A DNA stretch of 64,000 bases, taken from sequence record NC_106721.1. One strand, 5' to 3'. This DNA comes from Escherichia phage EC148. The position numbers and the translations under genes are program-made. The number at the start of each line of letters is the position of its first letter. Position 1 is the first letter of the stretch. This document shows, one piece after another, positions 1-64,000 of this stretch. The notes below the pieces were generated by a model that saw only the letters and a list, made by a program, of their open reading frames with translations, was not told where the DNA came from and ran no database searches.

Positions 1-19
1 ACAATTTCAACTTTAATTA

Positions 20-754
20 TTACGCAACTTTTAATTTCTCGATATATTGTTGCGGGCTGCAACTATATTCTGCGCGTTCTTCCTCGGTCATACCTTCCCA
101 ACATAATTTCAAACGATCAGCTAGGAATTGATAATCATTATCATCATCGAGGGATTCATCAATAAAGGTTTCACCTATCAATGCCACGCCGATTGATAGA
201 ATATCGTTAACGGCTTGCGCGTCCAGCGTTTTAAATCCGTATGATGCCGCCGCTGATAGTACACCCTTATGATCGTCAATCATTGTAAAATCAGCGTTCG
301 GATATAACTGTTTAAATAATTCAAAATAATAAGATTTATATACTGCGTCTTTGCTGTGGTATATTTCGCTAACTTTATCAGCTTCAAAATATTTGTGTAG
401 TGTATCACGGGAAAACACGCGGATATTACTATTACCACGACCGCGCAGACCTTGTTTACGCAAATAATAATAGTCCGACTTGCTCATTAGTCGAGCGGTA
501 CAAATAATGTTTAAAGTATTTGCGTCATTCATGCACTGGCGCATGTATTCAACTAATGGTAATAAAGTATCCTGCATTATTAAATGATGTTTGCAGGCTT
601 CATTTTTATACTTATTTAAATCTAAATTGCCCTCACTATCAAAGCAAGGCGCTACACGATGGAAAGAATTAACGATAGTGCCGTCTAAATCCCAAATCAT
701 GACGCGGGAAATATGCGGGAAGCTGCGGGAAAGATTCATGATAGCTTTATTCAT
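20..754 (-). CDS. dmp: 5'-deoxyribonucleotidase, HAD-family phosphatase (T5 dmp-like)
   Basis: 244 aa ORF with HAD motif I (WDLDGTIV) near the N-terminus; first gene of pre-early block. Confidence 0.65.
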   Translation of the reverse strand: MNKAIMNLSRSFPHISRVMIWDLDGTIVNSFHRVAPCFDSEGNLDLNKYKNEACKHHLIMQDTLLPLVEYMRQCMNDANTLNIICTARLMSKSDYYYLRKQGLRGRGNSNIRVFSRDTLHKYFEADKVSEIYHSKDAVYKSYYFELFKQLYPNADFTMIDDHKGVLSAAASYGFKTLDAQAVNDILSIGVALIGETFIDESLDDDNDYQFLADRLKLCWEGMTEEERAEYSCSPQQYIEKLKVA

Positions 755-833
755 TTGTTACGTTCTCCATTTAAGGGATTAGATTAATTCAGCATTACCC
801 GCTATTTATAAGCGGGTAATAATAAATTAACTA

Positions 834-1226
834 TTAAAGACCATAAGCCAACGCATCAGCGATAAAACTAACATCCTCACCGGATACGCTGGAACGAATA
901 CCCGCACAAGTATATACTTTCGCACTCGTTAGCTGATCATCAAGGCAAGCGGGGCAAGGCGCGACAACTGCAAAGGCTAGACCAGATTTTACCGCGTCAA
1001 TAATGATTGTTTCTTGTTTCATCGTGTCAACATAAACGCCTTTTGCTTTAATATGGCTTGTTAGTTTGCCTTGCATATATGCAAATGTTGTAACCTGCAT
1101 CGCATCATTGAAATCTAACAATTCATCAATAACGTGCCCCGCCTCGACGTGATAACGTTCACCATTAGAATAAACCAGAACAATGGAAGACTGAGCGCGA
1201 TCGAATGGAATATTTTGCTTTTTCAT
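834..1226 (-). CDS. hypothetical protein with HxE ... PCxxC zinc-binding signature
   Basis: 130 aa ORF; HVEAGH and APCPAC motifs resemble a deaminase-type zinc site but spacing (about 70 aa) is atypical. Confidence 0.4.
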   Translation of the reverse strand: MKKQNIPFDRAQSSIVLVYSNGERYHVEAGHVIDELLDFNDAMQVTTFAYMQGKLTSHIKAKGVYVDTMKQETIIIDAVKSGLAFAVVAPCPACLDDQLTSAKVYTCAGIRSSVSGEDVSFIADALAYGL

Positions 1227-1264
1227 ATTTATAAAACCCCAATTAGTTTAATAATGGATTTAAA

Positions 1265-1522
1265 TTATTTGATAATAATCTGCATCTGGTACGGCGTTAA
1301 TTCACCGTTTACGGGTAGATTATTATCACTTAGCCACTCATAAAAAGCGCTATCGTCATCAAAAGGAACAACATCATTATCACGGTAATCTACGGAAATA
1401 ACGCCATCAGTATTAGTTTTAGCGGCTAGGATAGGCCCGAAGCTGTAAACTTTATCAGATTCCATTTCATCCGGTGAAATGAATACTTTTTCGTCCAGTG
1501 TTTTGGGTAATGTAACTTTCAT
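1265..1522 (-). CDS. hypothetical protein
   Basis: 85 aa ORF co-directional with dmp/A1. Confidence 0.4.
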   Translation of the reverse strand: MKVTLPKTLDEKVFISPDEMESDKVYSFGPILAAKTNTDGVISVDYRDNDVVPFDDDSAFYEWLSDNNLPVNGELTPYQMQIIIK

Positions 1523-1577
1523 TTTTGTGACTCCTGAAATAGCGGCTATATTTCAAGCCGCTAGGGAAATAATTTAA

Positions 1578-3242
1578 TTACGCAAAGAATTTACCGTTTT
1601 TAAAGTCAATCAAAGTGCGCTGACCGTTTGCATAGGTAATTAAATGCGTCTGCGTCCAGCTTGACGCGCCAACGTTGTAACCCATATCCAGACTACCAGC
1701 TACGCCAGCGGTGTATACGCCGCCGTAAATGCTGGCGGTATGCGTATGCCCCGTGTTTAACTTGCCCAATTTCTTAAATTGTTTCGGGTTGCCACGGCTG
1801 CCGTTAATGCCGTTGTGACCGTGTACGCCGCATTCAATACCTGCAATCTTGAAAGATTGGTCAGTGGTTAGGAAAATGGCGTTAAACTCACAACCTGCAA
1901 CCTTGCGCAACGCATAATCTAGCACGTTGAAAGTATCGTCATGCTCACCGATTGCCGCGTAAATTGCAGCATTTAGGCGGTGATATAGTTCGGCGTTGGC
2001 GGGATCGTCTTTAATGTTAGCATTACGATCATCAAGCCAGCGGGATAGCGCCAAATCGTGATTCGATTCTACGATGATTGTTTGACTAAAATCACGTTCC
2101 ATTGATTCCAGCACGCGCCCCGTATCGATAAGATCATCCAGAACTTTATCACGTCCGGCGGCATACTGTTTCGCTAGGAATACACCGGATGCACGGTTAT
2201 GATGATTGCGCGATGTAAAATCATGCACGTCATGAATAAGCTGATATTTTGGTTTAAGAATATCAAGCAAACTATTCTCGCCAGCCCATGACGCAACGGC
2301 ACAATCATCATCTAATTTTTCGGCGTGAATATCGCCATACTGCAAGCCTAAAACATGCCCCGATGTTTCATAGCATCCGGCAGGAGTAGCGCAAACGTTC
2401 AGATCATAAAACACCCCGCTTTCGTCCATCGTTTCAAGCTGGCGTACAAAAAATTCCCCGTCGTCGTCGAACTCAACAATAAGCGCACCGAAGTTATGCA
2501 GCGCCTCGGCCTTTTGTCCTGCTTTCTGCTGAATGTAGTTTTTGAGCGTTGCCGTTCCGGTTGAATACATACGGCGCACTACTTCACCTTTTAAAGCTGG
2601 CACACTTTCAGCGGTGATTTTAGCGTGACCAATTGCCAGACCTTCAATATTTAAAGCCGTTGCAGTTTCTGCGAATCCAGAAAGCGGATAATCTGCGGTT
2701 GGCAAAACATTAATTTCAGCCATGAAAGCGAAACGGCGGTTATTTAAAAACACGTTTTTGCTGCAAATATATTTATCAAACGCGGAATCATATTTGATTC
2801 CATCCGCACCTTCCCCATTTTGAAAACCGTTTTTATTATAAATATACTTAGAAACGAGCAAATCAGCGCCGATAAATTTGGCATATTGTTCAAGTGAGGC
2901 CAAAAAGTTTTTATGCGGGAAAGTATTATTCTGAATCGATGTAATAATAAAGCGTTTGCCTTGTTTTACTTCCCACTGTTCAACCGTGCTAGAAACAACC
3001 CCCGCCGCTTCTGGGCGCTCGTCGTTTTTAATGGCTTTTGCTACTTTCGCCGCTTTCGGTTTCGCTGGTTTATTTGCTTCCAACCAATCACAAATGGCGG
3101 TGGAGTGTTTCGTTGTATCGTAGACCGCTTTTGATATATCGTCGCAGACTTCCAGTTTAGTAGCGCGCAGACGTTTACCATAGAAATTAAAGTCAGCGGC
3201 CATTTTCAGGATAACGGTTTGTTTTTCTGCGGAAATAATCAT
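1578..3242 (-). CDS. A1: A1-like pre-early protein, calcineurin-type metallophosphoesterase
   Basis: 554 aa ORF; phosphoesterase motifs GDIH, HDVHDF, ESNHD, GHNG/GHTH; position after dmp matches T5 pre-early order. Confidence 0.65.
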   Translation of the reverse strand: MIISAEKQTVILKMAADFNFYGKRLRATKLEVCDDISKAVYDTTKHSTAICDWLEANKPAKPKAAKVAKAIKNDERPEAAGVVSSTVEQWEVKQGKRFIITSIQNNTFPHKNFLASLEQYAKFIGADLLVSKYIYNKNGFQNGEGADGIKYDSAFDKYICSKNVFLNNRRFAFMAEINVLPTADYPLSGFAETATALNIEGLAIGHAKITAESVPALKGEVVRRMYSTGTATLKNYIQQKAGQKAEALHNFGALIVEFDDDGEFFVRQLETMDESGVFYDLNVCATPAGCYETSGHVLGLQYGDIHAEKLDDDCAVASWAGENSLLDILKPKYQLIHDVHDFTSRNHHNRASGVFLAKQYAAGRDKVLDDLIDTGRVLESMERDFSQTIIVESNHDLALSRWLDDRNANIKDDPANAELYHRLNAAIYAAIGEHDDTFNVLDYALRKVAGCEFNAIFLTTDQSFKIAGIECGVHGHNGINGSRGNPKQFKKLGKLNTGHTHTASIYGGVYTAGVAGSLDMGYNVGASSWTQTHLITYANGQRTLIDFKNGKFFA

Positions 3243-3581
3243 GATAATAAAACTCCATTAAAGGGATTAGATTAATAACGGCAATATTGCCAAATATAAC
3301 GCCTCGAATAATAGGCGTTATAATTTGCAACATTAATTTAAAGGCATAAGGCTAGAACTAACACCACAAGCAACGGCGGCAATAAAACAAATAATACGAA
3401 TCTAAATCATTTTGAAAATAAGCGAACAATAACGAGGCCGCCATAATAAACAAGCCTAGAATTAATGATTCAGTAGGATAAAAGATCATTTTAAAAACTC
3501 CTGATTTAAGGGAAGAAAATAACTATCGCTAAACAGTTATATTATTGCCCCCTCACTAAAAAAGGGGGCAAGGTATAACTA

Positions 3582-3989
3582 TTATTCGCCTGCGGCTTGT
3601 TTTACTTCATCGGCAACGCCTAACAATTGCGCTACTGCGTCCAGCGTTTCAAGTTTTGCACTTTCAAGGCTTGCCAGATCATCGGCATCTTTGATAATGC
3701 CGGAATCGATAGCGTGTTTTGCAATAACGCGTACATAATGAGCTTTGCGGATTGAACTACCGCCGCCAACTTTGCGAGGCTTATCGCTTTTTTGATATGC
3801 TTTTGCGCTGGTCAATTTTGACCGAACGGATACGGGAGAAGCCGCGCCCACTGCTTTTGCAATCTCTTTTAAACCGTCGCTATTTGCGAAATCTAAACCG
3901 TTTTCATTAATTAACTGTTGATACATGGAAACAGCTTTCTGAGTGTTTTCTTCATTCCATGCGAATTTTGCGATTTTAGCGTTAGTCAT
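3582..3989 (-). CDS. A2: A2-like pre-early protein
   Basis: 135 aa ORF downstream of A1 with the same conserved upstream leader motif as dmp and A1; size and position fit T5 A2. Confidence 0.45.
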   Translation of the reverse strand: MTNAKIAKFAWNEENTQKAVSMYQQLINENGLDFANSDGLKEIAKAVGAASPVSVRSKLTSAKAYQKSDKPRKVGGGSSIRKAHYVRVIAKHAIDSGIIKDADDLASLESAKLETLDAVAQLLGVADEVKQAAGE

Positions 3990-4085
3990 GATGTAACTCC
4001 TATTAGTTTAATTTAAGGGATTAGATTAACTTAATGTTAATCGTTATATCCCCCTGAAATAAGGGGATATAAAGTTAACACTAAT

Positions 4086-4337
4086 TTACAATACAGCTTC
4101 CCATTTTTCGTTGCGTTGAACAACCTTTACAACATCGCCGGATTTAACGCGAACGCTAAAAACGGGCTTGCCGTTGTTACTACGTTCATTTTCAGCGTAT
4201 ACCGCGTCGATTGTATCGAACGGCATAAGCGCCGCACCTTTAATACGTTCGGCCTTTCCGGTTAATTCATCCGTTTTAGTAACGAAAGGAATGAAGACGG
4301 ATTGACCAACTTTCGGCGCGGTAATAACGTTTTGCAT
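4086..4337 (-). CDS. hypothetical protein
   Basis: 83 aa ORF, co-directional pre-early block. Confidence 0.4.
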   Translation of the reverse strand: MQNVITAPKVGQSVFIPFVTKTDELTGKAERIKGAALMPFDTIDAVYAENERSNNGKPVFSVRVKSGDVVKVVQRNEKWEAVL

Positions 4338-5218
4338 AATATAAACTCCTAGTTATTTGGGGATTGTTCCGCATTACCTGCTAGAAAGTAACAGCAGGTA
4401 ATAAGTAACAATCCGCTCGCCAATATAATCAATTTTAAAGAACTCCACGTAGGCCGCTATATCCCGTTAGGGGGCGGGATGCATTATGGTAAGCACCGAC
4501 CGTCAAATTTTATCAAGTTATCGCTCTTATCGAACTGGGTACATCTTAAAACCTATCGGCTAGGTTGTCAAACAATTTTTTGCAATTTTTTATGATTTTC
4601 TTTTAGGTCAATCATAATATTTCGCCAGATCATTTCCAGACCTTGCTGGCGACCTTTCTTGTACTGCGTGAATCTATATCTTACTGATCTTTGAGCTACT
4701 GTCAACAAATTTTTTGTTTTGCTATCTAGTGCCTTAATAGGCTTGCCAGTGATCAAAAGCGTTTGTTTCATATCGTCGATTCCTTATAATGAATAAGTTT
4801 ACCGCCGATAGGCTTTAAGATGTACCCAATTTTTAAAGAGCGTGGCGGTAAACTTCCCGCCGTGTAGTTCGTCATTGCCGCCCTACGAGATAAATAATAG
4901 GGGATTCCCGAAAATGGCGCAACCTTATTTTTGTAAAGAAATGTAAAGGTAAAACTCACCGGACACCGTGCGGCGACGGCCTAAAATTAAAAGAAACGGG
5001 CGCGCGAATACCACAAAATAAAGCAAATAGGCAAGTAATTTTTTCATTTATATTTGCTTTGCCCTACTTGACAAAATCTAAAAAGCTCGTGGTAATGATA
5101 AACGGCTTATCCCCTTATGATGGGATGGCTAAAAACTTTATTGCGTTCTGGAGCGTTTTAGGCGCATTCTAGCCTTGTTGATAACTTATCCCCAAAAGCA
5201 AAAATGAAATTTTCCTAG

Positions 5219-5251
5219 TTATCCACTTGACTTTTATTTTCCAGTGGATAA
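5219..5251. promoter_or_regulatory. inverted pair of DnaA-box-like 9-mers (TTATCCACT / AGTGGATAA)
   Basis: 8/9 matches to TTATCCACA on both strands, 15 bp apart, in an ORF-free AT-rich region. Confidence 0.45.
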
Positions 5252-5505
5252 CTACTTATTTTATGAAATAAATTAATTGACTTTTATTTGTTAGTATGCA
5301 TCGGAAAGATAGCAGACTAATAATTGCTAGAATGATAATCATGCTGGTGGATTGTAACGACCTGAATTATTAGCAGACTATTAATCACGGAAAAATCTCA
5401 TTAGCCAACTAACTATTTCATGATATATAATATACATATAAATTAATGAGAAATAATAACTATAAGAAATCATCTAGCTAAGTGAGAACCACTATCATTT
5501 AAGTT

Positions 5506-5514
5506 ATACACAAA
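5506..5514 (+). promoter_or_regulatory. DnaA box (TTATCCACA)
   Basis: perfect 9-mer consensus read directly. Confidence 0.5.
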
Positions 5515-5576
5515 GTTATCCACAGCACTTTTTGACTTGACACGATAGGCGGCGATATAAGGACTTTTACACAGAC

Positions 5577-5585
5577 TTATCCACA
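5577..5585 (+). promoter_or_regulatory. DnaA box (TTATCCACA)
   Basis: perfect 9-mer consensus read directly. Confidence 0.5.
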
Positions 5586-5877
5586 GGTTATCCTACTGTA
5601 TATTTATACAGGGTAAAAAGGTAGTGTTAACAACTGCAATCAATTTTAAGCGGCTTAAATCGCATTCTAACGAGCTAAACGCTGTAAGGTAATATTAAAG
5701 TAAAGCCTCAATGCGTCGGCCTGGTGGCTTCGCCGTGGTTTGCTCTTTATTGCACCGCTGCGCGGTTATCATAAAAATAGGCGCTAGGCAAGGAAAATAA
5801 AAAGGTAAAATAATATTTGCCTATGCTAGAAATTTACCTTTATCATTCACTCACCGATTAACGAGGAGGCCGAACAA

Positions 5878-6888
5878 ATGAGGCTGTATAAACCTGATAA
5901 TGCCACCGTATTAAAGGGTGCATTGCGCAACCTGCTAGACGGTAGCAAGTCAACCAGCATTAAACATTTTATTAACAAGATTGAAACTATTCATCAAAAC
6001 TTTTTTGATGATTATGACGCTTATGATATGGATAGTTTTCTACCCTTATATAGACAAGGGGCAACGCTAGTTTTATATAATCGGGATTGCCATATCTTTA
6101 CAGGCAGGGGAGCGGGGCCGGATACCGATTTTATTGTTGCGCAGGGTAATAATATTGTTGCGTATCATAGCAATTCAGGCCGTCAATCATTTAATATAAA
6201 TAGTTTTGAGCTTATTGGACTTGATCTGATAAATGGACTTTCTAGCATTGAGGGATTTTTAGATGTTATCTGGAAGTATTTACCCGCTGGATGGCATAAG
6301 CCGGATAACGACGGATCTCAATATACCGGTATAATGGCTTTTGATGGCGACGGTAATTTTTTGTTACCACGGGAGCTATACCCATATATTTATGATGGGG
6401 ATATAGAAAGCGCTGGTTTTTCTTTCTGGAAAGATGAAGATCAGATTATTGACAGCGTAGAAAACCATGCTGTAAATTCTAACACTCAAAGCGTTAACAC
6501 TCAAACTACTGAAAACAAAGGAAAAAACACCATGACCAAGATTGCTAACATCGTTGCCGCCAATAAATCCGCTGTTGTAAATGCTGCAAAACTGGAGGCG
6601 GGTAAAATTGCATTAACTCAAATTACGAAAGTAGCGGCTAAAAAAGCACCATTCATGATCAAAGGTTATATCGATACACCTATTGGTCGTGTAGTGATCG
6701 CTAACCTGCTGAGTGTAGCGGTTGACCAGTACGCACCGACTAACCAAAAGGCGAAAGCGGTAGCGGGGGCGGCTATGGAAGCGGCAATGCTGGAAATGGT
6801 GCAAAGTTTTAACATCGCTGAAATGATTGATGAAATGGTGAAAGGTATTGATATTTCTACTTTTACCACTAACACCGAAAGCGAGTAA
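5878..6888 (+). CDS. hypothetical protein
   Basis: 336 aa ORF preceded by GAGGAGG RBS; Ala/Lys-rich C-terminal half; hairpin terminator follows. Confidence 0.5.
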   Translation: MRLYKPDNATVLKGALRNLLDGSKSTSIKHFINKIETIHQNFFDDYDAYDMDSFLPLYRQGATLVLYNRDCHIFTGRGAGPDTDFIVAQGNNIVAYHSNSGRQSFNINSFELIGLDLINGLSSIEGFLDVIWKYLPAGWHKPDNDGSQYTGIMAFDGDGNFLLPRELYPYIYDGDIESAGFSFWKDEDQIIDSVENHAVNSNTQSVNTQTTENKGKNTMTKIANIVAANKSAVVNAAKLEAGKIALTQITKVAAKKAPFMIKGYIDTPIGRVVIANLLSVAVDQYAPTNQKAKAVAGAAMEAAMLEMVQSFNIAEMIDEMVKGIDISTFTTNTESE

Positions 6889-6896
6889 TAATATTT

Positions 6897-6925
6897 AGCG
6901 GGGATTATTTCCCCGCTTTACTACT
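6897..6925 (+). terminator. hairpin terminator candidate
   Basis: stem AGCGGGGA/TCCCCGCT followed by T-rich tract directly after the 336 aa ORF. Confidence 0.45.
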
Positions 6926-6953
6926 CCCTTGTTAATTAATAGGAGGCTAATAA

Positions 6954-7448
6954 ATGGCTGAGGAAAAATACGGCTTCTCGCTAGGGGAAGTGAGCACGGC
7001 TAAACATGATATGATCATTTTAGTCGATTGTCATACTGGCTATTGCGGGGAAGGGAATACCGAGGAATACTTTGTTCCTGCTGGTACGGATCTGGACGCT
7101 TTCGCTCATGAAATGGCTATTGATAATGCTTCTCGTTTTGGTAGCGATGGCTATGAAGACGAAGAAACTGGCGAATGGTATGAAAATGAAAACGTATATG
7201 CTGGCCTTTATCATTATCAATTAAGTAAATCCGGCACATATGTAAACGGCGGCGATCCTATTAATTCCGTCATGAAATTAATTATTAAATATGGTGGCGT
7301 CGAAATAATTGATAATAAAGCGGTAATATACGCAAATCGATTAAAACAGCTTGTTTATATTCCTGATAATACCCGATGGGAGGAATACGCTGTTTTACAT
7401 GATGAATTAAAACGATGTTTCAATGTTGAATCCTTACAGGTAGTTTAA
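6954..7448 (+). CDS. hypothetical acidic protein
   Basis: 164 aa ORF with AGGAGG RBS. Confidence 0.5.
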   Translation: MAEEKYGFSLGEVSTAKHDMIILVDCHTGYCGEGNTEEYFVPAGTDLDAFAHEMAIDNASRFGSDGYEDEETGEWYENENVYAGLYHYQLSKSGTYVNGGDPINSVMKLIIKYGGVEIIDNKAVIYANRLKQLVYIPDNTRWEEYAVLHDELKRCFNVESLQVV

Positions 7449-7552
7449 TGTAAAGTTTTGTAAAGGTCGCCTTTTATGGTGGCCTTTTTTGTTATAATGC
7501 TTTTACACCAAAACGGTGGATTAAAAATTTCCCAAAAATTTGGAGGCTTAAA

Positions 7553-7783
7553 ATGGTTGCTTACTCTTCTGCTACTCATCTGTTCACCGCTCAAGGCTGG
7601 GTATCTAACCGCGCCATTATTCATGAAATGGTGCAGGAGTTCGGCATTGCTAAAACTTATAACACCATCCAAGAACTATACAACGCCGATAAAATCGATC
7701 AGCAAACGGCGGGCTTTTTGCTGGACACGCTGAAAGCGGAACACTGTACTAAAAAACAAGCTGCAAAAATTGTTTTAATGTAA
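7553..7783 (+). CDS. hypothetical protein
   Basis: 76 aa ORF with GGAGG RBS. Confidence 0.4.
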   Translation: MVAYSSATHLFTAQGWVSNRAIIHEMVQEFGIAKTYNTIQELYNADKIDQQTAGFLLDTLKAEHCTKKQAAKIVLM

Positions 7784-7830
7784 TTAGTAACGGGGGATAT
7801 TATATCCCCCACTGACTAGGAGAATAAAAA

Positions 7831-7980
7831 ATGGTTATTTTTCGAGCTATTCTGGCGGGTATCTTGGGCGCTATTTTATCGTTGTTTGCAATAGCTTTTG
7901 GCGTTCACGCCGTTATTATTGGCGCTGGCATTGCTGCGTTTTCTTATCTGCTGGGCTGCATGACTAGTAAAGGAGAATAA
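7831..7980 (+). CDS. small hydrophobic membrane peptide (49 aa)
   Basis: own translation: MVIFRAILAGILGAILSLFAIAFGVHAVIIGAGIAAFSYLLGCMTSKGE; RBS AGGAGAA upstream; below the 60 aa cutoff of the ORF track. Confidence 0.4.
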   Translation: MVIFRAILAGILGAILSLFAIAFGVHAVIIGAGIAAFSYLLGCMTSKGE

Positions 7981-7982
7981 AA

Positions 7983-8195
7983 ATGATCCGCAACGTTTCC
8001 CTTGCACGTTCGAAAGGCTTTAAGCTGGTGGATGTTAACACGTTCGAGCGGGAAGATTGTAAAATCGAATATGTAGCACGTAACAAAAATGCCTTTCGTG
8101 TTACCGAGAAAAAATTTGATAAGCGCGGCAACGTGATAGCTGAAACAGTTAAACACTTTGCCACCTTTTACGCTGCGTTTCGTGGGGTACTATGA
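7983..8195 (+). CDS. hypothetical protein
   Basis: 70 aa ORF, start 3 nt after previous stop. Confidence 0.4.
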   Translation: MIRNVSLARSKGFKLVDVNTFEREDCKIEYVARNKNAFRVTEKKFDKRGNVIAETVKHFATFYAAFRGVL

Positions 8196-8335
8196 AAAGC
8201 GTTATTGTTATTATCCTTGCAATGGCTGGCGGTTTTATCGCCACCTTATTTAAAAATGACCCCATTTCATTGGGGATCTTTATGCTTTTATCTGGCTATC
8301 TAATCGGGAGGCTAACAAATGATTCAGCAAATTAA
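8192..8335 (+). CDS. small hydrophobic membrane peptide (47 aa)
   Basis: own translation MKSVIVIILAMAGGFIATLFKND...; ATGA start/stop overlap with upstream gene. Confidence 0.4.
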   Translation: MKSVIVIILAMAGGFIATLFKNDPISLGIFMLLSGYLIGRLTNDSAN

Positions 8336-8441
8336 AACGGCTTTTCGTTTTTGGGGCGTCCTGCCTTCAATTGGTTTTATTCTGATAATTATTAGTCAGC
8401 TAATGATCATCGGCGGAACTATTTGGGAGCTATGCAAATGA
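8319..8441 (+). CDS. small hydrophobic membrane peptide (40 aa)
   Basis: own translation MIQQIKTAFRFWGVLPSIGFILIIISQLMIIGGTIWELCK; overlaps the previous peptide gene in another frame. Confidence 0.35.
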   Translation: MIQQIKTAFRFWGVLPSIGFILIIISQLMIIGGTIWELCK

Positions 8442-8782
8442 TAATTTATGAAGGCAATCGTTTTGTTGCTAATTGCCGCCCAGCATTATTAGCAAACTAT
8501 TTAAATCAGCTTTCCCCAGCTTATAAGGGCGTTATTAATATTTATGAGGGCAAGGCACATTATAAAATTAATGCGGTCGTTGCCCGTGAACTAGCGTTTC
8601 AATTTTTGACCTTTGCATCTTGTGACGTTCAGGTTATGGGTGAAGCATTAATTGCAGAAAATGAAGATGATTTTATTAATATTTTCCGCAAGGTATGTAC
8701 CGAGCGCCTGATAATGAAAGGCGCATATATTCAATCCACTGCGGATAGTATTGAAACAGCGTTTCGAAAGGTGGCGCAATGA
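8438..8782 (+). CDS. hypothetical protein
   Basis: ORF track 8423..8782; start moved to ATG at 8438 (ATGA overlap with upstream stop). Confidence 0.45.
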   Translation: MIIYEGNRFVANCRPALLANYLNQLSPAYKGVINIYEGKAHYKINAVVARELAFQFLTFASCDVQVMGEALIAENEDDFINIFRKVCTERLIMKGAYIQSTADSIETAFRKVAQ

Positions 8783-8883
8783 GATTATATATTTTCGTTG
8801 GTAATAGTAAGGCCGCTAATGATTCCGCTGGTGGCGATAACATTCGCCACTATTGGCAAAAATATATTTACTAGGGAGTTATT

Positions 8884-9078
8884 ATGAGTAATAAAATAGT
8901 TGTAACCAAGATCAGTACAATGGTTGATGTTTTTTACGTGCCAGATACGCCGGAGAATCGGCAAGCGGTCGAGCGTGGCGAATATGATAAAGTGATTTAT
9001 GATCACGATGGTTATTATCAGTATTTGGTGGATTCCTACGGGGAGGAGGAAAAAATCACGCATCGACTACCAGACTAA
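8884..9078 (+). CDS. hypothetical protein
   Basis: 64 aa ORF with GGGAG RBS. Confidence 0.4.
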   Translation: MSNKIVVTKISTMVDVFYVPDTPENRQAVERGEYDKVIYDHDGYYQYLVDSYGEEEKITHRLPD

Positions 9079-9119
9079 TAATCACGGGGCGCAACTATCA
9101 GGGAGTGCCCCCAATTTTC

Positions 9120-9140
9120 AAATGAGAATGATTCTCATTT
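9120..9140. repeat. palindrome AAATGAGAATGATTCTCATTT
   Basis: near-perfect 21 bp inverted repeat; second copy at 9616-9635. Confidence 0.6.
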
Positions 9141-9435
9141 AACCGCGCCCGCGATGGTTAGCCTGCTAATGATTAGGGTGTTACGTGTCGCCTTGTGTGA
9201 TCGTTAGCTCGCTAACTAATTTCTAAGCCTCCTCCAATTTTACCCGTGTTTTAGTATCCCCAACAAAATTAAACGCGTTAGAATGCGTTTGAGAGCGTTT
9301 TAGCTGTATATTAGAATTATTCACTGCATAGGAATACTGTATATTTATACAGTAGGATAAGCTGTTGATAAGTCTGTTGATAACGCCTCAAAATGGCTAG
9401 GATTTTGTCAAGTCAAATCGTGCTGTTGATAAGTC

Positions 9436-9444
9436 TGTGGATAA
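9436..9444 (-). promoter_or_regulatory. DnaA box (TGTGGATAA, reverse orientation)
   Basis: perfect reverse complement of TTATCCACA next to two TGTTGATAA half-matches. Confidence 0.45.
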
Positions 9445-9615
9445 CTTAAATAATAGTGTTTCTCACTTCCATTCTTAAATACGAATCAGTATCATTCGCA
9501 TTTCACTATCTAACTAATAATCATTCCACTTTTTAAATGAGAATCGTTTCACTTCCTGAATAATTCTCATTTCCATTCTTAAATGCGAATTATTATCATT
9601 CACATTCCGCTTTTT

Positions 9616-9635
9616 AAATGAGAATGATTCTCATT
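9616..9635. repeat. palindrome AAATGAGAATGATTCTCATT (copy 2)
   Basis: same inverted repeat as 9120-9140, inside a block of tandem 30-50 bp repeats (9440-9650). Confidence 0.6.
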
Positions 9636-9677
9636 ATCATTCGTATTCAGGCAAGCAGGGCAATTGCCCTGCGCTTT

Positions 9678-10278
9678 TGTGCAAATCCGACATTTGCCCC
9701 CATGGATTACGCGTGGGCGTGTATGTGCGAATCCGACAATTTTTGGTAGTGTGCAAATCCGACCCGAAAAATTTTTATAATGTGCGGATCCGACAATGAA
9801 TTTTCCTAAAAACTCCAGCAATCCGATGCTGCGCATCAATCCTGTGGAATTAACTAGAATATGTGCAAATCCGACATGGGTTTATTTGTGCGAATCCGAC
9901 AAGATTTTTGTGACTTCGATTGGAGAGTGTGTGATTGTAAGAGTTTGGGGAGAAGTTGAGAGATCGAGAAAAATTTGAGGGAACTGCGAGAGGGGCGCAT
10001 GTTTGGTGCGTAGCACCTGATTTGCGGGGATTTTGGGGAAGAGTTGAGAAGATTTGGGTTAATTTGAGATTAGTGCAGATAAAGTAAAATCTTATTAGCT
10101 AAATGGGGCAAAATAGCTTGACAAGTGAAAGTTTCTGTGGCTCTAAAAACTCAGGCAATCATGGGCCTTCGGCCCGAAATAATGCTGCCATTTTCAAGAG
10201 ATTATATGTTCCTAAAAACTTAGGCAATTGTGCAAATCCGACCATAAATTTCTAGAAACACAATGTGCAAATCCGACA
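9678..10278 (+). repeat. dispersed direct repeats TGTGCRRATCCGACA, 8 copies
   Basis: copies read at about 9678, 9724, 9751, 9781, 9862, 9887, 10229 and 10264; irregular spacing, no ORF. Confidence 0.7.
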
Positions 10279-10320
10279 GTAATTTCTGGAAATGTGTTTT
10301 CAAAAAATGTCTCCTAGAAA

Positions 10321-10400
10321 TAACCGCCCTCCCCATAACCGCCCTGTATTAAACCGCCTAGTATATGTTCCTAGAAACTTAGGAGAACCGCCCTAGAAAG
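10321..10400 (+). repeat. short direct repeats AACCGCCCT (x4) interleaved with CTAGAAA motifs
   Basis: read directly; same ORF-free repeat region. Confidence 0.5.
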
Positions 10401-10814
10401 AGTGAGTATTTCGTGAGAACTCTGGAGTTTCTAGGAAAGTGTTGTGCCATCCTAGCAGATGAGCGGCAACAGGTGTATCATCTTGAATGTAAATTATGTG
10501 GTCAAAAGTTTTACTTTTATTTTAAATATAAGATCCCCCAGGGTTCTCATATAGAGCTTTGCCCCCGCCAGAAGGTCTCGTGATGTTTCTAGCAATTTAT
10601 ATTAAATTACTTATTAACTTGTCCTGTCGCTCCGTATCCTCCGCTACAAGTTAGTAATTTTAAATTACTGAACCACCACACCTTCTGTGTGGCAACTCTA
10701 AATGGTTAATTCTATTAACTCATAGAGTTATGATAACATACATTTAGCTATCTGTCAACGAGAGTTTGTATTTGAGTCTCGGTACAGGTATTGTGCACCG
10801 AGACATGCAGGATC

Positions 10815-11699
10815 TTACAGTAACTCTTGGTATGCTTTTTGGTACGCCTCAGTGTCAGTAGGTGTATCTTTTGCTAGTGCAATTAGTTCATCTGTTATCT
10901 GAATGTTCGTATTATAACGTGTGTGGAACTCGTTAGGAATTTCTAGGTATCTATTGATGAATGCTGCAGCAAGCGGTGTGACTAAACCAATCTCTAGAGA
11001 TAGCTTAACTTGTTTTTCGTAGATTAAATATTGAGAATCAGATGGGGTTGGTGGGGTTACATCAATTTTCTCGGGTTCTTTTTCTGGAAGCAATGGATTA
11101 TTATATAATGCTTCATCTGGAAGCACAGATTTACGCTCTTTAAATATATAAGTTTCTAGATCCGATGCTTTAGATCCTGAGTATACCGCAAAGATGCTAG
11201 CTTTACCCTGTGATGCCCTAACTGGTAAATAACTAGTAGGATAGCTTCTTAATGCATCATGGAATGGACTTCCTGAGTACTTGTATGTATCTCCATAGAG
11301 ATCATCAATATTCATTCGTTCATCTTCAAAGATGTGAAATGACTTAAATGGTGGAATGGTGAAGTATTCCATCTGTAACCCATAAACTAAGAAACGATGT
11401 GCATATGCACTGATTTTTAAGACTGTGAATGCTTTTTCACCTTCTTTATGGGCGTTGCCTTTTGAAGTAACTTGGTAACGTTTACAAAACATCTCTACTA
11501 GACGTTTCTCATTAATACTAAGGGTGGAGTACAGTCGTCCACTTAATCCTATAAGTGCATCGAACATAAATGCTAGTTTATCTTTTTCTTCCTGGGTTAG
11601 TTCAGGAAATGGAAGTACTTTAGCATCAGGAACACTATTATTTTCCTTAGGTTTTGTTTTACCAGCGTTTTGTCTTAGTTTATCTTTAAAGTTATACAT
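10815..11699 (-). CDS. hypothetical protein
   Basis: 294 aa ORF, first gene of the minus-strand early block. Confidence 0.5.
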   Translation of the reverse strand: MYNFKDKLRQNAGKTKPKENNSVPDAKVLPFPELTQEEKDKLAFMFDALIGLSGRLYSTLSINEKRLVEMFCKRYQVTSKGNAHKEGEKAFTVLKISAYAHRFLVYGLQMEYFTIPPFKSFHIFEDERMNIDDLYGDTYKYSGSPFHDALRSYPTSYLPVRASQGKASIFAVYSGSKASDLETYIFKERKSVLPDEALYNNPLLPEKEPEKIDVTPPTPSDSQYLIYEKQVKLSLEIGLVTPLAAAFINRYLEIPNEFHTRYNTNIQITDELIALAKDTPTDTEAYQKAYQELL

Positions 11700-11776
11700 T
11701 ATTATCTCCCATTTTTAAGGTCTGGATGACCTTCTTTTTATTTTAGAGCCTCCGTAGAGGCTCATGTATTAGAGGA

Positions 11777-12391
11777 TTAGCTACCTCTCTTATCTTCATT
11801 AATAGCAGCTCCCAACGCCTCCATAATAGCATCCTCTAAACTTCCATGTTTACCAGGATTATTAAAATGAATAGTACAAACAGAACTCCTAGAAACTCCA
11901 GCATCCGCAGGTGCTACGCTTCGCATATCAGATTCAAAAGCTTCTTGAGTATGTTTTAGCTGTACAGATGGGCCGTAATCTTCCACAAACTTATATGACT
12001 GCGTACTACTTACCACACCCCCACAAGGAATATTGTGCATATCCGACATTAATCTTTTATCGGAGTTATTCAGCATTGCGATTGGTCCGGACGGCCATGA
12101 ATCTCGAATAGTTACTGGAGCACTAGGACGGTTCACCTCAGTCTTCACGAGTTTATAACCAGCGTCTATTAGTGCATTAATCAGGTTATCAGCCGGGATG
12201 CGAGCCGTGCCAAAAATCTTACGAGCATCTTCGAGCTTACTCTCAAGATCTTTACAGGCTTTAAGGTCGGTGTGTGCAAATGTTAGCTTCATAGATTTGA
12301 ATTGTACAGTAGCAGTTAAATCTTTAAAGCTGTAATCCCATGTGTTCAGTTCATGGTCTGGTACTACTTGAATAGGCTGTTGTGTAAACAT
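11777..12391 (-). CDS. hypothetical protein
   Basis: 204 aa ORF. Confidence 0.5.
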   Translation of the reverse strand: MFTQQPIQVVPDHELNTWDYSFKDLTATVQFKSMKLTFAHTDLKACKDLESKLEDARKIFGTARIPADNLINALIDAGYKLVKTEVNRPSAPVTIRDSWPSGPIAMLNNSDKRLMSDMHNIPCGGVVSSTQSYKFVEDYGPSVQLKHTQEAFESDMRSVAPADAGVSRSSVCTIHFNNPGKHGSLEDAIMEALGAAINEDKRGS

Positions 12392-12576
12392 TATTTATTC
12401 TCCAGTTTGTCTAACAGTTTATGGGCTGCTAGATTATATTGTTTAAGTTCACGGTTAAGGATTTGGTTCTCACACTTTAACTCTAGATTCTTGTTGTTAA
12501 GAATGTTGCAGATTAGTAGAAGTGCTAGTATTAGTAACAGAGAACCTACGAGCATTAAAAGAAAAAGAGTTTCCAT
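12391..12576 (-). CDS. small membrane protein
   Basis: 61 aa, single hydrophobic helix. Confidence 0.35.
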   Translation of the reverse strand: METLFLLMLVGSLLLILALLLICNILNNKNLELKCENQILNRELKQYNLAAHKLLDKLENK

Positions 12577-12809
12577 TATTTGATTCCCATGTAACGTTTA
12601 AGATATACGATGAAGTCTTCTGCTGTATGCTCTACACTACCTTGAGCTACGAATAGCTTGAGAGCTTCACGTTGTAGTTTGAGCCCCGCTACCTCACCAC
12701 GTAATTTTACTACATCTTCTGCTAATTCTCTGGCTCTACGCATAATAGCAAAAGATACAAGTACTATGATGAATAACATAACTACTAAAATAATTGCTAT
12801 GATTTCCAT
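12576..12809 (-). CDS. small membrane protein
   Basis: 77 aa, N-terminal hydrophobic helix. Confidence 0.4.
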   Translation of the reverse strand: MEIIAIILVVMLFIIVLVSFAIMRRARELAEDVVKLRGEVAGLKLQREALKLFVAQGSVEHTAEDFIVYLKRYMGIK

Positions 12810-13087
12810 ACTAACATCCAGCTTTTATCACACATTTGGGCATGATCTATCAATTCATTCATTGATGTATTGTTATCATAAATGCACTCTAGTATATACC
12901 TTCTGTCAAATTCGTCAACCAAATATTCTACGTTATTTATTACTACTTTATACAGATCTGGGACTAGAGAGCATGTATTTGGTATGGGGCGGCTGCTTAA
13001 TTCTATTTCATTATAGCCCCATGTTGTTTTAAATAGTTTGTTACTAAGTGCTGCTAATGGATTTGACCATATAATATAGCTACTCAC
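12797..13087 (-). CDS. hypothetical protein
   Basis: 96 aa ORF. Confidence 0.4.
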   Translation of the reverse strand: MSSYIIWSNPLAALSNKLFKTTWGYNEIELSSRPIPNTCSLVPDLYKVVINNVEYLVDEFDRRYILECIYDNNTSMNELIDHAQMCDKSWMLVWKS

Positions 13088-13526
13088 TATTTATCTCCAT
13101 TCTTAACTTTGAAAACTTATTATACCAAACTATATGATTATCGTCAATTACAAATTTATGATAACATGCTGGTACGGTATAAGTTCCATAATCCGTGACA
13201 CGCTGCACAACCTTGTGTGCGCACAGTCGACAACCATGCCCTTCTAAATGAGATCTAGCAGTTTGCCAGTAATAACCATCATGATCTGGACAATAGATCT
13301 CGACTTGCTGTTGCATTGTTTTATAATTTACATGCTCATATCCAAAGAAAGCTCCATGAACTGCAACAGCTTTCTTGATAAATATAATATTTAGTGCTTC
13401 TTGTTGAAAGTCGGGATGTAGCTGCTTAATCTTGGTTCTATTAATAGACCCATCCGATTTGATAAACCTATTTATTGGGAAGTTGTTAGCTTCCTCGATT
13501 AATAATTCATTTATTTTATCACGCAT
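13080..13526 (-). CDS. hypothetical Cys/His-rich protein
   Basis: 148 aa; cluster YCPDH ... HGCRLCAH ... PAC suggests a zinc site; nuclease identity not established. Confidence 0.4.
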   Translation of the reverse strand: MRDKINELLIEEANNFPINRFIKSDGSINRTKIKQLHPDFQQEALNIIFIKKAVAVHGAFFGYEHVNYKTMQQQVEIYCPDHDGYYWQTARSHLEGHGCRLCAHKVVQRVTDYGTYTVPACYHKFVIDDNHIVWYNKFSKLRMEINSE

Positions 13527-13527
13527 G

Positions 13528-13746
13528 TTACTTATTAAATAACTTATTTAGTTTGCAGTATAAGTCTTTTGCTTGTTCTTCGGATAGCCAAATAATATTG
13601 GGGGATGTTCCTCCACCTTTTTGAGCTAATCGTACTGTTTTATTTTTGCTTATTTCACAGGTTACAGCAGATTGATCTTCCGTAGGGCTATATCTAGCCT
13701 TTAGGTAGTTATCTAATGTTTTCATACTAAGTTCCTTGAAACACAA
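13528..13746 (-). CDS. hypothetical protein
   Basis: 72 aa ORF. Confidence 0.35.
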   Translation of the reverse strand: MCFKELSMKTLDNYLKARYSPTEDQSAVTCEISKNKTVRLAQKGGGTSPNIIWLSEEQAKDLYCKLNKLFNK

Positions 13747-13776
13747 AAGGCCAGAACAATTAAGTCCTGGCCTCTA
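13745..13776 (-). terminator. rho-independent terminator candidate
   Basis: stem AGGCCAG/CTGGCCT; minus-strand reading gives U-tract after the stem. Confidence 0.5.
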
Positions 13777-13779
13777 GAA

Positions 13780-14151
13780 TTAGTGGAGTTGTTTACCACT
13801 TCTTAAAATAGTGGCCGTTTCCATAAGATTTAACGTTATATCACGCTTTTTGATTTGTTTGTCCAGTTCATCGGTACGTTTGCCAATGTAAGCGTTAATA
13901 GCCATATTCATAGCTGAGGCGAGATCTTCTTTGGTTATCTCTTCATTATCTAAAGCTAATTTAGCTAAAGAATCGAAAGTACTAGAAAGTCCTATAAGAT
14001 CTGAGGTTTCACTGGCCAAAATAGGGTTAATATTATCTATTGTTACTTCCAACATAGAGTTAACAATATCTTCTCCGTCTACTAGACCAGATTCAATATT
14101 ACTCTCCCATTCCTTCATCTGCTCCAGCAATGGATTTTTCTTTTCTGTCAT
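13780..14151 (-). CDS. hypothetical protein
   Basis: ORF track 13780..14217; start probably the internal Met (MTEKKNP) to limit overlap with the upstream gene. Confidence 0.4.
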   Translation of the reverse strand: MTEKKNPLLEQMKEWESNIESGLVDGEDIVNSMLEVTIDNINPILASETSDLIGLSSTFDSLAKLALDNEEITKEDLASAMNMAINAYIGKRTDELDKQIKKRDITLNLMETATILRSGKQLH

Positions 14152-14560
14152 GGTAGAGGTTTCCTGTGTCAGTTGGTAAGAAAGCCGATTGAGCTTTAGG
14201 TGGATGTTGTTTAGCAATCCAGTTAAGAATCAGTACACGACTAGGAACAATATCGGTATTATACCAGAAATCATGAACCCATTGACGAGCATCCTCAAAC
14301 TTACCAAATTTATACGCTTTCTTAAACAATTCAAACCCAAAACAATCTGGTGTAAAATCTACTTCACGATATTGAATTACTTTAGAACCAGTTAAATCTT
14401 GGATAGCTGCATTAATTTCTGTATGGGAGAATTTTGTTTCGTGAAACTTATTAAAGAATCGGTAGTTGAAACGTCCGTTCGTTTCGACAAATAACTGGAT
14501 AAAGAGATCGTTAAATTGGTTATCAAACCAGTAATTCTGTAGTTGTTGTAGTGCTGTCAT
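14099..14560 (-). CDS. hypothetical protein
   Basis: 153 aa ORF. Confidence 0.45.
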   Translation of the reverse strand: MTALQQLQNYWFDNQFNDLFIQLFVETNGRFNYRFFNKFHETKFSHTEINAAIQDLTGSKVIQYREVDFTPDCFGFELFKKAYKFGKFEDARQWVHDFWYNTDIVPSRVLILNWIAKQHPPKAQSAFLPTDTGNLYHDRKEKSIAGADEGMGE

Positions 14561-14757
14561 TTACGAACTCCGTTAATTGCCACGATGATGCCTTCGTACA
14601 TAAAAGGAAGTAGTTTAGAAGTGTAGAAGATATTTTCCGTTATTCCTAGATGTCGAAAAAGTATATTAAATAATGCTGTTAGAAATACAATCTGAGGCAG
14701 TAATACAAAATACTCAGTTACAATCTTTGGTGCCTGATAAACAAGACGTTTTATCAT
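14557..14757 (-). CDS. small membrane protein
   Basis: 66 aa, hydrophobic. Confidence 0.3.
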   Translation of the reverse strand: MIKRLVYQAPKIVTEYFVLLPQIVFLTALFNILFRHLGITENIFYTSKLLPFMYEGIIVAINGVRK

Positions 14758-14856
14758 TGTTTTTAAGTCTCCTTATTACTTTGGCCTGCTCCACAATAAT
14801 AAAAACTGCGAGCACTAATAGTGCTAGTAGCCCCGCAGTAATTGGTACTAAATCAA

Positions 14857-15183
14857 TCATGGGAGACGCCATACGTAATTAGCTGTCTGTAGGATCTTAG
14901 GTGTGTCATCATGATACATTACTACAGACTTTGGTGAATAACTATCAGCTAGTTCTTTACGAATCATTTCACACTCTTCACCAGTATCAATATTTTTAAC
15001 TATCACTTTCATATTAAGTGGTGTTAATACAGAAAGTGGTTTCCAAGAGTCCTCAATCTCAATTCCTACCTTTTTCTCAATTATCATGAGAACTTCCAAT
15101 GTATCATCTGGAATACTAATATTATTATTCACAAACTGTAATATCTCATGTAAGGTATTTAATTCATTAAAATTAAGCTTCAT
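14857..15183 (-). CDS. hypothetical protein
   Basis: 108 aa ORF. Confidence 0.4.
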   Translation of the reverse strand: MKLNFNELNTLHEILQFVNNNISIPDDTLEVLMIIEKKVGIEIEDSWKPLSVLTPLNMKVIVKNIDTGEECEMIRKELADSYSPKSVVMYHDDTPKILQTANYVWRLP

Positions 15184-15418
15184 CTTTAATAATATCCTCT
15201 ACCATATCACAAGACTGTTGCAATTCATCAGCAATACGTTTAACATCGGTTTTTGTTACTTTACCGATTAGCATTACCAGTAACATAGAAAAGATAATAA
15301 AAGGTACTGGAATAACAAATAATGCTACCTTAGCTACATTCTTTGGTGTCCATGTATGGTACTTAGTAACTAGTACACCAACCACAACTAAATAAAATGC
15401 GAGAATAAACATCATCAT
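15173..15418 (-). CDS. membrane protein
   Basis: 81 aa, two hydrophobic helices. Confidence 0.4.
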   Translation of the reverse strand: MMMFILAFYLVVVGVLVTKYHTWTPKNVAKVALFVIPVPFIIFSMLLVMLIGKVTKTDVKRIADELQQSCDMVEDIIKDEA

Positions 15419-15696
15419 TTTTTAATCTCCGTAATTATCTGTGCACGCATTACTTTATTAGGTAGTTTTGTATTCCCAGCTATTGCTTCAATATTGTTTA
15501 GTTTTTCTTTTAGAATATCTGAGCGTCTTTGCGTTAGCTCAATATCTTGTTCTTGTTCTATTAAGCGACAGTGGAGTCCACTATTAGTAATACGCATACT
15601 CTCCATATTTTTTCGTATGCTTACAATACCAATAACCCCACCAATCGCTGCTAGTGTCATAAGCACTAGCAGTCCAATAAGAATTTCTATAATCAT
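15415..15696 (-). CDS. membrane protein
   Basis: 93 aa, N-terminal helix then charged coiled region. Confidence 0.4.
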   Translation of the reverse strand: MIIEILIGLLVLMTLAAIGGVIGIVSIRKNMESMRITNSGLHCRLIEQEQDIELTQRRSDILKEKLNNIEAIAGNTKLPNKVMRAQIITEIKK

Positions 15697-16118
15697 TTGT
15701 CCGTTACTCCATTACTACATTTAATGTAGGGGCTTACAGTTTCGTAGAATTTAATCTTGACTAAAGATCCGTTAACTGCTCTACAAAATCTCTTACCCTC
15801 TTCAATTTGAAGTTTGGCCTCAATTGAATCTTCCATTTTGTAGGCATCTACTACTTCAACCCCAGAATCTTTAGATAAGGCTTCATCTAGTTTTATTTGC
15901 CTGAGCACAAGGTCTGCTTCTGCAAGCATTATTTTATGTTTTGATAGTAACTTATTGCTTTCTGCCCTAGCTTTAATTTCTGGACTGATATGTTCCTCTA
16001 TTACAACTTCCTTCACTTCGTCACGTTGATTAAGTATATAGTCGGTAACACCAATCGATATTGCTAAAGAAAGCAGCGAGTTAACTGCTATAGTATAGAA
16101 AAATTGGCCATTAGTCAT
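15693..16118 (-). CDS. membrane-anchored protein
   Basis: 141 aa, N-terminal hydrophobic segment. Confidence 0.4.
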   Translation of the reverse strand: MTNGQFFYTIAVNSLLSLAISIGVTDYILNQRDEVKEVVIEEHISPEIKARAESNKLLSKHKIMLAEADLVLRQIKLDEALSKDSGVEVVDAYKMEDSIEAKLQIEEGKRFCRAVNGSLVKIKFYETVSPYIKCSNGVTDK

Positions 16119-16369
16119 TATTTCTTACCTTTCAGTTGCTTAACTTCACGCTCAAAAGATGCTGCACGACGTTCGGCAGTTGCCTGATGCTCTTTCGCAA
16201 AACGTGCTTCCTGTTTTGCGAGGTTGAACGCCATAGCATTCTTATTCAGAGAATCATACATCTTTTTCATTGCCGGAATAGACATCTTCATGAGCTGACC
16301 CTCAAAACCCTGCATGTCGAGGAGAATTGCCAGAACGTTAGCCATTTCATTTTTAGTCATGTTTTCCAT
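16118..16369 (-). CDS. hypothetical protein
   Basis: ORF track 16118..16387 starts at an ATG inside the conserved leader; true start taken as the next Met (MENMTKNEM). Confidence 0.4.
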   Translation of the reverse strand: MENMTKNEMANVLAILLDMQGFEGQLMKMSIPAMKKMYDSLNKNAMAFNLAKQEARFAKEHQATAERRAASFEREVKQLKGKK

Positions 16370-16401
16370 TAGAATTTCCTCTCTCATTAATTTATGAACT
16401 T

Positions 16402-16430
16402 ATTATACAGAATTTTAAGGCTTAAAGCAA
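16402..16430 (-). promoter_or_regulatory. early promoter, TTGCTT-17-TATAAT
   Basis: minus-strand hexamers with 17 bp spacer, followed by conserved leader AATTAATGAGAGAGG. Confidence 0.6.
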
Positions 16431-16447
16431 CTGAATTTTTTAATTAC

Positions 16448-16879
16448 TTACCAATCGTTAACAACGCCGGAGAACTCAGAAGCAAAAACCTTTTCAAATT
16501 TCTCTGCAATTTCAGGATGATCTTTGCAGATCAGCTCAATACATGCTTCTGGAGTCATTCCTTCATCTTCAGGATCACCGTAGTATTTGTCCCAAAGATC
16601 ATCAGGGATGATATGCTCCGCCAAATCTTGGAAAGAGATTAACTGATAACGTTCTGCTTCCTCAGCGATAAGAATTTCGCACAGATCTTTATCTATATCG
16701 CTACGATAATCCGCAATTAATAGGGCATTGCAAGCATGGCATTCCCAGACCATCAAACGTTCAGAGATAGGATTAGACTTATCTTGAACGTAAGACTGGA
16801 ACAAGGTTCGGAAAGTTGCCTTAACTTGTTCAAACTTATCTGCTGCTGCGAAAACTAGAGCTTTATCAACTTTGTTCAT
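16448..16879 (-). CDS. hypothetical acidic protein
   Basis: 143 aa ORF. Confidence 0.45.
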   Translation of the reverse strand: MNKVDKALVFAAADKFEQVKATFRTLFQSYVQDKSNPISERLMVWECHACNALLIADYRSDIDKDLCEILIAEEAERYQLISFQDLAEHIIPDDLWDKYYGDPEDEGMTPEACIELICKDHPEIAEKFEKVFASEFSGVVNDW

Positions 16880-16909
16880 TTTGATTCCTTCTCATCAATT
16901 TATAAAGTA

Positions 16910-16938
16910 ATTATACAGAAACTTAGGCATTTTAGCAA
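16910..16938 (-). promoter_or_regulatory. early promoter, TTGCTA-17-TATAAT
   Basis: same cassette architecture as 16402-16430. Confidence 0.55.
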
Positions 16939-17046
16939 ATAAAACTTTTAATTAAAATGCCTAATCCTGTACCAATAGCAATACAAATGATTATAAGTAT
17001 TGCTATCGCTTGTATAATTCGTTTAATAATAGCCTCAGCTATATAC

Positions 17047-17637
17047 TCAGACATTTATATCACCACGCAATACAGCAGCTACGTCTTCCCCTATTTGTAA
17101 TACCTCGCCGGTAGTACAATTAACTACTCTATCGTAACTAGTAAACTTACCAGACACAATATCTTCTAGTGGAATTGGAGTTTTACTCATTTCAAATGAG
17201 ACATTGATATAACGTGGATCACGTAGAGAAGTAGTATGTACGTGTCCGTGAATATTTAGTTTGCCACGAAGTTCATTAGGGTGCAAAGGGCAGTGAGATA
17301 GCCAAAACTTTTTGCCACCTCCAGTCTGTTTACCTAGAGCCTGAATATCGTCATAAACTTCCGCCAAGTCCCTAATGCTCAGTCCCTGACGTTCTGCATC
17401 ATGATTACCCATAATCAGTTGATTAGGAACATTGTGGATAACCGACTTTAATTTAGCTAGACCTTCACGACCTACTGCAATATCTCCTAGCAAAATAAGT
17501 TTTGTTCGTTTACCAATATGCTTGGACAAAGTATCTAGAATATACTCATCGTGCTCTTTCATGTTCTTAAACCACGGACGGAAACGTAACGCTCCAGGGT
17601 GGTCTAGGTGCAAGTCTGACCAGAATTTAACTTTCAT
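17047..17637 (-). CDS. calcineurin-like metallophosphoesterase
   Basis: 196 aa; motifs SDLHLD, GDIA, GNHD, GHVH. Confidence 0.6.
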   Translation of the reverse strand: MKVKFWSDLHLDHPGALRFRPWFKNMKEHDEYILDTLSKHIGKRTKLILLGDIAVGREGLAKLKSVIHNVPNQLIMGNHDAERQGLSIRDLAEVYDDIQALGKQTGGGKKFWLSHCPLHPNELRGKLNIHGHVHTTSLRDPRYINVSFEMSKTPIPLEDIVSGKFTSYDRVVNCTTGEVLQIGEDVAAVLRGDINV

Positions 17638-17926
17638 TACTCTTTTCCTTATTCTGTATTAAACTATCAACCCAAGAGGTTAACACTTTGGTTTTAAACT
17701 CCTCGGAAGTCTCTCCTTCCTTAAGGTCTACCTCATTAAGATAGGTAGTAAGCCTTGTTTCTACCTCTATTTCAGTAGGAGAATTAAAACAAAAATTGAC
17801 TGCTATCCCAGAATATATTACCCCCGTATCTCCTTTGACGAAAGCATTAACTAATGCCCTCCAACGAAGGGCATCAATACGCATTGCTCGTAATTCTTCT
17901 CGTACTTCTTTCATTCTATCATTCAT
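17627..17926 (-). CDS. hypothetical protein
   Basis: 99 aa ORF. Confidence 0.4.
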   Translation of the reverse strand: MNDRMKEVREELRAMRIDALRWRALVNAFVKGDTGVIYSGIAVNFCFNSPTEIEVETRLTTYLNEVDLKEGETSEEFKTKVLTSWVDSLIQNKEKSNES

Positions 17927-18801
17927 TAAAGAATCCTCTGTACACCACAGCTATCTTCCCGGAGTGTAGTAAATGTGGTGATTTTGCCCGTTTCATCATT
18001 AACTTGCGCAACCGTCAACTGCCCGTTGAAAACACCGCCAGTATCAAGGTAAACACGGTTTTTATAAAGAAGTGGGTAAGGTACTCCAGTATGCCCATGA
18101 AACACGAAATCTACCCCTTTAACTTCTGGCACTTCTACCATATATTTTTCTTTAAATCCTGAATAACGCTGGAAATACGGGTGTTCCTCACCATTTTTGG
18201 ACAAGTAGAAGCCTATTTCTTGGATTACATCTCGATCCCATAAATATGGTTCAATATGGTATCCAGGATGGTCATGTGGGTCTTCCTTAGCTGCTTCTAC
18301 TTGTGCAATAAGATTATCCCATACTGGGGTTTCTACTTCATTACCACATTCTTTGTACGTAAAAGGTACACCACCATGAACAACACCATACTTCTTACCA
18401 CGATGCCTAACAGTTAGGAATACTGGCATTTTTTCAGCCATATCTTCGGCGATATTTTTAATGGTGTCTGCATCCAGCTCTTCCATAGCCCATATACCAC
18501 CGTTATACATCCAATTAGCCCAATCTCCTGCAATCATAAATTGGTCGTGATTACCACGGACACTGATAAAATGTGGATTATACAGGAATTGGGCTAAAAC
18601 TTGTAGGTTTTGTGTGCCTCGGTCAATTAAGTCACCAACACATACTAAGCAATCTTTCTTGCTATTATACCCAGCTAATTTCAACGCATCTTCCAGCAAA
18701 TCATTGCATCCATGAATATCACCAACGAAAAACAAGTTGGCATCATCTGGCACTACTAGAGTTTTATGTACATTAAATTCTTTTTTCATAATTATTCCCA
18801 A
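17926..18801 (-). CDS. Ser/Thr protein phosphatase (PPP family)
   Basis: 291 aa; motifs GDIHGC, GDLIDRG, GNHD, HGG. Confidence 0.7.
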   Translation of the reverse strand: MGIIMKKEFNVHKTLVVPDDANLFFVGDIHGCNDLLEDALKLAGYNSKKDCLVCVGDLIDRGTQNLQVLAQFLYNPHFISVRGNHDQFMIAGDWANWMYNGGIWAMEELDADTIKNIAEDMAEKMPVFLTVRHRGKKYGVVHGGVPFTYKECGNEVETPVWDNLIAQVEAAKEDPHDHPGYHIEPYLWDRDVIQEIGFYLSKNGEEHPYFQRYSGFKEKYMVEVPEVKGVDFVFHGHTGVPYPLLYKNRVYLDTGGVFNGQLTVAQVNDETGKITTFTTLREDSCGVQRIL

Positions 18802-19037
18802 ATAACAGTTAAAATAGTTGTGCCATACTCATTAGATAGTTGGAGAGTATAACCCTCTTTATAGAGGGCTTTTATAGCTTCATAACTAATTTCATCACGA
18901 TTAAACTGTACAAAAGAACCTCCAATCTCCACAGAAGAAACTATTCTCTTTTTAACATACTTATATGGTTTCTTTCTGCTCTTAAGAATTGCAGCTCTAT
19001 TTATCCTAGCTAAACGTTTTGCTTGTTCCGCTAACAT
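18792..19037 (-). CDS. hypothetical protein
   Basis: 81 aa ORF. Confidence 0.4.
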   Translation of the reverse strand: MLAEQAKRLARINRAAILKSRKKPYKYVKKRIVSSVEIGGSFVQFNRDEISYEAIKALYKEGYTLQLSNEYGTTILTVIWE

Positions 19038-19041
19038 TTAA

Positions 19042-19419
19042 TTATCTCCAGTGGTTAGTATGCTTCTCAGCTTCCTCATCGTTAGGCTCAAAGACAACAT
19101 GGCAGTCAACTGCTTCCCAAAAAGCCTCACGGATTAAAGAGTTTTTAGCTGAAATGTCTAATTCTCCCCACTCTTCTAAAGTCTCTAGGTCTGTATCAAC
19201 TTCGGTATCACAGCCAACCAGCCCCAAAGAGACAACAATAGTAACGCGATCTTCACGCTGTTCGGGATAAACATCAGCATATTCCCAAGCAGCTTCTTCA
19301 ACATAATATTGTTGTTCCTTTTCTGGAAGTGACTTATACTTTTCTTCTGTAATACCCATCTCAACGGCGCGAGTACCACAAACTACATTGTTATTAATAA
19401 TTAGATATGCATAGTTCAT
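19042..19419 (-). CDS. hypothetical acidic protein
   Basis: 125 aa ORF. Confidence 0.4.
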   Translation of the reverse strand: MNYAYLIINNNVVCGTRAVEMGITEEKYKSLPEKEQQYYVEEAAWEYADVYPEQREDRVTIVVSLGLVGCDTEVDTDLETLEEWGELDISAKNSLIREAFWEAVDCHVVFEPNDEEAEKHTNHWR

Positions 19420-19530
19420 CGTAATACTCCTATTTCTTGAGTGGCAAAGATGTCCATTAATATGGCTAAAATCCCTGCAAAGATAGGTGGCGTAAGCATA
19501 TTAATGGCTCTCTTATCAATTTATATAAGT

Positions 19531-19559
19531 ATTATACCAAAATTTTTAGCAAAAAGCAA
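19531..19559 (-). promoter_or_regulatory. early promoter, TTGCTT-17-TATAAT
   Basis: conserved cassette; a 26 aa hydrophobic mini-ORF lies between it and the 125 aa gene. Confidence 0.5.
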
Positions 19560-19561
19560 GT

Positions 19562-19602
19562 AAAATAAAAGCCTGATCTGCTAAGATCAGGCTTTGTTTA
19601 TT
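19562..19602. terminator. bidirectional hairpin terminator candidate
   Basis: stem AAGCCTGATC/GATCAGGCTT with T-rich tracts on both sides. Confidence 0.5.
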
Positions 19603-19891
19603 AGTCCTCTGGATTATCATCCAGGAAATTTTTAATAGCTTCGTGCATAGTTTCTTTACGAAGCTGACGTCCAATCAAAATATGGTTAGCTTCTACTCGA
19701 CCATTAGGTAAGCGATCTGCCAGAACTACTACAGGAACTTGGCGCACACCAAATTTCTGCATTAATTCTGTATTATCAGTCTCTTTATGGATTTCCAAAT
19801 TATAGTCATTGACTACTTTATCAAATACTGGCTCAAACATTTTGCAAGGATTGCAAGTGGAACCTTTTAATAGGTATACTAATTTACTCAT
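19601..19891 (-). CDS. thioredoxin/glutaredoxin-like redoxin
   Basis: 96 aa with CNPC active-site-like motif. Confidence 0.5.
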   Translation of the reverse strand: MSKLVYLLKGSTCNPCKMFEPVFDKVVNDYNLEIHKETDNTELMQKFGVRQVPVVVLADRLPNGRVEANHILIGRQLRKETMHEAIKNFLDDNPED

Positions 19892-20315
19892 AGTTATTAA
19901 TGGCCTCTAAGAAGTTTTTCATAGTTTTTACGGTTGCGGTGCTCAGATCAAGATTTACACCCAAACACTCGGTTAATGCTTCCTGATAAGGAGCTTTTAA
20001 TCTGCCTTCCGGGACTTCTACCTTCTTATATTCTTTATTTTTGACCTTTTTAATCATAGTCTCTAGTACAAGAAGCGGTAATTTAGCACCTTCAATATCA
20101 GTACCCAAAAGTTCAGTTAAAATTTTATTAAGATCAAGACGAGTTAACTTTTTGCCCTTAGACATAGATGCACCTACCTTTGTATCAATAGATTTTTCCG
20201 CTTTCTTTTCGAGCTTTTTGTACTCAGGAGAGTCATGATCACGGAGTGCAATGTTTAGCTCGTAATGTGGTATACGAAAATGTTCCGCCATTTGAGTATA
20301 GAAACGATCAGACAT
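19884..20315 (-). CDS. hypothetical protein
   Basis: 143 aa ORF. Confidence 0.45.
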   Translation of the reverse strand: MSDRFYTQMAEHFRIPHYELNIALRDHDSPEYKKLEKKAEKSIDTKVGASMSKGKKLTRLDLNKILTELLGTDIEGAKLPLLVLETMIKKVKNKEYKKVEVPEGRLKAPYQEALTECLGVNLDLSTATVKTMKNFLEAINNYE

Positions 20316-20390
20316 AATATATACCTCTCTTAACTAATTTATGTATATATAATATAATAACTAGGGCTAAAAGTCAACTACTTTTTTATC

Positions 20391-20807
20391 TTAATCTACT
20401 GCATGTATAAATTTTTTCCTAACTAGATACATAGTTATTGGGTAAATTGAGTACATAAGTATCGGGGAGAAAAGGGTGAAATACGCTGTAACTCCCCCAG
20501 CTAACATCAAAGGTATTAATGCTAGAGTAAGGGCCATAAGAATCATACCGAATGAAACAGCCAAAGCTATGGATATAGGATTCTCTAGTTCCATCCATAA
20601 CCAACAATATTTCGTATCTCTATGGCAATTGCATTTACAAACGCCGAATGAACCCATAATTATATACTCTAGTCCGTGAATAACCTTTATTAATAAGCTA
20701 TTTCGGGTAGTTAATGCAATGATAGTAAAGACTATCATTAAAACGAATACTACTAGACTTATTTTCCAGATACCTAGCAGCATCATAGTGAATAGTTCTG
20801 CAAACAT
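20391..20807 (-). CDS. multi-pass membrane protein
   Basis: 138 aa with 3-4 hydrophobic segments. Confidence 0.45.
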   Translation of the reverse strand: MFAELFTMMLLGIWKISLVVFVLMIVFTIIALTTRNSLLIKVIHGLEYIIMGSFGVCKCNCHRDTKYCWLWMELENPISIALAVSFGMILMALTLALIPLMLAGGVTAYFTLFSPILMYSIYPITMYLVRKKFIHAVD

Positions 20808-20835
20808 GGCTTTCTCCTATCTTCAAAAATTATTA

Positions 20836-20874
20836 AAGCCCCCTTTGCCTAAAAAGGCGGGAATATTCCCGCCT
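20836..20874 (-). terminator. rho-independent terminator candidate
   Basis: stem GCGGGAATATTCCCGC followed by U-tract on the minus strand, directly after the endolysin stop. Confidence 0.5.
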
Positions 20875-20884
20875 CAGTTATTAA

Positions 20885-21298
20885 TTAAACTAGTTCGACA
20901 TGACCGCCATCATAGGTACCACGTTTTATTTCGTCGTGATAATCTCCCGAAGCATTCCAATCAGCACCAAAACGAAGTTTAATGCCTAGTTCTTTACCCG
21001 CTTGTTCAAAAGCCTTTTTAACTGCCCAAAATGCTTCTAAATCATTCCAATCAATTTTGCCATTAATGTATGGAGCAAAATCAAGGGCATCCCCAGTAAT
21101 ATGCTTGCTTTTACTAGGATCTTTTAAAAATGAAGTACCATTAGCAATATTCTGGGCACTTTGTGCTACTGTACGAATACCCTGTACGATCGTGAAATCA
21201 TATGGAGATAATTCTAAAGCTCTACGAGCTACTTTTTGTAGCTCTGGCTTAACGGTAGCTAATTGTTTTTCGCTATTTTTACCAAATTTAAAACTCAT
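20885..21298 (-). CDS. lys: endolysin, L-alanyl-D-glutamate peptidase (M15 family)
   Basis: 137 aa; H...D...H zinc-peptidase pattern (SKHITGD ... DGGHVEL); from memory the sequence looks near-identical to the T5 endolysin. Confidence 0.8.
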   Translation of the reverse strand: MSFKFGKNSEKQLATVKPELQKVARRALELSPYDFTIVQGIRTVAQSAQNIANGTSFLKDPSKSKHITGDALDFAPYINGKIDWNDLEAFWAVKKAFEQAGKELGIKLRFGADWNASGDYHDEIKRGTYDGGHVELV

Positions 21299-21951
21299 AT
21301 TGATCTACCTAAAGATCTCTGTTGTGGGGAACAGAGCTTTGTTAAATATTCCTTAAATTTCTCAGAATCGGCTGCATCTACAGGATTATCTTTCCAAGCA
21401 ATACCAATATATCCAGCATAGATATTGTTTAGATTGAAATATGGACAAGTGTATATGTAATTAAAAGTAACGTTCTTAAACGCAGGTATATTTAACCCCG
21501 TATATTTATTTACTCTTACACTTAAATCCGATGCGTAGTTAAAGCCCTCTAAGTGACGTCTGTATAGCTCAGACGTTTTATTTACTGCTTTATCGGCCAA
21601 GTCAGCCCTATCTAATTGCGCATTGCTTTCCCATGCAATAATGTTAGAATAATCATTAATGGCATCGGGTTTATACTTGACTACAAAAACAGCATCCGCA
21701 CCCGTTTGAGAAAAGAGTACCATGCTCTTTTCTCTAGCTACATTAGGAAAGTTATCTATCCTTTGAGTTTGAACATCCTGTAGAACCGCAGACGTGGAGA
21801 AAGTCTTTAAGAATGACATCACCTCGCTAGTATTACTAACAAATAAGAAAATAATGACAGCAACTAAGATAGTTAGCAGACGTTTAAGAAGCGATGCTGG
21901 ATCTTTCGCTTCTTGGAGCAGTACCGTTAATAATTGTAAGAACTTTTCCAA
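21295..21951 (-). CDS. hol: holin
   Basis: 218 aa with N-terminal TM helix, immediately upstream of and overlapping the endolysin gene. Confidence 0.6.
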   Translation of the reverse strand: MEKFLQLLTVLLQEAKDPASLLKRLLTILVAVIIFLFVSNTSEVMSFLKTFSTSAVLQDVQTQRIDNFPNVAREKSMVLFSQTGADAVFVVKYKPDAINDYSNIIAWESNAQLDRADLADKAVNKTSELYRRHLEGFNYASDLSVRVNKYTGLNIPAFKNVTFNYIYTCPYFNLNNIYAGYIGIAWKDNPVDAADSEKFKEYLTKLCSPQQRSLGRSI

Positions 21952-22065
21952 TTGTAACCTCCTCTAACCAGTACCATTATACTAATTTTGGAGGAAAATT
22001 ACAATGTGTTTTTAAAGATTTTCTTTGGAGCACAAAATTTTGTCGTTGTCAAGAAGAATTTTAGA

Positions 22066-22099
22066 TAAAAGAAAAGCCAGGGTCGTTAAACCCTGGCTT
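22066..22099 (-). terminator. rho-independent terminator candidate
   Basis: stem AGCCAGGGT/ACCCTGGCT with U-tract on minus strand. Confidence 0.55.
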
Positions 22100-22107
22100 A
22101 AAACTAC

Positions 22108-22707
22108 TTACTCTTCTTTATGCTCCTCTGATTGAGGTAACTGGGCTTTATTATACTGCTCAGATCGATATTTTGCCAAGATTTCAATACGCTTATGGAT
22201 TTCTTTGCTATCTAGATAGATATTTTTGTTGTCTTTTACCATCTCATCGATTTCGTCTATTGAGAAAAACGGATAGTAGACATCTAGCATCATATCTTCT
22301 ACGAACTTGTTGTAAGATTCATAGGCTTTCTTGATTTCTTGACCCTTCTCACAGAATCCGCCAGAGAACGTGTGTCCCATTAGTGTAGCATGTGGATGTA
22401 CTACCCACCCATGACAGGATAGGAAAATTGTGCAGTAAGCAGAAGCACTAGGACCAACCAGATGTCCTATAACTGTTCCACGGCAATTAGCAATTAAGTT
22501 AGATAACTGTGCAGCAGTATCAACATAACCACCAGGGCCATTAATCATCAGATTAATTTCGTCGTCCTCATTTGCTTGCATAAGTACCATTGATAAATCA
22601 CGGTATTCATCCGGCGGGCCTAATTCTTCATCAAAGAAAAAGGTATACTCATTAGATTGGCGAATGGAGTGAAACAGGTTAGTCTTTTCTTCTTTTTTAT
22701 TAGTCAT
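22108..22707 (-). CDS. ClpP-like serine peptidase (putative)
   Basis: 199 aa; GPGGYVD ... GPSASAY ... H pattern resembles S14/S49 peptidases. Confidence 0.4.
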   Translation of the reverse strand: MTNKKEEKTNLFHSIRQSNEYTFFFDEELGPPDEYRDLSMVLMQANEDDEINLMINGPGGYVDTAAQLSNLIANCRGTVIGHLVGPSASAYCTIFLSCHGWVVHPHATLMGHTFSGGFCEKGQEIKKAYESYNKFVEDMMLDVYYPFFSIDEIDEMVKDNKNIYLDSKEIHKRIEILAKYRSEQYNKAQLPQSEEHKEE

Positions 22708-22719
22708 AGTGATCCTTGA

Positions 22720-23472
22720 TTATCCAACTAGTGGTTCTAGCTCTAAGTCACAGAAGTTATAAACTTCTAGTTTAAGGTTATTGATACCATCGAATTTATT
22801 AACTAATTCGTGAGTAATATATTTTGCAGGAATACCACTTTCAGATGGATGATCTGATTTAATAGTGAACTTCTGCTCAGCGGGTACTACATTTACTATC
22901 AAAGAATCCATATCTAAATGGTTTGTTTCTCTGAGTAACTCTCCTTCATTGGGGAATCTAACATCTGTTATTACGGCGACATCTGGGTCGTCTTTAGCGA
23001 TGGATTGCTCCAGAATTATGAGCCAAATGCGTTCATGCACCAGCTGCCTTCCTAGCTCTGTCCCTACGAGCTGTAACATTTTTCTCGGAGAAATAAATAA
23101 GCTATAAAGACCGTCTTCTTTATTCTCTGATATAAGTTGTTGAGGATTAAGATATTTTTCCTCAAAAATAGGCCAAACGTACGAGAAGTCTTCAAACTTA
23201 TCGATACCGTACTTAAACCACACATCCCTGGCTCGTTCCAACTGAGATTGTGTGACCGTAAACCATTGGTCAATCTCTTTTCCCCTGCGCTCTCCTAGAA
23301 ACTCTGGAGTTACACCGAGGATTACGGATGCAAGTTCATAAACGGGCTTAGCAAAACTATAACGACGAGATAAACACGTTGGATACGTGTCATTACACCA
23401 ATCGATAATTAATTTTGCAACGGTATCTTTTCCCGAACCAGCTTCACCATGTAAACCGACTAATACTGACAT
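22720..23472 (-). CDS. dnk: deoxynucleoside monophosphate kinase (P-loop)
   Basis: 250 aa; N-terminal Walker A GLHGEAGSGKDT. Confidence 0.55.
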   Translation of the reverse strand: MSVLVGLHGEAGSGKDTVAKLIIDWCNDTYPTCLSRRYSFAKPVYELASVILGVTPEFLGERRGKEIDQWFTVTQSQLERARDVWFKYGIDKFEDFSYVWPIFEEKYLNPQQLISENKEDGLYSLFISPRKMLQLVGTELGRQLVHERIWLIILEQSIAKDDPDVAVITDVRFPNEGELLRETNHLDMDSLIVNVVPAEQKFTIKSDHPSESGIPAKYITHELVNKFDGINNLKLEVYNFCDLELEPLVG

Positions 23473-23825
23473 TAATCTTTCCTATTGTTAATTGGTGGAT
23501 AGTAAACTAAGCAACGTTTTTCTTGTAAATCTTGACGATAGAAGCAGACCATACCAGTCAGTCGTGAAATGTAAGAGTAAACTGCTTCCTCACATTTTGC
23601 TTTTGCATTCCAATCTTTGTATGGTATAACAACTACTACGCCATCTTCTCCATTTGTAGCTAATTTCTTTTCAAACTTAAAGTCAAAGCTACAAGGTTGA
23701 AGTCCTTTAGGCCAGTCTACATGAGCTTGCTTTAACTCATGAGATGGCTCTGGTTTTATTTCTTCTGCACAGCCTGTGATTGTGATTGTGGCTGCGAGCA
23801 GTACTCCAAGTTTCCAGTTAAACAC
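23472..23825 (-). CDS. lipoprotein, outer-membrane spanin candidate
   Basis: 117 aa; signal peptide plus lipobox ITGC; overlaps upstream membrane protein gene. Confidence 0.45.
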   Translation of the reverse strand: MFNWKLGVLLAATITITGCAEEIKPEPSHELKQAHVDWPKGLQPCSFDFKFEKKLATNGEDGVVVVIPYKDWNAKAKCEEAVYSYISRLTGMVCFYRQDLQEKRCLVYYPPINNRKD

Positions 23826-24205
23826 GCTAATCTTTCCTCGAACTCTTTATTCTGCTTTTTAGCAATCAATGTTACCAATCCAGGTTTTGCAGCGATAACA
23901 TCTTGACGACTAAGAGCTTTATCTAGCTGCTTAATCTTTTTGTCTAGATCTGCTTGAGAAATATTATTCATCGTGAAATACTGATTCATTCTAGTCTCAC
24001 GAAGTTCACTTTCAGCTTTCACCTTATTAAGGGAAGTCTCTAGAGAAGAGATCTTTTTAGTAGCTACTGCAAGATCTCCCGCTAAAGTCTCCACTTTATC
24101 TACTAAGTGATAAGCACCGAATCCGATGCCTATCGCTAGACCTGCTCCCAGGATATACCACTTACCGTGCCATATTCCTGAAAGAAGTTTTTGTATCAAA
24201 TCCAT
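23756..24205 (-). CDS. inner-membrane spanin candidate
   Basis: 149 aa; N-terminal TM helix then coiled-coil; 3' end overlaps the lipoprotein gene. Confidence 0.45.
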   Translation of the reverse strand: MDLIQKLLSGIWHGKWYILGAGLAIGIGFGAYHLVDKVETLAGDLAVATKKISSLETSLNKVKAESELRETRMNQYFTMNNISQADLDKKIKQLDKALSRQDVIAAKPGLVTLIAKKQNKEFEERLACLTGNLEYCSQPQSQSQAVQKK

Positions 24206-24860
24206 GCGCTGCTAACCTGTCTTTATCTGATACTTTAATCATATCAGGCTCACCAGTTCCTAGTACTCCAAAGATATACTGTTCGAGAACTTGGTGTAAA
24301 CGGTATAAGTTACTTTCAATTTCCTGCCACGGAATACCTGATTGATGGAAACGAATGTTAGTCTGAATCACGAAGTTACGAACATCATCGTTATCGTTCT
24401 TTTTAATACCTTTCACATATGCAATCGGTACACGCAGTTCGGATAAGATACGTTCTGCTTTAGGTTTTGCTTCCGCGAGCAAATCACGCATTGTTTCACG
24501 AACATCTCCGCGACTCTTATCCATTAAATAAGAGCGAGCATGCAATCCCATCTCTTCCATTTTATCGAACATAGTGTCGAGGTTGAACGTTTTGAAGCTA
24601 AATGCTGGATGCCAGCAGTACAGCTCGTGTAACCAGTAAACTTCACCTGCAACAAATAGTGGGTTTACAAAATATTCGAAATCACCACGGAAAGATAGCG
24701 AACCATCACGAAATACCTGGCGAGTATGCACAATGTTCTTTTCTGCATCATCGGTTACTTTGACCAGCAACTCTTCAGTTTTACGTTCCCAAACACGATC
24801 TGGGTCGAACAAACTGTTCTGCAAGTCATACACATCGGCGAACTTAGAAATAATCCTCAT
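24162..24860 (-). CDS. hypothetical protein
   Basis: 232 aa ORF. Confidence 0.5.
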   Translation of the reverse strand: MRIISKFADVYDLQNSLFDPDRVWERKTEELLVKVTDDAEKNIVHTRQVFRDGSLSFRGDFEYFVNPLFVAGEVYWLHELYCWHPAFSFKTFNLDTMFDKMEEMGLHARSYLMDKSRGDVRETMRDLLAEAKPKAERILSELRVPIAYVKGIKKNDNDDVRNFVIQTNIRFHQSGIPWQEIESNLYRLHQVLEQYIFGVLGTGEPDMIKVSDKDRLAAHGFDTKTSFRNMAR

Positions 24861-24891
24861 ATTTAATCCTCTTGCCTCAATCTATAAACAT

Positions 24892-24920
24892 ATTATACAA
24901 AAGTTTGGGCATCTAAGCAA
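24892..24920 (-). promoter_or_regulatory. early promoter, TTGCTT-17-TATAAT
   Basis: conserved cassette. Confidence 0.55.
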
Positions 24921-25014
24921 CTAAAATTTTATTATAAAAATAGCCCAGTCGCAAAAGTGCAGGCTGGGCTTTGTCATTATTTGCTTTTGCTAGTAAGTTG
25001 ATTTAGTATCAATC

Positions 25015-25395
25015 TTATGTAATATTAGTTTCTCTAGCTTTGCGTAGTACCCCTGCGTTTCTCCACAATTTGATGTCGGCAACTGTTTCTTTATATGGAG
25101 CAATGGTAGAACCAATTGGGCCAGCAACTAATAGTCCAAAGAACCCTACAATACGCATGTAGAACAAGCATTCTTTGGCTGTCATATTATTTACTGCTTT
25201 TTTCTGCTTTTCATCTTTAAACTTCTGTTCTTGATCATCAATACGTAGATACTTAACAAACCATTCAGCAGAATGTTCATCCAAATGTCTAATAATAGCT
25301 ATCGCATATCCAGCACCGATTAAAAACCAAGTTGTAACAAGAATTAGTAATATAGTCATATTATCTCCAGTTATGGCTAGCAGCCACCTCACCAC
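25015..25395 (-). CDS. membrane protein
   Basis: 126 aa, several hydrophobic segments. Confidence 0.4.
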   Translation of the reverse strand: MVRWLLAITGDNMTILLILVTTWFLIGAGYAIAIIRHLDEHSAEWFVKYLRIDDQEQKFKDEKQKKAVNNMTAKECLFYMRIVGFFGLLVAGPIGSTIAPYKETVADIKLWRNAGVLRKARETNIT

Positions 25396-25469
25396 TTACC
25401 GCACTAAGGGGCACGACTCCCTTATCCGTAACAGTTGCAGGTGACGCAACTCGGTCCTACGCGAGTTCT

Positions 25470-25754
25470 TTAGGTATTCTGCATTTCAGCTTTAAATTTT
25501 TTCATATTACGAGTCTTTCTATAAAAGAAAAACACAGATGTTGGGCCTAGAAGAATATCCACAATAAATATCATAGATCTAGCACATCTGAGTAATGTTT
25601 TATCATCAAGAGGAGGCAGATCTAACGGTCGAGTTTTATGTATAACGTATAATATTACATCTTTATTCTTAGAAATATACAGATCATCAACCAAGCTGTA
25701 AATAGCTACTATAGATCCAATGACGAACCAAAGGGCAAATGGAGAGATAATCAT
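25470..25754 (-). CDS. membrane protein
   Basis: 94 aa, hydrophobic. Confidence 0.4.
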   Translation of the reverse strand: MIISPFALWFVIGSIVAIYSLVDDLYISKNKDVILYVIHKTRPLDLPPLDDKTLLRCARSMIFIVDILLGPTSVFFFYRKTRNMKKFKAEMQNT

Positions 25755-26047
25755 TTCAGATCCTTTTCATTAATTAGAATATTAGTAAACAGTGGAGTAA
25801 CTCCTAGACTCATAGTAGGTCCAAACGTATTCATGGCTACCCACAATTGCATAGTAATCATCCCATCTTTAATCTCTGGATCTTTATATTCTTCGATACG
25901 TTTTTTAGCAAAGGCAACTACATCTGGAGTACTACCGTTCTTTACAACATGATCATGCCAAAACTGAGCGTTTTCACTCCGTAGGAATGTTAAAACATCC
26001 TTAGTTGCTGGAATCTGCACTGTGCTATTGATGTTTAGTCTTTTCAC
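25751..26047 (-). CDS. hypothetical protein
   Basis: 98 aa ORF. Confidence 0.4.
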   Translation of the reverse strand: MKRLNINSTVQIPATKDVLTFLRSENAQFWHDHVVKNGSTPDVVAFAKKRIEEYKDPEIKDGMITMQLWVAMNTFGPTMSLGVTPLFTNILINEKDLK

Positions 26048-26444
26048 GTTCTTCTCTCCGACGTTTAGATTCTTTCATCATATGAGCTGCTACAACTTCG
26101 TGGTAGTAGTCATTAATGTTATCTTCTGGCAAGAAATGCTTAATAGTCTCTAGCTGACAAATAACTCGATGAAGATGGTTATTTGGTAGACACAATTTTA
26201 TGCCTGCAACAAATCCAGAGAAGCCTGGAACACTGAACATGGGTTGGGCTTCTACTCTACCTTCAGGGTTGATATTAAGCTCAATTGAGATACCCATTTT
26301 CATACTATAAAGCTGGCAATATTCTCCATTACCAGACCTTGACCAAACAGTGAAATCCTCATCAATTTGATCTTGGATTTCTGTAATTGCAAATTTAATT
26401 CTAGGGTCTAAATTATTCATCTTCACCTTCAAAGTCGCAATCAT
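26025..26444 (-). CDS. hypothetical protein
   Basis: 139 aa ORF. Confidence 0.45.
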   Translation of the reverse strand: MIATLKVKMNNLDPRIKFAITEIQDQIDEDFTVWSRSGNGEYCQLYSMKMGISIELNINPEGRVEAQPMFSVPGFSGFVAGIKLCLPNNHLHRVICQLETIKHFLPEDNINDYYHEVVAAHMMKESKRRREEREKTKHQ

Positions 26445-26715
26445 AACGACAAGTAAAAGAACTGGAGCTATTAGTACGTTGGGTGGTTATTTCACCGCGT
26501 TTGCTAATAGTAATGGCTGGAGTAGAGAAGTTTTTATTAGTATAGATTTCTACTTTACCATTACGTTCCTTAACATCACGAACTTTACCATACTCGGTAA
26601 TAATGCCGTTCTGTTGGACTTTAACATTACCATTTTTCATAGAAACTTTGGTAGACGCCAGAGAACCGAAACTAACTGCGGAGATCATCAGTGCAATAAT
26701 AAACTTATTCATCTT
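26413..26715 (-). CDS. secreted protein (signal peptide)
   Basis: start taken at MKMNKFIIALMISAVSFGSLA, a typical signal peptide. Confidence 0.4.
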   Translation of the reverse strand, partial: KMNKFIIALMISAVSFGSLASTKVSMKNGNVKVQQNGIITEYGKVRDVKERNGKVEIYTNKNFSTPAITISKRGEITTQRTNSSSSFTCRYDCDFEGEDE

Positions 26716-26986
26716 CATCCTCCCCACTACAATCACGACATACATCATAATCATTGAAAGAACGTTCGTGAGCTTCACACCACCAAGAACAAGAATTGCA
26801 GAGGAACATTTCGGTTTTCTCCAGTGCTTGACCTAAAAGATCATCAGCTTCCTCAGCAGTAATCTTCAATCCGCACACATCTGCCACACGTTCTTTAATT
26901 AAACGACCTGCTTCGTGGTAAGACATACAGGTTCCAGCAACATCATGCTCAAGAACATGAACAGCACAGTCTAGACGAGTTTTCAT
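26705..26986 (-). CDS. Cys-rich zinc-ribbon-like protein
   Basis: 93 aa; CNSCSWWC ... CRDC. Confidence 0.4.
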   Translation of the reverse strand: MKTRLDCAVHVLEHDVAGTCMSYHEAGRLIKERVADVCGLKITAEEADDLLGQALEKTEMFLCNSCSWWCEAHERSFNDYDVCRDCSGEDEDE

Positions 26987-27016
26987 TTCAAACCTCTCTC
27001 ATCAATTTATAAACAT

Positions 27017-27045
27017 ATTATAGCAAGAAAAGAGAGGTTTAGCAA
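27017..27045 (-). promoter_or_regulatory. early promoter, TTGCTA-17-TATAAT
   Basis: conserved cassette. Confidence 0.55.
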
Positions 27046-27062
27046 ATGAATTATTTCAGAAT

Positions 27063-27410
27063 TTAGTCATAGCACCACCATAACCCACGCTTACGCATGT
27101 CATGATCGCGATTATAGTCGTAATTTTCTGGATCTTTCATCACGCGGTGAAGTTCTTGACGATTCCCTTGACGAACCATTTTATTAGAGTGCCACTTAAC
27201 ATTCTTACTAATGGAATTCCAGTTATAACCATCCTTTTTCTCATTACGAATGGTTGCTTCCTTCATTTCTTTTTTGATGTCGTCCCAGGATTTGGCATAA
27301 ATAACACGAATCCAGTAGCCATTTTCTTTGAAGAAAGAATATTCTTGAGAGAAGTGTTCTTTAGACTTCCACCACTGATCACCAGATTGTTTACGATAAG
27401 TACGGCTCAT
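27063..27410 (-). CDS. hypothetical basic protein
   Basis: 115 aa, Trp/Lys-rich. Confidence 0.4.
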   Translation of the reverse strand: MSRTYRKQSGDQWWKSKEHFSQEYSFFKENGYWIRVIYAKSWDDIKKEMKEATIRNEKKDGYNWNSISKNVKWHSNKMVRQGNRQELHRVMKDPENYDYNRDHDMRKRGLWWCYD

Positions 27411-27531
27411 ATTACCTCCATTAAGTCTTTTAAATTAACCTAATGTGGATGAATTTTATTATACATATATTATGTACCTTTATACAGAAAAACCCCAGAC
27501 TACTTATTCAATAGCTGGGGTTTGTTATTAA

Positions 27532-27846
27532 TTACAGATCGGGGCGTTCATCTTCGGAATAGCCTGAGCTGATTCCTTCTCCGAATCCTACAAAGCCATC
27601 AAATTCATCATTTGAGATGCCCATAATCATTGCTTCCATTTTCCTAATCTCCGAAATTTTCATGCCTGCTTTACTATTCTTATAATATTTGCGAGGGTTC
27701 CCGCACATCCAACAAGAACAGATGCAAGGAGTAGTAATGATAATACCTAACCGCTTAGGGCTTTCTTCATGTGGAAAGACTGTCCAATACTTCTTGCGGT
27801 TGTTCTTCACACGTTGCCGGTGATGGCGTCTTAATGCTCGATCCAC
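27532..27846 (-). CDS. hypothetical protein
   Basis: 104 aa, basic N-terminus and Cys cluster. Confidence 0.4.
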   Translation of the reverse strand: MDRALRRHHRQRVKNNRKKYWTVFPHEESPKRLGIIITTPCICSCWMCGNPRKYYKNSKAGMKISEIRKMEAMIMGISNDEFDGFVGFGEGISSGYSEDERPDL

Positions 27847-27927
27847 ACATTTCTCCTAAAACTTGGGAGATAAACGGAGTTTGCTCGACTACCTCACGTA
27901 GTTCGGAGAAATCGTACCCAAACCCCA

Positions 27928-28296
27928 TTACATCGCCTGAGTAAATGTACGACTAATAACGTCGTTCTGTTGTTCACGAGTCAGTGCGTTAAATCGAACA
28001 GCGTAGCCAGAGACACGGATGGTCAACTGAGGATATTTTTCAGGATGTTTCTGCGCATCCAAAAGCTGATCACAGCTTAACACATTGACATTTAGGTGCT
28101 GACCACCTTCGATTTGAGGGGCGACTTCCACTTTGACTTCACGGAAGGCTTCGGGATCGAATTGTGGTGTGATACCTTCTAGATCTTCAACTAGAACTTT
28201 CTGTTTAAGTTCACCGTTGTCGGAGTATAGCTGAATAATCTGATTTTCATGAACAAGGTTAATTACGCCAGATTTAAGATTTTGATATGCTTTCAT
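27928..28296 (-). CDS. grcA: autonomous glycyl-radical cofactor (GrcA/YfiD-like)
   Basis: 122 aa; C-terminal [10 protein letters not shown] ... [24 protein letters not shown] ... RTF matches the GrcA / PFL C-terminal glycyl-radical signature (RVSGY). Confidence 0.75.
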
Positions 28297-28338
28297 TAGA
28301 TCTCCCCGATGTTAGAATTTGGCTCAGCTATTTATTCT

Positions 28339-28533
28339 TTATACTTTTCCATAGTATACGGAAACTGTCTTACCAGTTTGGTTCATGACATATGCTACTT
28401 CATCTTCTTTTAAAAAGATGGCTTGGTCTACTCCAACTATAGCCAATCTTTTATTTCTAGGATTAAAGCTTACACTTTTGCCTGTATGAATCTGTTCCCC
28501 ATTCTTGGCTGACATTATTTTAATTGTTAACAT
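28339..28533 (-). CDS. hypothetical protein
   Basis: 64 aa ORF. Confidence 0.35.
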   Translation of the reverse strand: MLTIKIMSAKNGEQIHTGKSVSFNPRNKRLAIVGVDQAIFLKEDEVAYVMNQTGKTVSVYYGKV

Positions 28534-28570
28534 AGCTGCTCCTAAAGTTAGCTATCTCTAGCTCTTTTAA

Positions 28571-28646
28571 TGGTAGTTAGTAGTGGATTTGAACCACTGT
28601 AGTCGCTCCGTATGAAGGAGGTGCATAACCACTCTGCCAACTAACT
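28571..28646 (-). tRNA. tRNA, anticodon CAU (Met or Ile-lysidine)
   Basis: 76 nt; paired acceptor ends, T-arm GGATTTGAACC, anticodon loop TTCATAC, encoded CCA. Confidence 0.6.
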
Positions 28647-28813
28647 AGTTAATTCTTTATAGGTTAGATCTAGAAGATCTTTCTTACTGATAAGTCCTTC
28701 TCTATATTGGTCAATAAACATATCTATTCTAGAGTTCTCTGAGACTTCTATATCAGAAAGTTCAGCAAATATTTTTGCAAGTTTATCAATATCTTCCATA
28801 CATAACCTTAATT

Positions 28814-28890
28814 TGGTACTCCGGGAGGGATTTAAACCCCCGGTCTCTCGGTTATCAGCCGAGTGCTTTAGCTCGCTAAGCTACCGAAGC
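28814..28890 (-). tRNA. tRNA-Ile (GAU)
   Basis: 77 nt cloverleaf by hand; anticodon loop CTGATAA; encoded CCA. Confidence 0.6.
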
Positions 28891-28891
28891 A

Positions 28892-29119
28892 TTAACATTT
28901 TGCAGCAGAACGTTTGCCATTTCTAGGTGCACCTGGAAGTCGTGCACGTTCTGCCATTCTTCGCTTAATCTTTGAGATATTTTCTAGTGTTTGTTCTTCA
29001 GGCTTAATACCTGAAACACTACACCACTGATTACCATCCCATGCGGTAATGATCATAACACCATTACTCATGATCTTTTCTGTAAAAGTAATCCTCATTA
29101 TAGCAACTCGTCTAAGCAA
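28892..29119 (-). CDS. hypothetical protein
   Basis: 75 aa ORF between tRNAs. Confidence 0.3.
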   Translation of the reverse strand: MLRRVAIMRITFTEKIMSNGVMIITAWDGNQWCSVSGIKPEEQTLENISKIKRRMAERARLPGAPRNGKRSAAKC

Positions 29120-29391
29120 GAGGTATATTTAAGTTTACCATCTTTATCTACTTTGATTTCGACTTCCGCTCGTGGTACTTGACGAACTACACCATGAATC
29201 ATCTTATAGCGAATGCCTTTAGCTGGTTCATGCTCTTTTGGAAATACTTGCTTAACCGTTACTACCTTAAAACCCTCACGCGGTGTTAACACTACTACTT
29301 GATCACCTTCTTTGATCTTCCAAGAGCCAGGAAATTCATAGGTATAGCGTTGACCACCAGTTTGGAACACAACAGAAAGATAACGTTTCAT
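29098..29391 (-). CDS. hypothetical protein
   Basis: 97 aa ORF directly downstream of a conserved promoter/leader. Confidence 0.45.
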   Translation of the reverse strand: MKRYLSVVFQTGGQRYTYEFPGSWKIKEGDQVVVLTPREGFKVVTVKQVFPKEHEPAKGIRYKMIHGVVRQVPRAEVEIKVDKDGKLKYTSCLDELL

Positions 29392-29421
29392 TTGGCTTCC
29401 CTCTCATTAATTTATATAAAT

Positions 29422-29450
29422 ATTATAACAATAAATAAGAGAGAAAGCAA
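29422..29450 (-). promoter_or_regulatory. early promoter, TTGCTT-17-TATAAT
   Basis: conserved cassette; leader ...AATTAATGAGAGGGAAGCCAAATG. Confidence 0.6.
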
Positions 29451-29640
29451 ATGAATTTTTAATAAAGTTTAGTCACTTCATAAACTATACTACGAGATTC
29501 TTTATTACGTTCTATTAAATTAGAATATGCTTTTTCAGCTTCATTTTTAGTATTAAAGTCTATAACGTGGGAGGTATTCGCTCTATTTGATTGACTATAC
29601 CAGATAACTACTAATAATTTAAACATAATAGTCCTTAAGT

Positions 29641-29727
29641 TGGTGCTGGGCACAGGATTCGAACCTGTAACGGGATTACTCCTCCTGATTACAAATCAGG
29701 TGCATTCAACCATTCTGCCAACCCAGC
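29641..29727 (-). tRNA. type II tRNA (long variable arm), anticodon loop TTTGTAA (reads as UGU), identity unresolved
   Basis: 87 nt; Ser/Leu-like body (3 bp D-stem, 15 nt variable arm) but anticodon not Ser/Leu/Tyr. Confidence 0.45.
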
Positions 29728-29892
29728 AGAACCCGTTATTTCAACGGGATTTCTTTTTCAATAACAGGAGACTTATCAGTCATAACCGCCATTGCCATTT
29801 GTTGTAGAAATTCAAAGGTGAAGGCTACACGTTCTTCACCAATCTCTACTTCTACACGTTTCTTTTGTTTATCGATCTTGACTTTTAGGTTA

Positions 29893-30144
29893 TCAGCCAT
29901 TAGAGAGTACAGTACTGGTAGTTGGCAATACTACAGATGAAGCAACAGTGTTTAAATGCTTTCTCCAGTCTAGGTTAAATTGTTTTCGAAACTCTTCATA
30001 AGGTTCTTCTGGATAAAAGCTAAAACCTCCTTTCTCATCATTCAGGATAACAGAGCCGTCAGTTTGTTCGTATGCTCGGTATGTTTCTCCAATAACAATA
30101 ACTCGTTTTTCGGTACTTTTATTACGAAACTCAAAAACGTGCAT
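29893..30144 (-). CDS. hypothetical protein
   Basis: 83 aa ORF. Confidence 0.4.
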   Translation of the reverse strand: MHVFEFRNKSTEKRVIVIGETYRAYEQTDGSVILNDEKGGFSFYPEEPYEEFRKQFNLDWRKHLNTVASSVVLPTTSTVLSNG

Positions 30145-30160
30145 AATGTTTCCTTAAAGT

Positions 30161-30236
30161 TGGAGCGGCTAGAGGGAATCGAACCCTACTCAGCGAGGCT
30201 TGGAAGGCCTGCGGCACAACCCGTGTGCTTAACCGC
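30161..30236 (-). tRNA. tRNA-Gly (UCC)
   Basis: 76 nt; anticodon loop CTTCCAA; T-arm GGGAATCGAACCC. Confidence 0.6.
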
Positions 30237-30244
30237 TTATTGTT

Positions 30245-30320
30245 TGGCTGGAGAAGGAGGAATCGAACCTACCATTAACGGAGTCAAAGGCCGTTGTGCT
30301 AACCGTTACACTACTCTCCA
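30245..30320 (-). tRNA. tRNA-Gln (UUG)
   Basis: 76 nt; anticodon loop CTTTGAC. Confidence 0.55.
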
Positions 30321-30326
30321 ATTATT

Positions 30327-30402
30327 TGGCTGGGATGCCACGGATCGAACGTGGAACCTTCGGAGTCAGAGGCCGACGATCTGCCAATTGATCTACATCC
30401 CA
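30327..30402 (-). tRNA. tRNA-Gln (CUG)
   Basis: 76 nt; anticodon loop CTCTGAC. Confidence 0.55.
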
Positions 30403-30414
30403 ATAATTTTTATT

Positions 30415-30609
30415 CTACGGAAAAATTGTTGTTGGCTCAGATTCTTCCAAACGTTTGCCTTCATGATCAACACGAATAACGCCGCATCCTTCGCAAATCA
30501 CAACTGCACCATAACCTTCTTTGACCTCAGCTTCTGTAATCAAACCAGAAAGATCACCAGTATCTTTACCCCACATATCAATGGAGCATTGTTTGCAGAA
30601 ATCAGCCAT
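30415..30609 (-). CDS. small Cys-rich protein
   Basis: 64 aa; CxxC ... CxxC. Confidence 0.35.
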   Translation of the reverse strand: MADFCKQCSIDMWGKDTGDLSGLITEAEVKEGYGAVVICEGCGVIRVDHEGKRLEESEPTTIFP

Positions 30610-30632
30610 ATTTTATTTCCTATTTAAGTTAA

Positions 30633-30709
30633 TTTGGGGTGGCTAGTGGAATTCGAATCCACATAGGCCTGATTCACAATCAGGATCATTAACCAATTAT
30701 GATATAGCC
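30633..30709 (-). tRNA. tRNA-His (GUG)
   Basis: 77 nt (extra 5' G typical of His); anticodon loop TTGTGAA. Confidence 0.65.
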
Positions 30710-31077
30710 ACAATTGAAAACTCGCAGGGTTAGCGAAACCTTCCTCAATTAGCATGTTCTAGAATACTAATCAAGTTATCTCCTATTGCACGCAGCTCAA
30801 GACGAGTACGAATTTTCAATTGTGGCGGCTCTCAGAAACTCTTCTACTCTAGTCTTAGCAGCTTACTCCCGAACGCATGTCGGGGAAGTCTTACTAAGCG
30901 CATCAAATAGCACCGTTACACTTTGAGCCATTGGTGTATCAAGAAGCAGAAGGACTTGAACCTTCACGAGATAGACCATTTATCTCAGCCGCTTTATGAG
31001 GTATGTTGCAGGGAGTGGATGTTCCCTATAAACCTTTTAGGCAGCCCCGTCTACCGATTCCGGCATACTTCAGGATT

Positions 31078-31172
31078 TGGAGGTAGGTAAGGGGATCGAA
31101 CCCTTACACCGTATCACTACGATCAACCGATTTCAAGTCGGAGTCCAGCGCCAGCCATTGGATTGACCTACC
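31078..31172 (-). tRNA. tRNA-Ser (UGA), type II
   Basis: 95 nt; anticodon loop CTTGAAA; long variable arm. Confidence 0.5.
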
Positions 31173-31184
31173 ATATAAATTGTT

Positions 31185-31275
31185 TGGCGGAAGAGGAGAG
31201 ATTTGAACTCTCAAGCCGTTTTACCAGTCAGCCACTTTCCAAGCGGTTTTCGTCACCAATTCGATTTGCTCTTCC
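31185..31275 (-). tRNA. type II tRNA-like, anticodon unresolved
   Basis: 91 nt; perfect acceptor pairing and T-arm GAGAG-TTCAAAT-CTCTC but no canonical anticodon arm found by hand. Confidence 0.35.
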
Positions 31276-31311
31276 AATAACAAGATGATGCCTCTATCAC
31301 ACCAGGCAGTT

Positions 31312-31387
31312 ACGCCTCGCTGGGATTCGAACCCATTAAAACAGCTCAACCGAGATAGTAGGTTTAATTTACTCTGACCATCAAATT
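31312..31387 (-). tRNA. tRNA-like element, non-canonical
   Basis: T-arm GGGATTCGAACCC present but acceptor stem cannot be paired. Confidence 0.2.
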
Positions 31388-31464
31388 TGGTGCGTGACAA
31401 GGGATTCGAACCCTCAAAACCCGACTTCTAAGGACGGTATGTATGCCAATTCCATCAATCACGC
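31388..31464 (-). tRNA. tRNA, anticodon loop CTTAGAA (UAG, Leu by anticodon) on a class I body
   Basis: 77 nt; acceptor and T-arm clean; anticodon stem has one mismatch. Confidence 0.4.
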
Positions 31465-31469
31465 GTATT

Positions 31470-31548
31470 TGGTGGAGAATAACGGAATCGAACCGTTCTG
31501 ATGTCCTCGGTGCAAGCGAGGTGTCCACTCCATGCAGACCCATTCCCC
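31470..31548 (-). tRNA. tRNA-Ala (UGC)
   Basis: 79 nt; anticodon stem CCTCG/CGAGG, loop CTTGCAC. Confidence 0.55.
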
Positions 31549-31567
31549 AAATTATTTAGTTTACTAA

Positions 31568-31741
31568 GGCTATTAGCTCGGCGTAACTACAGCACCTTCG
31601 CTTCGAGCGGAAGGAACCGCGTCATCTCGCAAACCCGATACACTATTCAGTTGCCACTGAATCTAGTGGACTAATCTAGAACTTCTCCCGAATCGTAGGG
31701 ATCGTGCTTTTTGGCAGCCAGTCCTAGGTCGAGCTAATACC
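31568..31741 (-). ncRNA. structured RNA candidate closed by a 12 bp long-range stem
   Basis: GGCTATTAGCTCG at 31568 pairs with CGAGCTAATACC at 31730; internal GC-rich hairpins; no ORF; directly downstream of promoter 31787-31815. Confidence 0.3.
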
Positions 31742-31786
31742 TTAGTGAACTATGATGAGGATTTCTCCTCATCAATTTATATAAAT

Positions 31787-31815
31787 ATTATAACAAGAAA
31801 TTAAGCATTAAGCAA
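31787..31815 (-). promoter_or_regulatory. early promoter, TTGCTT-17-TATAAT, feeding the tRNA/structured-RNA unit
   Basis: conserved cassette; leader contains palindrome GATGAGGAGAAATCCTCATC. Confidence 0.55.
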
Positions 31816-31833
31816 CTGCGTTTTTCTTGAAAT

Positions 31834-31912
31834 TGGTAGATCGCCTGGGACTCGAACCCAGAACCTTCCGATTAAAAGTCGGATGCTACTAAACCTATTG
31901 AGCTAGCGATCT
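31834..31912 (-). tRNA. tRNA-Lys (UUU)
   Basis: 79 nt; anticodon stem TCCGA/TCGGA, loop CTTTTAA. Confidence 0.6.
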
Positions 31913-32101
31913 ATTAGTAACCATTATACACTTCTTTAATAGAGTGGACTTTTAAGTAAGGGTGATTAGTACTAAACTCTACCATTACTTCATCCCAATT
32001 TTTACCATAATGAGCGAGTAAGGATTTTGATGTATTCTTACCTAACCGTTTGTCACTTACTACTAATCGAAATACTTTCATTTCGAAATCCTCTATTAAA
32101 A

Positions 32102-32179
32102 TGGAAGCGGGTGCAGGAATCGAACCTACCTCTTTCTAGCTTATGAGACTAGCGATCTCTACCAGAGATCTAACCCGCA
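32102..32179 (-). tRNA. tRNA, anticodon CAU (Met or Ile-lysidine)
   Basis: 78 nt; D-stem GATC/GATC, anticodon loop CTCATAA. Confidence 0.6.
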
Positions 32180-32185
32180 ATTGTT

Positions 32186-32261
32186 TGGTCAGTGCGGCAG
32201 GACTCGAACCTGCGACCCGAAGCATCCAAGGCTCCCACGCTACCAACTGCGCTACGCACTG
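32186..32261 (-). tRNA. tRNA-Pro (UGG)
   Basis: 76 nt; anticodon loop CTTGGAT; T-arm GCAGG-TTCGAGT-CCTGC. Confidence 0.6.
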
Positions 32262-32270
32262 TTAATTCTT

Positions 32271-32468
32271 TTATTGTGGAGGAATATTAATAATTCGTCC
32301 GTCTACACAATAAACGGTACTAGGAATTGTACTATATATGTAGAAATTCTTTATATTACTCTCTCCGCCACAGAAATTTTTAGCAAATTCATACTCTTTA
32401 TTAATGGTTGAGTCAAGTTTAAAACAACCAGTAAGTAGGAATACAGACAGCAGTAAAACTTTTTTCAT
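32271..32468 (-). CDS. small lipoprotein
   Basis: 65 aa; signal peptide with lipobox LLTGC; own promoter upstream. Confidence 0.5.
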   Translation of the reverse strand: MKKVLLLSVFLLTGCFKLDSTINKEYEFAKNFCGGESNIKNFYIYSTIPSTVYCVDGRIINIPPQ

Positions 32469-32500
32469 TTTGCTTTCCTTCTCAACACTTTATAAGGTAT

Positions 32501-32529
32501 ATTATACAGAGAATTAAGCATAATAGCAA
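32501..32529 (-). promoter_or_regulatory. early promoter, TTGCTA-17-TATAAT
   Basis: conserved cassette upstream of the lipoprotein gene. Confidence 0.55.
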
Positions 32530-32679
32530 ATGAATTTTTAATAAATTTACTTATTGTGTAGGCCACCTGGAGGCTACCAACCCCACGGCTGACAAAGAAG
32601 TTTGCGAGACCTCTCTTAAGTGCCAGAATAGACCCGCCGATCTATCGGAACCTACATAATAAGTAAACTTTATAGTGTC

Positions 32680-32799
32680 ATTCTAGACAGGACTCGAACC
32701 TGTTATCACTTGTGCGGACTTACGAGAACCATTCTTTCACTCGAATCGAACGAGCTTCTGCCCTCGCCAAGCTGGTTTCCCCATCAACCACGCTAGAAT
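32680..32799 (-). tRNA. atypical 120 nt tRNA-like element (two T-arm-like hairpins)
   Basis: terminal 7 bp acceptor-like pairing ATTCTAG/CTAGAAT, T-arm ACAGG-TTCGAGT-CCTGT plus internal CTCG-TTCGATT-CGAG. Confidence 0.25.
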
Positions 32800-32810
32800 G
32801 TTTGATTGTT

Positions 32811-32915
32811 TTCAGTGCAAGAGTCCGAGTCTTGGACACGACCGCTTCGCAAGTACATAGGCAGCTTATCATGAGTCAGCACTTCCGAATTGCTAGCTCC
32901 GTGTTCTGCACTGAA
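32811..32915 (-). ncRNA. structured RNA candidate closed by TCAGTGCA/TGCACTGA
   Basis: 8 bp long-range inverted repeat enclosing about 85 nt of GC-richer sequence; overlapping plus-strand ORF looks spurious. Confidence 0.25.
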
Positions 32916-32921
32916 ATTTTA

Positions 32922-33269
32922 TTAGTTTAACCGTAAAGTATTATCTACTTCACCATTAATTGTTCGGCATTCTTCTGGGATTGCTGGTGTAGCCTTATAT
33001 TCCCACCATTCAGAACCGTCGTATTCACCACGTTCTAACCAAGTTCCATCAGTAAACCACACGTTACCATAAAGCAATTGCCCACCGAAACCAGAATCAT
33101 ATTTAAAGTCTAGATTATTTAGAAAATCTTCAATATCTTTTTCTGTATAACCTACGGGTAACACCCAAACTTCTTTGTCCCCATAATAACCGAATTCTAT
33201 CTTAATACACTTAACTTCAGAATTAATATTCTTTAAGGCAAGTAACAATTCTTCTTTAGCATTAATCAT
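32922..33269 (-). CDS. hypothetical protein
   Basis: 115 aa ORF. Confidence 0.45.
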   Translation of the reverse strand: MINAKEELLLALKNINSEVKCIKIEFGYYGDKEVWVLPVGYTEKDIEDFLNNLDFKYDSGFGGQLLYGNVWFTDGTWLERGEYDGSEWWEYKATPAIPEECRTINGEVDNTLRLN

Positions 33270-33295
33270 AGCATATTTCTCGTACTAGTTTAATT

Positions 33296-33372
33296 TGGCG
33301 CGACCGATGGGATTTGAACCCACATTCCCTCCCGTGACAGGGGAGTACCATTACCAAGCCAGCCCCGGTCGC
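33296..33372 (-). tRNA. tRNA-Asp (GUC)
   Basis: 77 nt; anticodon stem CTCCC/GGGAG, loop CTGTCAC. Confidence 0.65.
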
Positions 33373-33381
33373 ATAATTCAT

Positions 33382-33567
33382 TTACTCAGCTTTGAGTTTT
33401 TCAATAGCTGCATTAAGTTCTTTAAGAAACTTTTTTCGTACATTAAGACGGTTGAGACTTACTAGTATATCATGTTTAAGTTCTTCGATGTATTTCTTCT
33501 CAACTTCAATATTGTTGATAGTGCTATCACGATGAACTTCTAGCTGTGCAATTACATTCTTGGACAT
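33382..33567 (-). CDS. hypothetical coiled-coil protein
   Basis: 61 aa ORF. Confidence 0.3.
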   Translation of the reverse strand: MSKNVIAQLEVHRDSTINNIEVEKKYIEELKHDILVSLNRLNVRKKFLKELNAAIEKLKAE

Positions 33568-33669
33568 GCTTGTTTCCTCAGTTATTAATGAAAATGGTAT
33601 CTGTGACTGAATTCGATGTCAGCAATGATAGCTGGTTGGCTACCGGTTTACTTAACTCTACACAGAATT

Positions 33670-33752
33670 TGGCGGGCCGTGTAGGATTCGAACCTACGTT
33701 GTCTTTCGACATGGATTAACAGTCCACCGCCAAACCGCTTGGCTAACGACCC
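33670..33752 (-). tRNA. tRNA-Asn (GUU)
   Basis: 83 nt; anticodon loop CTGTTAA; unusually long (13 nt) variable region. Confidence 0.45.
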
Positions 33753-33904
33753 TAAATTTATATTGCTGACTAGGATTTTCACCTAGACGGAGTTAGCACC
33801 GTAGCGTGTAGCGGCATACCTCTCCAAACCGTGCCTCATCTTTCAATTACGGAGACAGTGTTCCTACGCGTGCCTGAATTGATTTAACAACTCTTTCAGC
33901 AAAT

Positions 33905-33980
33905 TGGACGACCGCATGAGATTTGAACTCACATAAAAAGGATTTGCAATCCTTCGCCTAAGCCATTCAGCCAACGGTCG
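33905..33980 (-). tRNA. tRNA-Cys (GCA)
   Basis: 76 nt; anticodon stem AAGGA/TCCTT, loop TTGCAAA. Confidence 0.6.
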
Positions 33981-34028
33981 ATTTATCTTGTTCTGTCATG
34001 TTGCTTCTCCAGTTCAATTTATGTAATT

Positions 34029-34057
34029 ATTATACAGAACTTTTGGAAACTAAGCAA
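34029..34057 (-). promoter_or_regulatory. early promoter, TTGCTT-17-TATAAT
   Basis: conserved cassette. Confidence 0.55.
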
Positions 34058-34337
34058 CTACATTTTTTAAAAATTTGATGCCTTTCTTTTTCTTCTTATA
34101 TTTCCACGTTAAGGGATTCTGTCGATTATGAACGCTTGAGATCTTTGTCTCGTCAAAGTTCTTCAATATCATGTAATCACAGGATAATTGTTCTAATGGA
34201 ATGTGATCACCGTCAAAAGCGTATACATAAGGCTGTTGACTAGCACGATAATGATAGACTTTGTTAATTCTACGCTTCAGCAACTTATCCGCGCAGTAAA
34301 TAAAGAAGTTTTCAGGATGCATCAGCAGCTCCCTCAA
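34050..34337 (-). CDS. hypothetical protein
   Basis: 95 aa ORF; 5' end may be shorter because the ORF start overlaps its own promoter. Confidence 0.3.
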   Translation of the reverse strand: MRELLMHPENFFIYCADKLLKRRINKVYHYRASQQPYVYAFDGDHIPLEQLSCDYMILKNFDETKISSVHNRQNPLTWKYKKKKKGIKFLKNVVA

Positions 34338-34339
34338 TT

Positions 34340-34414
34340 TGGTGCACCCTGTTCGTATCGAACGAACCTCTCAAGCTCTTCAGGCAAGCGCTAATCCATC
34401 TCAGCTAAAGGTGC
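34340..34414 (-). tRNA. tRNA-Phe (GAA), tentative
   Basis: 75 nt; anticodon loop CTGAAGA; anticodon stem has two U-U mismatches. Confidence 0.4.
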
Positions 34415-34420
34415 AAATTT

Positions 34421-34497
34421 TGGCAAACCTACTAGGACTCGAACCTAGACCGTACGGTTTTGGAGACCGACATGCTGTCCAGTAACACTCTAGGAAT
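34421..34497 (-). tRNA. tRNA-Trp (CCA)
   Basis: 77 nt; anticodon loop CTCCAAA; two acceptor mismatches. Confidence 0.45.
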
Positions 34498-34505
34498 GCA
34501 GGAAT

Positions 34506-34582
34506 TGGCGTCCTGTGCGGGGATCGAACCCACAAATCCTACCTTGAAAGGGTAGTGACTTTACCAGTTTGTCTAACAGGAC
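34506..34582 (-). tRNA. tRNA-Glu (UUC)
   Basis: 77 nt; anticodon stem CTACC/GGTAG, loop CTTTCAA. Confidence 0.6.
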
Positions 34583-34589
34583 TTAAATT

Positions 34590-34680
34590 TGGTGTTGGAT
34601 GATGGAGTCGAACCACCCGAGACCCTTCCGAGTCGGCAGATTTACAGTCTGCTTCGCTACCTCTACGATACTAATCCAAC
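34590..34680 (-). tRNA. tRNA-Tyr (GUA), type II
   Basis: 91 nt; anticodon stem GCAGA/TCTGC, loop CTGTAAA; long variable arm. Confidence 0.6.
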
Positions 34681-34761
34681 ATATTTAAAAGTATTCAAAT
34701 ACTAGTTTAAACACTTTTAGATATGTTTCCAAATTAGATAACTATTATATCAAGTTTTATG

Positions 34762-34800
34762 GCACTGAGCAAGTCAAATTTTAAAGAACTTGCTCAGTGC
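34762..34800 (-). terminator. 13 bp perfect hairpin (terminator or processing site)
   Basis: GCACTGAGCAAGT ... ACTTGCTCAGTGC immediately downstream of the TGA-containing ORF; no clear U-tract. Confidence 0.4.
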
Positions 34801-34808
34801 TGTATTAG

Positions 34809-35084
34809 TTAGTCGAACTTAGGAGCGACAGTTAAGGAGAATGGAAGTTCGAAAACTTCTTCGCCCTCATCACTAACAGTAATTACACGACCTTTAAGTT
34901 CAGACATTGAAATATCAATATCAGCTTTTGCATCTGGAGCCATGCCAGCTTCAATACATTTAGCTTTAACTTCCGGCAGAAGTTCTACATCGTAGAAATA
35001 AAGCCATTCAATCTCACCTTCCCAGCCTTCTCAGGATTTACAGATTGCACTTTCAATACCAGTTGCTATAACACGATTTTGCAT
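34809..35084 (-). CDS. early ORF interrupted by an in-frame TGA at codon 18
   Basis: promoter and conserved leader abut the ATG at 35084; 17 codons, then TGA (35031-35033), then 73 in-frame sense codons to TAA at 34809. Confidence 0.35.
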
Positions 35085-35114
35085 TCGTTAACTCCTTCAT
35101 CAATTTATATAACT

Positions 35115-35144
35115 ATTATACCAGAAATTTAAAGCAAAAGGCAA
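35115..35144 (-). promoter_or_regulatory. early promoter, TTGCCT-18-TATAAT
   Basis: conserved cassette with variant -35. Confidence 0.5.
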
Positions 35145-35174
35145 GTACATTTTTAAAAATTCTGTTTGGAGGAG

Positions 35175-35381
35175 CTAAACTCCAGATTCTTCAGCTAAGT
35201 CTAGGCTAATAAGAGATATAGCCATAATTGCTGCTCCGTGTTCTCTTTCTCCTGTCTCTTTAGCTAGGGTTATAATATCAAGAAATTGCTTATGAAAGTC
35301 TGCAACCTCTTGAGTCATACCTGCCTCAGCAATCATGCCTTTAAGCATGAAACGTTGTGCGGTAATTTCGGGATTAGCCAT
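35175..35381 (-). CDS. hypothetical protein
   Basis: 68 aa ORF. Confidence 0.4.
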   Translation of the reverse strand: MANPEITAQRFMLKGMIAEAGMTQEVADFHKQFLDIITLAKETGEREHGAAIMAISLISLDLAEESGV

Positions 35382-35556
35382 GTTGTTTCTCCAGTTTCAT
35401 GTTTAATAGTCTACAAATAAAATCAATGTCTTCATCTGTGCCTAGATCTCTATCTTCAAGAGTTGCCTTGAAGTTTTTCGTCAATTCCATGAGGATAACT
35501 TCTCTAGAACGACGTGTTGGCGGAGGTGGATGTCTATACATCTTATTTCCTTAAGT

Positions 35557-35633
35557 TGGTAGGGGTGGTGGGATTCGAACCCACAAAACCTGAATTTTAA
35601 GTCCAGTACCTATACCAATTCGATTACACCCCC
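35557..35633 (-). tRNA. tRNA, anticodon loop CTTAAAA (UAA, Leu by anticodon) on a class I body
   Basis: 77 nt; acceptor GGGGGTG, T-arm GTGGG-TTCGAAT-CCCAC; 5 nt variable loop. Confidence 0.4.
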
Positions 35634-35734
35634 ATGTAATCAGTTTATTAGTTGATACATATTATAGCCTAGTGAAAATCCTACTACTAGTCCCACAAAC
35701 CAACCAATATAATAATCTTTTAGTTTCACAGGTA

Positions 35735-35920
35735 TTATCCTCGTTCAATATCTAGGGAAACACCGCAGTTAGGATTAATACCTGTACCGTTGCAATTTGA
35801 ACAAATCCAGATATTGCAAAAAGTATCTCCTGCTTCTGCATCAGAACTTTCACCAATTCCCCTACACTCAGGGCAGGCACATTCTTCTAGCTCTTGCTTG
35901 AGTTCTTGAAACTTGGACAT
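35735..35920 (-). CDS. small Cys-rich protein
   Basis: 61 aa; CACPEC ... CSNCNG. Confidence 0.4.
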   Translation of the reverse strand: MSKFQELKQELEECACPECRGIGESSDAEAGDTFCNIWICSNCNGTGINPNCGVSLDIERG

Positions 35921-35929
35921 ATAGTCTCC

Positions 35930-36118
35930 TTAGTCAATTACTTTTGAGGCTTCAAGGGAGTCGATATAGTATACGTTTTCTACCATAATCATATAATCTG
36001 CCACTTTATCCATAGCTTGGGCCTCAGAGGTAGCTCTGGCTAACCTATATCCTTTTTTATATTCATCCGGGTATTCTCTATCTTGAATAAATACAACATA
36101 AACTATGTATAATTCCAC
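35930..36118 (-). CDS. hypothetical protein
   Basis: ORF track 35930..36265 runs into tRNA genes; start moved to a GTG with AGGGG RBS near 36118. Confidence 0.3.
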   Translation of the reverse strand: MELYIVYVVFIQDREYPDEYKKGYRLARATSEAQAMDKVADYMIMVENVYYIDSLEASKVID

Positions 36119-36138
36119 TTGTAATCCCCTAATTAAGT

Positions 36139-36216
36139 TGGTGGCTCCCCGAGGATTCGAACCTACGTACCTTCCGGTTATGAGCCGGGTGCTCATACCA
36201 TATGAGCTTGAGAACC
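36139..36216 (-). tRNA. tRNA, anticodon CAU (Met/fMet or Ile-lysidine)
   Basis: 78 nt; anticodon loop CTCATAA; third CAU tRNA in the cluster. Confidence 0.5.
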
Positions 36217-36222
36217 AGAATT

Positions 36223-36311
36223 TGGCGGAAGAAGTGGGAATCGAACCCACAAGGCTATATTTCAAACCGACAGATTAGCAATCTGCTGCAATACCGTTAT
36301 GCTATTCTTCC
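36223..36311 (-). tRNA. tRNA-Ser (GCU), type II
   Basis: 89 nt; anticodon loop TTGCTAA; long variable arm. Confidence 0.55.
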
Positions 36312-36332
36312 GAATTTATAAGATATATTATA

Positions 36333-36851
36333 TTAGAAATTTAGCTTCATAGCAAGAAAATTTTTCAAGTTTTCGGTAGACATCTCATCCACATCTACGG
36401 GAGAAACAAAGCCGTTTAATTTTCTAGCAAATTTTTCACCCGCAGGATCGTTGTCTCCGACAGCTACCAATTTAAAAGGTAATAATTTCAGTTGCTTTAA
36501 TAACGCTTTTCCTGGAGAAGAACCTAACATTGCCAGGGCTGGATAACCAGCGTTATGTAGCGCAACTGCCTTAAATACAGATTCAGCGATCAATACTACT
36601 TTTTCATCTCCATTGAGAGTTTCTAGTCCCCATACACACTGGGTAGTAGAATAAGTAAAATATTTAGCTTCAAAGGGACACTTACCATGACCTTTTGGAG
36701 CAGAAGGATTATACGTCTGATAGCCTCGCAACATCCCGGAGAAGTCATACAACGGGACTGTTAGCCATCCTTCCGGACTTAACCAGCAATGATATTTATC
36801 TGTATCAAATCCTCTGGATAAGAGGTGCTGTGTTAGCTCATCAACATTCAT
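36333..36851 (-). CDS. Toprim-like domain protein (putative)
   Basis: start taken at MNVDELT; C-terminal E ... VGDNDPAG resembles a Toprim acidic motif. Confidence 0.3.
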   Translation of the reverse strand: MNVDELTQHLLSRGFDTDKYHCWLSPEGWLTVPLYDFSGMLRGYQTYNPSAPKGHGKCPFEAKYFTYSTTQCVWGLETLNGDEKVVLIAESVFKAVALHNAGYPALAMLGSSPGKALLKQLKLLPFKLVAVGDNDPAGEKFARKLNGFVSPVDVDEMSTENLKNFLAMKLNF

Positions 36852-36881
36852 ATTTGGTTCCTCTCTCAAATTTATAGATAT

Positions 36882-36910
36882 ATTATACAGAGAATTTAGC
36901 ATTCAAGCAA
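36882..36910 (-). promoter_or_regulatory. early promoter, TTGCTT-17-TATAAT
   Basis: conserved cassette. Confidence 0.55.
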
Positions 36911-37026
36911 TCAAATTTTTTAACTTTTTAGAGGAAAATCATAGGGCACTTAAGGGTAGCAGATAAGTGGGGAGGACCAAAATTTGTGACCCCACTAAAA
37001 ATCCGGGGGCAATTTTTAAAGACCCC

Positions 37027-37055
37027 TTGACATTTTCGCTGGGGTAGTGTAAAGT
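37027..37055 (+). promoter_or_regulatory. plus-strand sigma70-type promoter (TTGACA-17-TAAAGT)
   Basis: consensus -35; differs from the TTGCTT-TATAAT early cassette; precedes the plus-strand three-gene cassette. Confidence 0.45.
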
Positions 37056-37117
37056 ATATGTTATGGATGAGTGATCAAAGAGACACACATTTTCTATATA
37101 CTAGGAGGTGTCAAAAT

Positions 37118-38107
37118 ATGACAGAAGAAGTAGCTAAGAGTCCTGAGACCGTCGCTAGCGTTGCAGCAGAACTGCACAGTCACGAGGAATCAGATAAGAA
37201 AAAGTGGGAGAAGGTCAGAGCCTACGAAGAAAAACATCGTGAACACGATGATGAAGAAGAAGATGACGATGATGAACATTGTCATAAATATGGAAAACAT
37301 AAAATGCAAGAACCAGTAAACGTATTCACTAGTGGCTTCCCTGGCCTACTGGGTGGTTACCCAGCAAACGCAGGTGCTTTCGGTGGTGAAGGTATGGGAC
37401 TATTCGGAGCTATCCTAATCGGTGCTCTATTAACCGGCGGATTCGGTGGTTTCGGTGGATTCGGTGGACGTGGTGTAGTTGGTGAAGGTACCGCAGTTGA
37501 TGCAGTACTTCAGAACCAAGATACCGCTAGTATTCTAGCAGCTATCAACACTACTCGTACAGAGGCTAACCAGGGTACTGGAGCTGTTTTAAGCGCAGTT
37601 AACAATGGTTTTAGCCAGACAACCCAAAACCAGAGCCGTGATACTCAGTCTGTACTAACTACGATCTACGGTACAGGTGCTAATCTGTCTAATCAGATCT
37701 GCCAGGAAACTCGCAACGTTATTCAGGGTCAGTTCGATCTTTCTCGCCAGATTGATCAATCTTTCGCAGCTAACCAGATAGCTCGTGCACAAGATAAGTT
37801 TGATTCTGCACAGATCGCTTTCCAGCAGACTTTACAAACTAATAACCAGTTTGCCGCTGTTCAGGCTCAGATGTGTGCTAACCAGAACTCTCTGGAACGT
37901 CAGATCGCTGAATGTTGCTGTGAACTTCAGACTGCGATCGCTGGTGTAACTACTGCGCGTATCCAGGATGAGTTAGACGCATGTCGCCTACGTGAAGCAA
38001 TCGCTGCGGGTAGCGGTGCTAACGGTCAGGTAATTAATCAAATCGCTTTAAGTCTTGGTGCTATCACTCAGACTCTGGCTGGTCTGCAGGCTAAACTGCC
38101 GGCTTAA
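37118..38107 (+). CDS. membrane-anchored Gly-zipper / Gln-Asn-rich protein
   Basis: start moved to ATG with AGGAGG RBS; acidic N-terminus, GLFGAILIGALLTGGFGGFGGFGG hydrophobic Gly-rich segment, then Q/N/T-rich repeats and a CCC motif. Confidence 0.55.
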   Translation: MTEEVAKSPETVASVAAELHSHEESDKKKWEKVRAYEEKHREHDDEEEDDDDEHCHKYGKHKMQEPVNVFTSGFPGLLGGYPANAGAFGGEGMGLFGAILIGALLTGGFGGFGGFGGRGVVGEGTAVDAVLQNQDTASILAAINTTRTEANQGTGAVLSAVNNGFSQTTQNQSRDTQSVLTTIYGTGANLSNQICQETRNVIQGQFDLSRQIDQSFAANQIARAQDKFDSAQIAFQQTLQTNNQFAAVQAQMCANQNSLERQIAECCCELQTAIAGVTTARIQDELDACRLREAIAAGSGANGQVINQIALSLGAITQTLAGLQAKLPA

Positions 38108-38128
38108 TATTAAGGGGAGGAGCCCATT

Positions 38129-38545
38129 ATGAGTAAATATGGTTTTGTAAATAACGGACTTAATCAAAGTATGGGCTCCCAGCAGCCCATTCCGGGTCTG
38201 GATAACCCCTACTTACAACAGTTGCAACAGCGTTTAGCAGAAGCGCAACAGATGCAGCAACAACTCCAGCAAAACCCTGGAAGTGTGAGTCCTATGCAAA
38301 TGATGCAGCAAATGAGCGGGCAGTCGCAAATGCCTCAACAAATGCAGCAACAGGTGCCTCAGCAGCAAGTTCAGCAACAAACCCAACAACCGCAGGTTTC
38401 TGCGGAAGGACAGGCAGTACTAGCCCTTTTCGAAGACTTCGCAAAGACAGAGGATGGGAAACAGCTTGTATCACTTATGGGTAAGTTTAATAGCTTCTGC
38501 CAAAGCCAAGTTGCAAAAGCTCAAAATGGGGGTAGTAACTCCTAA
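38129..38545 (+). CDS. Gln-rich low-complexity protein
   Basis: 138 aa; GGGGAGG RBS; poly-Q/M tracts. Confidence 0.5.
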   Translation: MSKYGFVNNGLNQSMGSQQPIPGLDNPYLQQLQQRLAEAQQMQQQLQQNPGSVSPMQMMQQMSGQSQMPQQMQQQVPQQQVQQQTQQPQVSAEGQAVLALFEDFAKTEDGKQLVSLMGKFNSFCQSQVAKAQNGGSNS

Positions 38546-38554
38546 GGAGGAAAT

Positions 38555-38749
38555 ATGTGTTGCAGAAAATCTGTTTCGTGCTGCCCAGTGCCTGTAGCAC
38601 GTTGTTGCTCTCCAGCAATGTTTACGCAAATACCGGCGTTCAATCCCTTTGCCTTTAAGCCTACTCTTATCCTGCCCCCTAGAGTAGATTTTCAGTCAAG
38701 ATTGGCCTCCCGTATGGGTGGTTGCTGTACACCGAGAGTATGGTTCTAA
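38555..38749 (+). CDS. Cys-rich peptide with four CC doublets
   Basis: 64 aa; AAGGAGG RBS; MCCRKSVSCCPVPVARCCSP ... GGCCTPRVWF. Confidence 0.45.
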   Translation: MCCRKSVSCCPVPVARCCSPAMFTQIPAFNPFAFKPTLILPPRVDFQSRLASRMGGCCTPRVWF

Positions 38750-38757
38750 ACCAAAAA

Positions 38758-38796
38758 CAAAAGCCCCTGCCGAAAGGTAAGGGGCTTTTTCTTTTG
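38758..38796 (+). terminator. rho-independent terminator
   Basis: stem AGCCCCT/AGGGGCT followed by TTTTTCTTTT. Confidence 0.65.
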
Positions 38797-38804
38797 CCTT
38801 AAAT

Positions 38805-38842
38805 ACAGAAAAGCCCGCGCTCTCGTAGGAAACGCGGGCTTG
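38805..38842 (-). terminator. rho-independent terminator
   Basis: stem AGCCCGCG/CGCGGGCT with U-tract on the minus strand after the SPFH gene stop. Confidence 0.6.
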
Positions 38843-38864
38843 GTTCGAAGATTACGTGTAACTA

Positions 38865-39812
38865 TTACTTGTTACGCATATCCATGATCATTTGACCATC
38901 GTAGCCAGTACCTACCACAGTCTGAGGTACACCACCTTGATACTTCTGAGCACGGATCATTTCAACTTCCAGTTGTTTCCAACGAATCATTTCAGGAGTA
39001 ATGGTACGTTGCAATGCGGCGTTAGCTTCAGCTTCTTTCTTAGCTGCGTACAGTTTAGCATCTGCGTCACGTTCATTAGCAATAGCTTGGTTGTTACGAG
39101 CTTCACGATCTGCTTCTGCTTGTTTAACTTTTTGCTGTGCTTCCTGTTCAACGCGAGCAAGTTCAGCTTTCGCAGCATTAACTTGCTCTTCACGAACTTT
39201 GGTATTCTGTACCTGTTCCATGATTACTGGCGGCAAGGTAATATCCTGAAGGAATACCTGCTTAACTGTGTAACCATATGGGCGCGCATACTCTTCAACT
39301 TCCTGTTGAATTGCAGTTTGCAATTGAGCCTGAATTTTAGCATCAAATAAATCTTGTGCTTTAGGTACAGACTTACCAAACTCACGAATAGTAGACAGTA
39401 ATTTTTCAGTTACATACTTGTCTAGTGCCTGATCCTGAGTACCTGCGTTAATACGGTTAATCGGTGCTTTAGAACCATCAAACTGCAACATAACAGTCAG
39501 GTCAACAGTGGATTTAAACTTATCCTGGCTAGGAACCTGAAGTTTATCTAATTTTACAGCAATATCTTTTGTACTAAAAGTATCGAAAGATGCAAACGGG
39601 TTTACAAGATGGAAGCCCGGCAATACTGGATTAGGGTCTACTTTACCCAGGAATGTTTGGGTTTTAACCGTACCATCAGAAACAATAGTATATGAATTAA
39701 AAGCTAGGATTAAACCTGCTAAACCAACTACAGCACCAATACCCCAACGTTTAATAGTACGAATTACTTTCTGCTCAGAAGTCAGTTCTTTCATATTTTT
39801 AGTAGCAAACAT
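38865..39812 (-). CDS. SPFH/band-7 (prohibitin/HflKC-like) membrane protein
   Basis: 315 aa; N-terminal TM helix, SPFH-like core, Ala/Glu/Gln coiled coil, prohibitin-like C-terminus. Confidence 0.55.
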   Translation of the reverse strand: MFATKNMKELTSEQKVIRTIKRWGIGAVVGLAGLILAFNSYTIVSDGTVKTQTFLGKVDPNPVLPGFHLVNPFASFDTFSTKDIAVKLDKLQVPSQDKFKSTVDLTVMLQFDGSKAPINRINAGTQDQALDKYVTEKLLSTIREFGKSVPKAQDLFDAKIQAQLQTAIQQEVEEYARPYGYTVKQVFLQDITLPPVIMEQVQNTKVREEQVNAAKAELARVEQEAQQKVKQAEADREARNNQAIANERDADAKLYAAKKEAEANAALQRTITPEMIRWKQLEVEMIRAQKYQGGVPQTVVGTGYDGQMIMDMRNK

Positions 39813-39846
39813 ATATTTCCTTTGTTTTAGTTACAGTTAATAAAAT

Positions 39847-39921
39847 TGGCCGAGGTGACAGGATTCGAACCTGCATAAAGGAATTTAGAAGACTCCTGCC
39901 TCTCCCTTAGACTACACCCCG
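39847..39921 (-). tRNA. tRNA-Arg (UCU)
   Basis: 75 nt; anticodon loop CTTCTAA; T-arm ACAGG-TTCGAAT-CCTGC. Confidence 0.5.
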
Positions 39922-40423
39922 TTTAAGTATTTTTAAGAACTCTCGTAAAAACTCTTAAAAATACAGACGATACCGGGAGAGTCATAAGTCTCACTCATTA
40001 AGTATTTCAAGACAAAATACAGTAACGTCTATTATTTTCCAGTTTAAGTCAGGGTGACTTAGTGGTTATGTCCTGCGGTATATTGAGGACTCGGTTAGGC
40101 TTGGGGTCATGACTTCCCACCTTTTGCTGCTACTCAACAGGAGTTATCGCGAATTACCTGTGCTATTGTGCACCATTAGTGACATCTCTCATGTCAGCAT
40201 TTCCCACTTTGTGGATAGCTTGAAAAACTACTCCGATATGGAGAAAGAACTTCACTATCCTAGAATACCTTCTAAAGTTCTTCTTTAGCCTGGACATAGT
40301 TAAATCGTAATAAAACTATTCAGCAGACTGGTTGGTTAGTCTGGAACCAACTACCGCGTGGTTTAGGCAGTGCGCAACTAACCTCGGAAGCTTTTATGTT
40401 AAAAGCATCAGTTATCCAGTTCT

Positions 40424-40493
40424 TACCGACCGTAGGATTCGAACCTACATCTTCCACCAGTTACGGCTTGATAATACCAATTATACTAGGACG
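40424..40493 (-). tRNA. tRNA-like element, anticodon unresolved
   Basis: T-arm GTAGG-ATTCGAA-CCTAC and plausible acceptor pairing; internal arms not resolved. Confidence 0.25.
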
Positions 40494-40718
40494 GCAGTGT
40501 TACTACATAAGTGATTTCCACACCCCACTATTTATAAATCAGAGAAGAGTTTAGGGGAGAGGTTTCAGACGCCTCATTTTACACGTTCTAGCCACTAACC
40601 GGGATTGCCGCCCCCTGTGTACTAGTTTTACAACTAACCCACCGACTCTATTCAATGCGCTCCGGTTGGGATTCTGCACTCAGCGTAATCGGCTCGCTGT
40701 TCCCTAATTTATGAATAT

Positions 40719-40747
40719 ATTATACAGAATTTATAAGCATTTAGCAA
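40719..40747 (-). promoter_or_regulatory. early promoter, TTGCTA-17-TATAAT
   Basis: conserved cassette. Confidence 0.55.
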
Positions 40748-40755
40748 ATGAATTT

Positions 40756-41190
40756 TTAGAAAAATTCACTAGCAATCAAAGCAGTTGTTTTACCGTCATA
40801 ACGTCCGGGAAATTCTGCCTTAATAGTTTTCATTAATAGAGCTTTGGTAATACCTGGGTTTAATTTAACCAGTTCTGCAAAATACTCACGAATCTGAACC
40901 TCAGTCAGTTGACTTGGCTGATACTCTTGCAGCATGGAATAAAGCAGTTGCTCATAGTCTACATCAGTAGGAACTTCCATACCAACTTTAATAGCGCGTT
41001 GTTTTGCATTTTCTAGAGCCTTAATCTGAGCTTTCAGATAGGCTACGAACTCGGTTCGAGTAACAATGTCTTTATCAATACGTTGCAGATCACCAATCAT
41101 GGTCTGAAGATTAAGTGCCCGTTCCTTATCACCGTGAGTACGTGCTAGACTAAGTAGTCCACGAAGGGTCATTAGAATATTTTCACCCAT
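40756..41190 (-). CDS. hypothetical protein
   Basis: 144 aa ORF. Confidence 0.45.
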   Translation of the reverse strand: MGENILMTLRGLLSLARTHGDKERALNLQTMIGDLQRIDKDIVTRTEFVAYLKAQIKALENAKQRAIKVGMEVPTDVDYEQLLYSMLQEYQPSQLTEVQIREYFAELVKLNPGITKALLMKTIKAEFPGRYDGKTTALIASEFF

Positions 41191-41194
41191 TATT

Positions 41195-41362
41195 TCATCC
41201 CCAATGCTTGGTTAAAAGATTGTTCTGTCATAACTGCTGAGACTTTGGCGAAATCAAACTTTTTAGGGTTCGTAGTTATTTCAGCAACGTTAGAAGTTTT
41301 AACAGTTTTCGTAGTACGAATACCGCGAGTGTTAACACCAATAATTACAACTGATTTCATAT
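41195..41362 (-). CDS. hypothetical small protein (55 aa)
   Basis: own translation MKSVVIIGVNTRGIRTTKTVK...; directly behind promoter 41392-41420; stop overlaps next start. Confidence 0.35.
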
Positions 41363-41391
41363 TTCGCTTCCTCTCATTAATTTATGAAAGT

Positions 41392-41420
41392 ATTATACAG
41401 AAATTTAAGTAGCTAAGCAA
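41392..41420 (-). promoter_or_regulatory. early promoter, TTGCTT-17-TATAAT
   Basis: conserved cassette. Confidence 0.55.
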
Positions 41421-41428
41421 GTAAATTT

Positions 41429-41896
41429 TTAAGTTTTAGTGACAACAGGTTTATAGAATGTATGTCCCTTAATCTTAGTTGTTTTCTTAAACTTCTTTGT
41501 CCAGTAAGGTTTATCTTTACCACTATGGAAGTATAGTGCTCCATATGTAGGATCTTGTGGTAAATCAACGTAGTATATCACTCTAGCTAAATTCTTAGCA
41601 GTTTGCCAAGCCTCATCAGTTTTATCAACTTTTGGTCTCTTAGATACCCAAGAGAACTGGTTAGACTGATATACTACTTTACAGTAGGAATCTGGGAATT
41701 TACCGGAGTTTACACGGTTTTTAGTAACATGTGCAATCGCCGTCATTCCCTTTATGCCCTCACCACGACTTTCGAAATAGATATTTTTAGCAATGCAATC
41801 TATTTCTTTTGCATCGTGCGATGCCTGACTACTAAAGCTGAAGGTAAGGGCAGCTACTAAAAGCAAAGCTGCCTTCATTCTTTTTACTCCTGCCAA
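41429..41896 (-). CDS. secreted cell-wall hydrolase, SleB/Hydrolase_2-like
   Basis: 155 aa; signal peptide; ESRGEG ... AIAHVTKNRVNSGKFP ... QSNQFSW matches the SleB-family signature. Confidence 0.5.
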   Translation of the reverse strand: MAGVKRMKAALLLVAALTFSFSSQASHDAKEIDCIAKNIYFESRGEGIKGMTAIAHVTKNRVNSGKFPDSYCKVVYQSNQFSWVSKRPKVDKTDEAWQTAKNLARVIYYVDLPQDPTYGALYFHSGKDKPYWTKKFKKTTKIKGHTFYKPVVTKT

Positions 41897-42201
41897 TCAT
41901 ATTCAACACGATTGGGATTTTCTTTATACCCTAAGTCAAGCAAATCATTACGCATATTTTGCTTAGCTACTGGGTTCGAGGTTACTAGTACCACTTTCTT
42001 TGGTCTCTGCCCAAATTCTAAGAGTAAACGAAGAATTTGATAACCTTCCATACCATCTACAGCCAAGTCATTATCCATATAAACGAAATGGCCGGTGGTA
42101 TCAGTTTTATTCAGAAACTCTACAGCGGCTTCTGGGGTTCGAATGATAATGTCCATTCCGTGAAGATTACGCACATCATCAATCAAAATATGAAAAGTCA
42201 T
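41884..42201 (-). CDS. CheY-like receiver-domain protein (tentative)
   Basis: 105 aa; HILIDDV, YMDNDL, VVLVTS pattern resembles receiver beta1/beta3/beta4 motifs. Confidence 0.3.
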   Translation of the reverse strand: MTFHILIDDVRNLHGMDIIIRTPEAAVEFLNKTDTTGHFVYMDNDLAVDGMEGYQILRLLLEFGQRPKKVVLVTSNPVAKQNMRNDLLDLGYKENPNRVEYDWQE

Positions 42202-42231
42202 AATAGCCTCGTTTCATCAATTTAAAAATAT

Positions 42232-42260
42232 ATTATACAGATAACTTAGTAAATTAGCAA
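42232..42260 (-). promoter_or_regulatory. early promoter, TTGCTA-17-TATAAT
   Basis: conserved cassette. Confidence 0.55.
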
Positions 42261-42643
42261 ATACATTTTTAAATTGTGAAACTAGTAAACCGATAAACAG
42301 CCTAGAGGCGCCACAGGCCATATCTTATGAGCCATGTACCTTTGATCTAGGGTTTGAATCATCAACGAATACTTTGCATCTTTTAGCTTTAGAAGTTTAG
42401 AAGTTTGAGTTCTTTAAACTTTTCAGCTTTCATACTTAAATGTTGATCTTTGAAGTTGTGTCGGTAATATCAACGACGCTTTGTTCTTACGTGTCAGCTT
42501 AAAAGGCTGGTGTAATAAACATAATCTCCAATAGATTATACTTTATAGTATGGTCAGCGGTCTTATTTAACCTCGTATTTCAACCGCTGCTGCGAGGTAA
42601 GATGCTTGGGCTTTCGTCTACCGATTTACTAGCTTTTAAATTA

Positions 42644-43282
42644 TTACTCTACTTCAATGAAGGTAGAGGCGTTAGACTCGGACAGAACAAAGTCAACATT
42701 TGTTGCAAAGTCCTGGTATTCCTCGTCATGCTGCTTAATCAACTTCTCCAGTTCCAGCGGATCAATCAAGAATGGAGTATTCTTGAGTTCCAGCAGGTTG
42801 AGTTGCATTTTAACTTCATCTTCGGAAGTTTTCTTATCACGGGTAGCCATGCTATCCTGCAAACGCTCATATTTAGCATCAAACTGTGCTTTCTGCGTAT
42901 TAAACTTAACCGTAGCGGCATGGAACTGCTTACGCATGTTAGCCAGCAGTTGAGCTTTAAGCTCCATAGAACGCTTAGCTTCAATTGCTTCCGCAACAGT
43001 CATTTTACGAGAACCGATCTCAACGATTGTTTCTGCATTGCTCTTAATCAGAGCAGATTTAATACGATCACGCTGAGACATCATATCCAGCAGAGACTGG
43101 AAATCAGTCTTAATACGAGTAGACAGATCAGCTACTTCGATTGCAGCGCCAACTACAACCTGGTTTTTATCCTTACCTTCACCAACAGCGATCAGAAGCT
43201 GCTGTTCAGTAGCTTTACGGATTTTAGCTTCCAGAGATTTGATAGTTGCTAGAGCGCGAGTTTTAGAAATACGAGTAGTCAT
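42644..43282 (-). CDS. hypothetical protein
   Basis: 212 aa; strongly biased codons (CGT, CTG, GGT); overlapping plus-strand ORF 42602..43252 judged spurious. Confidence 0.5.
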   Translation of the reverse strand: MTTRISKTRALATIKSLEAKIRKATEQQLLIAVGEGKDKNQVVVGAAIEVADLSTRIKTDFQSLLDMMSQRDRIKSALIKSNAETIVEIGSRKMTVAEAIEAKRSMELKAQLLANMRKQFHAATVKFNTQKAQFDAKYERLQDSMATRDKKTSEDEVKMQLNLLELKNTPFLIDPLELEKLIKQHDEEYQDFATNVDFVLSESNASTFIEVE

Positions 43283-43335
43283 TATTTGTTTCCTTATATG
43301 AGGTTTGAGATTTGAATTTGTTTAAAGTTGGTCTA

Positions 43336-43518
43336 TTACAGACCAATTGCCAGCAGAGTGCGCAGAACAGTATCGTTACTGTTATCAATTTTAGGATTAG
43401 CACGATTTAGCAGATCAAAGATTTTCTGGACACCTGATTGACGTTCAGCCATACGACGGATACCCAGATTACGAGTAGCTTTCTTACCATTTTTACGAAC
43501 ATTTTTAGATACTGGCAT
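43336..43518 (-). CDS. small basic protein
   Basis: 60 aa, Lys/Arg-rich. Confidence 0.4.
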   Translation of the reverse strand: MPVSKNVRKNGKKATRNLGIRRMAERQSGVQKIFDLLNRANPKIDNSNDTVLRTLLAIGL

Positions 43519-43558
43519 ATTTGTTTTCCTTTTATTGTTTTCTCAAATTTATGAATAT

Positions 43559-43587
43559 ATTATACAGAATTTTGGAGCCGGAAGCAA
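43559..43587 (-). promoter_or_regulatory. early promoter, TTGCTT-17-TATAAT
   Basis: conserved cassette. Confidence 0.55.
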
Positions 43588-43588
43588 A

Positions 43589-44290
43589 TCAAATTTTCAT
43601 TTTTTCGATCATAGCTGCAACACAATAGCTTTCAACTAAGGCATCAAATGCAGGATCATGCTTAACCGGATAGATCCCATAACGAATGGTGTCCATCTTC
43701 TCCATTTTAGCTTTTGCCCAGCTAATACCTTCAGCCTCTAGATCTTTGTAACTATAATCAGCTTGCATCCAGAGATTACGAAGAGATCGAACATTGCCCA
43801 AATTCCAGAATTTCCACGGAACTACCTCTTCATTGGTTCCAGCATGGAATGTGTTTGCAGAGTAGATAGTCATATCAAACTCTGGGCCATTACCATAATA
43901 CAAAGCATTTTCGCCTAGAGCCAACTCCATAATATTTTGAGCCATAGAGAAGGCAGCATAGTTTGAGCCAAATTTATTAGTGCAATGATGTTTACCATTT
44001 TGGAAGGCAATCAGTTTTGGATTACGTTCCTTCATAGCTTCCATAATGTGAATAGCAGACGGGCTATTTTTAGCTTGATCCATCCAGAATGCTAGAGTAG
44101 ATGCTGTAACTTTAGCACCAGAATTAAGCTGATCTTGTACATCCAAAGTAACAAATACTAGATCAGGGTCTTTATCAATTCCATGCATAGCCACAAAAGC
44201 GAAAGAAGGCATTGCGATATGAGTAGTACCACAATCTCCTGGAGTTCCCAGAGATTCAATATCTAGCATACCAAATGGTTTTACTTTCAT
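43589..44290 (-). CDS. hypothetical protein, possible DEDD-type exonuclease
   Basis: 233 aa; N-terminal MLDIESLGT resembles Exo I motif (D-x-E); other motifs not confirmed. Confidence 0.3.
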   Translation of the reverse strand: MKVKPFGMLDIESLGTPGDCGTTHIAMPSFAFVAMHGIDKDPDLVFVTLDVQDQLNSGAKVTASTLAFWMDQAKNSPSAIHIMEAMKERNPKLIAFQNGKHHCTNKFGSNYAAFSMAQNIMELALGENALYYGNGPEFDMTIYSANTFHAGTNEEVVPWKFWNLGNVRSLRNLWMQADYSYKDLEAEGISWAKAKMEKMDTIRYGIYPVKHDPAFDALVESYCVAAMIEKMKI

Positions 44291-44318
44291 AAGTTATCCT
44301 TTATTGTGTAGAAAACTA

Positions 44319-44555
44319 TTAAAGAGCTGTCTCTTTAATAGACTCCCACTTCTTGGGGTCTTTAAAACCAGGGAGCATATCCTCACTGACATCCCAGTTC
44401 TCTTCCATAGAGAAGTCGGGCCATTCATCCCAACTACCTTCCAACTCTTCATAACAGGTATCCATTACCTCATGACTAGAAAGTCGTGTATAATCCCTAG
44501 CTGACTTATGGGTGGTAGCACGGTTAAAATCATTCTTTGCCACAAAATTACGCAT
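44319..44555 (-). CDS. hypothetical acidic protein
   Basis: 78 aa ORF. Confidence 0.4.
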   Translation of the reverse strand: MRNFVAKNDFNRATTHKSARDYTRLSSHEVMDTCYEELEGSWDEWPDFSMEENWDVSEDMLPGFKDPKKWESIKETAL

Positions 44556-44561
44556 AGTTTC

Positions 44562-44590
44562 TCCAAATAAGAGGGGCTTTCGCCCCCTGA
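44562..44590 (-). terminator. rho-independent terminator candidate
   Basis: stem AGGGGC/GCCCCT with UUCG-like loop and U-tract on minus strand. Confidence 0.5.
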
Positions 44591-44596
44591 TTTAAA

Positions 44597-44812
44597 TCAC
44601 TTGCCCAGCAGTTTAAGGATATTTTCCATAATAGTTTGGGCAGATTTTTCACTCTTGTTGGTTTCAGCCAACTTTAAAGCGAGTTCTTCCTGCTGTTTCT
44701 GAATATCAGCTGCGATTTTTTGATCAGCCTCAATACGAGCTTGAAGCTCATCAGTGATAGTGGTAAAGGAAGCAACGATTTCAGTAACAGAACGTGGTTT
44801 CTTAGAGAACAT
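44597..44812 (-). CDS. hypothetical coiled-coil protein
   Basis: 71 aa ORF. Confidence 0.4.
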   Translation of the reverse strand: MFSKKPRSVTEIVASFTTITDELQARIEADQKIAADIQKQQEELALKLAETNKSEKSAQTIMENILKLLGK

Positions 44813-44876
44813 AAAAAATATCCTTGATTAGTTAGAGAATTAGTGGATTGTAGGGGCTTCTGCCCCTATTTATCTA

Positions 44877-45392
44877 TTACTTCGCTTTACGCTTGCGAGC
44901 TGGTTTAGCAGATTTACGAGCAGAATCACCAGTGAACTTAATGCCTACACCGTAACACAGAGCGCGAACATTATCTTTACTATACTCTACGCCAAAGATA
45001 TTTGGCTTAACAGAACCAAACTGTCCACGAGTATCGCGCAATACATCTGCTGTTGGTTTACGCTTCTGGTTAACTGCCTTCTCGTAGTCTTTCATAGACA
45101 TACCATTACGAGAGAACAATTCAGCCCCAGCGTTGAAACTCAAAGATACTGGGACAGATTTGTGGCCGTAATTTTCTACATACATAACCATTTTGTAGGA
45201 TTTACGGGTGGCATTTTTAGCTTTAGGCTTCTTACGAATCGGAGCCGGATTATTCAATGCTTGCGCAGCCTGAGCATCGGTAGGATGCTTACGCAGGTGA
45301 CGTTCCAGACGAGCTTTGCGATTAGCCTCGGTCTGCGGGAAAGTTTTAACTGCCGGGGCTGCTTGAGTTTTTGCGTTTTTCTGCTTAGCCAT
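44877..45392 (-). CDS. basic protein, possible nucleic-acid-binding
   Basis: 171 aa; Lys/Arg-rich termini. Confidence 0.45.
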   Translation of the reverse strand: MAKQKNAKTQAAPAVKTFPQTEANRKARLERHLRKHPTDAQAAQALNNPAPIRKKPKAKNATRKSYKMVMYVENYGHKSVPVSLSFNAGAELFSRNGMSMKDYEKAVNQKRKPTADVLRDTRGQFGSVKPNIFGVEYSKDNVRALCYGVGIKFTGDSARKSAKPARKRKAK

Positions 45393-45430
45393 TATTTGTT
45401 TTCCTTTTTGTTTATCAATTTATGAAGTAT

Positions 45431-45459
45431 ATTATACGAGAATTTGAAGCGTTTAGCAA
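45431..45459 (-). promoter_or_regulatory. early promoter, TTGCTA-17-TATAAT
   Basis: conserved cassette. Confidence 0.55.
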
Positions 45460-45467
45460 ATGAATTT

Positions 45468-45917
45468 TTAATTTATTAACTGTAAGCTTCTTTTAATTTC
45501 AGACCTTACTTGCATCAAAAGGACTCCTAAAGTATTATCCCCGATGCCTCGGCAAACACCCCAATATGTATCTCCCCAGGTATTTCCTTCGATCAAAGTT
45601 GCATTTTCTGTTGCTAACAGTTTATCTCTTAAATCAGGAATTGCAAACTTTAATCGTAAAAGCTCTAGCATTACATCATCTTTTACTTTATCCCAGTCAG
45701 AGCGTAGGGTTAATTTACGTCCTCTACGTTTAGCAACTCCTGCATTTAGGGAGCGGAGTACATGAGCTACATCATCTTTTTGGTCGGATTTCATAGCCTG
45801 AAAAGCATGTTCTACAGTATCAGCATGCCATATCTCATTTAGATATTCGAAAGTAATTGGTGATAAATAAAAGTTAGATAAGAAACTATAAGTACCTTTA
45901 AATTCAGTAATCTTCAT
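45468..45917 (-). CDS. NADAR / YbiA-like (DUF1768) domain protein
   Basis: 149 aa; LSNFY ... EHAFQA ... GR ... W ... ENxWGDxxWG ... G.GxNxLG ... VR matches the NADAR family pattern. Confidence 0.65.
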   Translation of the reverse strand: MKITEFKGTYSFLSNFYLSPITFEYLNEIWHADTVEHAFQAMKSDQKDDVAHVLRSLNAGVAKRRGRKLTLRSDWDKVKDDVMLELLRLKFAIPDLRDKLLATENATLIEGNTWGDTYWGVCRGIGDNTLGVLLMQVRSEIKRSLQLIN

Positions 45918-46198
45918 TTTTTACGCCCCGCATCTTTAGCCTCCTCGGCTGTATAGATATACTGATAAGCCCCTTTGGAGTAGGCTGGAGCAGTACACAT
46001 TTTCTTACGCTCAATCTCTTCTTGAGCTTTTCTTTCGCGTTCCGCTAATTCTTCGTCCAAATAAACTAAACGTTGTTCTGGAGGAGGTGGAAGACGTGTT
46101 TCTGGCTCGCCAATATTAGCCTTTCTTATTTGACGAGGTGATTGTGCACGTTTTCTCAATGGTTTAAATCCTAATGAATTTGAGTTATAGATCCGCAT
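45914..46198 (-). CDS. hypothetical protein
   Basis: 94 aa ORF. Confidence 0.4.
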   Translation of the reverse strand: MRIYNSNSLGFKPLRKRAQSPRQIRKANIGEPETRLPPPPEQRLVYLDEELAERERKAQEEIERKKMCTAPAYSKGAYQYIYTAEEAKDAGRKK

Positions 46199-46225
46199 AA
46201 AGCCCTCCTCACTTTCAATACGAAT

Positions 46226-46254
46226 ATTATACTAAATTATAGGGCTTTAAGCAA
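46226..46254 (-). promoter_or_regulatory. early promoter, TTGCTT-17-TATAAT
   Basis: conserved cassette. Confidence 0.55.
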
Positions 46255-46275
46255 GAGAATTTTTTAATTTATTTA

Positions 46276-46764
46276 TCACATCTCAGCCATTTCAGCTTCA
46301 GTAATAACTGTATTACATAAGGCGTCTACAGCCTCATTACCACTAATACCAGAATGTCCTTTAACCTTAATAAAGGTAGGGTTAGTATTATGAAAGTTGA
46401 TATACTGCTGTGTTAATTTAAATGCTTCCTGCCAAAGTTCTAGATTAAGAGGAACTTCACCATCTGCTTTCTTCCAGCCTTTCCTTTGCCAAGAAAACAT
46501 CCAACTTTCCATGCCATTTTTGCAATAAGCAGAGTCAGTATAGATAGCAATTGGTCTATTATCTTTTTTAACAGACCAACGTAGGGCTTCTACGATAGCT
46601 GTGAGTTCCATCTCATTATTTGTAGTTTTAGGATTATAACCAGATTTAGAACCTAAACGATCGTCGTTATCATCATAGACAATAAAACCCCAAGCACCTG
46701 GACCTGGATTAGACTTACAAGCACCATCTGTGTAAATGTGGAAAACCGACATTATACCTCCCAA
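46276..46764 (-). CDS. rnh: ribonuclease H
   Basis: 162 aa; RNase HI motifs YTDGAC, GPG, TNNxxEL, YTDS, KVKGHSG..GNE..D. Confidence 0.7.
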   Translation of the reverse strand: MGGIMSVFHIYTDGACKSNPGPGAWGFIVYDDNDDRLGSKSGYNPKTTNNEMELTAIVEALRWSVKKDNRPIAIYTDSAYCKNGMESWMFSWQRKGWKKADGEVPLNLELWQEAFKLTQQYINFHNTNPTFIKVKGHSGISGNEAVDALCNTVITEAEMAEM

Positions 46765-47033
46765 CTAATTTTAAGACCCATGTCTACAAAGGCGGCTTCT
46801 CGGTAGTATTGAGAGAGATGATACCCCTTATCCGATAAGGTTTTTAGTACCGATTTAGCGGCTCCTGGCATTTCTCTAGGATTATATAGCCACCTAGCGT
46901 AAGGATTATCTCGAATAATTACTTCTGTATTTCCAGACTTAGCAGCTTCTACAATCTTTTCTTCTATAAACTTTAGAAAAGCGGGTACTTCTGTTAATCC
47001 TGCAAGTTCTTGGGCTTCTTTGGCTGAAATCAT
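46752..47033 (-). CDS. hypothetical protein
   Basis: 93 aa ORF. Confidence 0.4.
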   Translation of the reverse strand: MISAKEAQELAGLTEVPAFLKFIEEKIVEAAKSGNTEVIIRDNPYARWLYNPREMPGAAKSVLKTLSDKGYHLSQYYREAAFVDMGLKISWEV

Positions 47034-47233
47034 GGCTTTTCACCTTCTGCTACACTTCTGGTTTTTGGTGGGATGGGAGGGTTAGGTTTTATAGCCGCTA
47101 ATTCCCTATCTAAGAATTCCTCTATTGCTCTATCTACAAAGTAGTCATAGGGTAAATGATAATGTTCTGATAGAGTAAGAAGTTTGTGCTCTTGGCTTTC
47201 TGTTAAATAAACTTTCTTTCTAAAGAGTCCCAT
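47030..47233 (-). CDS. hypothetical protein
   Basis: 67 aa ORF. Confidence 0.35.
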   Translation of the reverse strand: MGLFRKKVYLTESQEHKLLTLSEHYHLPYDYFVDRAIEEFLDRELAAIKPNPPIPPKTRSVAEGEKP

Positions 47234-47280
47234 ATGTGTATCTCCAATCTATAAAATATATTATATTTAAATTTCGAAAT

Positions 47281-47308
47281 TTAAATATAATAGCCCCGAA
47301 GGGCTATT
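47281..47308 (-). terminator. rho-independent terminator candidate
   Basis: stem TAGCCC/GGGCTA with CGAA loop and U-tract on minus strand after the thyA stop. Confidence 0.5.
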
Positions 47309-47312
47309 TAAA

Positions 47313-48167
47313 TTACACAGTGAATGGATATGCAATAGCAGGATGGTGTTCGTAACCACGAACAGTAAAATCATCCTTATTTACCCAGGTCAATACATCC
47401 TCCAGAGTTCGGATATTTGGATTGATTTCTAGAGTAGGAGGTGCAAAGGGTTCACGATCAAATTGCTTATGCTCCATCAAAACATTATACTGATCCTCAT
47501 AGATATGAAGATTGATAATCTTCTGGCGTGCAATCCCTGGTTTAAGGCCTGTAATCTGTGCCATTAATGCTAGAAGCGTATAGCACTGAACCATGTTAAA
47601 TACTTGGCCTAACAGGAAGTCATTAGATCTCTGGAAAGAGTTCAGATATAATGTATCTCCCAAAATAGAGAACTGATGAGTATGCATACATGGACGTAAG
47701 CAACCCTTTGAGAACTCCCCCGGATTCCAGAAGGTTAGAATTTCCCCACGATCATCAATGCCCTTTTTCAGATTATGATAAATCTTGGCTAGTTGGTCAA
47801 ACATAAGACCATCGGAATTAGTCCACTGACGTCCTTGAACACCATAGACTCGTCCCATATCATCCTCACCTTTACGGTATGGATTGTCTAGCCAAGCTAA
47901 GTTTTCATTTGCATTAGCATTCCATGTGTTAACACCAATAGCGCGGAATTGTGCTGCTGAATCATACCCACGTAGATACCCAATCATTTCCATTATTGCT
48001 TGTTTTGCAAACGCCTTACGAGTAGTAATAAGTGGGAATTCACCTGCACCTACGTTAAAAGTAAAATCTGCATCAATAATGGTGAGGCAACGAACCCCTG
48101 TTCTGGGATTCGTTACCCACTGACCTTCTGATAGAATACGTTTTCCAACTTCTATATACTGATCCAT
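47313..48167 (-). CDS. thyA: thymidylate synthase
   Basis: 284 aa; FPLITTRK and PCMHTHQF ... QRSNDFLLG ... FN ... Y.LL..M.AQ pattern typical of ThyA. Confidence 0.7.
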
Positions 48168-48700
48168 TAATAAGTAACCAATTCCTGTACAAATCGCAGG
48201 CTGTTATCACTGTTTGCGCCAGTTGCGTAAACTAAACGAGTAGATTCATAGTTGTAATCTAGAATCGTATTATCCAGATATACATCTGCCTCTAGTTTTT
48301 GATTACTAAAGATTGTGGATACAAAAGCACTTTCAATATGACCATATTGATACATTTCTAGAAGAAGGTTAGCACCACCTAGAACTACTGTCTGCTGATC
48401 TTTCAGAAATGTAGGTAAAGCATCCCCAATCTTAGAAATTGGGGTGTAAATATCATGTGTAATATCATCTGGCAGTGGACGATCAGCACGAATAAATAGG
48501 TCAGAAGCTCCAATCATACGTTCTCTAACGGCGTATGGAAGAGCTAAATAAGTACCCGCACCAATGATGATGTTATCTGGATTCAACACGTCCAGTTGAG
48601 AATAGAAAGCATCTAGTTCTTCTTTGAAGGAACCCCATGGAAGTTTACCGCGGAGGCCGAACTCCCCATTCGGCCCAACTGCATACATTGCTGTAATCAT
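48167..48700 (-). CDS. dihydrofolate reductase
   Basis: 177 aa; N-terminal [22 protein letters not shown] resembles the DHFR signature; adjacent to thyA. Confidence 0.55.
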
Positions 48701-49842
48701 AAGAAATCTCCAAATTCATTACCCAGATCTTTCAGAGTATCAGTAGAGGTCTCAGTTACCTGACCTACACGGTAGGCTGCACCAATCTGGATTTCTTGTG
48801 GAGCAGGCTGTAGAGAAGTAGTATCCAACCAGTTCATAATCCACGGAATAGGGTTTTTGGTGATTACTGGTAAATGACTAGGCCATTCTACACCGATGTG
48901 CATAAATGCATTACGTCCCACAAAATACAGATATTCTTCTAGAAGTTCTGCATTCAAGCCAATCAGACTACGACCTTTGAAAATGAAATGACCCCATTCA
49001 ATTTCAGTTTTCAGAGTTTTCAGGAGCTGTGCTGGTGCTTTAGCCACTGCTTCATCTACCAGATCTTTGTCAAATTGCTGAAACATAATCTGGATGATTG
49101 CTTTGGACATCTGAGTGTGCAGAGCTTCATCTTTAGCGATTAATTGCAGATTTTTAGCAATACCTTGCAGAATATCGTTCTCTGCTAATGCAAAGGTACA
49201 TGCAAAGGATGCGTAAAACTGCATTGCTTCCAGACCATAGATCGCAAAGTAAGCGTCTAATAGTTTAGCCTGAGTTTCACGTTTAACTTCAGGGAACTCA
49301 GTTTCTGGATATGTATTGTCGCCACGATGATCGCGTACTGCGATGAAATACTGACCTAACTGGTACAGTTCATCGAATAGTTCAACAGAATCAGCGATGC
49401 GCGCGAATGCTTCTTGGTTTTTGGTTACAGAATCAATAAATTCTGCTGGATCAGTCAGCACATTACGAATAATATTGCTATAAGCACGACTATGCAGGTC
49501 TTCAAAATAGCTCCACTGTTTGAGCATACCTTCCAATTCTGGACGACTTACAAGCGGCATAATAGCTGCTTCAGGGGCACGACTGATAAAGGAATCAGTT
49601 TGAGTTTGCCATGCTAAGTTCAGGAGTGTAATTTCCTGAATTTCTCGTGGGAGATTAGGCCATTGTTTCTTATCTGCTTCCAGACTGATTTCAGTTTCAG
49701 TCCAAAATTGAGAGCGCTGCAGAAGTGCCAGACGTTCTAGTTCTGGATGTGCTACACGTACATAATCTGCGATACCGAGAGAATCTCCCAGGAAAAGGTC
49801 GGCGTTAGTATGATCCCAATTCAGGTTTAGTAAAGTAGTCAT
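48697..49842 (-). CDS. nrdB: ribonucleotide reductase class I small subunit
   Basis: 381 aa immediately downstream of NrdA; size and position typical. Confidence 0.65.
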   Translation of the reverse strand: MTTLLNLNWDHTNADLFLGDSLGIADYVRVAHPELERLALLQRSQFWTETEISLEADKKQWPNLPREIQEITLLNLAWQTQTDSFISRAPEAAIMPLVSRPELEGMLKQWSYFEDLHSRAYSNIIRNVLTDPAEFIDSVTKNQEAFARIADSVELFDELYQLGQYFIAVRDHRGDNTYPETEFPEVKRETQAKLLDAYFAIYGLEAMQFYASFACTFALAENDILQGIAKNLQLIAKDEALHTQMSKAIIQIMFQQFDKDLVDEAVAKAPAQLLKTLKTEIEWGHFIFKGRSLIGLNAELLEEYLYFVGRNAFMHIGVEWPSHLPVITKNPIPWIMNWLDTTSLQPAPQEIQIGAAYRVGQVTETSTDTLKDLGNEFGDFL

Positions 49843-49873
49843 TGATTTTCCTCTTTCTCACTATTTCAGGAAT

Positions 49874-49902
49874 ATTATAGCAAATCTGGTAGCGATTAGC
49901 AA
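49874..49902 (-). promoter_or_regulatory. early promoter, TTGCTA-17-TATAAT
   Basis: conserved cassette between nrdA and nrdB. Confidence 0.5.
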
Positions 49903-49948
49903 GTAAAATTTCAAAGAAAAAGGAGACCCGAAGATCTCCTTGTTTTTA

Positions 49949-52384
49949 TTAAATAGTACAACCGCCTGATGCACAACCAGCTGCTTCTTCTCCAGCACCA
50001 CCACCATTTGCGGTGTTGAAGTTAGCATAATACCAAGTTTTCCACCCGTATTTAACAGCAGTCATGAAATCACGAACTACTACTGGGCCAGGAATAATTT
50101 CATTCTCAAACTTGGTGTAGTCGTAGTACATATTAGTACTAACAGACTGGCTGAAGAATTTCTGCATAGTTGCTACCCATTTGATCCACTCGATACGATC
50201 TACATCATAAGCCAATTTATAGCTCATTAACGTTTCCCAATCGGTTGCACCTGGAGCAATTGCAATTACTTTATTTACTGCACTACCCTTGATAGATACA
50301 ATCTTACGAGGTGGTTCGATAGAGTTAGTAACACCTAACAGAACAGAAGAACTTTCTCCCGGCATCTGAGCAGTCAGAACAGAGTTACGCATACCATATT
50401 TCAGAATATCTGCACGCAGAGACTCCCAGTCCATTTCTAGACCTACGGATACCAGCTCATCAACAGTTTTCTTGTACGTGTCGATTACCAGAATTCCTTT
50501 AGATGGTTTAGTACGATCAAACCACTCACATGCACCCTGTTCCTTAGCCAGGCGTACAGAGGCTTTATGCAGGAAGTAAGACAGTTTTTCAGCCTCACGG
50601 TGGATCCAGTTACGAGCTTCAATACCTTCGTAAGCCAGACCTTCTGCTGCCATTGCACCTGCTGCGTTCATTAGGCCAATACCGACATTACGACGTTTCT
50701 TAGCCGTATATTCCATAGTTGGGAACGGATAATCCTGAATTTCAATAATTGTATCAACGAATTTCAGAAGGATGTAGCAAGTTTTTTCCCACTCAGCCAG
50801 AGATTCCATGCGTCCAAGTACAACACCACCTAAGTTACACAGAGATACTTCACCAATATCCTCCGGCTTCATTTGATCAAGCTGCTCTTTTGTCTTGTAC
50901 AGCTCTGTAATGTGATGGAACGGGCGTGTAGGCTGAGTAATTTCAACACAAAGGTTTGTCATACGGATCGGATCAAGGAAGTTACCGTGACGATTAGATT
51001 CCCCAATGTGGTGAGCATACATACGTCCTGTTTCCATTCGGATACGTAGCCAAGTATCTAGGATTTCTTTTGCAGAGACTTTAGGAGCTGCAGGAACTGT
51101 TTTTCCTTCGTGGTCGATCTTTGTAAGAGATGCCACACGTTTCTCCGCTGCCACGTAGATTTCTTCAAATTTAGCCTCGTCATCACTATAAAACGCTTCA
51201 TGAACTTCTGGAGCATAGAAGTATGACATTAGCGTAATATCTTCGTTTTTAAGATAACGTTTTAACAAAAGATTGTTAAAGCTCAGAGAATAATCCATCT
51301 TATCGATTTTATTCTCATCTGTAGCACGTTGTTGCTTAACCTGCATCAATTGAATGATTTCAGGGTCGAAGTATGGATAAGACACTGTAGCAGAACCACC
51401 ACGAGTTTGCTGAGTATTGGCCTTTACTGAGCGGTCAATGTGTCGATAATACGGCAGTTTTCCGGAATGCGGGAATGCCCCATTTCGCACCGGATCAGCA
51501 ATTGATCGGCTTTCAAGATGATACCCGATTCCCGCTCTGGCTGCGACCATTTTGAAGACGATGTGCTCGGCGGTGTCGATTGAATCCAACGTGTCAGTGG
51601 AATCCACGAGACAGCAACTAGCAAATCCACGGTCACTAGAGCGCAGACCAACCAGTGGCGGCGTAGGAACGTTGATTTTGTGGAGCGACATTGCGTTGTA
51701 GAGGTCGATTGCATCTAGAATTGTCCAGTTAGGTTGAGATAACATCGCCATTGCCATACCCATGTAGGCGAATTGCGGGGTTTCATAAATTTCACCAGTG
51801 GCTATATTACGACGGGAATACTTATCAAAGAACTGCTTCAGCCCACCACTAGTAAAAAGACGGTCACGATCATGGTCGATAACCTGATTCAGAGCTTCAA
51901 ATTGCTCATCGGTAATCCATGCACTCATGTCTTCCCATGCACCTACGCTAACCATGTGGTCATGGAAGAAGCGTAAAGAAGGTGGTTCGAAAGAGTCATA
52001 AAGGCGTTTACGCATTTGCGCAAGACGTAATTCCTTTGCTGGCACATCGTATGCTGGATTATCTTTAATAAGACTTTCAGCAGCTTTAATTAATGCATCC
52101 ATCAGAGTGTCGGAATCTACAACCCCTTTAGGCAGAGTTTTTTGAGCAGCCATAGTAATGGCTGACCAGCTTACATCAACTGTTTTGCAACCATACTCTG
52201 CCCAACCATTGATTTTTTCAGGAGCAAAGTCTTCTACAGTACCGTCACGTTTAATTACTTTTTCAATGCGATGGCTCATTTGGCTTTCCTTTTTATAGTT
52301 ATCAGGATTTAAGGAATATTCTACTTTATTATCGGTCATTAGGCAAATAAAATTTTCTGATAGAAAAGGCCCGAGTATTTTCAT
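49949..52384 (-). CDS. nrdA: ribonucleotide reductase class I large subunit
   Basis: 811 aa (true start probably an internal Met); ATP-cone-like N-terminus, active-site NLCVEI, C-terminal Cys pair. Confidence 0.8.
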   Translation of the reverse strand: MKILGPFLSENFICLMTDNKVEYSLNPDNYKKESQMSHRIEKVIKRDGTVEDFAPEKINGWAEYGCKTVDVSWSAITMAAQKTLPKGVVDSDTLMDALIKAAESLIKDNPAYDVPAKELRLAQMRKRLYDSFEPPSLRFFHDHMVSVGAWEDMSAWITDEQFEALNQVIDHDRDRLFTSGGLKQFFDKYSRRNIATGEIYETPQFAYMGMAMAMLSQPNWTILDAIDLYNAMSLHKINVPTPPLVGLRSSDRGFASCCLVDSTDTLDSIDTAEHIVFKMVAARAGIGYHLESRSIADPVRNGAFPHSGKLPYYRHIDRSVKANTQQTRGGSATVSYPYFDPEIIQLMQVKQQRATDENKIDKMDYSLSFNNLLLKRYLKNEDITLMSYFYAPEVHEAFYSDDEAKFEEIYVAAEKRVASLTKIDHEGKTVPAAPKVSAKEILDTWLRIRMETGRMYAHHIGESNRHGNFLDPIRMTNLCVEITQPTRPFHHITELYKTKEQLDQMKPEDIGEVSLCNLGGVVLGRMESLAEWEKTCYILLKFVDTIIEIQDYPFPTMEYTAKKRRNVGIGLMNAAGAMAAEGLAYEGIEARNWIHREAEKLSYFLHKASVRLAKEQGACEWFDRTKPSKGILVIDTYKKTVDELVSVGLEMDWESLRADILKYGMRNSVLTAQMPGESSSVLLGVTNSIEPPRKIVSIKGSAVNKVIAIAPGATDWETLMSYKLAYDVDRIEWIKWVATMQKFFSQSVSTNMYYDYTKFENEIIPGPVVVRDFMTAVKYGWKTWYYANFNTANGGGAGEEAAGCASGGCTI

Positions 52385-52421
52385 ACCCAGGCCCTGTATA
52401 TTACCAGTCTAGCTTTTTAGC

Positions 52422-52644
52422 TTATTCAATTACTTTAGTTCTAGCTACTTCTTTTAATAGAATATCTATGGAGGTGCTCAACTCGTTATAATTGAATGGT
52501 TTATTTGGATTTGAGGTTACAATTTTCCACGCTAGGGTTGTCTTAGGACTTTCTTCCCCTTCCTTACGTGTAATCATATTAGCAGCACTCAGTGAAGTAC
52601 GATGTATTTTAGTTTTACGGCTCAGATGAACGACGTTTCCCATA
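52422..52644 (-). CDS. hypothetical protein
   Basis: ORF track 52422..52712 overlaps phoH; start moved to ATG at 52644 with GGAAGGTG RBS. Confidence 0.35.
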
Positions 52645-53406
52645 TTACACCTTCCCCATGTCTTTAAAGATGTCATAGAATGCTTTAGACTCAACAGAAC
52701 GAACGTTATCAATCAATTCGATCATTGAGAATGGGGCATTTTCGTATTTCTCATAGACTTCCATAAGGAGTGCTAGACCTGAGTCACCTTTAATGTCTTT
52801 CTGAGCTATATCTCCGCAGATAATTAAACGGCAGTCTTGCCCTACACGAGTTAGAAGACAAATCATTGCCTCAACGGAAATATTCTGAGCTTCATCGACA
52901 ATTACATAGGAGTTGTTGAAAGTTCTGCCACGAGCATGTTCGACAGCCAAAAATTTAATTTTCTGACGTTCGACATATCCCTTATAGGCATGATCGCCGA
53001 TGGCCCATTTCATACCATCAGCTATTGGCTCCAACCAAGGCTCTAGCTTTTCTGCTAGATCACCAGGAAGCATACCAAGAGACTTACCTAGAGGTTCATT
53101 AGGACGTACGAGGATCACTTGCTCAATATCTGAGTGAATGTCTACGAGTTCCTGAGCTGCAAGAACGGACGGAATAAAGGTTTTACCAGTACCTGGCTCA
53201 CCGATGCCCACAGTCACTGTGTTGTTCTTGATCATATTGATATATGATTTTTGCTCGCGGTTTTTACCTACTAGGGATTTAGCAACTGGGTTAGCGTAAT
53301 CATTAGAAAAATCAGCCTGAATTACGTTATTCTCATACTTGTTGCCACGCTTTCTTGAACCATTGCGGTTCTCTCTTTTTTGACGTGCTTTTCCCATAAA
53401 TAACAC
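52645..53406 (-). CDS. phoH: PhoH-like ATPase
   Basis: 253 aa; Walker A GEPGTGKTF and PhoH-like layout. Confidence 0.7.
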   Translation of the reverse strand: MLFMGKARQKRENRNGSRKRGNKYENNVIQADFSNDYANPVAKSLVGKNREQKSYINMIKNNTVTVGIGEPGTGKTFIPSVLAAQELVDIHSDIEQVILVRPNEPLGKSLGMLPGDLAEKLEPWLEPIADGMKWAIGDHAYKGYVERQKIKFLAVEHARGRTFNNSYVIVDEAQNISVEAMICLLTRVGQDCRLIICGDIAQKDIKGDSGLALLMEVYEKYENAPFSMIELIDNVRSVESKAFYDIFKDMGKV

Positions 53407-53470
53407 TCCTATAGTGTACTTCGCTAACAGAGGATCAACAAAAAGATCTTGTTTATCAACTTACAAATAT

Positions 53471-53499
53471 ATTATACCAATATATACAGTAAAAAGCAA
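53471..53499 (-). promoter_or_regulatory. early promoter, TTGCTT-17-TATAAT
   Basis: conserved cassette in the divergent intergenic region. Confidence 0.55.
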
Positions 53500-53691
53500 C
53501 TACAATTTTAAATAAGCCTATGATATTGCATTTAAATAAAAAATTTGCTTGCTTTTAACGTGAGATGTGTGATACTAGATAATCATTTTATATCGCGTGC
53601 ACGAGTGCGTGATTATACAATTTTTAATAGAGATTGGCAAATAAAATTTTTTGACTCAGATCATGTTACAGAACTTTATAGTAAAATATTG

Positions 53692-53720
53692 TTGACATCC
53701 ACCCTCGAATGAGTTATAAT
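53692..53720 (+). promoter_or_regulatory. plus-strand promoter, TTGACA-17-TATAAT
   Basis: perfect consensus hexamers 30 bp upstream of nrdD. Confidence 0.65.
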
Positions 53721-53749
53721 AGTAGTCTTAGTTAGAGAAGGAGAGTATA

Positions 53750-55624
53750 ATGAATCGCAATGAAGAACTAAAGTATAAAGAAATGCAGGCGTTAATTAGA
53801 AACTGCAAAGAGATTATCGAAGGGTCAGCAGATGAAGAGCTGCTGTTTAATAATGCCAATAAACCCTCAGAACGTTTCCCTACACAGAGGGATATGCTTG
53901 CAGGTGAATTGAGTAAGTATCTGATTCTAGAAGAAATGCCAATTCAGATTCGAAATGCTCATATGATTGGGGATATTCATTTCCATGATGCTGATTATGC
54001 TGCATTAGGCATGACTAATTGTTGTCTGGTAGCTCTGGAAGATATGTTGAAGAATGGTATGAAGGTTGGTAATGCTGAAATTAGCACTCCAAACTCTATC
54101 ACTACTGCGGCAGCTATTACAGCTCAGATTATCACACAGGTTAGCTCCCATCAGTATGGTGGTACTTCCGTGGATCGCCTTGATGAAGTATTAGCTCCTT
54201 ATGTTCGTAAATCCTATGACAAAAATCATGCGTTTGCAAAACGTTGGACTAAAGATGAGGCCAAAGCATCAGTAATGGCTACGGAGATGACTGAAAAAGA
54301 AGTTTATGATGCCTGTCAGGGTCTAGAATATGAAATCAATACCATGTTCAACTCTAATGGTCAGAGTCCATTTATTACCTTTGGTTTTGGTCTAGGAACT
54401 TCTTGGGAAGCACGTCTAGTACAGAAAGCAATACTGAAAGTACGCATGGATGGCTTAGGTATCAATAAACGTACAGCTATCTTCCCGAAACTGGTATTTG
54501 TACTTCGTGATGGCGTTAACATGAAACCAGGAGATGTTAATTATGACATCAAGAAGTTAGCTATGAAATGTACTGCTGAACGTATGTATCCAGATTATAT
54601 CAGCTATGATAAGGTTGTGGAAGTTACTGGTGACTATAAAGTTTCTATGGGCTGCCGTTCATTCCTAGCTGCTACAGAAGATGGTGAAACTGCCGGTCGT
54701 AATAACTTAGGTGTTGTTTCTGTAAACTTGCCTAGAATTGCTATCGAAGCTGAAGGAAATATTGATCTATTCTTTGATTTGCTTGAGCTACGTGTGGATA
54801 CAGCATTAAAAGCGTTGGAGTGGAGAGTTGATCGCTTAAAATACATTCAAGCTAAAGCTGCACCCATCCTCTATATGTCAGGAGCCTTTGGACTGCGCTT
54901 GGAGCCTGATGAATACGTATTCGATCATTTCTATAACCGTGCTTCTGTATCTCTAGGATATATTGGTTGTCATGAAATGCTACAGTTCATGTTTGGCAAA
55001 GATGTAGACACAATGTCCGAGACCAGCATCAAGTTTGTTCAGCGTGTATTGCAGTACATGCGAGATAGAGTCGATCAGAAGAAGGAAGAAACTAAGTTAG
55101 GTTATAGCCTGTATGCTACACCGTCAGAGTCCCTGTGTGATAGGTTTTGCCGTTTAGATCGTGAATATTTCCCGGAGCATGAAGATATTCTGTCCAAAGG
55201 ATACTACACTAACTCTCACCACCTTGATGTGGAACGTAAAGTTGCTCCCAATGTGAAATTTGATTATGAATCTAACTTTACTCCGATTGCTTCTGGTGGG
55301 TGTATTTCCTATGTAGAACTACCGGATATGAAACGATTCCCAGATGCACTAGAATGGGTTATTAATTATGCTGCTAGTAAAGTTCATTACTTCGGTATTA
55401 ATACTCCAGTGGATTCTTGTGGTAAATGTGGATTCTTAGGTGAAACAATAGCATCCGAAGATGGATTTAAGTGCCCTATCTGTGGTAATCATGACCCCGA
55501 AACTCTTGAAGTAACTCGTCGAGTTTGTGGGTATCTTGGAAATCCAGGTGCTCGTCCATTTAACCCAGGCAAACAGCATGAGGTTATGGGCAGGGTGAAA
55601 CATCAGGATATTCGAGCTAAGTAA
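53750..55624 (+). CDS. nrdD: anaerobic ribonucleoside-triphosphate reductase (class III)
   Basis: 624 aa; C-terminal zinc ribbon CGKCGF ... CPICG and glycyl-radical motif RVCGYLG. Confidence 0.8.
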   Translation: MNRNEELKYKEMQALIRNCKEIIEGSADEELLFNNANKPSERFPTQRDMLAGELSKYLILEEMPIQIRNAHMIGDIHFHDADYAALGMTNCCLVALEDMLKNGMKVGNAEISTPNSITTAAAITAQIITQVSSHQYGGTSVDRLDEVLAPYVRKSYDKNHAFAKRWTKDEAKASVMATEMTEKEVYDACQGLEYEINTMFNSNGQSPFITFGFGLGTSWEARLVQKAILKVRMDGLGINKRTAIFPKLVFVLRDGVNMKPGDVNYDIKKLAMKCTAERMYPDYISYDKVVEVTGDYKVSMGCRSFLAATEDGETAGRNNLGVVSVNLPRIAIEAEGNIDLFFDLLELRVDTALKALEWRVDRLKYIQAKAAPILYMSGAFGLRLEPDEYVFDHFYNRASVSLGYIGCHEMLQFMFGKDVDTMSETSIKFVQRVLQYMRDRVDQKKEETKLGYSLYATPSESLCDRFCRLDREYFPEHEDILSKGYYTNSHHLDVERKVAPNVKFDYESNFTPIASGGCISYVELPDMKRFPDALEWVINYAASKVHYFGINTPVDSCGKCGFLGETIASEDGFKCPICGNHDPETLEVTRRVCGYLGNPGARPFNPGKQHEVMGRVKHQDIRAK

Positions 55625-55630
55625 GCTAAT

Positions 55631-55666
55631 CAGCCGGGTTGCTAGTCGACCTGGCTTTTATTTTAT
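55631..55666 (+). terminator. terminator candidate
   Basis: imperfect stem AGCCGGG/CCTGGCT followed by TTTTATTTTATTT. Confidence 0.45.
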
Positions 55667-55695
55667 TTGCTTTCAGCCAAAAATTTATATATAAT
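55667..55695 (+). promoter_or_regulatory. plus-strand early promoter, TTGCTT-17-TATAAT
   Basis: same cassette as the minus-strand promoters, with leader ATTTATAAATTTGAGAGGAG. Confidence 0.55.
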
Positions 55696-55723
55696 AGATT
55701 TATAAATTTGAGAGGAGAAAGAT

Positions 55724-56104
55724 ATGGAATTAAAGCCCTATATAGTTGAATCTACATGTGGTAGTTTCCATCTGGGTGTAGATGATATTGCTGAGGCTGT
55801 CTTTGCTGCCACAGGTGATTACTCGCATATAGAGGGTGTTGGATACCCTACCATTATTGGCGATTGGGTGGGAACAAATCTAGATGTATCGCCTTATAAC
55901 CCATATTGCTTGTTTGATGAAGACAGAGATGAAGTAAAATGTAATCTTGAATTTGTGTATAATAGAGTGTTAAAAGTATACCAACGTAGCCCCAATGGGT
56001 ACGAAGATATTACTTGGAGTATTAAACAGTATCTTAAAGATGTATACTCTAGTTTTTCTGACGAAGACCTAGAAACAGTTGCAGTGGAGTTTAATAATGA
56101 CTAA
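55724..56104 (+). CDS. hypothetical protein
   Basis: 126 aa ORF. Confidence 0.45.
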   Translation: MELKPYIVESTCGSFHLGVDDIAEAVFAATGDYSHIEGVGYPTIIGDWVGTNLDVSPYNPYCLFDEDRDEVKCNLEFVYNRVLKVYQRSPNGYEDITWSIKQYLKDVYSSFSDEDLETVAVEFNND

Positions 56105-56303
56105 GAATGTGAAACACCTTAAATATCGCTTAATTTACAACGGACGTATGGAAACAGAAGATCTGGCCCAATTAGCTATTAACTCTAATGAGGTTACAGT
56201 GCGTGCACTGGCAATTGAAAAGTTGCGTGCCTCTTATGAAAATCGTGTTATGGAACTAGAGGAGAAACTTTATGGCATTCTCGAAGCCGATACTACCAGA
56301 TAA
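56079..56303 (+). CDS. hypothetical protein
   Basis: 74 aa ORF. Confidence 0.4.
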   Translation: MQWSLIMTKNVKHLKYRLIYNGRMETEDLAQLAINSNEVTVRALAIEKLRASYENRVMELEEKLYGILEADTTR

Positions 56304-56493
56304 GGGTTTAAACTCCGCTTTGGAAAATGCATTAATGCAGCAGTGGGAAACTGGCTATAAGGATGGTGTTGAATCCTGCGCTACTATGCTAGAAGTTATT
56401 GCTAATACCTTAATGGAGAAAGGCAATAAAGAATTAGCTGAGCTATTAGACAGTATTGGGCAAAACTTCAGAGAACAGGTGAAAAATGCGTAG
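56272..56493 (+). CDS. hypothetical protein
   Basis: 73 aa ORF. Confidence 0.4.
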   Translation: MAFSKPILPDKGLNSALENALMQQWETGYKDGVESCATMLEVIANTLMEKGNKELAELLDSIGQNFREQVKNA

Positions 56494-57322
56494 ATTAATT
56501 ATTATTAGTGGTGCGGGTTTGAGTGTTGAAAGTGGTGTACGAGCCTTCCGTACTGATACTGCTAGTGGTAAAGCATTGTGGGATGACTATGATCTAGAAG
56601 AAGTATGTAATATTCATGCCTTTCGTGGTAATTTTTATCATAAAACCCATATGTTTTACAACAAGCGTCGTGAAGAGCTAAAAACTGTTGAACCCAATCT
56701 TGCGCATTTGCGTATTGGTGAATGGTATAAACAATATCCAGGTCAAGTAGTAAACTTGACTACCAACGTTGATGACCTTATTGAGCGTGCTGGCGTTCCA
56801 CATAGTGACATTCTGCATATTCACGGATATTTAAAAGAGGTTGTTGTAGCTGATAGCTACAATAGTAGCAATAAACGGATTATTGATGTAGGATACAATT
56901 CTATTGATCCAGATGATTATAAATGGGTTAAACCTAATGTAATCTTCTTTGGAGAGCATGCTCCTGCATACGCAGAAATGTATAATGTTTTTGACGGTAT
57001 TACCAGTCAAGATATGATCATTGTGGTTGGTTGCTCTAACCAAGTAATTAACTTCTACTGGGAATTATTTCCTGTTCTTAATAGGACTGCTGCGAAATTT
57101 ATGGTAGTTAACTACTATGATAGTGCCCTCGCGGCGGAACCGGGCTATCAAGGTATGACTCGTAGTGAGATGTACCAGCTGGAAGAACGTGGTGTCCCTT
57201 ACTGGAGTAAAGGTGCGGTAGATGCTTTTAGTGATCCTGATTTTATTGCTCGTGTAGAAGCTCATTTAGAGGGTAGACCTTATGTGTCGAGAAGCAAGGG
57301 AAACAGATATGTCCATAGTTAA
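56486..57322 (+). CDS. Sir2-family (sirtuin-like) NAD-dependent enzyme lacking the zinc-ribbon module
   Basis: 278 aa; GAGLSVESGVRAFR, TTNVDDLIERAG, HIHG, VIFFGE match sirtuin NAD-binding motifs; no CxxC pairs. Confidence 0.6.
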   Translation: MRRLIIISGAGLSVESGVRAFRTDTASGKALWDDYDLEEVCNIHAFRGNFYHKTHMFYNKRREELKTVEPNLAHLRIGEWYKQYPGQVVNLTTNVDDLIERAGVPHSDILHIHGYLKEVVVADSYNSSNKRIIDVGYNSIDPDDYKWVKPNVIFFGEHAPAYAEMYNVFDGITSQDMIIVVGCSNQVINFYWELFPVLNRTAAKFMVVNYYDSALAAEPGYQGMTRSEMYQLEERGVPYWSKGAVDAFSDPDFIARVEAHLEGRPYVSRSKGNRYVHS

Positions 57323-57491
57323 ATCTGTGTATACACACCCCGATGATATATTTGTATGGGCGGATGGTAGTTGGTGCTATCGCTGTGAGCTGTGGGAGAT
57401 GGACTATAAATCCGATGACTATGGTGTTATATATGTTGATACGGTTGAGTATGATACGTTCTTAGAAAGGAACAAAAATGGAAATAAGTAA
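57282..57491 (+). CDS. hypothetical protein
   Basis: 69 aa ORF. Confidence 0.35.
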   Translation: MCREARETDMSIVKSVYTHPDDIFVWADGSWCYRCELWEMDYKSDDYGVIYVDTVEYDTFLERNKNGNK

Positions 57492-57984
57492 TACTCCAAT
57501 TATTTTTCTAGATATTGATGGGGTGCTCAATTCGAGCATCTCCCACCATCATGCACCTGATGACGAAAAGATTTTCTTTGGAAGTGATTGGGTTTTCAAA
57601 CCGCTTCTCAAGGCTTTTCAGGACTTTATTCGTCCTTCTCCGATAATGATTGTTGGAGTATCCTCATGGTTCTCTGTCAGGAATGAGATGGAGAACGTTC
57701 AGATTATGACCGGATTAGGTCTTATCGATCGTTTTCTTGGTACAACGGATTTTACTGGGGGTGGATTATCTAGGGGTAATTCTGTTCTTCGCTTCGTTGA
57801 AAAGCATAAGCTCAAACATTGGTGTGTTCTGGATGACGCTGGTGCTATGATGTACCAGTATCCAACGGTTATAGTCAACGGTAGAACTGGAATAAATCTT
57901 CAAGATTTAATGGCTGTTAGCTATATGCTAGAATTTAGTCCAGATCTTGAAATGTGTAAAGCCCTACAACAATTTAAGGTGTAA
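57478..57984 (+). CDS. HAD-superfamily phosphatase
   Basis: 168 aa; motif I FLDIDGVLN. Confidence 0.5.
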   Translation: MEISNTPIIFLDIDGVLNSSISHHHAPDDEKIFFGSDWVFKPLLKAFQDFIRPSPIMIVGVSSWFSVRNEMENVQIMTGLGLIDRFLGTTDFTGGGLSRGNSVLRFVEKHKLKHWCVLDDAGAMMYQYPTVIVNGRTGINLQDLMAVSYMLEFSPDLEMCKALQQFKV

Positions 57985-57986
57985 AT

Positions 57987-58415
57987 ATGTTCAATAATGT
58001 ATTCTCTAAAGAAGCTAACCCAATTTTGGTTAACTTTTGGCGTACTCTACCGGCTAGCCTGTATAATGAGGCTATTAACTCCTTGAAAATATGGTGTGAG
58101 AATAACGAAATCTCCTTTGCTTTTAAAGATGATATTGATGAGGCCCCCTGTATTGGTTTAATTGTGCAGGTAGAGGATGGTCTTGAAGAGATTGTGGGCT
58201 GGAAAGAGTTAGACGAAATGGGCTTAGTTTTTGCGTTAAATTATAAGCTGTTTATGCCTGCTAAGCATCGCCTTGTTGTTAACTATAAAACTAGTGAATC
58301 TCCTGGTTTTCAGGTTAATGAACGTTATGGTTGGTCTTACTCACCGGAAGAAGTAAATGAGGGGATTCAGAAACTTCGACGTTTCGGGTATATGATCCCA
58401 GGTTTAACTGCTTAA
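57987..58415 (+). CDS. hypothetical protein (paralog A)
   Basis: 142 aa; shares a domain with the next gene (C-x-G-[LV] ... W-x-ELD ... MGL[VI]-x-ALN ... P-GL). Confidence 0.45.
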   Translation: MFNNVFSKEANPILVNFWRTLPASLYNEAINSLKIWCENNEISFAFKDDIDEAPCIGLIVQVEDGLEEIVGWKELDEMGLVFALNYKLFMPAKHRLVVNYKTSESPGFQVNERYGWSYSPEEVNEGIQKLRRFGYMIPGLTA

Positions 58416-58424
58416 GGAGGCAGA

Positions 58425-58817
58425 ATGGAACAAGTATATTGGCGTCAGATTGATCCTAGTTTGGTGAAACGTGCGGAGAAGCTGCTACAACGTTGGTTGG
58501 GGGTAAGACAAGCCTCCTTCACTTTTCCGGAGCAGCAAATAGATGATCCCTGTGTTGGTGTTTTCCTATCCGGCTACGCGGGGGAATGGGAGTTGGATTG
58601 GAATGAGTTGTCTGCTATGGGTTTAATTGTTGCCCTAAATTTCTCTTTGTTCCACCCACGTGGTTTGGCCATATGTCGTGTGTCGGATGATGGTTGTTCG
58701 CCCCATCTTTTACAGGTGGAAGATGATATTTGGGAGTACACTCCAGATATTCTCAAAGAAGCTAAAGAACAATTAAACCGTGTTGGGATTTATGTTCCAG
58801 GCTTAAATGATGAATGA
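58425..58817 (+). CDS. hypothetical protein (paralog B)
   Basis: 130 aa tandem paralog of 57987..58415. Confidence 0.45.
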   Translation: MEQVYWRQIDPSLVKRAEKLLQRWLGVRQASFTFPEQQIDDPCVGVFLSGYAGEWELDWNELSAMGLIVALNFSLFHPRGLAICRVSDDGCSPHLLQVEDDIWEYTPDILKEAKEQLNRVGIYVPGLNDE

Positions 58818-58837
58818 TTTTTATTAGCTGAACTCTG

Positions 58838-58868
58838 ATTACCGAGTCATTTTGGCTCGGTTTTATCC
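58838..58868 (+). terminator. rho-independent terminator
   Basis: stem ACCGAG/CTCGGT followed by TTTTATCC. Confidence 0.55.
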
Positions 58869-58908
58869 GTACTCAAGACCAATGATAGCACCATCCGGAA
58901 AATTTTAC

Positions 58909-58937
58909 TTGCAGGATGCCCAAAATCTTGATATAAT
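58909..58937 (+). promoter_or_regulatory. plus-strand early promoter, TTGCAG-17-TATAAT
   Basis: conserved cassette and leader, but no ORF follows for about 480 nt. Confidence 0.5.
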
Positions 58938-58944
58938 ATTTATA

Positions 58945-59430
58945 TTGAATTGAGAGACATTAGTAAAAATTGATTTTGCTAATTTTTCTTGTTTACAATC
59001 CGCGATACGGAACAGTTAGGCTGCCCCATTAAGGGTTGTTTTAACTGTTACGTGTTAGTTTTTAAACAAATAGTTAATAGAATACTTAGCGATCTGCGTC
59101 CCATAGGAACCCTGGTAAGGCCTCGAAGCAACCTAGTATGAGGTGGTTGTGAAGTGAGATGGGAGGAGTGAAAAACTCCGAGACGTGATTCTGTAAGTTA
59201 TATTGCATCTAGTATGAGCTAGTATATGAAGCATTAGGTGAGCAAATCTGGCTTAGCGGCCATCCTCAAGGATTTGTGCGATATAGCAAAGCAGCAGCGC
59301 AGCGTGAAAGTGGAAGTTGCCACCCCCCTTCAGTATTTGCGATTAATTTGTTGAGAAATTGACAGTAACAGTTGTTCTATTCTTTCTGAATAGTCCTAAA
59401 GAAAACTTATTTTATTTCCAACACAGGAGT
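58945..59430 (+). ncRNA. promoter-driven ORF-free transcript (candidate ncRNA or long structured leader)
   Basis: only 4-10 codon ORFs in any frame; GC-richer than surroundings. Confidence 0.3.
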
Positions 59431-59436
59431 ATTGTT

Positions 59437-62226
59437 GTGTTCTCAATCCTACAAGGTCATGCAGGATTTCATCGCGATTTAGCCACAGGCAATTGGCGAG
59501 AAGTTAAAGCAGAAGACTATCTTTTTGCTAAAAGATTTTCCTCAAAGCATCCTGAAGGTAAACCAGCCTCAATGCCCTTCAAGTTTGATGTAATTGATGA
59601 AGTTGATCCTCAAACCCTAGTAGAAATGCTTCCTCTTATGAGACGTTTAACGTCTGACCCTCATATCGTTGCGGTACGAGGTCGATGTCTTGCACCTAAA
59701 AATAATGTGCGACGTAAGAAGGGCAACTTTAATGTATCTAATCCAAGTCATATAATTGCAATGGACGTGGATGGTATTGTAGATACAGGTGGTTGTAACA
59801 AGTTTGATCTTGTTGGCATGGCTCGACATATTATTAGGATGTTAAATAGTATTAGTGAGGATATGTTTCCTCTTGATGCAGGGTTTATCGCTCATGCATC
59901 GTCTTCGGCTGGGCTAAAACCAGGTATCCGAATGCACTTAATACTAGAATCTAATGTTAAAGTAACTCAGGGTCAAATCAAATTCTTATTTACATCTATC
60001 AATGAAAGTAGTAGACAAAAGTACGGCTTTGATATTGCCGACTTAGCTTATTACTCTTCCGTACAGCTCCATTATTTTGCAGATCCGTTATTTACTGATG
60101 GTATAGTAGATCCGTTTAAGGCGGAGGGTGCTTCACGTCTGGTATTTGTTAAAGGTTCTAAAGTAAATTTACCAAATAATCTGGTTGACTATGAAACAAC
60201 TAGAGGTGAGTTTAAGGAGGAGTTTTACTCTTTACTCGATCAAATTAAAGGTAAAAAAGCTGCCTCTGATAAAGTAGAGGAAACTATCAGCGAACTAGAA
60301 GAAGCTGAGGATGGGGTGTACTTGCGTATTATCCCCAAACTATACCATAGAGCATTAGAGGATGGTGTTGATTTTGCATGGCTAGAAAAAGAAATCCGTC
60401 CAGCCTTATCAGAATATATCGCAACTAAAGATAACAGTCGTAATATTCAAGATTATTTTAATAACGGTCGTAAGCAGGCTCTGAAAGCGTTTGTTAATAA
60501 TTCTAAACGCGATATACCCGATATTTTAAAAGGTATTCCACTTAAAAAGCTAGAAACTAATTCTCTAGAAACTGATAATTTCTTGAAACTAAATACTGTG
60601 CCACCAGAAGGTTATATGACTTTTGTAAAAGCGAGTTTAGGCACAGGTAAAACCACGGCGGTTGTGCGTTGGTTAGATTCAGGAGTTATTAAAGGTAATT
60701 TTTTAGCAATTACCAATACTAGAGCACTGGTATCTTCAAATGCTAAGAAATTTAGTGCAGGACAATACGATAAGTCTGTAGATATGCTTAATTTTAAGCG
60801 TGGTGCTATTGACCGTATGTCCACAACTATTCACTCTTTGCATAAGTTCAAGAGTTTTATTGGTCAAATTGATGCAATCTTTATCGATGAATGTGATGCA
60901 GTAATGAACGACCTATTATTCGCCCCGGTTGTTAAACAACGTCGTGAATGTATTCAGGTTCTTCGGGATATTCTTGCAACTGCAAAAATCATTATATTAT
61001 CTGATGGGGATATTAGTGCAGAAACAATTGAAGCATATGGTTCTTTGATTGAGTTTGATAAACCGGTTGCATTTTATAATCATCACCGTAAAATGCTATC
61101 AAAAGCTCATGCTTATGAGTTCCCTGATGAATCCAGTATTTGGGTTGCACTTCAGACTTCTCTAGAGATGGGTGAGAAATCTATCCTAGTATCTGACTGT
61201 GGGCCAGATGAACTGAATGAGAAGGGCATGGCATTGCGTCGTAATACGGGTGCGTTAGTTAAGGAAATCCACTCAAACTCTACATCTGATGTGGATATTA
61301 GACGTATTCTGGATTATACAACTAATGAGCTAATTGACCAACAAATTGATTGCTTATTATGTAGTCCATCCGTAACGAGTGGAGTTGACTTCAACTATTT
61401 TGATAACGTATTTGTTATTACTAGAACTAGTAACCAGGCGCCAAACATGCGTTTCCAAGCAATCAGGCGCGACCGTGGTGCTCAGAATATTTATTATTTT
61501 ATTGATAAATCTACGAGTGGATTCTCCGCAGGTTCTGAACAATATAACATTGATGAAGGTTGGCTGGAATTAGCACAGCAATTATACGCACGTCGTAGGG
61601 AGCTGGAGTCTAGGAACTATACTAGTACTTTACGTTATTACTTGCTTGATCAGGGTGCAACTATTGATATTTTCAGTGAAAGCTGGGGAAATATCGAAGG
61701 TGCAGGAAAAGAGTACACGGAAGAGCGAATCAAAGCCATTTTGTATTCAACTCCTGATTATTGTGCTCCACGCCATGCAGATGCGTATGAAGCTAAACTA
61801 CTTCTTGTTCGCTACTATCATCTTGAGTCTATCAAAGATGTAACAGTTGAGCATGTTGAACAATATATCAAGGATAAACCGAATGATCGAGCGGCATTCT
61901 TCCATAAGATGCACGAGATGTTCTGGGAGGATATTAAGAAGTGTTCAAATGTCACTATCAAACCATTCATAGAAGCTCTGAAAGGTAAGAAGAAAGATTT
62001 CTTCCTTAAAACAGGTCAAAGTGCTAACCCAAAATATGCCAGAATGTATCTTGGTATGATGGGTATTGGTAAGGATATGAACACGGAGAATATTGTAGAC
62101 TGGTACAGAACTTATTGTAAAATCGAGTGTATGCCAATCCCATATAAGTTTATGACTGATGAGGAAAAACATATGCATGATGAAGCAATGGCAGAGCTAG
62201 GTGCTAGAAATGACAGTGAAGAATAA
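59437..62226 (+). CDS. primase-helicase candidate (prim-pol-like N-terminus plus P-loop ATPase)
   Basis: ORF track 59359..62226; start moved to GTG with AGGAG RBS; IIAMDVDGI (D-x-D), Walker A GTGKTT, Walker B IFIDECDAV. Confidence 0.45.
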   Translation: MFSILQGHAGFHRDLATGNWREVKAEDYLFAKRFSSKHPEGKPASMPFKFDVIDEVDPQTLVEMLPLMRRLTSDPHIVAVRGRCLAPKNNVRRKKGNFNVSNPSHIIAMDVDGIVDTGGCNKFDLVGMARHIIRMLNSISEDMFPLDAGFIAHASSSAGLKPGIRMHLILESNVKVTQGQIKFLFTSINESSRQKYGFDIADLAYYSSVQLHYFADPLFTDGIVDPFKAEGASRLVFVKGSKVNLPNNLVDYETTRGEFKEEFYSLLDQIKGKKAASDKVEETISELEEAEDGVYLRIIPKLYHRALEDGVDFAWLEKEIRPALSEYIATKDNSRNIQDYFNNGRKQALKAFVNNSKRDIPDILKGIPLKKLETNSLETDNFLKLNTVPPEGYMTFVKASLGTGKTTAVVRWLDSGVIKGNFLAITNTRALVSSNAKKFSAGQYDKSVDMLNFKRGAIDRMSTTIHSLHKFKSFIGQIDAIFIDECDAVMNDLLFAPVVKQRRECIQVLRDILATAKIIILSDGDISAETIEAYGSLIEFDKPVAFYNHHRKMLSKAHAYEFPDESSIWVALQTSLEMGEKSILVSDCGPDELNEKGMALRRNTGALVKEIHSNSTSDVDIRRILDYTTNELIDQQIDCLLCSPSVTSGVDFNYFDNVFVITRTSNQAPNMRFQAIRRDRGAQNIYYFIDKSTSGFSAGSEQYNIDEGWLELAQQLYARRRELESRNYTSTLRYYLLDQGATIDIFSESWGNIEGAGKEYTEERIKAILYSTPDYCAPRHADAYEAKLLLVRYYHLESIKDVTVEHVEQYIKDKPNDRAAFFHKMHEMFWEDIKKCSNVTIKPFIEALKGKKKDFFLKTGQSANPKYARMYLGMMGIGKDMNTENIVDWYRTYCKIECMPIPYKFMTDEEKHMHDEAMAELGARNDSEE

Positions 62227-62443
62227 AAAATGGGAAACAAGGAAGTTCCCAGTAAAAGAACGTAAAGTTCCTGTTTACGACACTTCGGAAAAGCTATGTA
62301 GGGTGGTACCGCATAGATTAGCTGGCATCCCTAATATATCCGAATGGTTACTTAAACAACGGAAAACAAACGTGTCTCTTCGCATCGGCTTTGAGTTAGA
62401 TAAAGTCTATGCTGAACTTGCTTCTTTGCTCAAGGAATCGTAA
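62201..62443 (+). CDS. hypothetical protein
   Basis: 80 aa ORF. Confidence 0.4.
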   Translation: MLEMTVKNKKWETRKFPVKERKVPVYDTSEKLCRVVPHRLAGIPNISEWLLKQRKTNVSLRIGFELDKVYAELASLLKES

Positions 62444-62451
62444 AAATTTAT

Positions 62452-62480
62452 TTGCATAGTGCAAAAAATTTCTGTATAAT
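62452..62480 (+). promoter_or_regulatory. plus-strand early promoter, TTGCAT-17-TATAAT
   Basis: conserved cassette, leader ATTCATAAATTTGAGAGAGGAG before ATG 62512. Confidence 0.55.
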
Positions 62481-62511
62481 AGATTCATAAATTTGAGAGA
62501 GGAGTTTAAAT

Positions 62512-63216
62512 ATGGCTGGTTCTCGTAGAAAGAAACATATCCATGAAATCCCGGATGAAGTCTTTAAAAAGGTTATAGAGCATCTGGAGAACGGTGGTAC
62601 CAAGAAAGCAGCATGTGAAATGCTCGGCGTATCATCCAATCCAACTATGGAAAGGATGATTGAAGAATGGCAAGACCGCCAGATTCAAGTGGCTGAAATG
62701 AAGAAAAAGAAACGTGGCACACTCATTGAAGGCATTGAGTTAGCTAACGTTATTGAACAGTATTTGTCTGGTGATTCTTTTGAAGAAATTGCCGATCGTA
62801 ATTACCGCTCTGTAGCAATGGTTAAATCTGTTCTGGAACGATATGGTGCTCTGCTTCGTTTGAATGATATTGTAGATCCATTGAATCCTCCAATTATTCC
62901 TGATGATGCTGTAGCAGAAGAATTTGCAGTTGGTGAGCTTGTTTGGGTTCCTGGATACCAGTGTATCGGTGAAATCAAAAAAGCAATGGATAACCCTGTT
63001 GGTTGTTACCGTGTATGGCTTCTATCAGAAGGCAAACAACAGAACGTTCATTATATGAATTACGAGCTGGCTTCTGTTAAACATCTGGAAAAGTTAGGGG
63101 TAGACGTAAAATCTCTAGGATATAAGTGGACTCGTGAAGAAATTATTACGTTGATTAACGAAGCTGTTAAGGCTGCCCTGAAACTTGATAAAGAAAAAGG
63201 AAAACGCCGTGAGTAA
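62512..63216 (+). CDS. helix-turn-helix DNA-binding protein
   Basis: 234 aa; HTH-like GGTKKAACEMLGVSSN near N-terminus; could correspond to a D5-like regulator but unverified. Confidence 0.45.
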   Translation: MAGSRRKKHIHEIPDEVFKKVIEHLENGGTKKAACEMLGVSSNPTMERMIEEWQDRQIQVAEMKKKKRGTLIEGIELANVIEQYLSGDSFEEIADRNYRSVAMVKSVLERYGALLRLNDIVDPLNPPIIPDDAVAEEFAVGELVWVPGYQCIGEIKKAMDNPVGCYRVWLLSEGKQQNVHYMNYELASVKHLEKLGVDVKSLGYKWTREEIITLINEAVKAALKLDKEKGKRRE

Positions 63217-63460
63217 GCTAACAGATTTGCTTAAAGATGGGGAAGTAAAAACTCTATATCGTAGAAGCTGGGATAATGACAATAATGGCTTAGTGTTACT
63301 AACTTTAGACGCTGACTCAGATGTAGTTACCCAACATACCTGGGTAGCTGGTAATTATCCCTATAGTGAGGTTGTTACGTTAACAGTATGCGAAGCTATT
63401 GCTGACGATTGGGAGATTGCCAGCATTGATGATATGCTTGCTGTTGGCCTGGTGGAGTAA
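63185..63460 (+). CDS. hypothetical protein
   Basis: 91 aa ORF. Confidence 0.4.
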   Translation: MIKKKENAVSKLTDLLKDGEVKTLYRRSWDNDNNGLVLLTLDADSDVVTQHTWVAGNYPYSEVVTLTVCEAIADDWEIASIDDMLAVGLVE

Positions 63461-63477
63461 CTACAGAAAAATTTCAG

Positions 63478-63506
63478 TTGCTTAATCCTATAATTCTTGA
63501 TATAAT
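63478..63506 (+). promoter_or_regulatory. plus-strand early promoter, TTGCTT-17-TATAAT
   Basis: conserved cassette. Confidence 0.5.
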
Positions 63507-63563
63507 ATTCTCATAGTTTGAAAGAACTATTCTGTTTAATTCTTAATTAAGGAAATATAAAAT

Positions 63564-63974
63564 ATGACTACTCCAACTCAGTGGACTGATGAACTGTTCG
63601 AAAAAATGTCTTCCGAATACGTTGCTCGTATGGAGCAATTCCCAGAGGATGAACGTCCGGGTGTTAGCATGGAAATTGTTAGCGAAATTGCTCAGGAAAA
63701 TGGTGTAACTCCGAACGGTTTTCGTATGAAGTTGACCAAAGCAGGTGTATATATCAAGAAAGCTGCTGGCTCTGCTTCTAAATCTAGTGCATCTACTGGA
63801 GAAAAAGCTTCTGGTGGTTCTCGCACTTCCAAAGCCCAAGCTCATGCCGATCTTCGTTCAGCATTCTCTGATGCTGGCCTAGCACCAGATTTTCTGGATG
63901 ATGCAATTATCGACAAACTGACCGGTAAAGCGGCTGCTCATCTGGCAGAAGCAATCCGAGCTATCACTAAGTAA
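63564..63974 (+). CDS. hypothetical protein
   Basis: 136 aa ORF, Ala/Ser-rich C-terminal half. Confidence 0.45.
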   Translation: MTTPTQWTDELFEKMSSEYVARMEQFPEDERPGVSMEIVSEIAQENGVTPNGFRMKLTKAGVYIKKAAGSASKSSASTGEKASGGSRTSKAQAHADLRSAFSDAGLAPDFLDDAIIDKLTGKAAAHLAEAIRAITK

Positions 63975-64000
63975 TTTTTAGATAAATCCACCAACAAAAG

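What the first reader, a model, noticed from the sequence alone, without database searches (positions are those of the whole stretch)
38865..39812. SPFH/prohibitin-like membrane protein convergent with the plus-strand cassette
SPFH proteins scaffold membrane microdomains and regulate FtsH-type proteases in bacteria. A phage copy with strongly biased codons, terminated back to back with the novel cassette, may modulate host membrane proteolysis or work together with the cassette products.
Basis: partly seen in the sequence, partly recalled or inferred. Interest (0 to 1): 0.45.

Follow-up and report, generated by a model that had tools for sequence, protein, structure and literature searches.

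The report
Phage T5 SPFH membrane-scaffold gene (T5.080)
This is a real, strongly conserved but lab-dispensable gene of T5-like phages encoding a membrane-anchored SPFH (prohibitin/HflK-like) scaffold protein; it is already annotated in public genomes, is inherited independently of the neighbouring three-gene cassette, and its function has not been tested.

Summary
The window is a T5-like phage (Tequintavirus). The ORF at 38865-39812 (-) is real and is the orthologue of T5.080 (99% aa identity). It passes the Pfam Band_7 cut-off (64 bits, cut-off 23.6). Its AlphaFold model aligns over its full length to the cage-forming SPFH proteins erlin, prohibitin, HflK/C, stomatin and QmcA.

Predicted anatomy: K/R-rich N-tail, one TM helix, SPFH domain, long coiled coil, C-terminal beta hairpin. 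There is no cysteine, so the common "lipoprotein" label is wrong. The charge distribution predicts an N-in/C-out topology, so the SPFH domain would face the periplasm as in HflK/C.

- SPFH is in about 439 phage records, about as many as a core gene (436); the cassette is in 221.
- Mosaic breakpoints fall between the two terminators.
- Two cassette genes occur in a Pseudomonas phage with no SPFH.
- The same SPFH (about 77% identity) sits in T4-like phages without the cassette.

The gene is deleted in viable T5 st0 and scored "Not Fit" in CRISPRi-ART, yet dN/dS is 0.02. The feature is already known, its function is untested, and FtsH modulation remains speculative.

The parts
40719..40747 (-). 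Sigma-70-like promoter (TTGCTA-17-TATAAT) that most likely drives the RNAX / tRNA-Arg / SPFH transcription unit
   Evidence: 10 of 12 consensus matches. It lies inside the window homologue (40701-40767) of the T5 annotated promoter P16-17.
39922..40551 (-). RNAX-like stable-RNA region upstream of tRNA-Arg; contains a tRNA-like element at 40424-40495
   Evidence: 91-99% identical to T5 rnaX, annotated 'stable RNA with unknown functions'. Rfam tRNA model 35.5 bits at 40424-40495.
39847..39921 (-). tRNA-Arg (anticodon UCU), 34 nt upstream of the SPFH start codon on the same strand
   Evidence: ARAGORN; Rfam 49.3 bits; 100% identical to T5 tRNAR.
39818..39822 (-). Shine-Dalgarno AAGGA, 5 nt before the ATG
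   Evidence: Read directly from the sequence.
38865..39812 (-). SPFH/Band 7 protein gene, 315 aa, orthologue of T5.080
   Evidence: 99% aa identity to T5.080. dN/dS 0.02.
39699..39746 (-). Codons for the single transmembrane helix (residues ~23-38). It is preceded by a 22-residue tail with 6 K/R and 2 D/E.
   Evidence: Hydropathy and charge count. The AF2 model has a helix at residues 12-38.
39237..39692 (-). Codons for the SPFH alpha/beta domain (residues 41-192)
   Evidence: Pfam Band_7 covers residues 52-225. AF2 secondary structure. Foldseek hits to SPFH structures.
38943..39230 (-). Codons for the long Ala/Glu/Gln-rich coiled-coil helices (residues 195-270 and 273-290)
   Evidence: AF2 model. 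Aligns to the coiled-coil region of QmcA and prohibitin.
38877..38921 (-). Codons for the conserved C-terminal beta hairpin (residues 298-312, GGVPQTVVG..Y.G.MIMD.R). This is the element that closes the cap of SPFH cages.
   Evidence: AF2 strands at residues 298-302 and 308-312, with low pLDDT here. Family conservation. The role in cage closure is inferred from solved SPFH cages.
38801..38841 (-). The gene's own rho-independent terminator (12-bp GC-rich stem plus U tract). It travels with the SPFH gene in genomes that lack the cassette.
   Evidence: -20.7 kcal/mol, z=-4.2. Retained in phagemcphageface. blastn matches begin at window position 38803.
38752..38796 (.). Hairpin flanked by A and T runs that ends the plus-strand cassette. 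It marks the boundary between the two modules.
   Evidence: -22.8 kcal/mol on +, -22.2 on -. The T5 counterpart is annotated as an efficient bidirectional terminator.
37118..38749 (+). Neighbouring cassette (T5.077, T5.078 and T5.079 homologues). Listed only as context: it is an independent mobile module, not a partner.
   Evidence: PHROG 8119 and 7894. GC 0.46-0.48 against 0.40 for SPFH. Present in 221 records against 439 for SPFH. T5.077 and T5.078 homologues are found in the SPFH-less phage KPP23.

Best explanation
The ORF is the T5.080 orthologue, a phage-specific member of the SPFH (stomatin/prohibitin/flotillin/HflK-C) superfamily.

Shown:
- It is a real gene under strong purifying selection.
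- It has one N-terminal TM helix, an SPFH domain, a long coiled coil and a conserved C-terminal beta hairpin. This is the complete architecture of cage-forming SPFH proteins.
- It has a good ribosome-binding site and its own terminator.
- It is dispensable for plaque growth of T5 on laboratory E. coli.
- It is inherited independently of the adjacent cassette.

Inferred:
- It lies in the early region, so I take it to be expressed early. It is most likely transcribed from the P16-17-type promoter as the last gene of an RNAX / tRNA-Arg / SPFH unit.
- It inserts N-in/C-out, so the SPFH domain faces the periplasm as in HflK/HflC.
- It self-assembles, without an NfeD or second SPFH partner, into a dome or ring that fences off a patch of the host inner membrane.

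Most likely purpose (speculative): to condition or stabilise the inner membrane, or to sequester host inner-membrane proteins, during infection. This would give an advantage only under natural conditions such as envelope stress, competing phages or host defences. The client protein or proteins are unknown; FtsH is one candidate.
For: Identity:
- Pfam Band_7 at 64 bits against a cut-off of 23.6; PHROG 200 at 1.9e-86.
- phmmer and profile hits to QmcA and prohibitins in the PDB.
- AF2 model with pLDDT 79. Foldseek gives full-length (265-313 column) alignments at E=1e-15 to 1e-10 to erlin1/2, PHB1/2, HflK/C, stomatin and QmcA cages.

Topology:
- 6 K/R in the 22 residues before the TM helix, against 2 in the 22 after it.
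- The N-flank is K/R-rich in almost all of the 22 family members.
- By contrast QmcA, which faces the cytoplasm, has no charged N-tail (alignment).

Stand-alone action:
- No NfeD or second SPFH gene sits next to it in any of 8 lineages examined.

Expression:
- Promoter, tRNA, Shine-Dalgarno and terminator anatomy.
- Codon usage is at the optimised end for this genome.

Accessory but selected:
- Absent from the viable T5 st0 deletion mutant.
- T5.080 is 'Not Fit' in the CRISPRi-ART supplement of PMC11879866.
- dN/dS is 0.02-0.09.
- Present in about as many Markadamsvirinae records as a core gene.
- Exchanged between T5-like and T4-like phages at ~77% aa identity.

Membrane or envelope context elsewhere:
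- In the tk-rI region of T4-like phages.
- Next to TelA/TerF/TerD and a SleB-type wall hydrolase in an uncultured phage.
Against: - No experiment on any phage SPFH protein was found in the literature searched.
- Oligomerisation, topology and clients are all predictions.
- pTM of the monomer model is only 0.47 and the C-terminal hairpin has low pLDDT.
- The positive-inside rule is a rule of thumb.
- Loss of the gene has no measurable cost in the laboratory, so any role is conditional and could differ from those proposed.
- One natural isolate (NG_S8) carries an internal deletion of the gene.
Confidence: 0.6

Rival explanations
1. HflK/C mimic: the protein forms a periplasm-facing cage around host FtsH, or intercalates into or competes with HflK/C. 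It would thereby tune FtsH-dependent proteolysis of membrane or regulatory substrates during infection.
For: - The predicted N-in/C-out topology matches HflK/HflC and not QmcA.
- The full-length structural alignment includes HflK/C chains 7vhq, 7wi3 and 9cz2.
- HflK/C is known to enclose FtsH hexamers via their periplasmic domains (PMC12048511; PMC13086221).
- One Vibrio phage homologue is annotated 'putative modulator of FtsH protease'. That label is annotation only.
Against: - No NCBIfam HflK or HflC model is matched at E<=0.1.
- Sequence identity to HflK/C chains is only 16-18%, no better than to erlin, prohibitin or stomatin.
- There is a single gene rather than an HflK/HflC pair.
- No FtsH-dependent step is known for the strictly lytic T5 (my knowledge).
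- Knock-down and deletion are neutral in the laboratory.
Confidence: 0.2
2. Superinfection exclusion or lysis-timing factor: the cage protects the inner membrane against DNA injection by secondary phages. Alternatively it delays holin-mediated permeabilisation.
For: - In T4-like RB16 and PMBT1 the gene lies directly after rI and rI.-1 (lysis inhibition). In Aeromonas phage 31 it lies within 3 kb of rI.
- In the Vi01-like phage PhiSH19 an SPFH gene is listed next to a 'superinfection exclusion protein' (PMC3220722).
- It is near a secreted SleB-type wall hydrolase in T5-like phages and in an uncultured phage.
Against: - The tk-rI region of T4-like phages is a general hyperplastic accessory region, so adjacency there is weak evidence.
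- No such neighbours exist in the window. Here the gene is flanked by a tRNA and terminators.
- T5 already has Llp for receptor blocking (my knowledge; cited).
Confidence: 0.12
3. Functional partner of the convergent cassette T5.077-079.
For: - The two are physically adjacent and share a terminator region.
- T5.077 also has a Gly-rich hydrophobic segment, so both could be membrane proteins (sequence).
- Both are removed by the st0 deletion and both are 'Not Fit'.
Against: - 439 records against 221.
- The breakpoint lies between the terminators.
- Cassette-less genomes with 99% identical SPFH exist.
- T5.077/T5.078 homologues are in the SPFH-less Pseudomonas phage KPP23.
- SPFH is in T4-like phages without the cassette.
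- GC differs (0.46-0.48 against 0.40), as does the strength of constraint (dN/dS 0.16-0.27 against 0.02).
Confidence: 0.04
4. Outer-membrane or receptor-blocking lipoprotein, as implied by the widespread 'lipoprotein' annotation and by a 2026 paper equating it with Llp.
For: - PHROG 200 and RefSeq label it 'lipoprotein'.
- PMC12887010 suggests an Llp-like, FhuA-binding function.
Against: - The protein contains no cysteine at all, so it can have no lipobox.
- The family alignment shows no conserved Cys after the hydrophobic segment.
- The fold is SPFH.
Confidence: 0.01
5. Component of a counter-defence or NAD+-salvage membrane module, for example a scaffold for a PnuC-type importer.
For: The SPFH gene lies next to or near non-orthologous NAD-salvage genes in three lineages:
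- Directly followed by NadR-type NMNAT plus PnuC in Epseptimavirus.
- Directly followed by a NadM/Nudix-type NMNAT in RB16 and PMBT1.
- PRPP synthetase plus NAMPT lie 2 kb downstream in SE131.
- The two NMNATs share only 26% identity over 156 aa.
Against: - There is no NAD gene near it in this window, in T5, in Aeromonas phage 31, in the Vibrio phage, or in L014 and L018.
- Accessory genes cluster in the same plastic regions anyway.
- No statistical test was made.
Confidence: 0.04

Closest known systems
T5.080 of Escherichia phage T5 (YP_006908; PHROG 200) and its orthologues in Markadamsvirinae
   Same: - 99% amino-acid identity and the same length.
- The same position after tRNA-Arg and RNAX.
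- The same terminators and neighbours.
   Different: Nothing of substance. The T5 record calls it 'lipoprotein ... single transmembrane domain'. The lipoprotein part is not borne out, because the protein has no Cys.
SPFH genes of T4-like phages (RB16p130, RB43ORF139c, Slopekvirus 'lipoprotein', Aeromonas 44RRORF098c / PHG31ORF098c), noted by Nolan et al. 2006 (PMC1524935)
   Same: - The same family, at 61-78% aa identity over ~95% of the length.
- The same architecture.
   Different: - Carried by an unrelated phage family (Straboviridae), in the tk-rI region.
- No tRNA or cassette neighbours.
E. coli HflK/HflC (FtsH-associated periplasm-facing SPFH cage)
   Same: - N-terminal TM helix with a large C-terminal SPFH plus coiled-coil part predicted to be on the periplasmic side.
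- Full-length structural alignment.
   Different: - A single gene rather than a heteropair.
- 16-18% identity.
- No match to the HflK/HflC NCBIfam models.
- FtsH binding is untested.
E. coli QmcA-YbbJ (SPFH-NfeD complex, PDB 8z5g)
   Same: The best sequence match in the PDB (E=1.8e-6). It is especially similar in the SPFH2 and Ala/Glu-rich coiled-coil region.
   Different: - No NfeD partner gene.
- Opposite predicted membrane orientation: QmcA lacks a charged N-tail.
Eukaryotic erlin1/2 and prohibitin PHB1/2 cages
   Same: The top Foldseek hits (E=8e-15 to 1e-11). They share the element order TM, SPFH, long helix, C-terminal cap.
   Different: - 16-19% identity.
- Organellar hetero-oligomers from a different biological context.
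Other virus-encoded SPFH proteins (Vibrio phage pVa5, Rhizobium phage Pasto, Streptomyces phage StarPlatinum, Tupanvirus, Marseillevirus, Pandoravirus)
   Same: The same fold in predicted structures (E=6e-18 to 1e-8), so SPFH genes recur in viruses.
   Different: - Only 14-22% identity, so these are separate acquisitions.
- I found no functional study of a virus-encoded SPFH protein in the literature searched.

Membership tests
SPFH / Band 7 superfamily (Pfam PF01145, clan CL0433) | Significant match to the Band_7 profile above the curated gathering score | tested here: met
   64.2 bits against a cut-off of 23.6, E=2e-17, residues 52-225.
SPFH / Band 7 superfamily (Pfam PF01145, clan CL0433) | SPFH alpha/beta fold | tested here: met
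   AF2 model with pLDDT 79. Foldseek probability 1.00 to more than 60 solved SPFH chains, including stomatin core-domain crystal structures at rmsd 2.3-4.3 Å.
SPFH / Band 7 superfamily (Pfam PF01145, clan CL0433) | Membrane anchoring through an N-terminal hydrophobic segment | tested here: met
   One hydrophobic 17-19-residue window (mean Kyte-Doolittle 1.8-1.9) at residues ~23-44, conserved in all 22 family members. This is a prediction only.
SPFH / Band 7 superfamily (Pfam PF01145, clan CL0433) | Coiled-coil extension plus C-terminal element, and assembly into a ring or cage oligomer | not testable with these tools
   The helices at 195-290 and the strands at 298-312 are predicted and align full-length to cage subunits. 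Oligomerisation itself could not be computed or measured.
HflK/HflC FtsH-modulator pair | Match to the HflK or HflC equivalog models | tested here: not met
   No NCBIfam family at E<=0.1.
HflK/HflC FtsH-modulator pair | Two paralogous adjacent SPFH genes forming a heteromer | tested here: not met
   Only one SPFH gene is in the locus, flanked by tRNA-Arg and terminators.
HflK/HflC FtsH-modulator pair | SPFH domain on the periplasmic side of the inner membrane | tested here: inconclusive
   The positive-inside rule favours N-in/C-out: 6 K/R before the TM helix against 2 after it, and the pattern is conserved in the family. No experimental test.
HflK/HflC FtsH-modulator pair | Physical association with FtsH, e.g. 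the HflK Arg191 contact with FtsH residues 62-64 (PMC12048511) | not testable with these tools
   The contact is described. No residue-level structural alignment or interaction data were available.
SPFH-NfeD operon pairs (QmcA-YbbJ, prokaryotic stomatin-NfeD) | Adjacent NfeD-family gene | tested here: not met
   Neighbouring ORFs here and in five other phage contexts have no NfeD Pfam hit.
Bacterial lipoproteins (as implied by the PHROG 200 / RefSeq name, and Llp of T5) | Lipobox with an invariant Cys at the signal-peptidase II cleavage site | tested here: not met
   Zero cysteines in the 315 residues. No conserved Cys in the family alignment.
PHROG 200 / T5.080 phage SPFH clade | Full-length high-scoring match to the family, and orthology with T5.080 | tested here: met
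   PHROG 200 at E=1.9e-86, residues 5-314. 99% identity to T5.080 in the same synteny. A profile of the clade finds only 83 clusters at E<=1e-30 among 1.84 billion representatives, so the clade is narrow.
Known anti-phage defence proteins (PADLOC-DB) | Match to any PADLOC model | tested here: not met
   No hit at E<=0.1 for SPFH or for the three cassette proteins.

The most novel reading that the evidence does not exclude
The phage protein is a minimal, homo-oligomeric, periplasm-facing SPFH cage. Lytic phages of several unrelated families would use it to capture a specific host inner-membrane machine, either FtsH or a membrane-acting or NAD-linked defence or transport component. That would make it a new class of host-takeover or counter-defence factor. 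The recurring placement next to NAD-salvage genes, Ter-type stress genes and lysis-inhibition genes would then reflect this role.
Probability: 0.1. Interest if true: 0.6.

Novelty: already known. Interest (0 to 1): 0.2.

Why it matters
As a finding it adds little. The gene is T5.080 and is already labelled an SPFH/band 7 protein in many GenBank records. SPFH genes in T4-like phages were noted in 2006 (PMC1524935).

Three points are worth keeping:
- The proposed link to the neighbouring cassette can be dropped, so the cassette should be analysed on its own.
- The widespread 'lipoprotein' name is wrong. It has already misled at least one paper into equating the protein with the FhuA-blocking Llp (PMC12887010).
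- The gene is dispensable in the laboratory, yet it is nearly universal in Markadamsvirinae, under very strong purifying selection (dN/dS 0.02), and shared with T4-like phages.

That last combination marks it as a conditionally important accessory gene. A knockout tested on natural hosts could reveal what a virus gains from building its own SPFH membrane cage. It could also give a simple single-gene model for how SPFH cages select their clients.

Tried and rejected
- **NCBIfam and PADLOC scans** of SPFH and the three cassette proteins gave no hits. The protein is therefore not an HflK/HflC equivalog and not a known defence protein.
- **Literature searches** found no functional study. Terms tried: SPFH plus bacteriophage T5; 'SPFH domain' plus phage-encoded; T5.080; SPFH/phage/HflK/superinfection; prohibitin/bacteriophage/lysis inhibition/band 7. 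One targeted paper, PMC12373910, does not mention SPFH.
- **A transferred SPFH+NMNAT two-gene block** between T5-like and T4-like phages was rejected. The NMNATs share only 26% identity over 156 aa, while the SPFH proteins share 77%.
- **KPP23 ORF072 as a homologue of the 64-aa cassette ORF** was rejected. It has the same size and position but no similarity.
- **Megablast of the two uncultured-phage contexts** L014 and L018 against the phage collection gave no match, so their lineage could not be named.
- **Apparent SPFH-less T5-like genomes.** Six genomes in the sample looked as if they lacked SPFH, which raised the possibility of frequent loss.
  - DaisyDussoix was checked and has a 99.7% identical gene.
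  - Bastian was already a tblastn hit.
  - The other four were not checked. In the checked cases the split came from how BLAST pieces were joined.
- **Rfam hits over the terminators** (anti-hemB, ctRNA_p42d, Rev39 5'UTR) are far below their gathering scores and are taken as hairpin noise.
- **The alternative start at Met7** was rejected. It has no Shine-Dalgarno, and T5 and all relatives use the 948-nt frame.
Full report
**What the window is.** The 3.2-kb region around the finding is 100% identical to Escherichia phages SUT_E420, T5_ev212 and SUT_E520. It matches 440 phage records, nearly all Salmonella or Escherichia T5-like phages (Demerecviridae, Markadamsvirinae, Tequintavirus). The window carries the typical T5 tRNA island: 21 tRNA genes on the minus strand between 28571 and 39921.

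**The observation.** An ATG-initiated ORF of 315 codons occupies exactly 38865-39812 on the minus strand.
- It has an AAGGA Shine-Dalgarno 5 nt upstream of the ATG.
- It scores 64.2 bits on Pfam Band_7/SPFH against a gathering cut-off of 23.6, E=2e-17. It matches PHROG 200 at 1.9e-86.
- It is convergent with three plus-strand ORFs: 37118-38107, 38129-38545 and 38555-38749.
- Two hairpins separate them. The first is the gene's own terminator at 38841-38811, -20.7 kcal/mol, z=-4.2.
- The second is a hairpin at ~38752-38796 flanked by A and T runs, -22.8 kcal/mol on the + strand and -22.2 on the - strand. In T5 its counterpart is annotated 'efficient bidirectional rho-independent transcription terminator'.
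- Codon bias is real but moderate. Nc is 37.8 against 46.3 ± 5.8 for the 31 long ORFs, the third lowest. CGT accounts for 12 of 14 Arg codons and GGT for 14 of 16 Gly codons. AGA, AGG, GGA, GGG and ATA are not used.

**What the protein is.** It is the orthologue of T5.080: 99% aa identity and the same synteny.
- By sequence, the nearest solved structures are E. coli QmcA (E=1.8e-6) and human prohibitins.
- I built an AlphaFold2 model from a 22-sequence family alignment. Mean pLDDT is 79 and pTM is 0.47.
- The model shows a helix at residues 12-38 that contains the hydrophobic segment, an alpha/beta SPFH domain at 41-192, and a 76-residue helix at 195-270.
- It continues with a second helix at 273-290 and a C-terminal beta hairpin at 298-312.
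- Foldseek aligns it over 265-313 columns to subunits of the erlin1/2, prohibitin, HflK/C, stomatin, QmcA and flotillin cages. E-values run from 8e-15 to 1e-8 and probability is 1.00.
- It therefore has every element of a cage-forming SPFH subunit.
- It has no cysteine, so the frequent 'lipoprotein' label (PHROG 200, RefSeq) is wrong.
- That label has already led one paper to suggest an Llp-like FhuA-blocking role (PMC12887010).
- NCBIfam, which includes the HflK and HflC equivalogs, gives no hit. PADLOC gives no hit either.

**Topology (inferred).** The 22 residues before the hydrophobic segment hold 6 K/R and 2 D/E. The 22 residues after it hold 2 and 2. A K/R-rich N-flank is seen in almost all 22 family members. 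By the positive-inside rule the N-terminus stays in the cytoplasm and the SPFH and coiled-coil part is exported. That is the arrangement of HflK/HflC. It is the opposite of QmcA, whose TM helix starts at residue ~1 with the basic residues after it (alignment). This is a prediction, not a result.

**Transcription unit.**
- A TTGCTA-17-TATAAT promoter-like site lies at 40747-40719. It falls inside the homologue (40701-40767) of T5 promoter P16-17.
- Downstream come an RNAX-like region at 39922-40551, 91-99% identical to T5 rnaX, which is annotated as a stable RNA of unknown function.
- Inside it is a tRNA-like element at 40424-40495 (Rfam tRNA, 35.5 bits).
- Next come tRNA-Arg(UCU) at 39847-39921, the SPFH gene and its terminator.
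- The gene uses no AGA codon, so it has no special relation to the adjacent tRNA.

**Is it linked to the cassette?** No.
- tblastn finds SPFH at >=80% identity in 439 phage records. That is practically the same as the neighbouring core gene T5.087 (436 records). The two larger cassette proteins are each in 221 records.
- These counts include RefSeq/GenBank duplicates and partial records, so they are not a per-genome matrix.
- An even-step sample of blastn hits shows many T5-like genomes matching only from query position 1904, which is window 38803. That position lies between the two terminators.
- In SPLA5b and DaisyDussoix a 99% identical SPFH gene lies directly next to the toprim gene with no cassette.
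- In phagemcphageface the cassette is replaced by NadR and PnuC, and similarity ends right after the SPFH terminator.
- Homologues of T5.077 (58% identity) and T5.078 (48%) form a block in Pseudomonas phage KPP23. Its whole 62.8-kb genome has no SPFH gene.
- The cassette also differs in GC (0.46-0.48 against 0.40) and in constraint (dN/dS 0.16-0.27 against 0.02).

**Distribution and constraint.**
- The same protein family occurs at 76-78% aa identity in T4-like phages (RB16, RB43, Slopekvirus, Cronobacter and Enterobacter phages). It occurs at ~61-64% in Aeromonas T4-like phages and at 32-42% in Vibrio phages. This is horizontal exchange between unrelated phage families.
- Nolan et al. 2006 had already listed the SPFH domain in RB43, 44RR and Aeh1 (PMC1524935). 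The T5 record cites those ORFs.
- A profile of the clade, searched against 1.84 billion cluster representatives, finds only 83 clusters at E<=1e-30 and 331 at E<=1e-10. All named close hits are phages or phage-sized contigs. This is a narrow, phage-borne SPFH clade.
- More distant SPFH folds are common in other phages and in giant viruses.
- dN/dS is 0.02 against T5 (dS 0.33), 0.075 against an Epseptimavirus and 0.07-0.09 against T4-like copies.

**Dispensability.**
- The T5 st0 deletion mutant is viable and widely used. It lacks the whole block from T5p066 to T5p079, including the cassette and SPFH (no tblastn hit).
- The supplement of the CRISPRi-ART study lists T5.077, T5.078, T5.079 and T5.080 all as 'Not Fit' (PMC11879866).
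- One natural isolate, NG_S8, has an internal deletion of the gene.
- So the gene is accessory in the laboratory, yet strongly maintained in nature.

**Contexts elsewhere.** No NfeD gene or second SPFH gene is adjacent in any lineage examined. The neighbours vary:
- rI and rI.-1 (lysis inhibition) in RB16 and PMBT1; rI 3 kb away in Aeromonas phage 31.
- A pilin-like and a membrane ORF in Aeromonas phage 31.
- TelA, vWA-TerF and TerD upstream, and a SleB-type hydrolase downstream, in an uncultured ~124-kb phage. That hydrolase is 36% identical to the window's 41429-41896 product.
- An nSTAND-type ATPase, a ProQ-like gene, PRPP synthetase and NAMPT in SE131.
- NAD-salvage genes of non-orthologous types directly downstream in Epseptimavirus and in RB16/PMBT1.

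These are leads, not proof. They point loosely to envelope or membrane and stress functions.

**Mechanism: my best reading.**
- Shown: the gene is real, it is an SPFH protein, it stands alone, it is accessory, and it is independent of the cassette.
- Inferred: because it lies in the early region I take it to be expressed early; its codon usage is at the optimised end for this genome. It would insert N-in/C-out and homo-oligomerise into a periplasm-facing dome that fences off a patch of inner membrane.
- This follows what HflK/C, QmcA, prohibitin, erlin, flotillin and stomatin do in solved structures.
- Speculative: what it encloses. FtsH is the obvious candidate, given the HflK/C-like orientation (about 0.2). 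Superinfection exclusion or lysis timing comes next (about 0.12). NAD-salvage or counter-defence coupling is about 0.04.
- I found no experiment on any phage SPFH protein.

**Verdict.** The idea that the gene works with the cassette is contradicted. The FtsH idea is untested. The feature is already known at annotation level as T5.080, so novelty is low. The open question of its function is modestly interesting.

Noticed in passing
L009:1397-3667 (Salmonella phage phagemcphageface); L003:5013-7167 (RB16); L005:3486-5638 (PMBT1); L016:4001-8921 (SE131): The SPFH gene sits next to or near NAD-salvage genes in three unrelated phage lineages. It is directly followed by NadR-type NMNAT plus PnuC in Epseptimavirus, and by a NadM/Nudix-type NMNAT in RB16 and PMBT1. 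PRPP synthetase plus NAMPT lie 2 kb downstream in SE131. The two NMNATs are not orthologous (26% identity over 156 aa). This could be coincidence within plastic regions or a functional link.
   Followed up: partly
L014:337-5837 and L015:102-5837 (uncultured ~124-kb and 49-kb phage contigs): A 75%-identical SPFH gene lies immediately after a phage-borne TelA, vWA-TerF-like and TerD (tellurite/Ter stress) cluster. One ORF later comes a SleB-type Hydrolase_2 that is 36% identical to the window's 41429-41896 product. The contig has no megablast match in the phage collection.
   Followed up: partly
window 37118-38749 (+); L010:3021-4433 (Pseudomonas phage KPP23): The cassette has higher GC (0.46-0.48) than its surroundings (~0.39). 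Its first two genes have homologues as a block in the Pseudomonas phages KPP23 and RSP. T5.077 has an acidic N-terminus, a Gly-rich hydrophobic stretch and a Q/N-rich C-terminal part. The Q-rich T5.078 is mis-annotated in many records as 'cAMP-dependent protein kinase catalytic subunit'.
   Followed up: partly
window ~38811-38841: In T5 (NC_005859) a 'major DNA single-chain interruption' (nick, consensus Pu-GCGC) is annotated between the bidirectional terminator and T5.080. The window's SPFH terminator stem contains GAGCGCGGG on the minus strand, so the terminator hairpin may coincide with a T5-type nick site.
   Followed up: no
window 40424-40495 (-): A tRNA-like element (Rfam tRNA 35.5 bits, above the gathering score of 29) lies inside the RNAX-like region. 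ARAGORN does not call it. Some records annotate it as 'tRNA-OTHER'.
   Followed up: no
window 41884-42201 (-): The 105-aa ORF just upstream of the SleB-type hydrolase (the T5.084 homologue) matches Pfam cREC_REC, 'Cyclic-phosphate processing Receiver domain', at E=3.8e-15. It is annotated only as hypothetical in T5-like genomes.
   Followed up: no
window 36333-36902 (-): The toprim-only 189-aa protein is annotated 'DNA primase' (T5.076 homologue). It is labelled 'anti-defense / Known / Semi-Fit' in the CRISPRi-ART supplement, unlike its 'Not Fit' neighbours.
   Followed up: no
L013:2962-3129 (Escherichia coli phage NG_S8): This natural Epseptimavirus isolate has the SPFH gene reduced to a 55-aa ORF. 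Only the last ~42 residues still match. It is a rare natural loss.
   Followed up: partly
phage collection records OR848805.1, OR848346.1 ('Listeria phage LM 4-14-1') and 'Campylobacter' entries: Short records labelled as Listeria or Campylobacter phages carry T5-like sequence. One has a 99.7% identical SPFH gene. These are probably contamination or mislabelling in the deposited data.
   Followed up: no
window 39812-39795 and family alignment A1: The 'lipoprotein' product name attached to this family (PHROG 200, RefSeq) is unsupported, because the protein has no Cys. It has propagated into the literature as an Llp-like function (PMC12887010).
   Followed up: yes

What the first reader, a model, noticed from the sequence alone, without database searches (positions are those of the whole stretch)
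41429..42201. Secreted SleB-like cell-wall hydrolase next to a possible CheY-like receiver protein
A signal-peptide-bearing Hydrolase_2-family protein is encoded outside the holin-endolysin cassette (20885-21951), suggesting a second periplasmic peptidoglycan-modifying activity. The adjacent 105 aa ORF has a receiver-domain-like motif pattern, which would be unusual in a lytic phage, though that assignment is weak.
Basis: inference. Interest (0 to 1): 0.4.

Follow-up and report, generated by a model that had tools for sequence, protein, structure and literature searches.

The report
T5 early genes: cREC and SleB-like hydrolase
These are two already-annotated early genes of a T5-type phage, an exported SleB-type cell-wall hydrolase and a small 'cREC' receiver-fold protein that is common in phages but has never been tested biochemically; they are neighbours by ancestry, not a working pair.

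Summary
Both ORFs are real, on the minus strand. The window is a T5-like phage, 100% identical here to Escherichia phage T5_ev212. In T5 the genes are ORF079 and 'sleb', lying between two annotated early promoters.

41429-41878 encodes a 149-aa precursor with a Sec-type signal peptide and a Hydrolase_2 domain (E 3.8e-25). Its model matches the Bacillus SleB catalytic domain. It is not an SleB orthologue (TIGR02869: 50 bits against a 236.5 cut-off).

cREC is a phage-borne family never linked to histidine kinases. It is predicted, not shown, to process cyclic phosphates or ADP-ribose derivatives.

The adjacency holds only in close T5 relatives. It is broken in phage My1 and absent from nine unrelated cREC loci. 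Two T5 relatives carry Sequestin genes (3'cADPR sponges) beside cREC.

Verdict: ordinary and already annotated. The untested biochemistry of cREC is the only open point.

The parts
42232..42260 (-). Sigma-70-type early promoter candidate (TTGCTA, 17 nt, TATAAT) upstream of the cREC gene; equivalent to the annotated 'putative early promoter T5P23' of phage T5
   Evidence: The scan gives a 10/12 match, but the scan as a whole is not enriched over shuffles (5 sites found against 7.4 expected). The call therefore rests on the position and on the T5 annotation, in which T5P23 ends 5 nt before the ORF start. No terminator-like site lies between 40600 and 43400.
41884..42201 (-). Stand-alone cREC (cyclic-phosphate-processing receiver) domain protein: 105 aa, 12.2 kDa, pI 4.9, no signal peptide; T5 ORF079
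41429..41878 (-). Precursor of an exported SleB/CwlJ-type cell-wall hydrolase (149 aa plus stop codon); T5 gene 'sleb'
   Evidence: Pfam PF07486, E 3.8e-25. PHROG 938, 'endolysin'. phmmer to SleB catalytic domains 4F55 and 4FET, E about 1e-7 to 1e-8, aligning YFESRGE with YGESRGE. AF2 model pLDDT 91.6. Foldseek hits only the SleB structures with confidence: TM 0.71-0.79 normalised to the target, 28-31% identity.
41822..41878 (-). Predicted Sec signal peptide, residues 1-19 (MKAALLLVAALTFSFSSQA, predicted cleavage before SHD)
   Evidence: Kyte-Doolittle maximum of 2.96 over residues 3-11, an uncharged stretch of 18 residues, and small residues at -3 and -1. The same architecture with divergent sequence occurs in most of the 32 homologues. 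No signal-peptide predictor was available, so the cleavage site is inferred.
45468..45917 (-). Context only: NADAR-domain protein in the same early gene block, 3.3 kb upstream of cREC
   Evidence: Pfam PF08719, E 7.2e-22.
56486..57984 (+). Context only: adjacent SIR2 (56486-57322) and HAD_SAK_2 'Swiss-army-knife' RNA-repair phosphatase (57478-57984) genes, about 14 kb from cREC
   Evidence: Pfam PF02146, E 8.2e-25, and PF18143, E 4e-20. This pair is the phage SP15-type sirtuin/HAD association described in PMC9503650.
20885..21951 (-). Context only: the canonical lysis cassette, made of the T-type holin (21295-21951) and the EndoT5 L-alanyl-D-glutamate peptidase (20885-21298)
   Evidence: Holin PF11031, E 2.8e-112. 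Endolysin matches PDB 2MXZ at E 1.3e-90.

Best explanation
The locus is the two-gene early unit ORF079-sleb of a T5-like phage (Demerecviridae, Tequintavirus). Both genes lie on the minus strand behind one sigma-70 early promoter. The ribosome-binding site of the second gene overlaps the stop codon of the first. The two products act in different compartments and are most likely functionally independent accessory genes.

(1) The 105-aa product is a cytoplasmic, stand-alone cREC domain with a pared-down receiver fold. The acidic pocket (D8, D9, D43) and the beta4 Thr/Ser are intact. Helix alpha1 (in receivers, the main docking surface for histidine kinases) and the beta5 lysine are lost. The family adds conserved R11, R21, D45 (a D-x-D motif) and N76.

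Inferred: it is not a phosphorelay switch. It is an enzyme, or a tight binder, for a phosphorylated nucleotide-type ligand. The candidates predicted for the family are 2',3'-cyclic-phosphate RNA ends and cyclic ADP-ribose-type molecules. On this view it belongs to the phage's dispersed NAD/ADP-ribose and RNA-repair/counter-defence kit: Sir2 plus HAD-SAK, NADAR, and 21 tRNA genes.

(2) The 149-aa product is exported by Sec, cleaved after SQA, and yields a 15-kDa basic (pI 9.7) periplasmic SleB/CwlJ-type muralytic domain that uses the conserved Glu of the YFESRGE motif.

Inferred: it cuts peptidoglycan glycan strands independently of the holin and acts as an auxiliary wall-loosening or lysis factor alongside the EndoT5 peptidase.

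Shown here: gene identities, folds, conserved residues, genomic contexts. Inferred: both biochemical activities, signal-peptide cleavage, co-transcription.

The confidence of 0.65 applies to the overall picture: the two identities, and two independent early accessory genes. The specific cyclic-phosphate or cADPR-processing chemistry of cREC alone I put at about 0.35.
For: Identity:
- 100% nucleotide identity to T5_ev212.
- In T5 the genes are ORF079 and 'sleb', flanked by the annotated early promoters T5P23 and T5P22.
- Promoter-like site at 42260-42232; ribosome-binding site and junction.

cREC:
- Residue conservation in 129 diverse representatives.
- 427 representatives at E<=1e-3 among 1.84 billion proteins, nearly all stand-alone and about 100 aa.
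- An in-register alignment to CheY pairs D43 with D57, T74 with T87 and Y92 with Y106.
- Family description and predictions: PMC7824862 and PMC9503650.

Context:
- NADAR; SIR2 plus HAD_SAK_2; 21 tRNA genes.
- T4-type RNA ligase 1 lies 1 kb from a 36%-identical cREC.
- Sequestin (PF21825) genes lie directly beside cREC in two T5 relatives. Sequestin is an experimentally shown 3'cADPR sponge (bioRxiv 10.1101/2025.07.12.664507).

Hydrolase.

Independence of the two genes:
- They are 2.7 kb and five genes apart in phage My1.
- No Hydrolase_2 gene lies within the flanks of nine non-Demerecviridae cREC loci.
- HNH or Sequestin genes are inserted between them in L026, L042 and L043.
Against: - No biochemical activity has been reported for any cREC protein. 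The only two papers found call it experimentally uncharacterized.
- In this window cREC is not in an operon with any NAD/ADP-ribose or RNA-repair gene. The nearest, NADAR, is 3.3 kb away, and phage tRNA regions collect accessory genes in general.
- The Sequestin association rests on two related genomes and could simply mark an insertion hot spot.
- Bacillus SleB acts on muramic-delta-lactam cortex peptidoglycan (PMC13556211), which E. coli lacks, so the phage enzyme's substrate and bond specificity are unknown.
- Signal-peptide cleavage was judged by eye and hydropathy only.
- The promoter scan is not enriched over shuffles.
Confidence: 0.65

Rival explanations
1. The 105-aa protein is a true single-domain response regulator: a CheY-like phosphate sink or decoy. 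It would take phosphate from host histidine kinases or acetyl phosphate to blunt a host two-component response, for example envelope-stress signalling provoked by the neighbouring periplasmic hydrolase.
For: Receiver fold. The acidic pair, the phospho-acceptor-position Asp, the beta4 Thr/Ser and an aromatic residue at the CheY Y106 position are all conserved. It is stand-alone, like CheY. It is an early gene next to an envelope-active enzyme. One GenBank record names it 'cell division response regulator'.
Against: It fails the Response_reg threshold. Lys at the beta5 position occurs in only 20 of 129 relatives. The model has no helix alpha1, which in receivers is the main docking surface for kinases (established knowledge of HK-RR complexes). 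The family's describers report that it is never found with histidine kinases. The near-invariant Asp at D+2 and the two invariant arginines are not receiver features. The adjacency to the hydrolase is lineage-specific.
Confidence: 0.07
2. The two genes are a functional module: the receiver-fold protein controls the synthesis, export or activity of the SleB-like hydrolase.
For: There is a 5-nt intergenic gap, and the hydrolase's ribosome-binding site overlaps the cREC stop codon. The adjacency is kept in all 26 viral contigs scanned except My1, and in most T5-like records.
Against: One product is cytoplasmic and the other exported. The cREC protein has no DNA-binding or other output domain. The genes are separated by five genes in My1. 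They are separated by an HNH gene in L026 and by Sequestin genes in L042 and L043. Nine unrelated cREC loci have no Hydrolase_2 gene nearby. Hydrolase_2 genes occur in 1272 phage records, far more than the 492 with cREC.
Confidence: 0.03
3. The hydrolase's N-terminus is a signal-arrest-release (SAR) anchor, not a cleaved signal peptide. The protein would be a membrane-tethered second endolysin released when the membrane depolarises.
For: The hydrophobic N-terminus is rich in Ala, Ser and Thr. Phage databases label the family 'endolysin'. The gene is independent of the holin cassette.
Against: The hydrophobic core is only about 13-15 residues and is followed by a canonical small-x-small site (SQA|S). 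Similar sites occur in homologues (YAS, HAT, VAK, SAS). The hydrophobic segment contains no Cys. T5 already has a holin/endolysin pair.
Confidence: 0.12

Closest known systems
Phage T5 ORF079 and gene 'sleb' (GenBank AY587007; 'spore cortex-lytic enzyme precursor')
   Same: Same genes in the same order, between the same early promoters. cREC is 96.2% identical by tblastn.
   Different: Nothing of substance. T5's ORF079 is annotated 5'-truncated (168 nt), although the full 105-codon frame is intact.
cREC / cREC_REC family (Pfam PF20274; Iyer, Aravind and colleagues, Viruses 2021 and 2022)
   Same: Passes the family model. Has the conserved aspartates. Is phage-borne and stand-alone. Its genome also carries the sirtuin plus HAD-SAK pair, NADAR and many tRNA genes.
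   Different: Here it is not fused to Nudix and not in an operon with an RNA ligase, sirtuin or 2H enzyme, as in the published neighbourhoods. Its immediate partner is a cell-wall hydrolase.
CheY and other single-domain response-regulator receivers (Pfam PF00072)
   Different: Below the Pfam threshold. No alpha1 or alpha5 in the model. No conserved beta5 Lys. Extra invariant R11, R21, D45 and N76. No histidine-kinase partner is known.
Bacillus SleB catalytic domain (PDB 4F55, 4FET)
   Same: Same fold (TM 0.71-0.79 normalised to the target) and the same ESRGE motif.
   Different: No N-terminal peptidoglycan-binding domain. Only 50 bits on the SleB equivalog model, against a 236.5 cut-off. Two conserved Cys residues (C28, C66) that align with Leu and Ser in SleB. 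The host wall lacks muramic-delta-lactam.
HAD-superfamily phosphatases (D-x-D nucleophile and general-acid motif): a working analogy only
   Same: A Rossmann-like fold with an Asp nucleophile position followed by Asp at +2. D43-x-D45 is present in 128 of 129 relatives.
   Different: In HAD enzymes the motif follows beta1, whereas here it follows beta3 as in receivers. There is no cap domain. The structural hits are receivers, not HAD enzymes. The analogy comes from general knowledge and was not tested.
Phage proteins that neutralise nucleotide immune signals (Sequestin, Tad1/2, Acb1-type 2H phosphodiesterases)
   Same: Small early accessory proteins. Sequestin genes sit directly beside cREC in two T5 relatives.
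   Different: No sequence or fold relationship, and no evidence that cREC binds or cleaves any signal. This window has no Sequestin gene.

Membership tests
Hydrolase_2 (PF07486, SleB/CwlJ catalytic domain) | Score above the Pfam gathering threshold over the full domain | tested here: met
   88.9 bits against 27; profile positions 1-100 of 100.
Hydrolase_2 (PF07486, SleB/CwlJ catalytic domain) | SleB catalytic-domain fold | tested here: met
   Model pLDDT 91.6. Foldseek to 4F55 and 4FET: probability 1.00, TM 0.71-0.79 normalised to the target. No other confident hit.
Hydrolase_2 (PF07486, SleB/CwlJ catalytic domain) | Conserved glutamate of the (Y/G)E(S/A)RGE motif (reported from memory as the catalytic Glu of SleB; that paper was not available) | tested here: met
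   E36 and E40 are invariant in 32 homologues. YFESRGE aligns with the YGESRGE of 4F55 and 4FET.
SleB orthologue (NCBIfam TIGR02869 equivalog, spore cortex-lytic enzyme) | Full-length score above the equivalog cut-off, including the N-terminal peptidoglycan-binding domain | tested here: not met
   50.4 bits against 236.5; only profile positions 79-201 match.
SleB orthologue (NCBIfam TIGR02869 equivalog, spore cortex-lytic enzyme) | Lytic activity on muramic-delta-lactam-containing cortex | not testable with these tools
   Needs enzymology. The host E. coli has no cortex.
Canonical receiver domain (Response_reg, PF00072) | Score above the Pfam gathering threshold | tested here: not met
   12.5 bits against 30.2, E 0.17.
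Canonical receiver domain (Response_reg, PF00072) | Flavodoxin-like receiver fold | tested here: met
Canonical receiver domain (Response_reg, PF00072) | Five alpha helices alternating with five strands, including alpha1 (kinase docking) and alpha5 | tested here: not met
   The model has strands at 4-7, 18-20, 39-42, 69-72 and 100-102, but helices only at 23-32, 53-62 and 77-89.
Canonical receiver domain (Response_reg, PF00072) | Acidic pair after beta1, phospho-acceptor Asp after beta3, and Thr/Ser after beta4 | tested here: met
   D8, D9 and D43 in 129/129; T or S at position 74 in 129/129.
Canonical receiver domain (Response_reg, PF00072) | Conserved Lys after beta5 | tested here: not met
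   The position aligned to CheY K109 is N95 here, and is Lys in only 20 of 129 relatives.
Canonical receiver domain (Response_reg, PF00072) | Cognate histidine kinase or phosphotransfer partner | not tested
   The window was not scanned exhaustively for kinases. The family's describers state it is never found with histidine kinases.
cREC_REC (PF20274) | Score above the Pfam gathering threshold | tested here: met
   56.8 bits against 27; profile positions 2-86 of 88. UniProt and NCBI name close homologues accordingly.
cREC_REC (PF20274) | Conserved catalytic-position aspartates shared with receivers | tested here: met
   D8, D9 and D43 invariant; D45 in 128/129.
cREC_REC (PF20274) | Genomic association with NAD/ADP-ribose-processing or RNA-repair genes | tested here: inconclusive
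   The same genome carries NADAR at 3.3 kb, and Sir2 plus HAD_SAK_2 at 14 kb, but not in the same operon. Relatives sit next to T4 Rnl1 or Sequestin. Other loci have only unannotated neighbours.
cREC_REC (PF20274) | Cyclic-phosphate or cADP-ribose processing activity | not testable with these tools
   This is a prediction only. No experimental paper was found.
SAR endolysin | Uncleaved, weakly hydrophobic N-terminal transmembrane segment that can leave the membrane | tested here: inconclusive
   The hydrophobic core is about 13-15 residues and is followed by SQA|S, which favours a cleaved signal peptide. No predictor or experiment was available.

The most novel reading that the evidence does not exclude
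T5 ORF079, and cREC proteins generally, may be enzymes that use the receiver-type Asp pocket, with D45 as a HAD-like general acid/base, to open or dephosphorylate cyclic-phosphate nucleotides. The substrates would be either TIR-derived cADPR-isomer immune signals (an enzymatic anti-Thoeris activity complementing the Sequestin sponges found beside cREC in T5 relatives) or the 2',3'-cyclic phosphate ends of nuclease-cleaved tRNAs, feeding the phage's Sir2/HAD-SAK/NADAR pathway. This would be the first catalytic, non-phosphorelay function shown for a receiver fold, and it could be tested in a classical model phage.
Probability: 0.2. Interest if true: 0.7.

Novelty: already known. Interest (0 to 1): 0.27.

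Why it matters
There is little new here. The sleb gene has been annotated in the T5 GenBank record AY587007. A 'second endolysin far from the holin' in T5-like phages was noted in 2012 and 2024 (PMC3326045, PMC11180984). The 105-aa ORF already carries the cREC name in UniProt and NCBI records.

The residual value is practical. cREC is a widespread, phage-enriched receiver-fold family with an invariant acidic pocket and no experimental characterization. T5 offers a 12-kDa stand-alone member in a tractable phage-host pair.

Sequestin sponges sit next to cREC in two T5 relatives, and T4-type RNA ligase sits next to a distant cREC. This gives two concrete substrate classes to test. The exported SleB-type enzyme raises a smaller open question: what an additional, holin-independent muralytic activity does for a phage that already has a complete lysis cassette.

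Tried and rejected
- A profile search of the cREC alignment against PDB sequences gave strong whole-sequence E-values to TAL effectors. Every individual stretch had an E-value above 100. The score is the sum of a short P-x-x-V-V-x-[VI]-[AT]-S-N motif over many TALE repeats, so I rejected it as a repeat artefact. True receivers scored only E about 1.
- hhalign of the cREC alignment against a single CheY sequence gave 6% probability. I used it only for register, which agrees with the fold search.
- The viral-contig scan with the wide alignment A2 failed because it had no conserved stretch. The scan with A1 returned only T5-like contigs.
- The afdb50 fold library was unavailable.
- tblastn found no Sequestin gene or remnant in the window.
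- Rfam found nothing in the 380-bp gap upstream of the promoter.
- The terminator scan found none between 40600 and 43400.
- Literature searches for an experimental cREC study or a functional study of T5 sleb found none. The 2026 preprint on RyR-domain enzymes that degrade cADPR does not mention cREC.
- The SleB structure paper (PMC3415495) is not held, so the identity of the catalytic Glu is cited from memory.
- Model coordinates could not be accessed. The C28-C66 distance and the geometry of the Asp pocket could not be measured.
Full report
**What is there.** The window is a T5-like phage. A 2.6-kb stretch around the finding is 100% identical to Escherichia phage T5_ev212 and at least 80% identical to 445 phage records, mostly from Salmonella and Escherichia.

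The 105-aa ORF (41884-42201) starts at an ATG preceded by GAGG. The hydrolase ORF listed from a TTG at 41896 almost certainly starts at the ATG at 41878. That ATG lies 8 nt after an AGGAG that overlaps the upstream TAA stop codon. This start gives the 149-aa product annotated in T5_ev212 and in T5 itself.

In the T5 record AY587007 the two genes are ORF079 (annotated 5'-truncated, although the whole frame is intact at 96% identity) and 'sleb', 'spore cortex-lytic enzyme precursor'. They sit between the annotated early promoters T5P23 and T5P22. A TTGCTA, 17 nt, TATAAT site lies at 42260-42232. The scan is not enriched over shuffles, so this call leans on the T5 annotation. No terminator-like site was found in 40600-43400.

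**The hydrolase.**
- Pfam Hydrolase_2 matches end to end (E 3.8e-25), and PHROGs places it in an 'endolysin' family.
- It aligns to the solved SleB catalytic domains 4F55 and 4FET, with YFESRGE over YGESRGE.
- E36 and E40 are invariant in 32 homologues.
- An AlphaFold model (pLDDT 91.6) finds only the SleB structures with confidence: TM 0.71-0.79 normalised to the target, 28-31% identity.
- It is not an SleB orthologue. The NCBIfam equivalog model gives 50 bits against a cut-off of 236.5 and covers only the C-terminal catalytic part. There is no N-terminal peptidoglycan-binding domain.
- The N-terminus (MK / AALLLVAALTFSF / SQA|S) has the n/h/c layout of a Sec signal peptide. The same layout, with unrelated sequence, recurs in most homologues.
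- The mature product would be 130 aa, 15.0 kDa, pI 9.7.
- Two cysteines (C28 nearly invariant, C66 invariant) align with Leu and Ser in Bacillus SleB. This fits a disulfide in an exported protein, but I could not measure it in the model.

So this is a second, holin-independent wall enzyme.

That point is already in the literature for T5-like phages (PMC3326045; PMC11180984). Hydrolase_2 genes occur in 1272 phage records from many hosts.

**The 105-aa protein.**
- With a 41-sequence alignment the model reaches pLDDT 93.4 and pTM 0.86.
- Pfam Response_reg is not significant (12.5 bits against 30.2). The significant match is cREC_REC, PF20274 (56.8 bits against 27).
- A whole-library profile search found 427 representatives at E<=1e-3, nearly all about 100 aa and stand-alone. 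The few longer ones carry an HNH endonuclease or unassigned extensions.

Conservation in 129 representatives that are 27-65% identical to the query:

| Position | Conservation |
|---|---|
| D8, D9, D43, G53 | 129/129 |
| D45 | 128/129 |
| R21 | 128/129 |
| N76 | 127/129 |
| R11 | 122/129 (plus 6 Lys) |
| Position 74 | always Thr or Ser |
| Position 92 | always aromatic |

An in-register, statistically weak alignment to CheY pairs D43 with D57, T74 with T87 and Y92 with Y106. It puts N95 at the K109 position, and that position is Lys in only 20 of 129 relatives. The model has no helix between beta1 and beta2 and none after beta5.

So four of the five classical receiver residues are kept. The lysine and helix alpha1 are lost. 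The family adds two invariant arginines, an Asn, and an Asp two residues after the acceptor-position Asp.

**What is known about cREC.** Iyer, Aravind and colleagues defined cRec as a divergent receiver that is never found with histidine kinases. They found it linked to NAD/ADP-ribose-processing and RNA-repair genes. They predicted that it resolves cyclic phosphates (2',3'-cyclic RNA ends, cyclic ADP-ribose phosphate), and they state that it is experimentally uncharacterized (PMC7824862, PMC9503650). I found no later experimental paper. UniProt and NCBI already name T5-like homologues 'cyclic-phosphate processing receiver domain-containing protein'.

**Context in this phage.** The genes lie at the edge of the tRNA region: 21 tRNA genes between 28571 and 39921.
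- Downstream are a DUF7616 gene and a YqeY/GatB-like gene.
- Upstream in the same block are an Rv2179c-like exonuclease, DUF7022, a NADAR-domain gene (45468-45917) and RNase H.
- About 14 kb away on the other strand sit a SIR2 gene and a HAD_SAK_2 'Swiss-army-knife' RNA-repair phosphatase side by side. This is the SP15-type association described in PMC9503650.

The phage therefore has several members of the NAD/ADP-ribose network, but cREC is not in an operon with any of them.

**Are the two genes a pair?** I built HMMs of both families and scanned all fetched loci.
- In T5-like contigs the genes abut, with three exceptions.
- The exceptions are an HNH homing endonuclease inserted between them in L026 and Sequestin (PF21825) genes inserted in L042 and in Enterobacter phage KKP_3711.
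- In Pectobacterium phage My1 (Demerecviridae, a different subfamily) cREC is 2.7 kb and five genes away from the hydrolase.
- In nine cREC loci from other phage lineages there is no Hydrolase_2 gene in the flanks.
- One product is cytoplasmic and the other exported.

I conclude that the adjacency is inherited gene order, not a functional module.

**Contexts that bear on cREC function.**
- A 36%-identical cREC lies 1 kb downstream of a T4-type RNA ligase 1 gene.
- Three unrelated contigs have SprT-like genes within 1-4 kb, and two have calcineurin-like phosphoesterases.
- In a KVP40-like Vibrio phage cREC again sits beside a tRNA cluster.
- In two T5 relatives cREC is directly flanked by Sequestin genes. 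Sequestin was shown experimentally to sequester the Thoeris signal 3'cADPR (bioRxiv 10.1101/2025.07.12.664507).

These fit the published prediction. They are few, and they lie in regions that collect accessory genes anyway.

**Mechanism, with what is shown and what is inferred.** Shown: identities, folds, conserved residues and contexts.

Inferred for cREC: a cytoplasmic early protein that uses the receiver-type acidic pocket on a phosphorylated nucleotide-like ligand. Three features argue for catalysis or ligand binding and against a phosphorelay switch: the D43-x-D45 spacing (the nucleophile and general-acid arrangement of HAD phosphatases, from general knowledge), the loss of the kinase-docking helix, and the loss of the lysine.

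Inferred for the hydrolase: Sec export, cleavage after Ala19, and Glu-dependent cleavage of peptidoglycan as an auxiliary wall-loosening or lysis activity. Its bond specificity is unknown. Bacillus SleB targets muramic-delta-lactam cortex, which E. coli lacks.

Rivals, with my estimates:
- A CheY-like phosphate sink: 0.07.
- A regulatory pair: 0.03.
- A SAR-type membrane-tethered endolysin: 0.12.

**Verdict.** Both genes are already annotated and discussed, so novelty is 'already known'. The remaining interest is that cREC has no tested function and T5 is a convenient system in which to test it.

Noticed in passing
L042 3763-3993 and 4331-4546; L043 2977-3234 (Enterobacter phage KKP_3711, PP579741.1 106592-106849): Sequestin genes (PF21825, experimentally shown 3'cADPR sponges) are inserted directly beside cREC in two T5-like relatives. 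In both, one lies between cREC and the SleB-like gene; L042 has a second one upstream of cREC. The Sequestin preprint, as read here, reports it in BASEL phages of the Tevenvirinae only. This window has no Sequestin gene (tblastn).
   Followed up: partly
L026 5324-5788; L037 2485-3306 (phage MSP1) and protein P0140: Homing endonucleases target this junction. An HNH gene sits between cREC and sleb in L026. In MSP1 a 273-aa ORF fuses an HNH_3 domain to cREC.
   Followed up: partly
window 56486-57322 (+), 57478-57984 (+) and 45468-45917 (-): The phage carries an adjacent SIR2 and HAD_SAK_2 (RNA-repair 'Swiss-army-knife' phosphatase) pair and a NADAR-domain gene. These are components of the NAD/ADP-ribose and RNA-repair network with which cREC is associated in the literature.
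   Followed up: partly
window 42261-42643: About 380 bp between the 212-aa gene (PHROG 'tail fiber protein', probably misnamed) and the early promoter has no ORF of 40 aa or more on the coding strand and no Rfam match. In L042 the equivalent interval holds a Sequestin gene, so this may be an empty accessory-gene slot.
   Followed up: partly
window 40424-40495 (-): Rfam calls a tRNA here (35.5 bits against a cut-off of 29) that ARAGORN did not report. T5 annotates the equivalent as a pseudo-tRNA.
   Followed up: no
window 40621-40861 (-): A weak full-length match to the group I intron model (19.5 bits against a cut-off of 50, E 0.063), overlapping the 3' end of the YqeY-like gene and the intergenic region. 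It is probably chance.
   Followed up: no
L002 3823-4284, L004 5067-5672, L038 7008-7580: SprT-like metalloprotease genes lie within 1-4 kb of cREC in three unrelated metagenomic phage contigs. Two of them (L002, L004) also have a calcineurin-like phosphoesterase nearby. I did not test whether this recurrence exceeds chance.
   Followed up: no
window 41429-41878 (-), residues C28 and C66 of the 149-aa product: The secreted phage and proteobacterial Hydrolase_2 subgroup has two conserved cysteines that Bacillus SleB lacks. This suggests a periplasmic disulfide.
   Followed up: partly
window 42644-43282 (-) and 43589-44290 (-): Database names here look unreliable. The 212-aa early protein is called 'tail fiber protein' (PHROG 1491) with no supporting domain. 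The Rv2179c-like 3'-5' exonuclease is annotated as 'metallopeptidase' in several records.
   Followed up: no

Follow-up and report, generated by a model that had tools for sequence, protein, structure and literature searches.

An orphan, antitoxin-like NADAR gene, probably directed against DarTG1, forms an accessory cassette in a T5-like Escherichia phage

What is a NADAR gene doing in the early region of a T5-like phage, at a locus where T5 itself has none? The window analysed here, a 64,000-nt stretch of DNA from Escherichia phage EC148 (NC_106721.1), comes from a T5-like phage (Tequintavirus), and its minus strand carries, in this order, nrdA, nrdB, frd, thy, rnh, a 94-aa ORF, the NADAR gene, a DUF7022 gene and an exonuclease-like gene, which is the order of the T5 early region. 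This places the NADAR gene within the early group of nucleotide-metabolism genes (nrdAB, frd, thy, rnh). It is an ATG-to-TAA reading frame of 149 codons at exactly 45468..45917, encoding 149 aa, and its strand, which the earlier note on this DNA did not give, is minus. We propose with considerable confidence that the product is an orphan, antitoxin-like NADAR ADP-ribosylglycohydrolase of the AdfN-Bas32 type, which would be made early in infection and act on the damage caused by DarT1.

An HMM match, the fold and the active-site residues all confirm that the product belongs to the NADAR superfamily. The protein matches the Pfam NADAR family (PF08719, DUF1768) with E=7.2e-22 and 78.8 bits, the gathering cut-off being 35.1, and the match extends over residues 9-142 of the protein and takes in positions 9-163 of a model that has 163. 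PHROG 1017, a family of unassigned function, is matched at E=1e-44, and the sequence matches in the PDB are E. coli YbiA (2B3W, 3e-15) and the Phytophthora nicotianae NADAR (8BAU, 7e-7). These family matches are far above chance. A search for homologues gathered 1038 at E<=1e-5, and 59 homologues, 46-98% identical to the window protein, make up the subfamily alignment. The AlphaFold2 model obtained with these 59 sequences (pLDDT 97.0, pTM 0.91) adopts the alpha+beta fold of NADARs, a helical core with small beta-hairpins on either side. Compared with the PDB by Foldseek, it superimposes on E. coli YbiA with a TM of 0.82 at 37% identity and on the complex of the P. nicotianae enzyme with ADP-ribose (8BAU) with a TM of 0.78. 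The DarG1-type NADAR of G. lovleyi (8BAT), which has an N-terminal extension, is a poor match (TM 0.50), and no significant PDB matches other than NADARs were returned. The earlier note had recognised a NADAR/DUF1768 pattern across the length of the ORF and had named a Pfam HMM search and a comparison with known NADAR structures as the means to check it; the reading frame proved exact, and both comparisons bear the assignment out.

The predicted catalytic and ADP-ribose-binding residues of the window NADAR are E36, K43, K63, G66/R67, W75, K79, E110, D116 and W119. In a profile alignment they correspond to E43, K50, K75, G78/R79, W89, R93, E125, D130 and W133 of 8BAU, whose ADP-ribose-binding and catalytic residues were defined by Schuller et al. 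2023 (PMC11543638). This mapping is valid, since a constant offset of 2 between the numbering of the chain and that of the paper reproduces every residue named there. In the numbering of E. coli C7, E36, K43 and K63 are equivalent to E88, K95 and K115. Across the 59 subfamily members E36, K43, E110, D116 and W119 are invariant and K63, G66, R72 and W75 nearly so. Two ADP-ribose contacts of the Phytophthora enzyme have no counterpart in the window protein, Y84 being replaced by R72 and D86 facing a gap. The catalytic and ADP-ribose motif is nevertheless present, with the Glu and Lys of ExxFQxxK, the acidic residue before D..WG and the phosphate-binding K/R/W.

What such a protein may do for the phage is indicated by a near-twin. 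The window NADAR is identical at 148 of 149 positions (99.3%) to the product of bas33_0070, a gene of Escherichia phage HildyBeyeler that is annotated as 'hypothetical'; bas33_xxxx locus tags denote the BASEL phage Bas33. The sole difference is E104K (E104 in the window, K104 in Bas33), at a position that lies outside the invariant and near-invariant columns of the 59 sequences and maps to no ADP-ribose contact, so that, judged from the alignment, the E104 variant would be expected to behave like the K104 protein. Johannesman et al. (Nat Commun 2025, PMC11825919) describe Bas32 and Bas33 as 'Markadamsvirinae closely related to T5' that encode identical NADARs, named AdfN-Bas32 (AdfN, anti-DarT factor NADAR). 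That bas33_0070 is AdfN-Bas32 rests on the locus tag, on the single NADAR match in the Bas33 genome and on the wording of that article. According to its text on this protein, AdfN-Bas32 neutralises the toxicity of DarT1 in E. coli cells that are not infected, and its ectopic expression brings RB69, T5 and Bas25 back to full titre on a host with DarTG1; DarTG2 is unaffected by it, and T5 is not helped on a DarTG2 host. The text in question concerns ectopic expression, and a deletion in Bas32 or Bas33, a catalytic mutant or an in vitro assay was not found in it. The anti-DarTG1 NADAR finding is therefore already known, having been published in 2025 (PMC11825919), and the counter-DarTG role that the earlier note had proposed is supported, as regards DarTG1 and not DarTG2, by the reported neutralisation of DarT1 and rescue of three DarTG1-sensitive phages. 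The window gene shares with that of Bas33 its locus, gene order, flanks (rnh, the T5.090 homologue, NADAR, P-H207, DUF7022) and genus, Tequintavirus; at the DNA level, synonymous and flank differences in the window add to E104K. It is also an orphan gene, with rnh, the T5.090 homologue and DUF7022 as neighbours and no adjacent DarT toxin: none of the 8 flanking ORFs, compared with Pfam, matched an ART family.

Is the gene a fixed part of T5-like genomes? Its boundaries were defined by aligning the window with both T5 and Bas33. T5 has no NADAR gene at this locus, where about 440 bp are missing from it. Along rnh and the greater part of T5.090 the window shows near-perfect identity to T5; this identity decays in the final ~20 codons of T5.090 and is restored 2 nt past the NADAR stop, where P-H207 begins. 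The segment that differs from T5 (~45467..45982, minus) consequently comprises the last ~20 codons of the T5.090 homologue and the whole NADAR gene, and the cassette falls exactly between T5.090 and P-H207. Because 45918..45982 diverges from T5 together with the NADAR insertion, a recombination boundary would lie inside the T5.090 homologue, the C-terminus of which is altered by it (…YIYTAEEAKDAGRKK versus …YVSDEEQAKMVGR). The surrounding 1.5-kb region is 100% identical in Escherichia phages SUT_E1520, SUT_E420 and SUT_E520 and 97-99.9% identical in many other T5-like phages. It is matched by 433 phage records, and 92 of them cover at least 80% of it, which means that they carry the NADAR gene. 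This number is consistent with the 94 phage records in which tblastn finds the protein at >=95% identity, and exactly this protein is encoded in deposited phage genomes. The NADAR gene is thus an accessory cassette, carried by about a fifth of the T5-like records. T5 is reported to be sensitive to DarTG1 in the text of PMC11825919, which fits its lack of the gene.

How would the gene be expressed? The 94-aa ORF upstream (45914..46198, minus) is the homologue of T5.090, 88% identical to its counterpart in Salmonella phage UTK0009, and matched no Pfam family. Its stop codon overlaps the NADAR start codon (ATGA, 45914..45917), and for this reason the two genes are probably co-transcribed and translationally coupled. 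No Shine-Dalgarno-like sequence was seen at a normal distance from the NADAR start, and neither a consensus scan nor reading of the sequence found a promoter directly upstream of it. A T5-type sigma-70 promoter-like element is instead located at 46226..46254 (minus), in the 77 nt that separate rnh from the 94-aa ORF, and consists of TTGCTT (46254..46249), a 17-nt spacer and TATAAT (46231..46226), with an A/T-rich tract upstream and a GAGGAGG ribosome-binding site following it before the 94-aa ORF. The consensus scan missed this element because its -35 hexamer matches at only 3/6 positions, but, in an alignment with the T5 record, it coincides at every base with the promoter that is annotated there between rnh and T5.090. 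The classic T5 promoter PN25 likewise has TTGCTT as its -35 hexamer. The element is the likely promoter of the 94-aa/NADAR pair. The early promoter with which the gene had been credited is therefore not one of its own, yet early expression of the NADAR as the second cistron of a two-gene unit, driven by the T5-type promoter before the 94-aa ORF, is plausible from the arrangement of the locus.

A second element (45431..45459, minus; TTGCTA-N17-TATAAT), found both by the consensus scan and by alignment with T5, is the homologue of the T5 early promoter P-H207. It was considered as the NADAR promoter and rejected, since its -35 hexamer begins 8 nt past the NADAR stop, downstream of the gene. It serves the next gene, DUF7022 (44877..45392, minus; E=2e-76), which encodes a lysine/arginine-rich product, and marks the downstream edge of the cassette. 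In T5, P-H207 precedes the DUF7022 homologue and is one of the strongest early promoters of that phage. Between the NADAR gene and P-H207 no intrinsic terminator was found on the minus strand. The DUF7022 gene is T5.089 in T5, and its UTK0009 version is 22 aa shorter.

In the mechanism that we propose, infection of a DarTG1 host would free the DarT1 toxin, which would put ADP-ribose on guanine of the phage DNA and block its replication. The phage NADAR, made early in infection, would most likely strip the ADP-ribose from guanine and so restore replication. It would act alone, with no need of another phage factor, and would not reverse the thymine modification made by DarT2. We infer catalytic glycohydrolysis by the window protein from its conserved active site and, by analogy, from in vitro work on AdfN-T4 and other NADARs; likewise, the gene would be required in its native phage.

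The position of the protein among the NADAR types helps to delimit this proposal. E110, a Glu, is the mark of the 'YbiA family' in the de Souza-Aravind scheme, in which this position is Asp in the DarG1/BC4488 type and His in phage NADARs of the T4 type. Like E. coli YbiA, the window NADAR is a minimal core without extensions and has the EHxFQAxK and E...D..WG motifs. However, the score against the riboflavin N-glycosidase equivalog TIGR02464 is 66.6 bits, below the curated NCBIfam cut-off of 73.7, so that the description 'YbiA-like' holds for the fold and for the catalytic Glu E110 and not for membership of the housekeeping riboflavin family. The published tree, as presented in the text of PMC11825919, groups AdfN-Bas32 with two archaeal NADARs, outside the YbiA clade. 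Moreover, E. coli YbiA hydrolyses guanine-ADP-ribose in vitro yet does not rescue cells from DarT1 (PMC11125620), and protection from DarT1 in vivo is reported, of the two, only for AdfN-Bas32 (text of PMC11825919). Since YbiA is active in vitro and gives no rescue, fold similarity alone would not predict function in vivo.

With DarG1 (E. coli C7; G. lovleyi, 8BAT), which reverses ADP-ribosylation of guanine at N2, the window protein shares the catalytic Glu and Lys. An antitoxin NADAR of the DarG1 (BC4488) type was nevertheless rejected: the N-terminal beta-beta-alpha extension is absent from the 149-aa protein, the catalytic Asp of DarG1 (D171) is replaced by Glu (E110), and DarG1 is encoded beside its toxin gene, whereas no darT1 neighbours the window gene. 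AdfN-T4 (gp30.3), a member of the same superfamily, also counters DarTG1 and is specific for guanine-ADP-ribose over thymine-ADP-ribose. It differs in having His at the position of the catalytic Glu and, according to the text of PMC11825919, in needing a T-even-specific factor and in being unable to neutralise DarT1 in uninfected cells. A T4-type assignment was also rejected, as BLASTP with gp30.3 gave no similarity and hhalign a probability of only 88%. Two other models describe families to which the window protein does not belong, the NADAR model of the PADLOC candidate system PDC-M42C (a weak match, 5e-7) and NCBIfam DS32_2 (44.8 bits against a cut-off of 240).

Could anti-DarTG1 activity be one facet of a broader or different role in ADP-ribose biology, directed at cytidine-ADP-ribose, guanosine-ADP-ribose in RNA, other ART toxins or ADP-ribose-dependent effectors such as Retron-Eco1? 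We regard this as unlikely, though it is the alternative that survives best. The window protein keeps the YbiA-type Glu E110 and not the Asp of DarG1 or the His of AdfN-T4. In PMC12945103, cytidine-ADP-ribose is removed by YbiA-type and general NADARs, not by DarG1 or T4 types, and RNA guanine-ADP-ribose by all NADAR families tested. Inhibition of Retron-Eco1 by a phage NADAR, with no need of catalysis, is cited in the text of PMC11825919, and Aravind and colleagues have proposed soluble ADP-ribose derivatives as the targets of phage NADARs. Against these observations stands the activity of AdfN-Bas32 on DarTG1, which the text of PMC11825919 presents as direct and strong, with full rescue of titre.

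Far less probable is a stoichiometric neutralisation of DarT1, in which the protein would bind the toxin in the manner of AdfA or AdfB and would not remove ADP-ribose from DNA. Anti-DarT factors of the binding type do exist, and the text of PMC11825919 on AdfN-Bas32 does not describe a catalytic-dead control. However, the catalytic and ADP-ribose-binding residues are invariant in a subfamily whose members are only 50-60% identical, which indicates selection for catalysis; AdfN-T4 gave no stable binding to DarT1 and required catalysis; and every NADAR type tested hydrolysed guanine-ADP-ribose in vitro (PMC11125620, PMC12945103). The least probable reading, by a small step, is a metabolic N-glycosidase of riboflavin-pathway intermediates, like E. 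coli YbiA or plant COG3236, or else a 'swarming motility protein': YbiA is the nearest solved structure, TIGR02464 is matched at E=3e-18 and several records label the gene YbiA, GTP cyclohydrolase II or riboflavin biosynthesis protein, but that match stays under its curated cut-off, riboflavin genes are absent among the annotated ORFs around the gene, the published tree separates AdfN-Bas32 from the YbiA clade, the near-twin rescues from DarT1 (text of PMC11825919) and YbiA does not (PMC11125620), and the 'swarming motility' labels appear to have been transferred from YbiA by similarity rather than tested.

Removal of ADP-ribose left by DarT1 thus remains our preferred reading, and relatives in other phages bear on how the gene may have come to this locus. 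Salmonella phage UTK0009 (Epseptimavirus) has a NADAR that is 60% identical to that of the window (2489-2938 of the UTK0009 segment compared). Its gene is inserted between rnh and the T5.090 homologue, one junction further upstream than the NADAR gene of the window, and the T5.090 homologue of UTK0009 has a C-terminus of the T5 type. These alignments suggest that divergent NADAR alleles were acquired at this spot in Markadamsvirinae at least twice. The next relatives, 50-57% identical, are found on metagenomic contigs of 150-170 kb that resemble phage genomes, where genes of nucleotide metabolism and small unidirectional genes surround them, and tblastn reveals relatives at 30-50% identity in phages of Streptomyces, Vibrio, Stenotrophomonas, Bacillus and others. 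The 90%-identity protein cluster that has a NADAR as its representative also lists many T5.090 proteins of 92/94 aa, probably an artefact of the overlapping gene pair, and its 235 members are therefore not a count of NADARs. It is a tentative idea, a little more doubtful than that of a broader role, that the Bas32-type NADAR is a mobile, general-purpose ADP-ribose eraser cassette that has entered Markadamsvirinae at least twice, using different junctions next to T5.090, and that, since the YbiA-type Glu is retained, perhaps also erases cytidine-ADP-ribose or RNA-ADP-ribose or blunts further ADP-ribose-dependent defences, of which Retron-Eco1 is an example. If this were true, the cassette would give protection beyond DarTG1.

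Other genes of the window deserve mention in their own right. The 233-aa ORF at 43589..44290 (minus) matches the Rv2179c-like 3'-5' exoribonuclease domain (E=5e-8); its homologue in T5, T5.087, is annotated as an exonuclease, and the 'metallopeptidase' label that this ORF bears in many records is, from its domain match, probably wrong. On the opposite strand, ~10.6-13 kb from the NADAR gene, 56486..57322 (+) and 57478..58817 (+) hold ORFs of NAD- or RNA-repair type, namely one of the Sir2 family (E=8e-25), one with HAD_SAK_2 ('Swiss Army Knife RNA repair') and two with DUF7415, which by position and gene order correspond to T5.102-T5.107.

What does the presence of this gene mean for T5-like phages? 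Biologically, nothing here is new beyond the 2025 paper (PMC11825919), and our additions are modest: the boundaries of the cassette relative to T5, the operon arrangement, a residue-level map of the active site and the divergent NADAR at a neighbouring junction in Epseptimavirus. The gene already bears the annotation 'antitoxin-like enzyme, NADAR superfamily' in at least one deposited genome. In most T5-like genomes, however, it is labelled 'hypothetical', 'swarming motility protein' or 'GTP cyclohydrolase II', and it can now be given an experimentally backed name, AdfN (anti-DarTG1). The presence or absence of this ~0.5-kb cassette should predict the plating of T5-like phages on E. coli or Salmonella that carry DarTG1, a prediction that would be useful in the choice of therapeutic phages.
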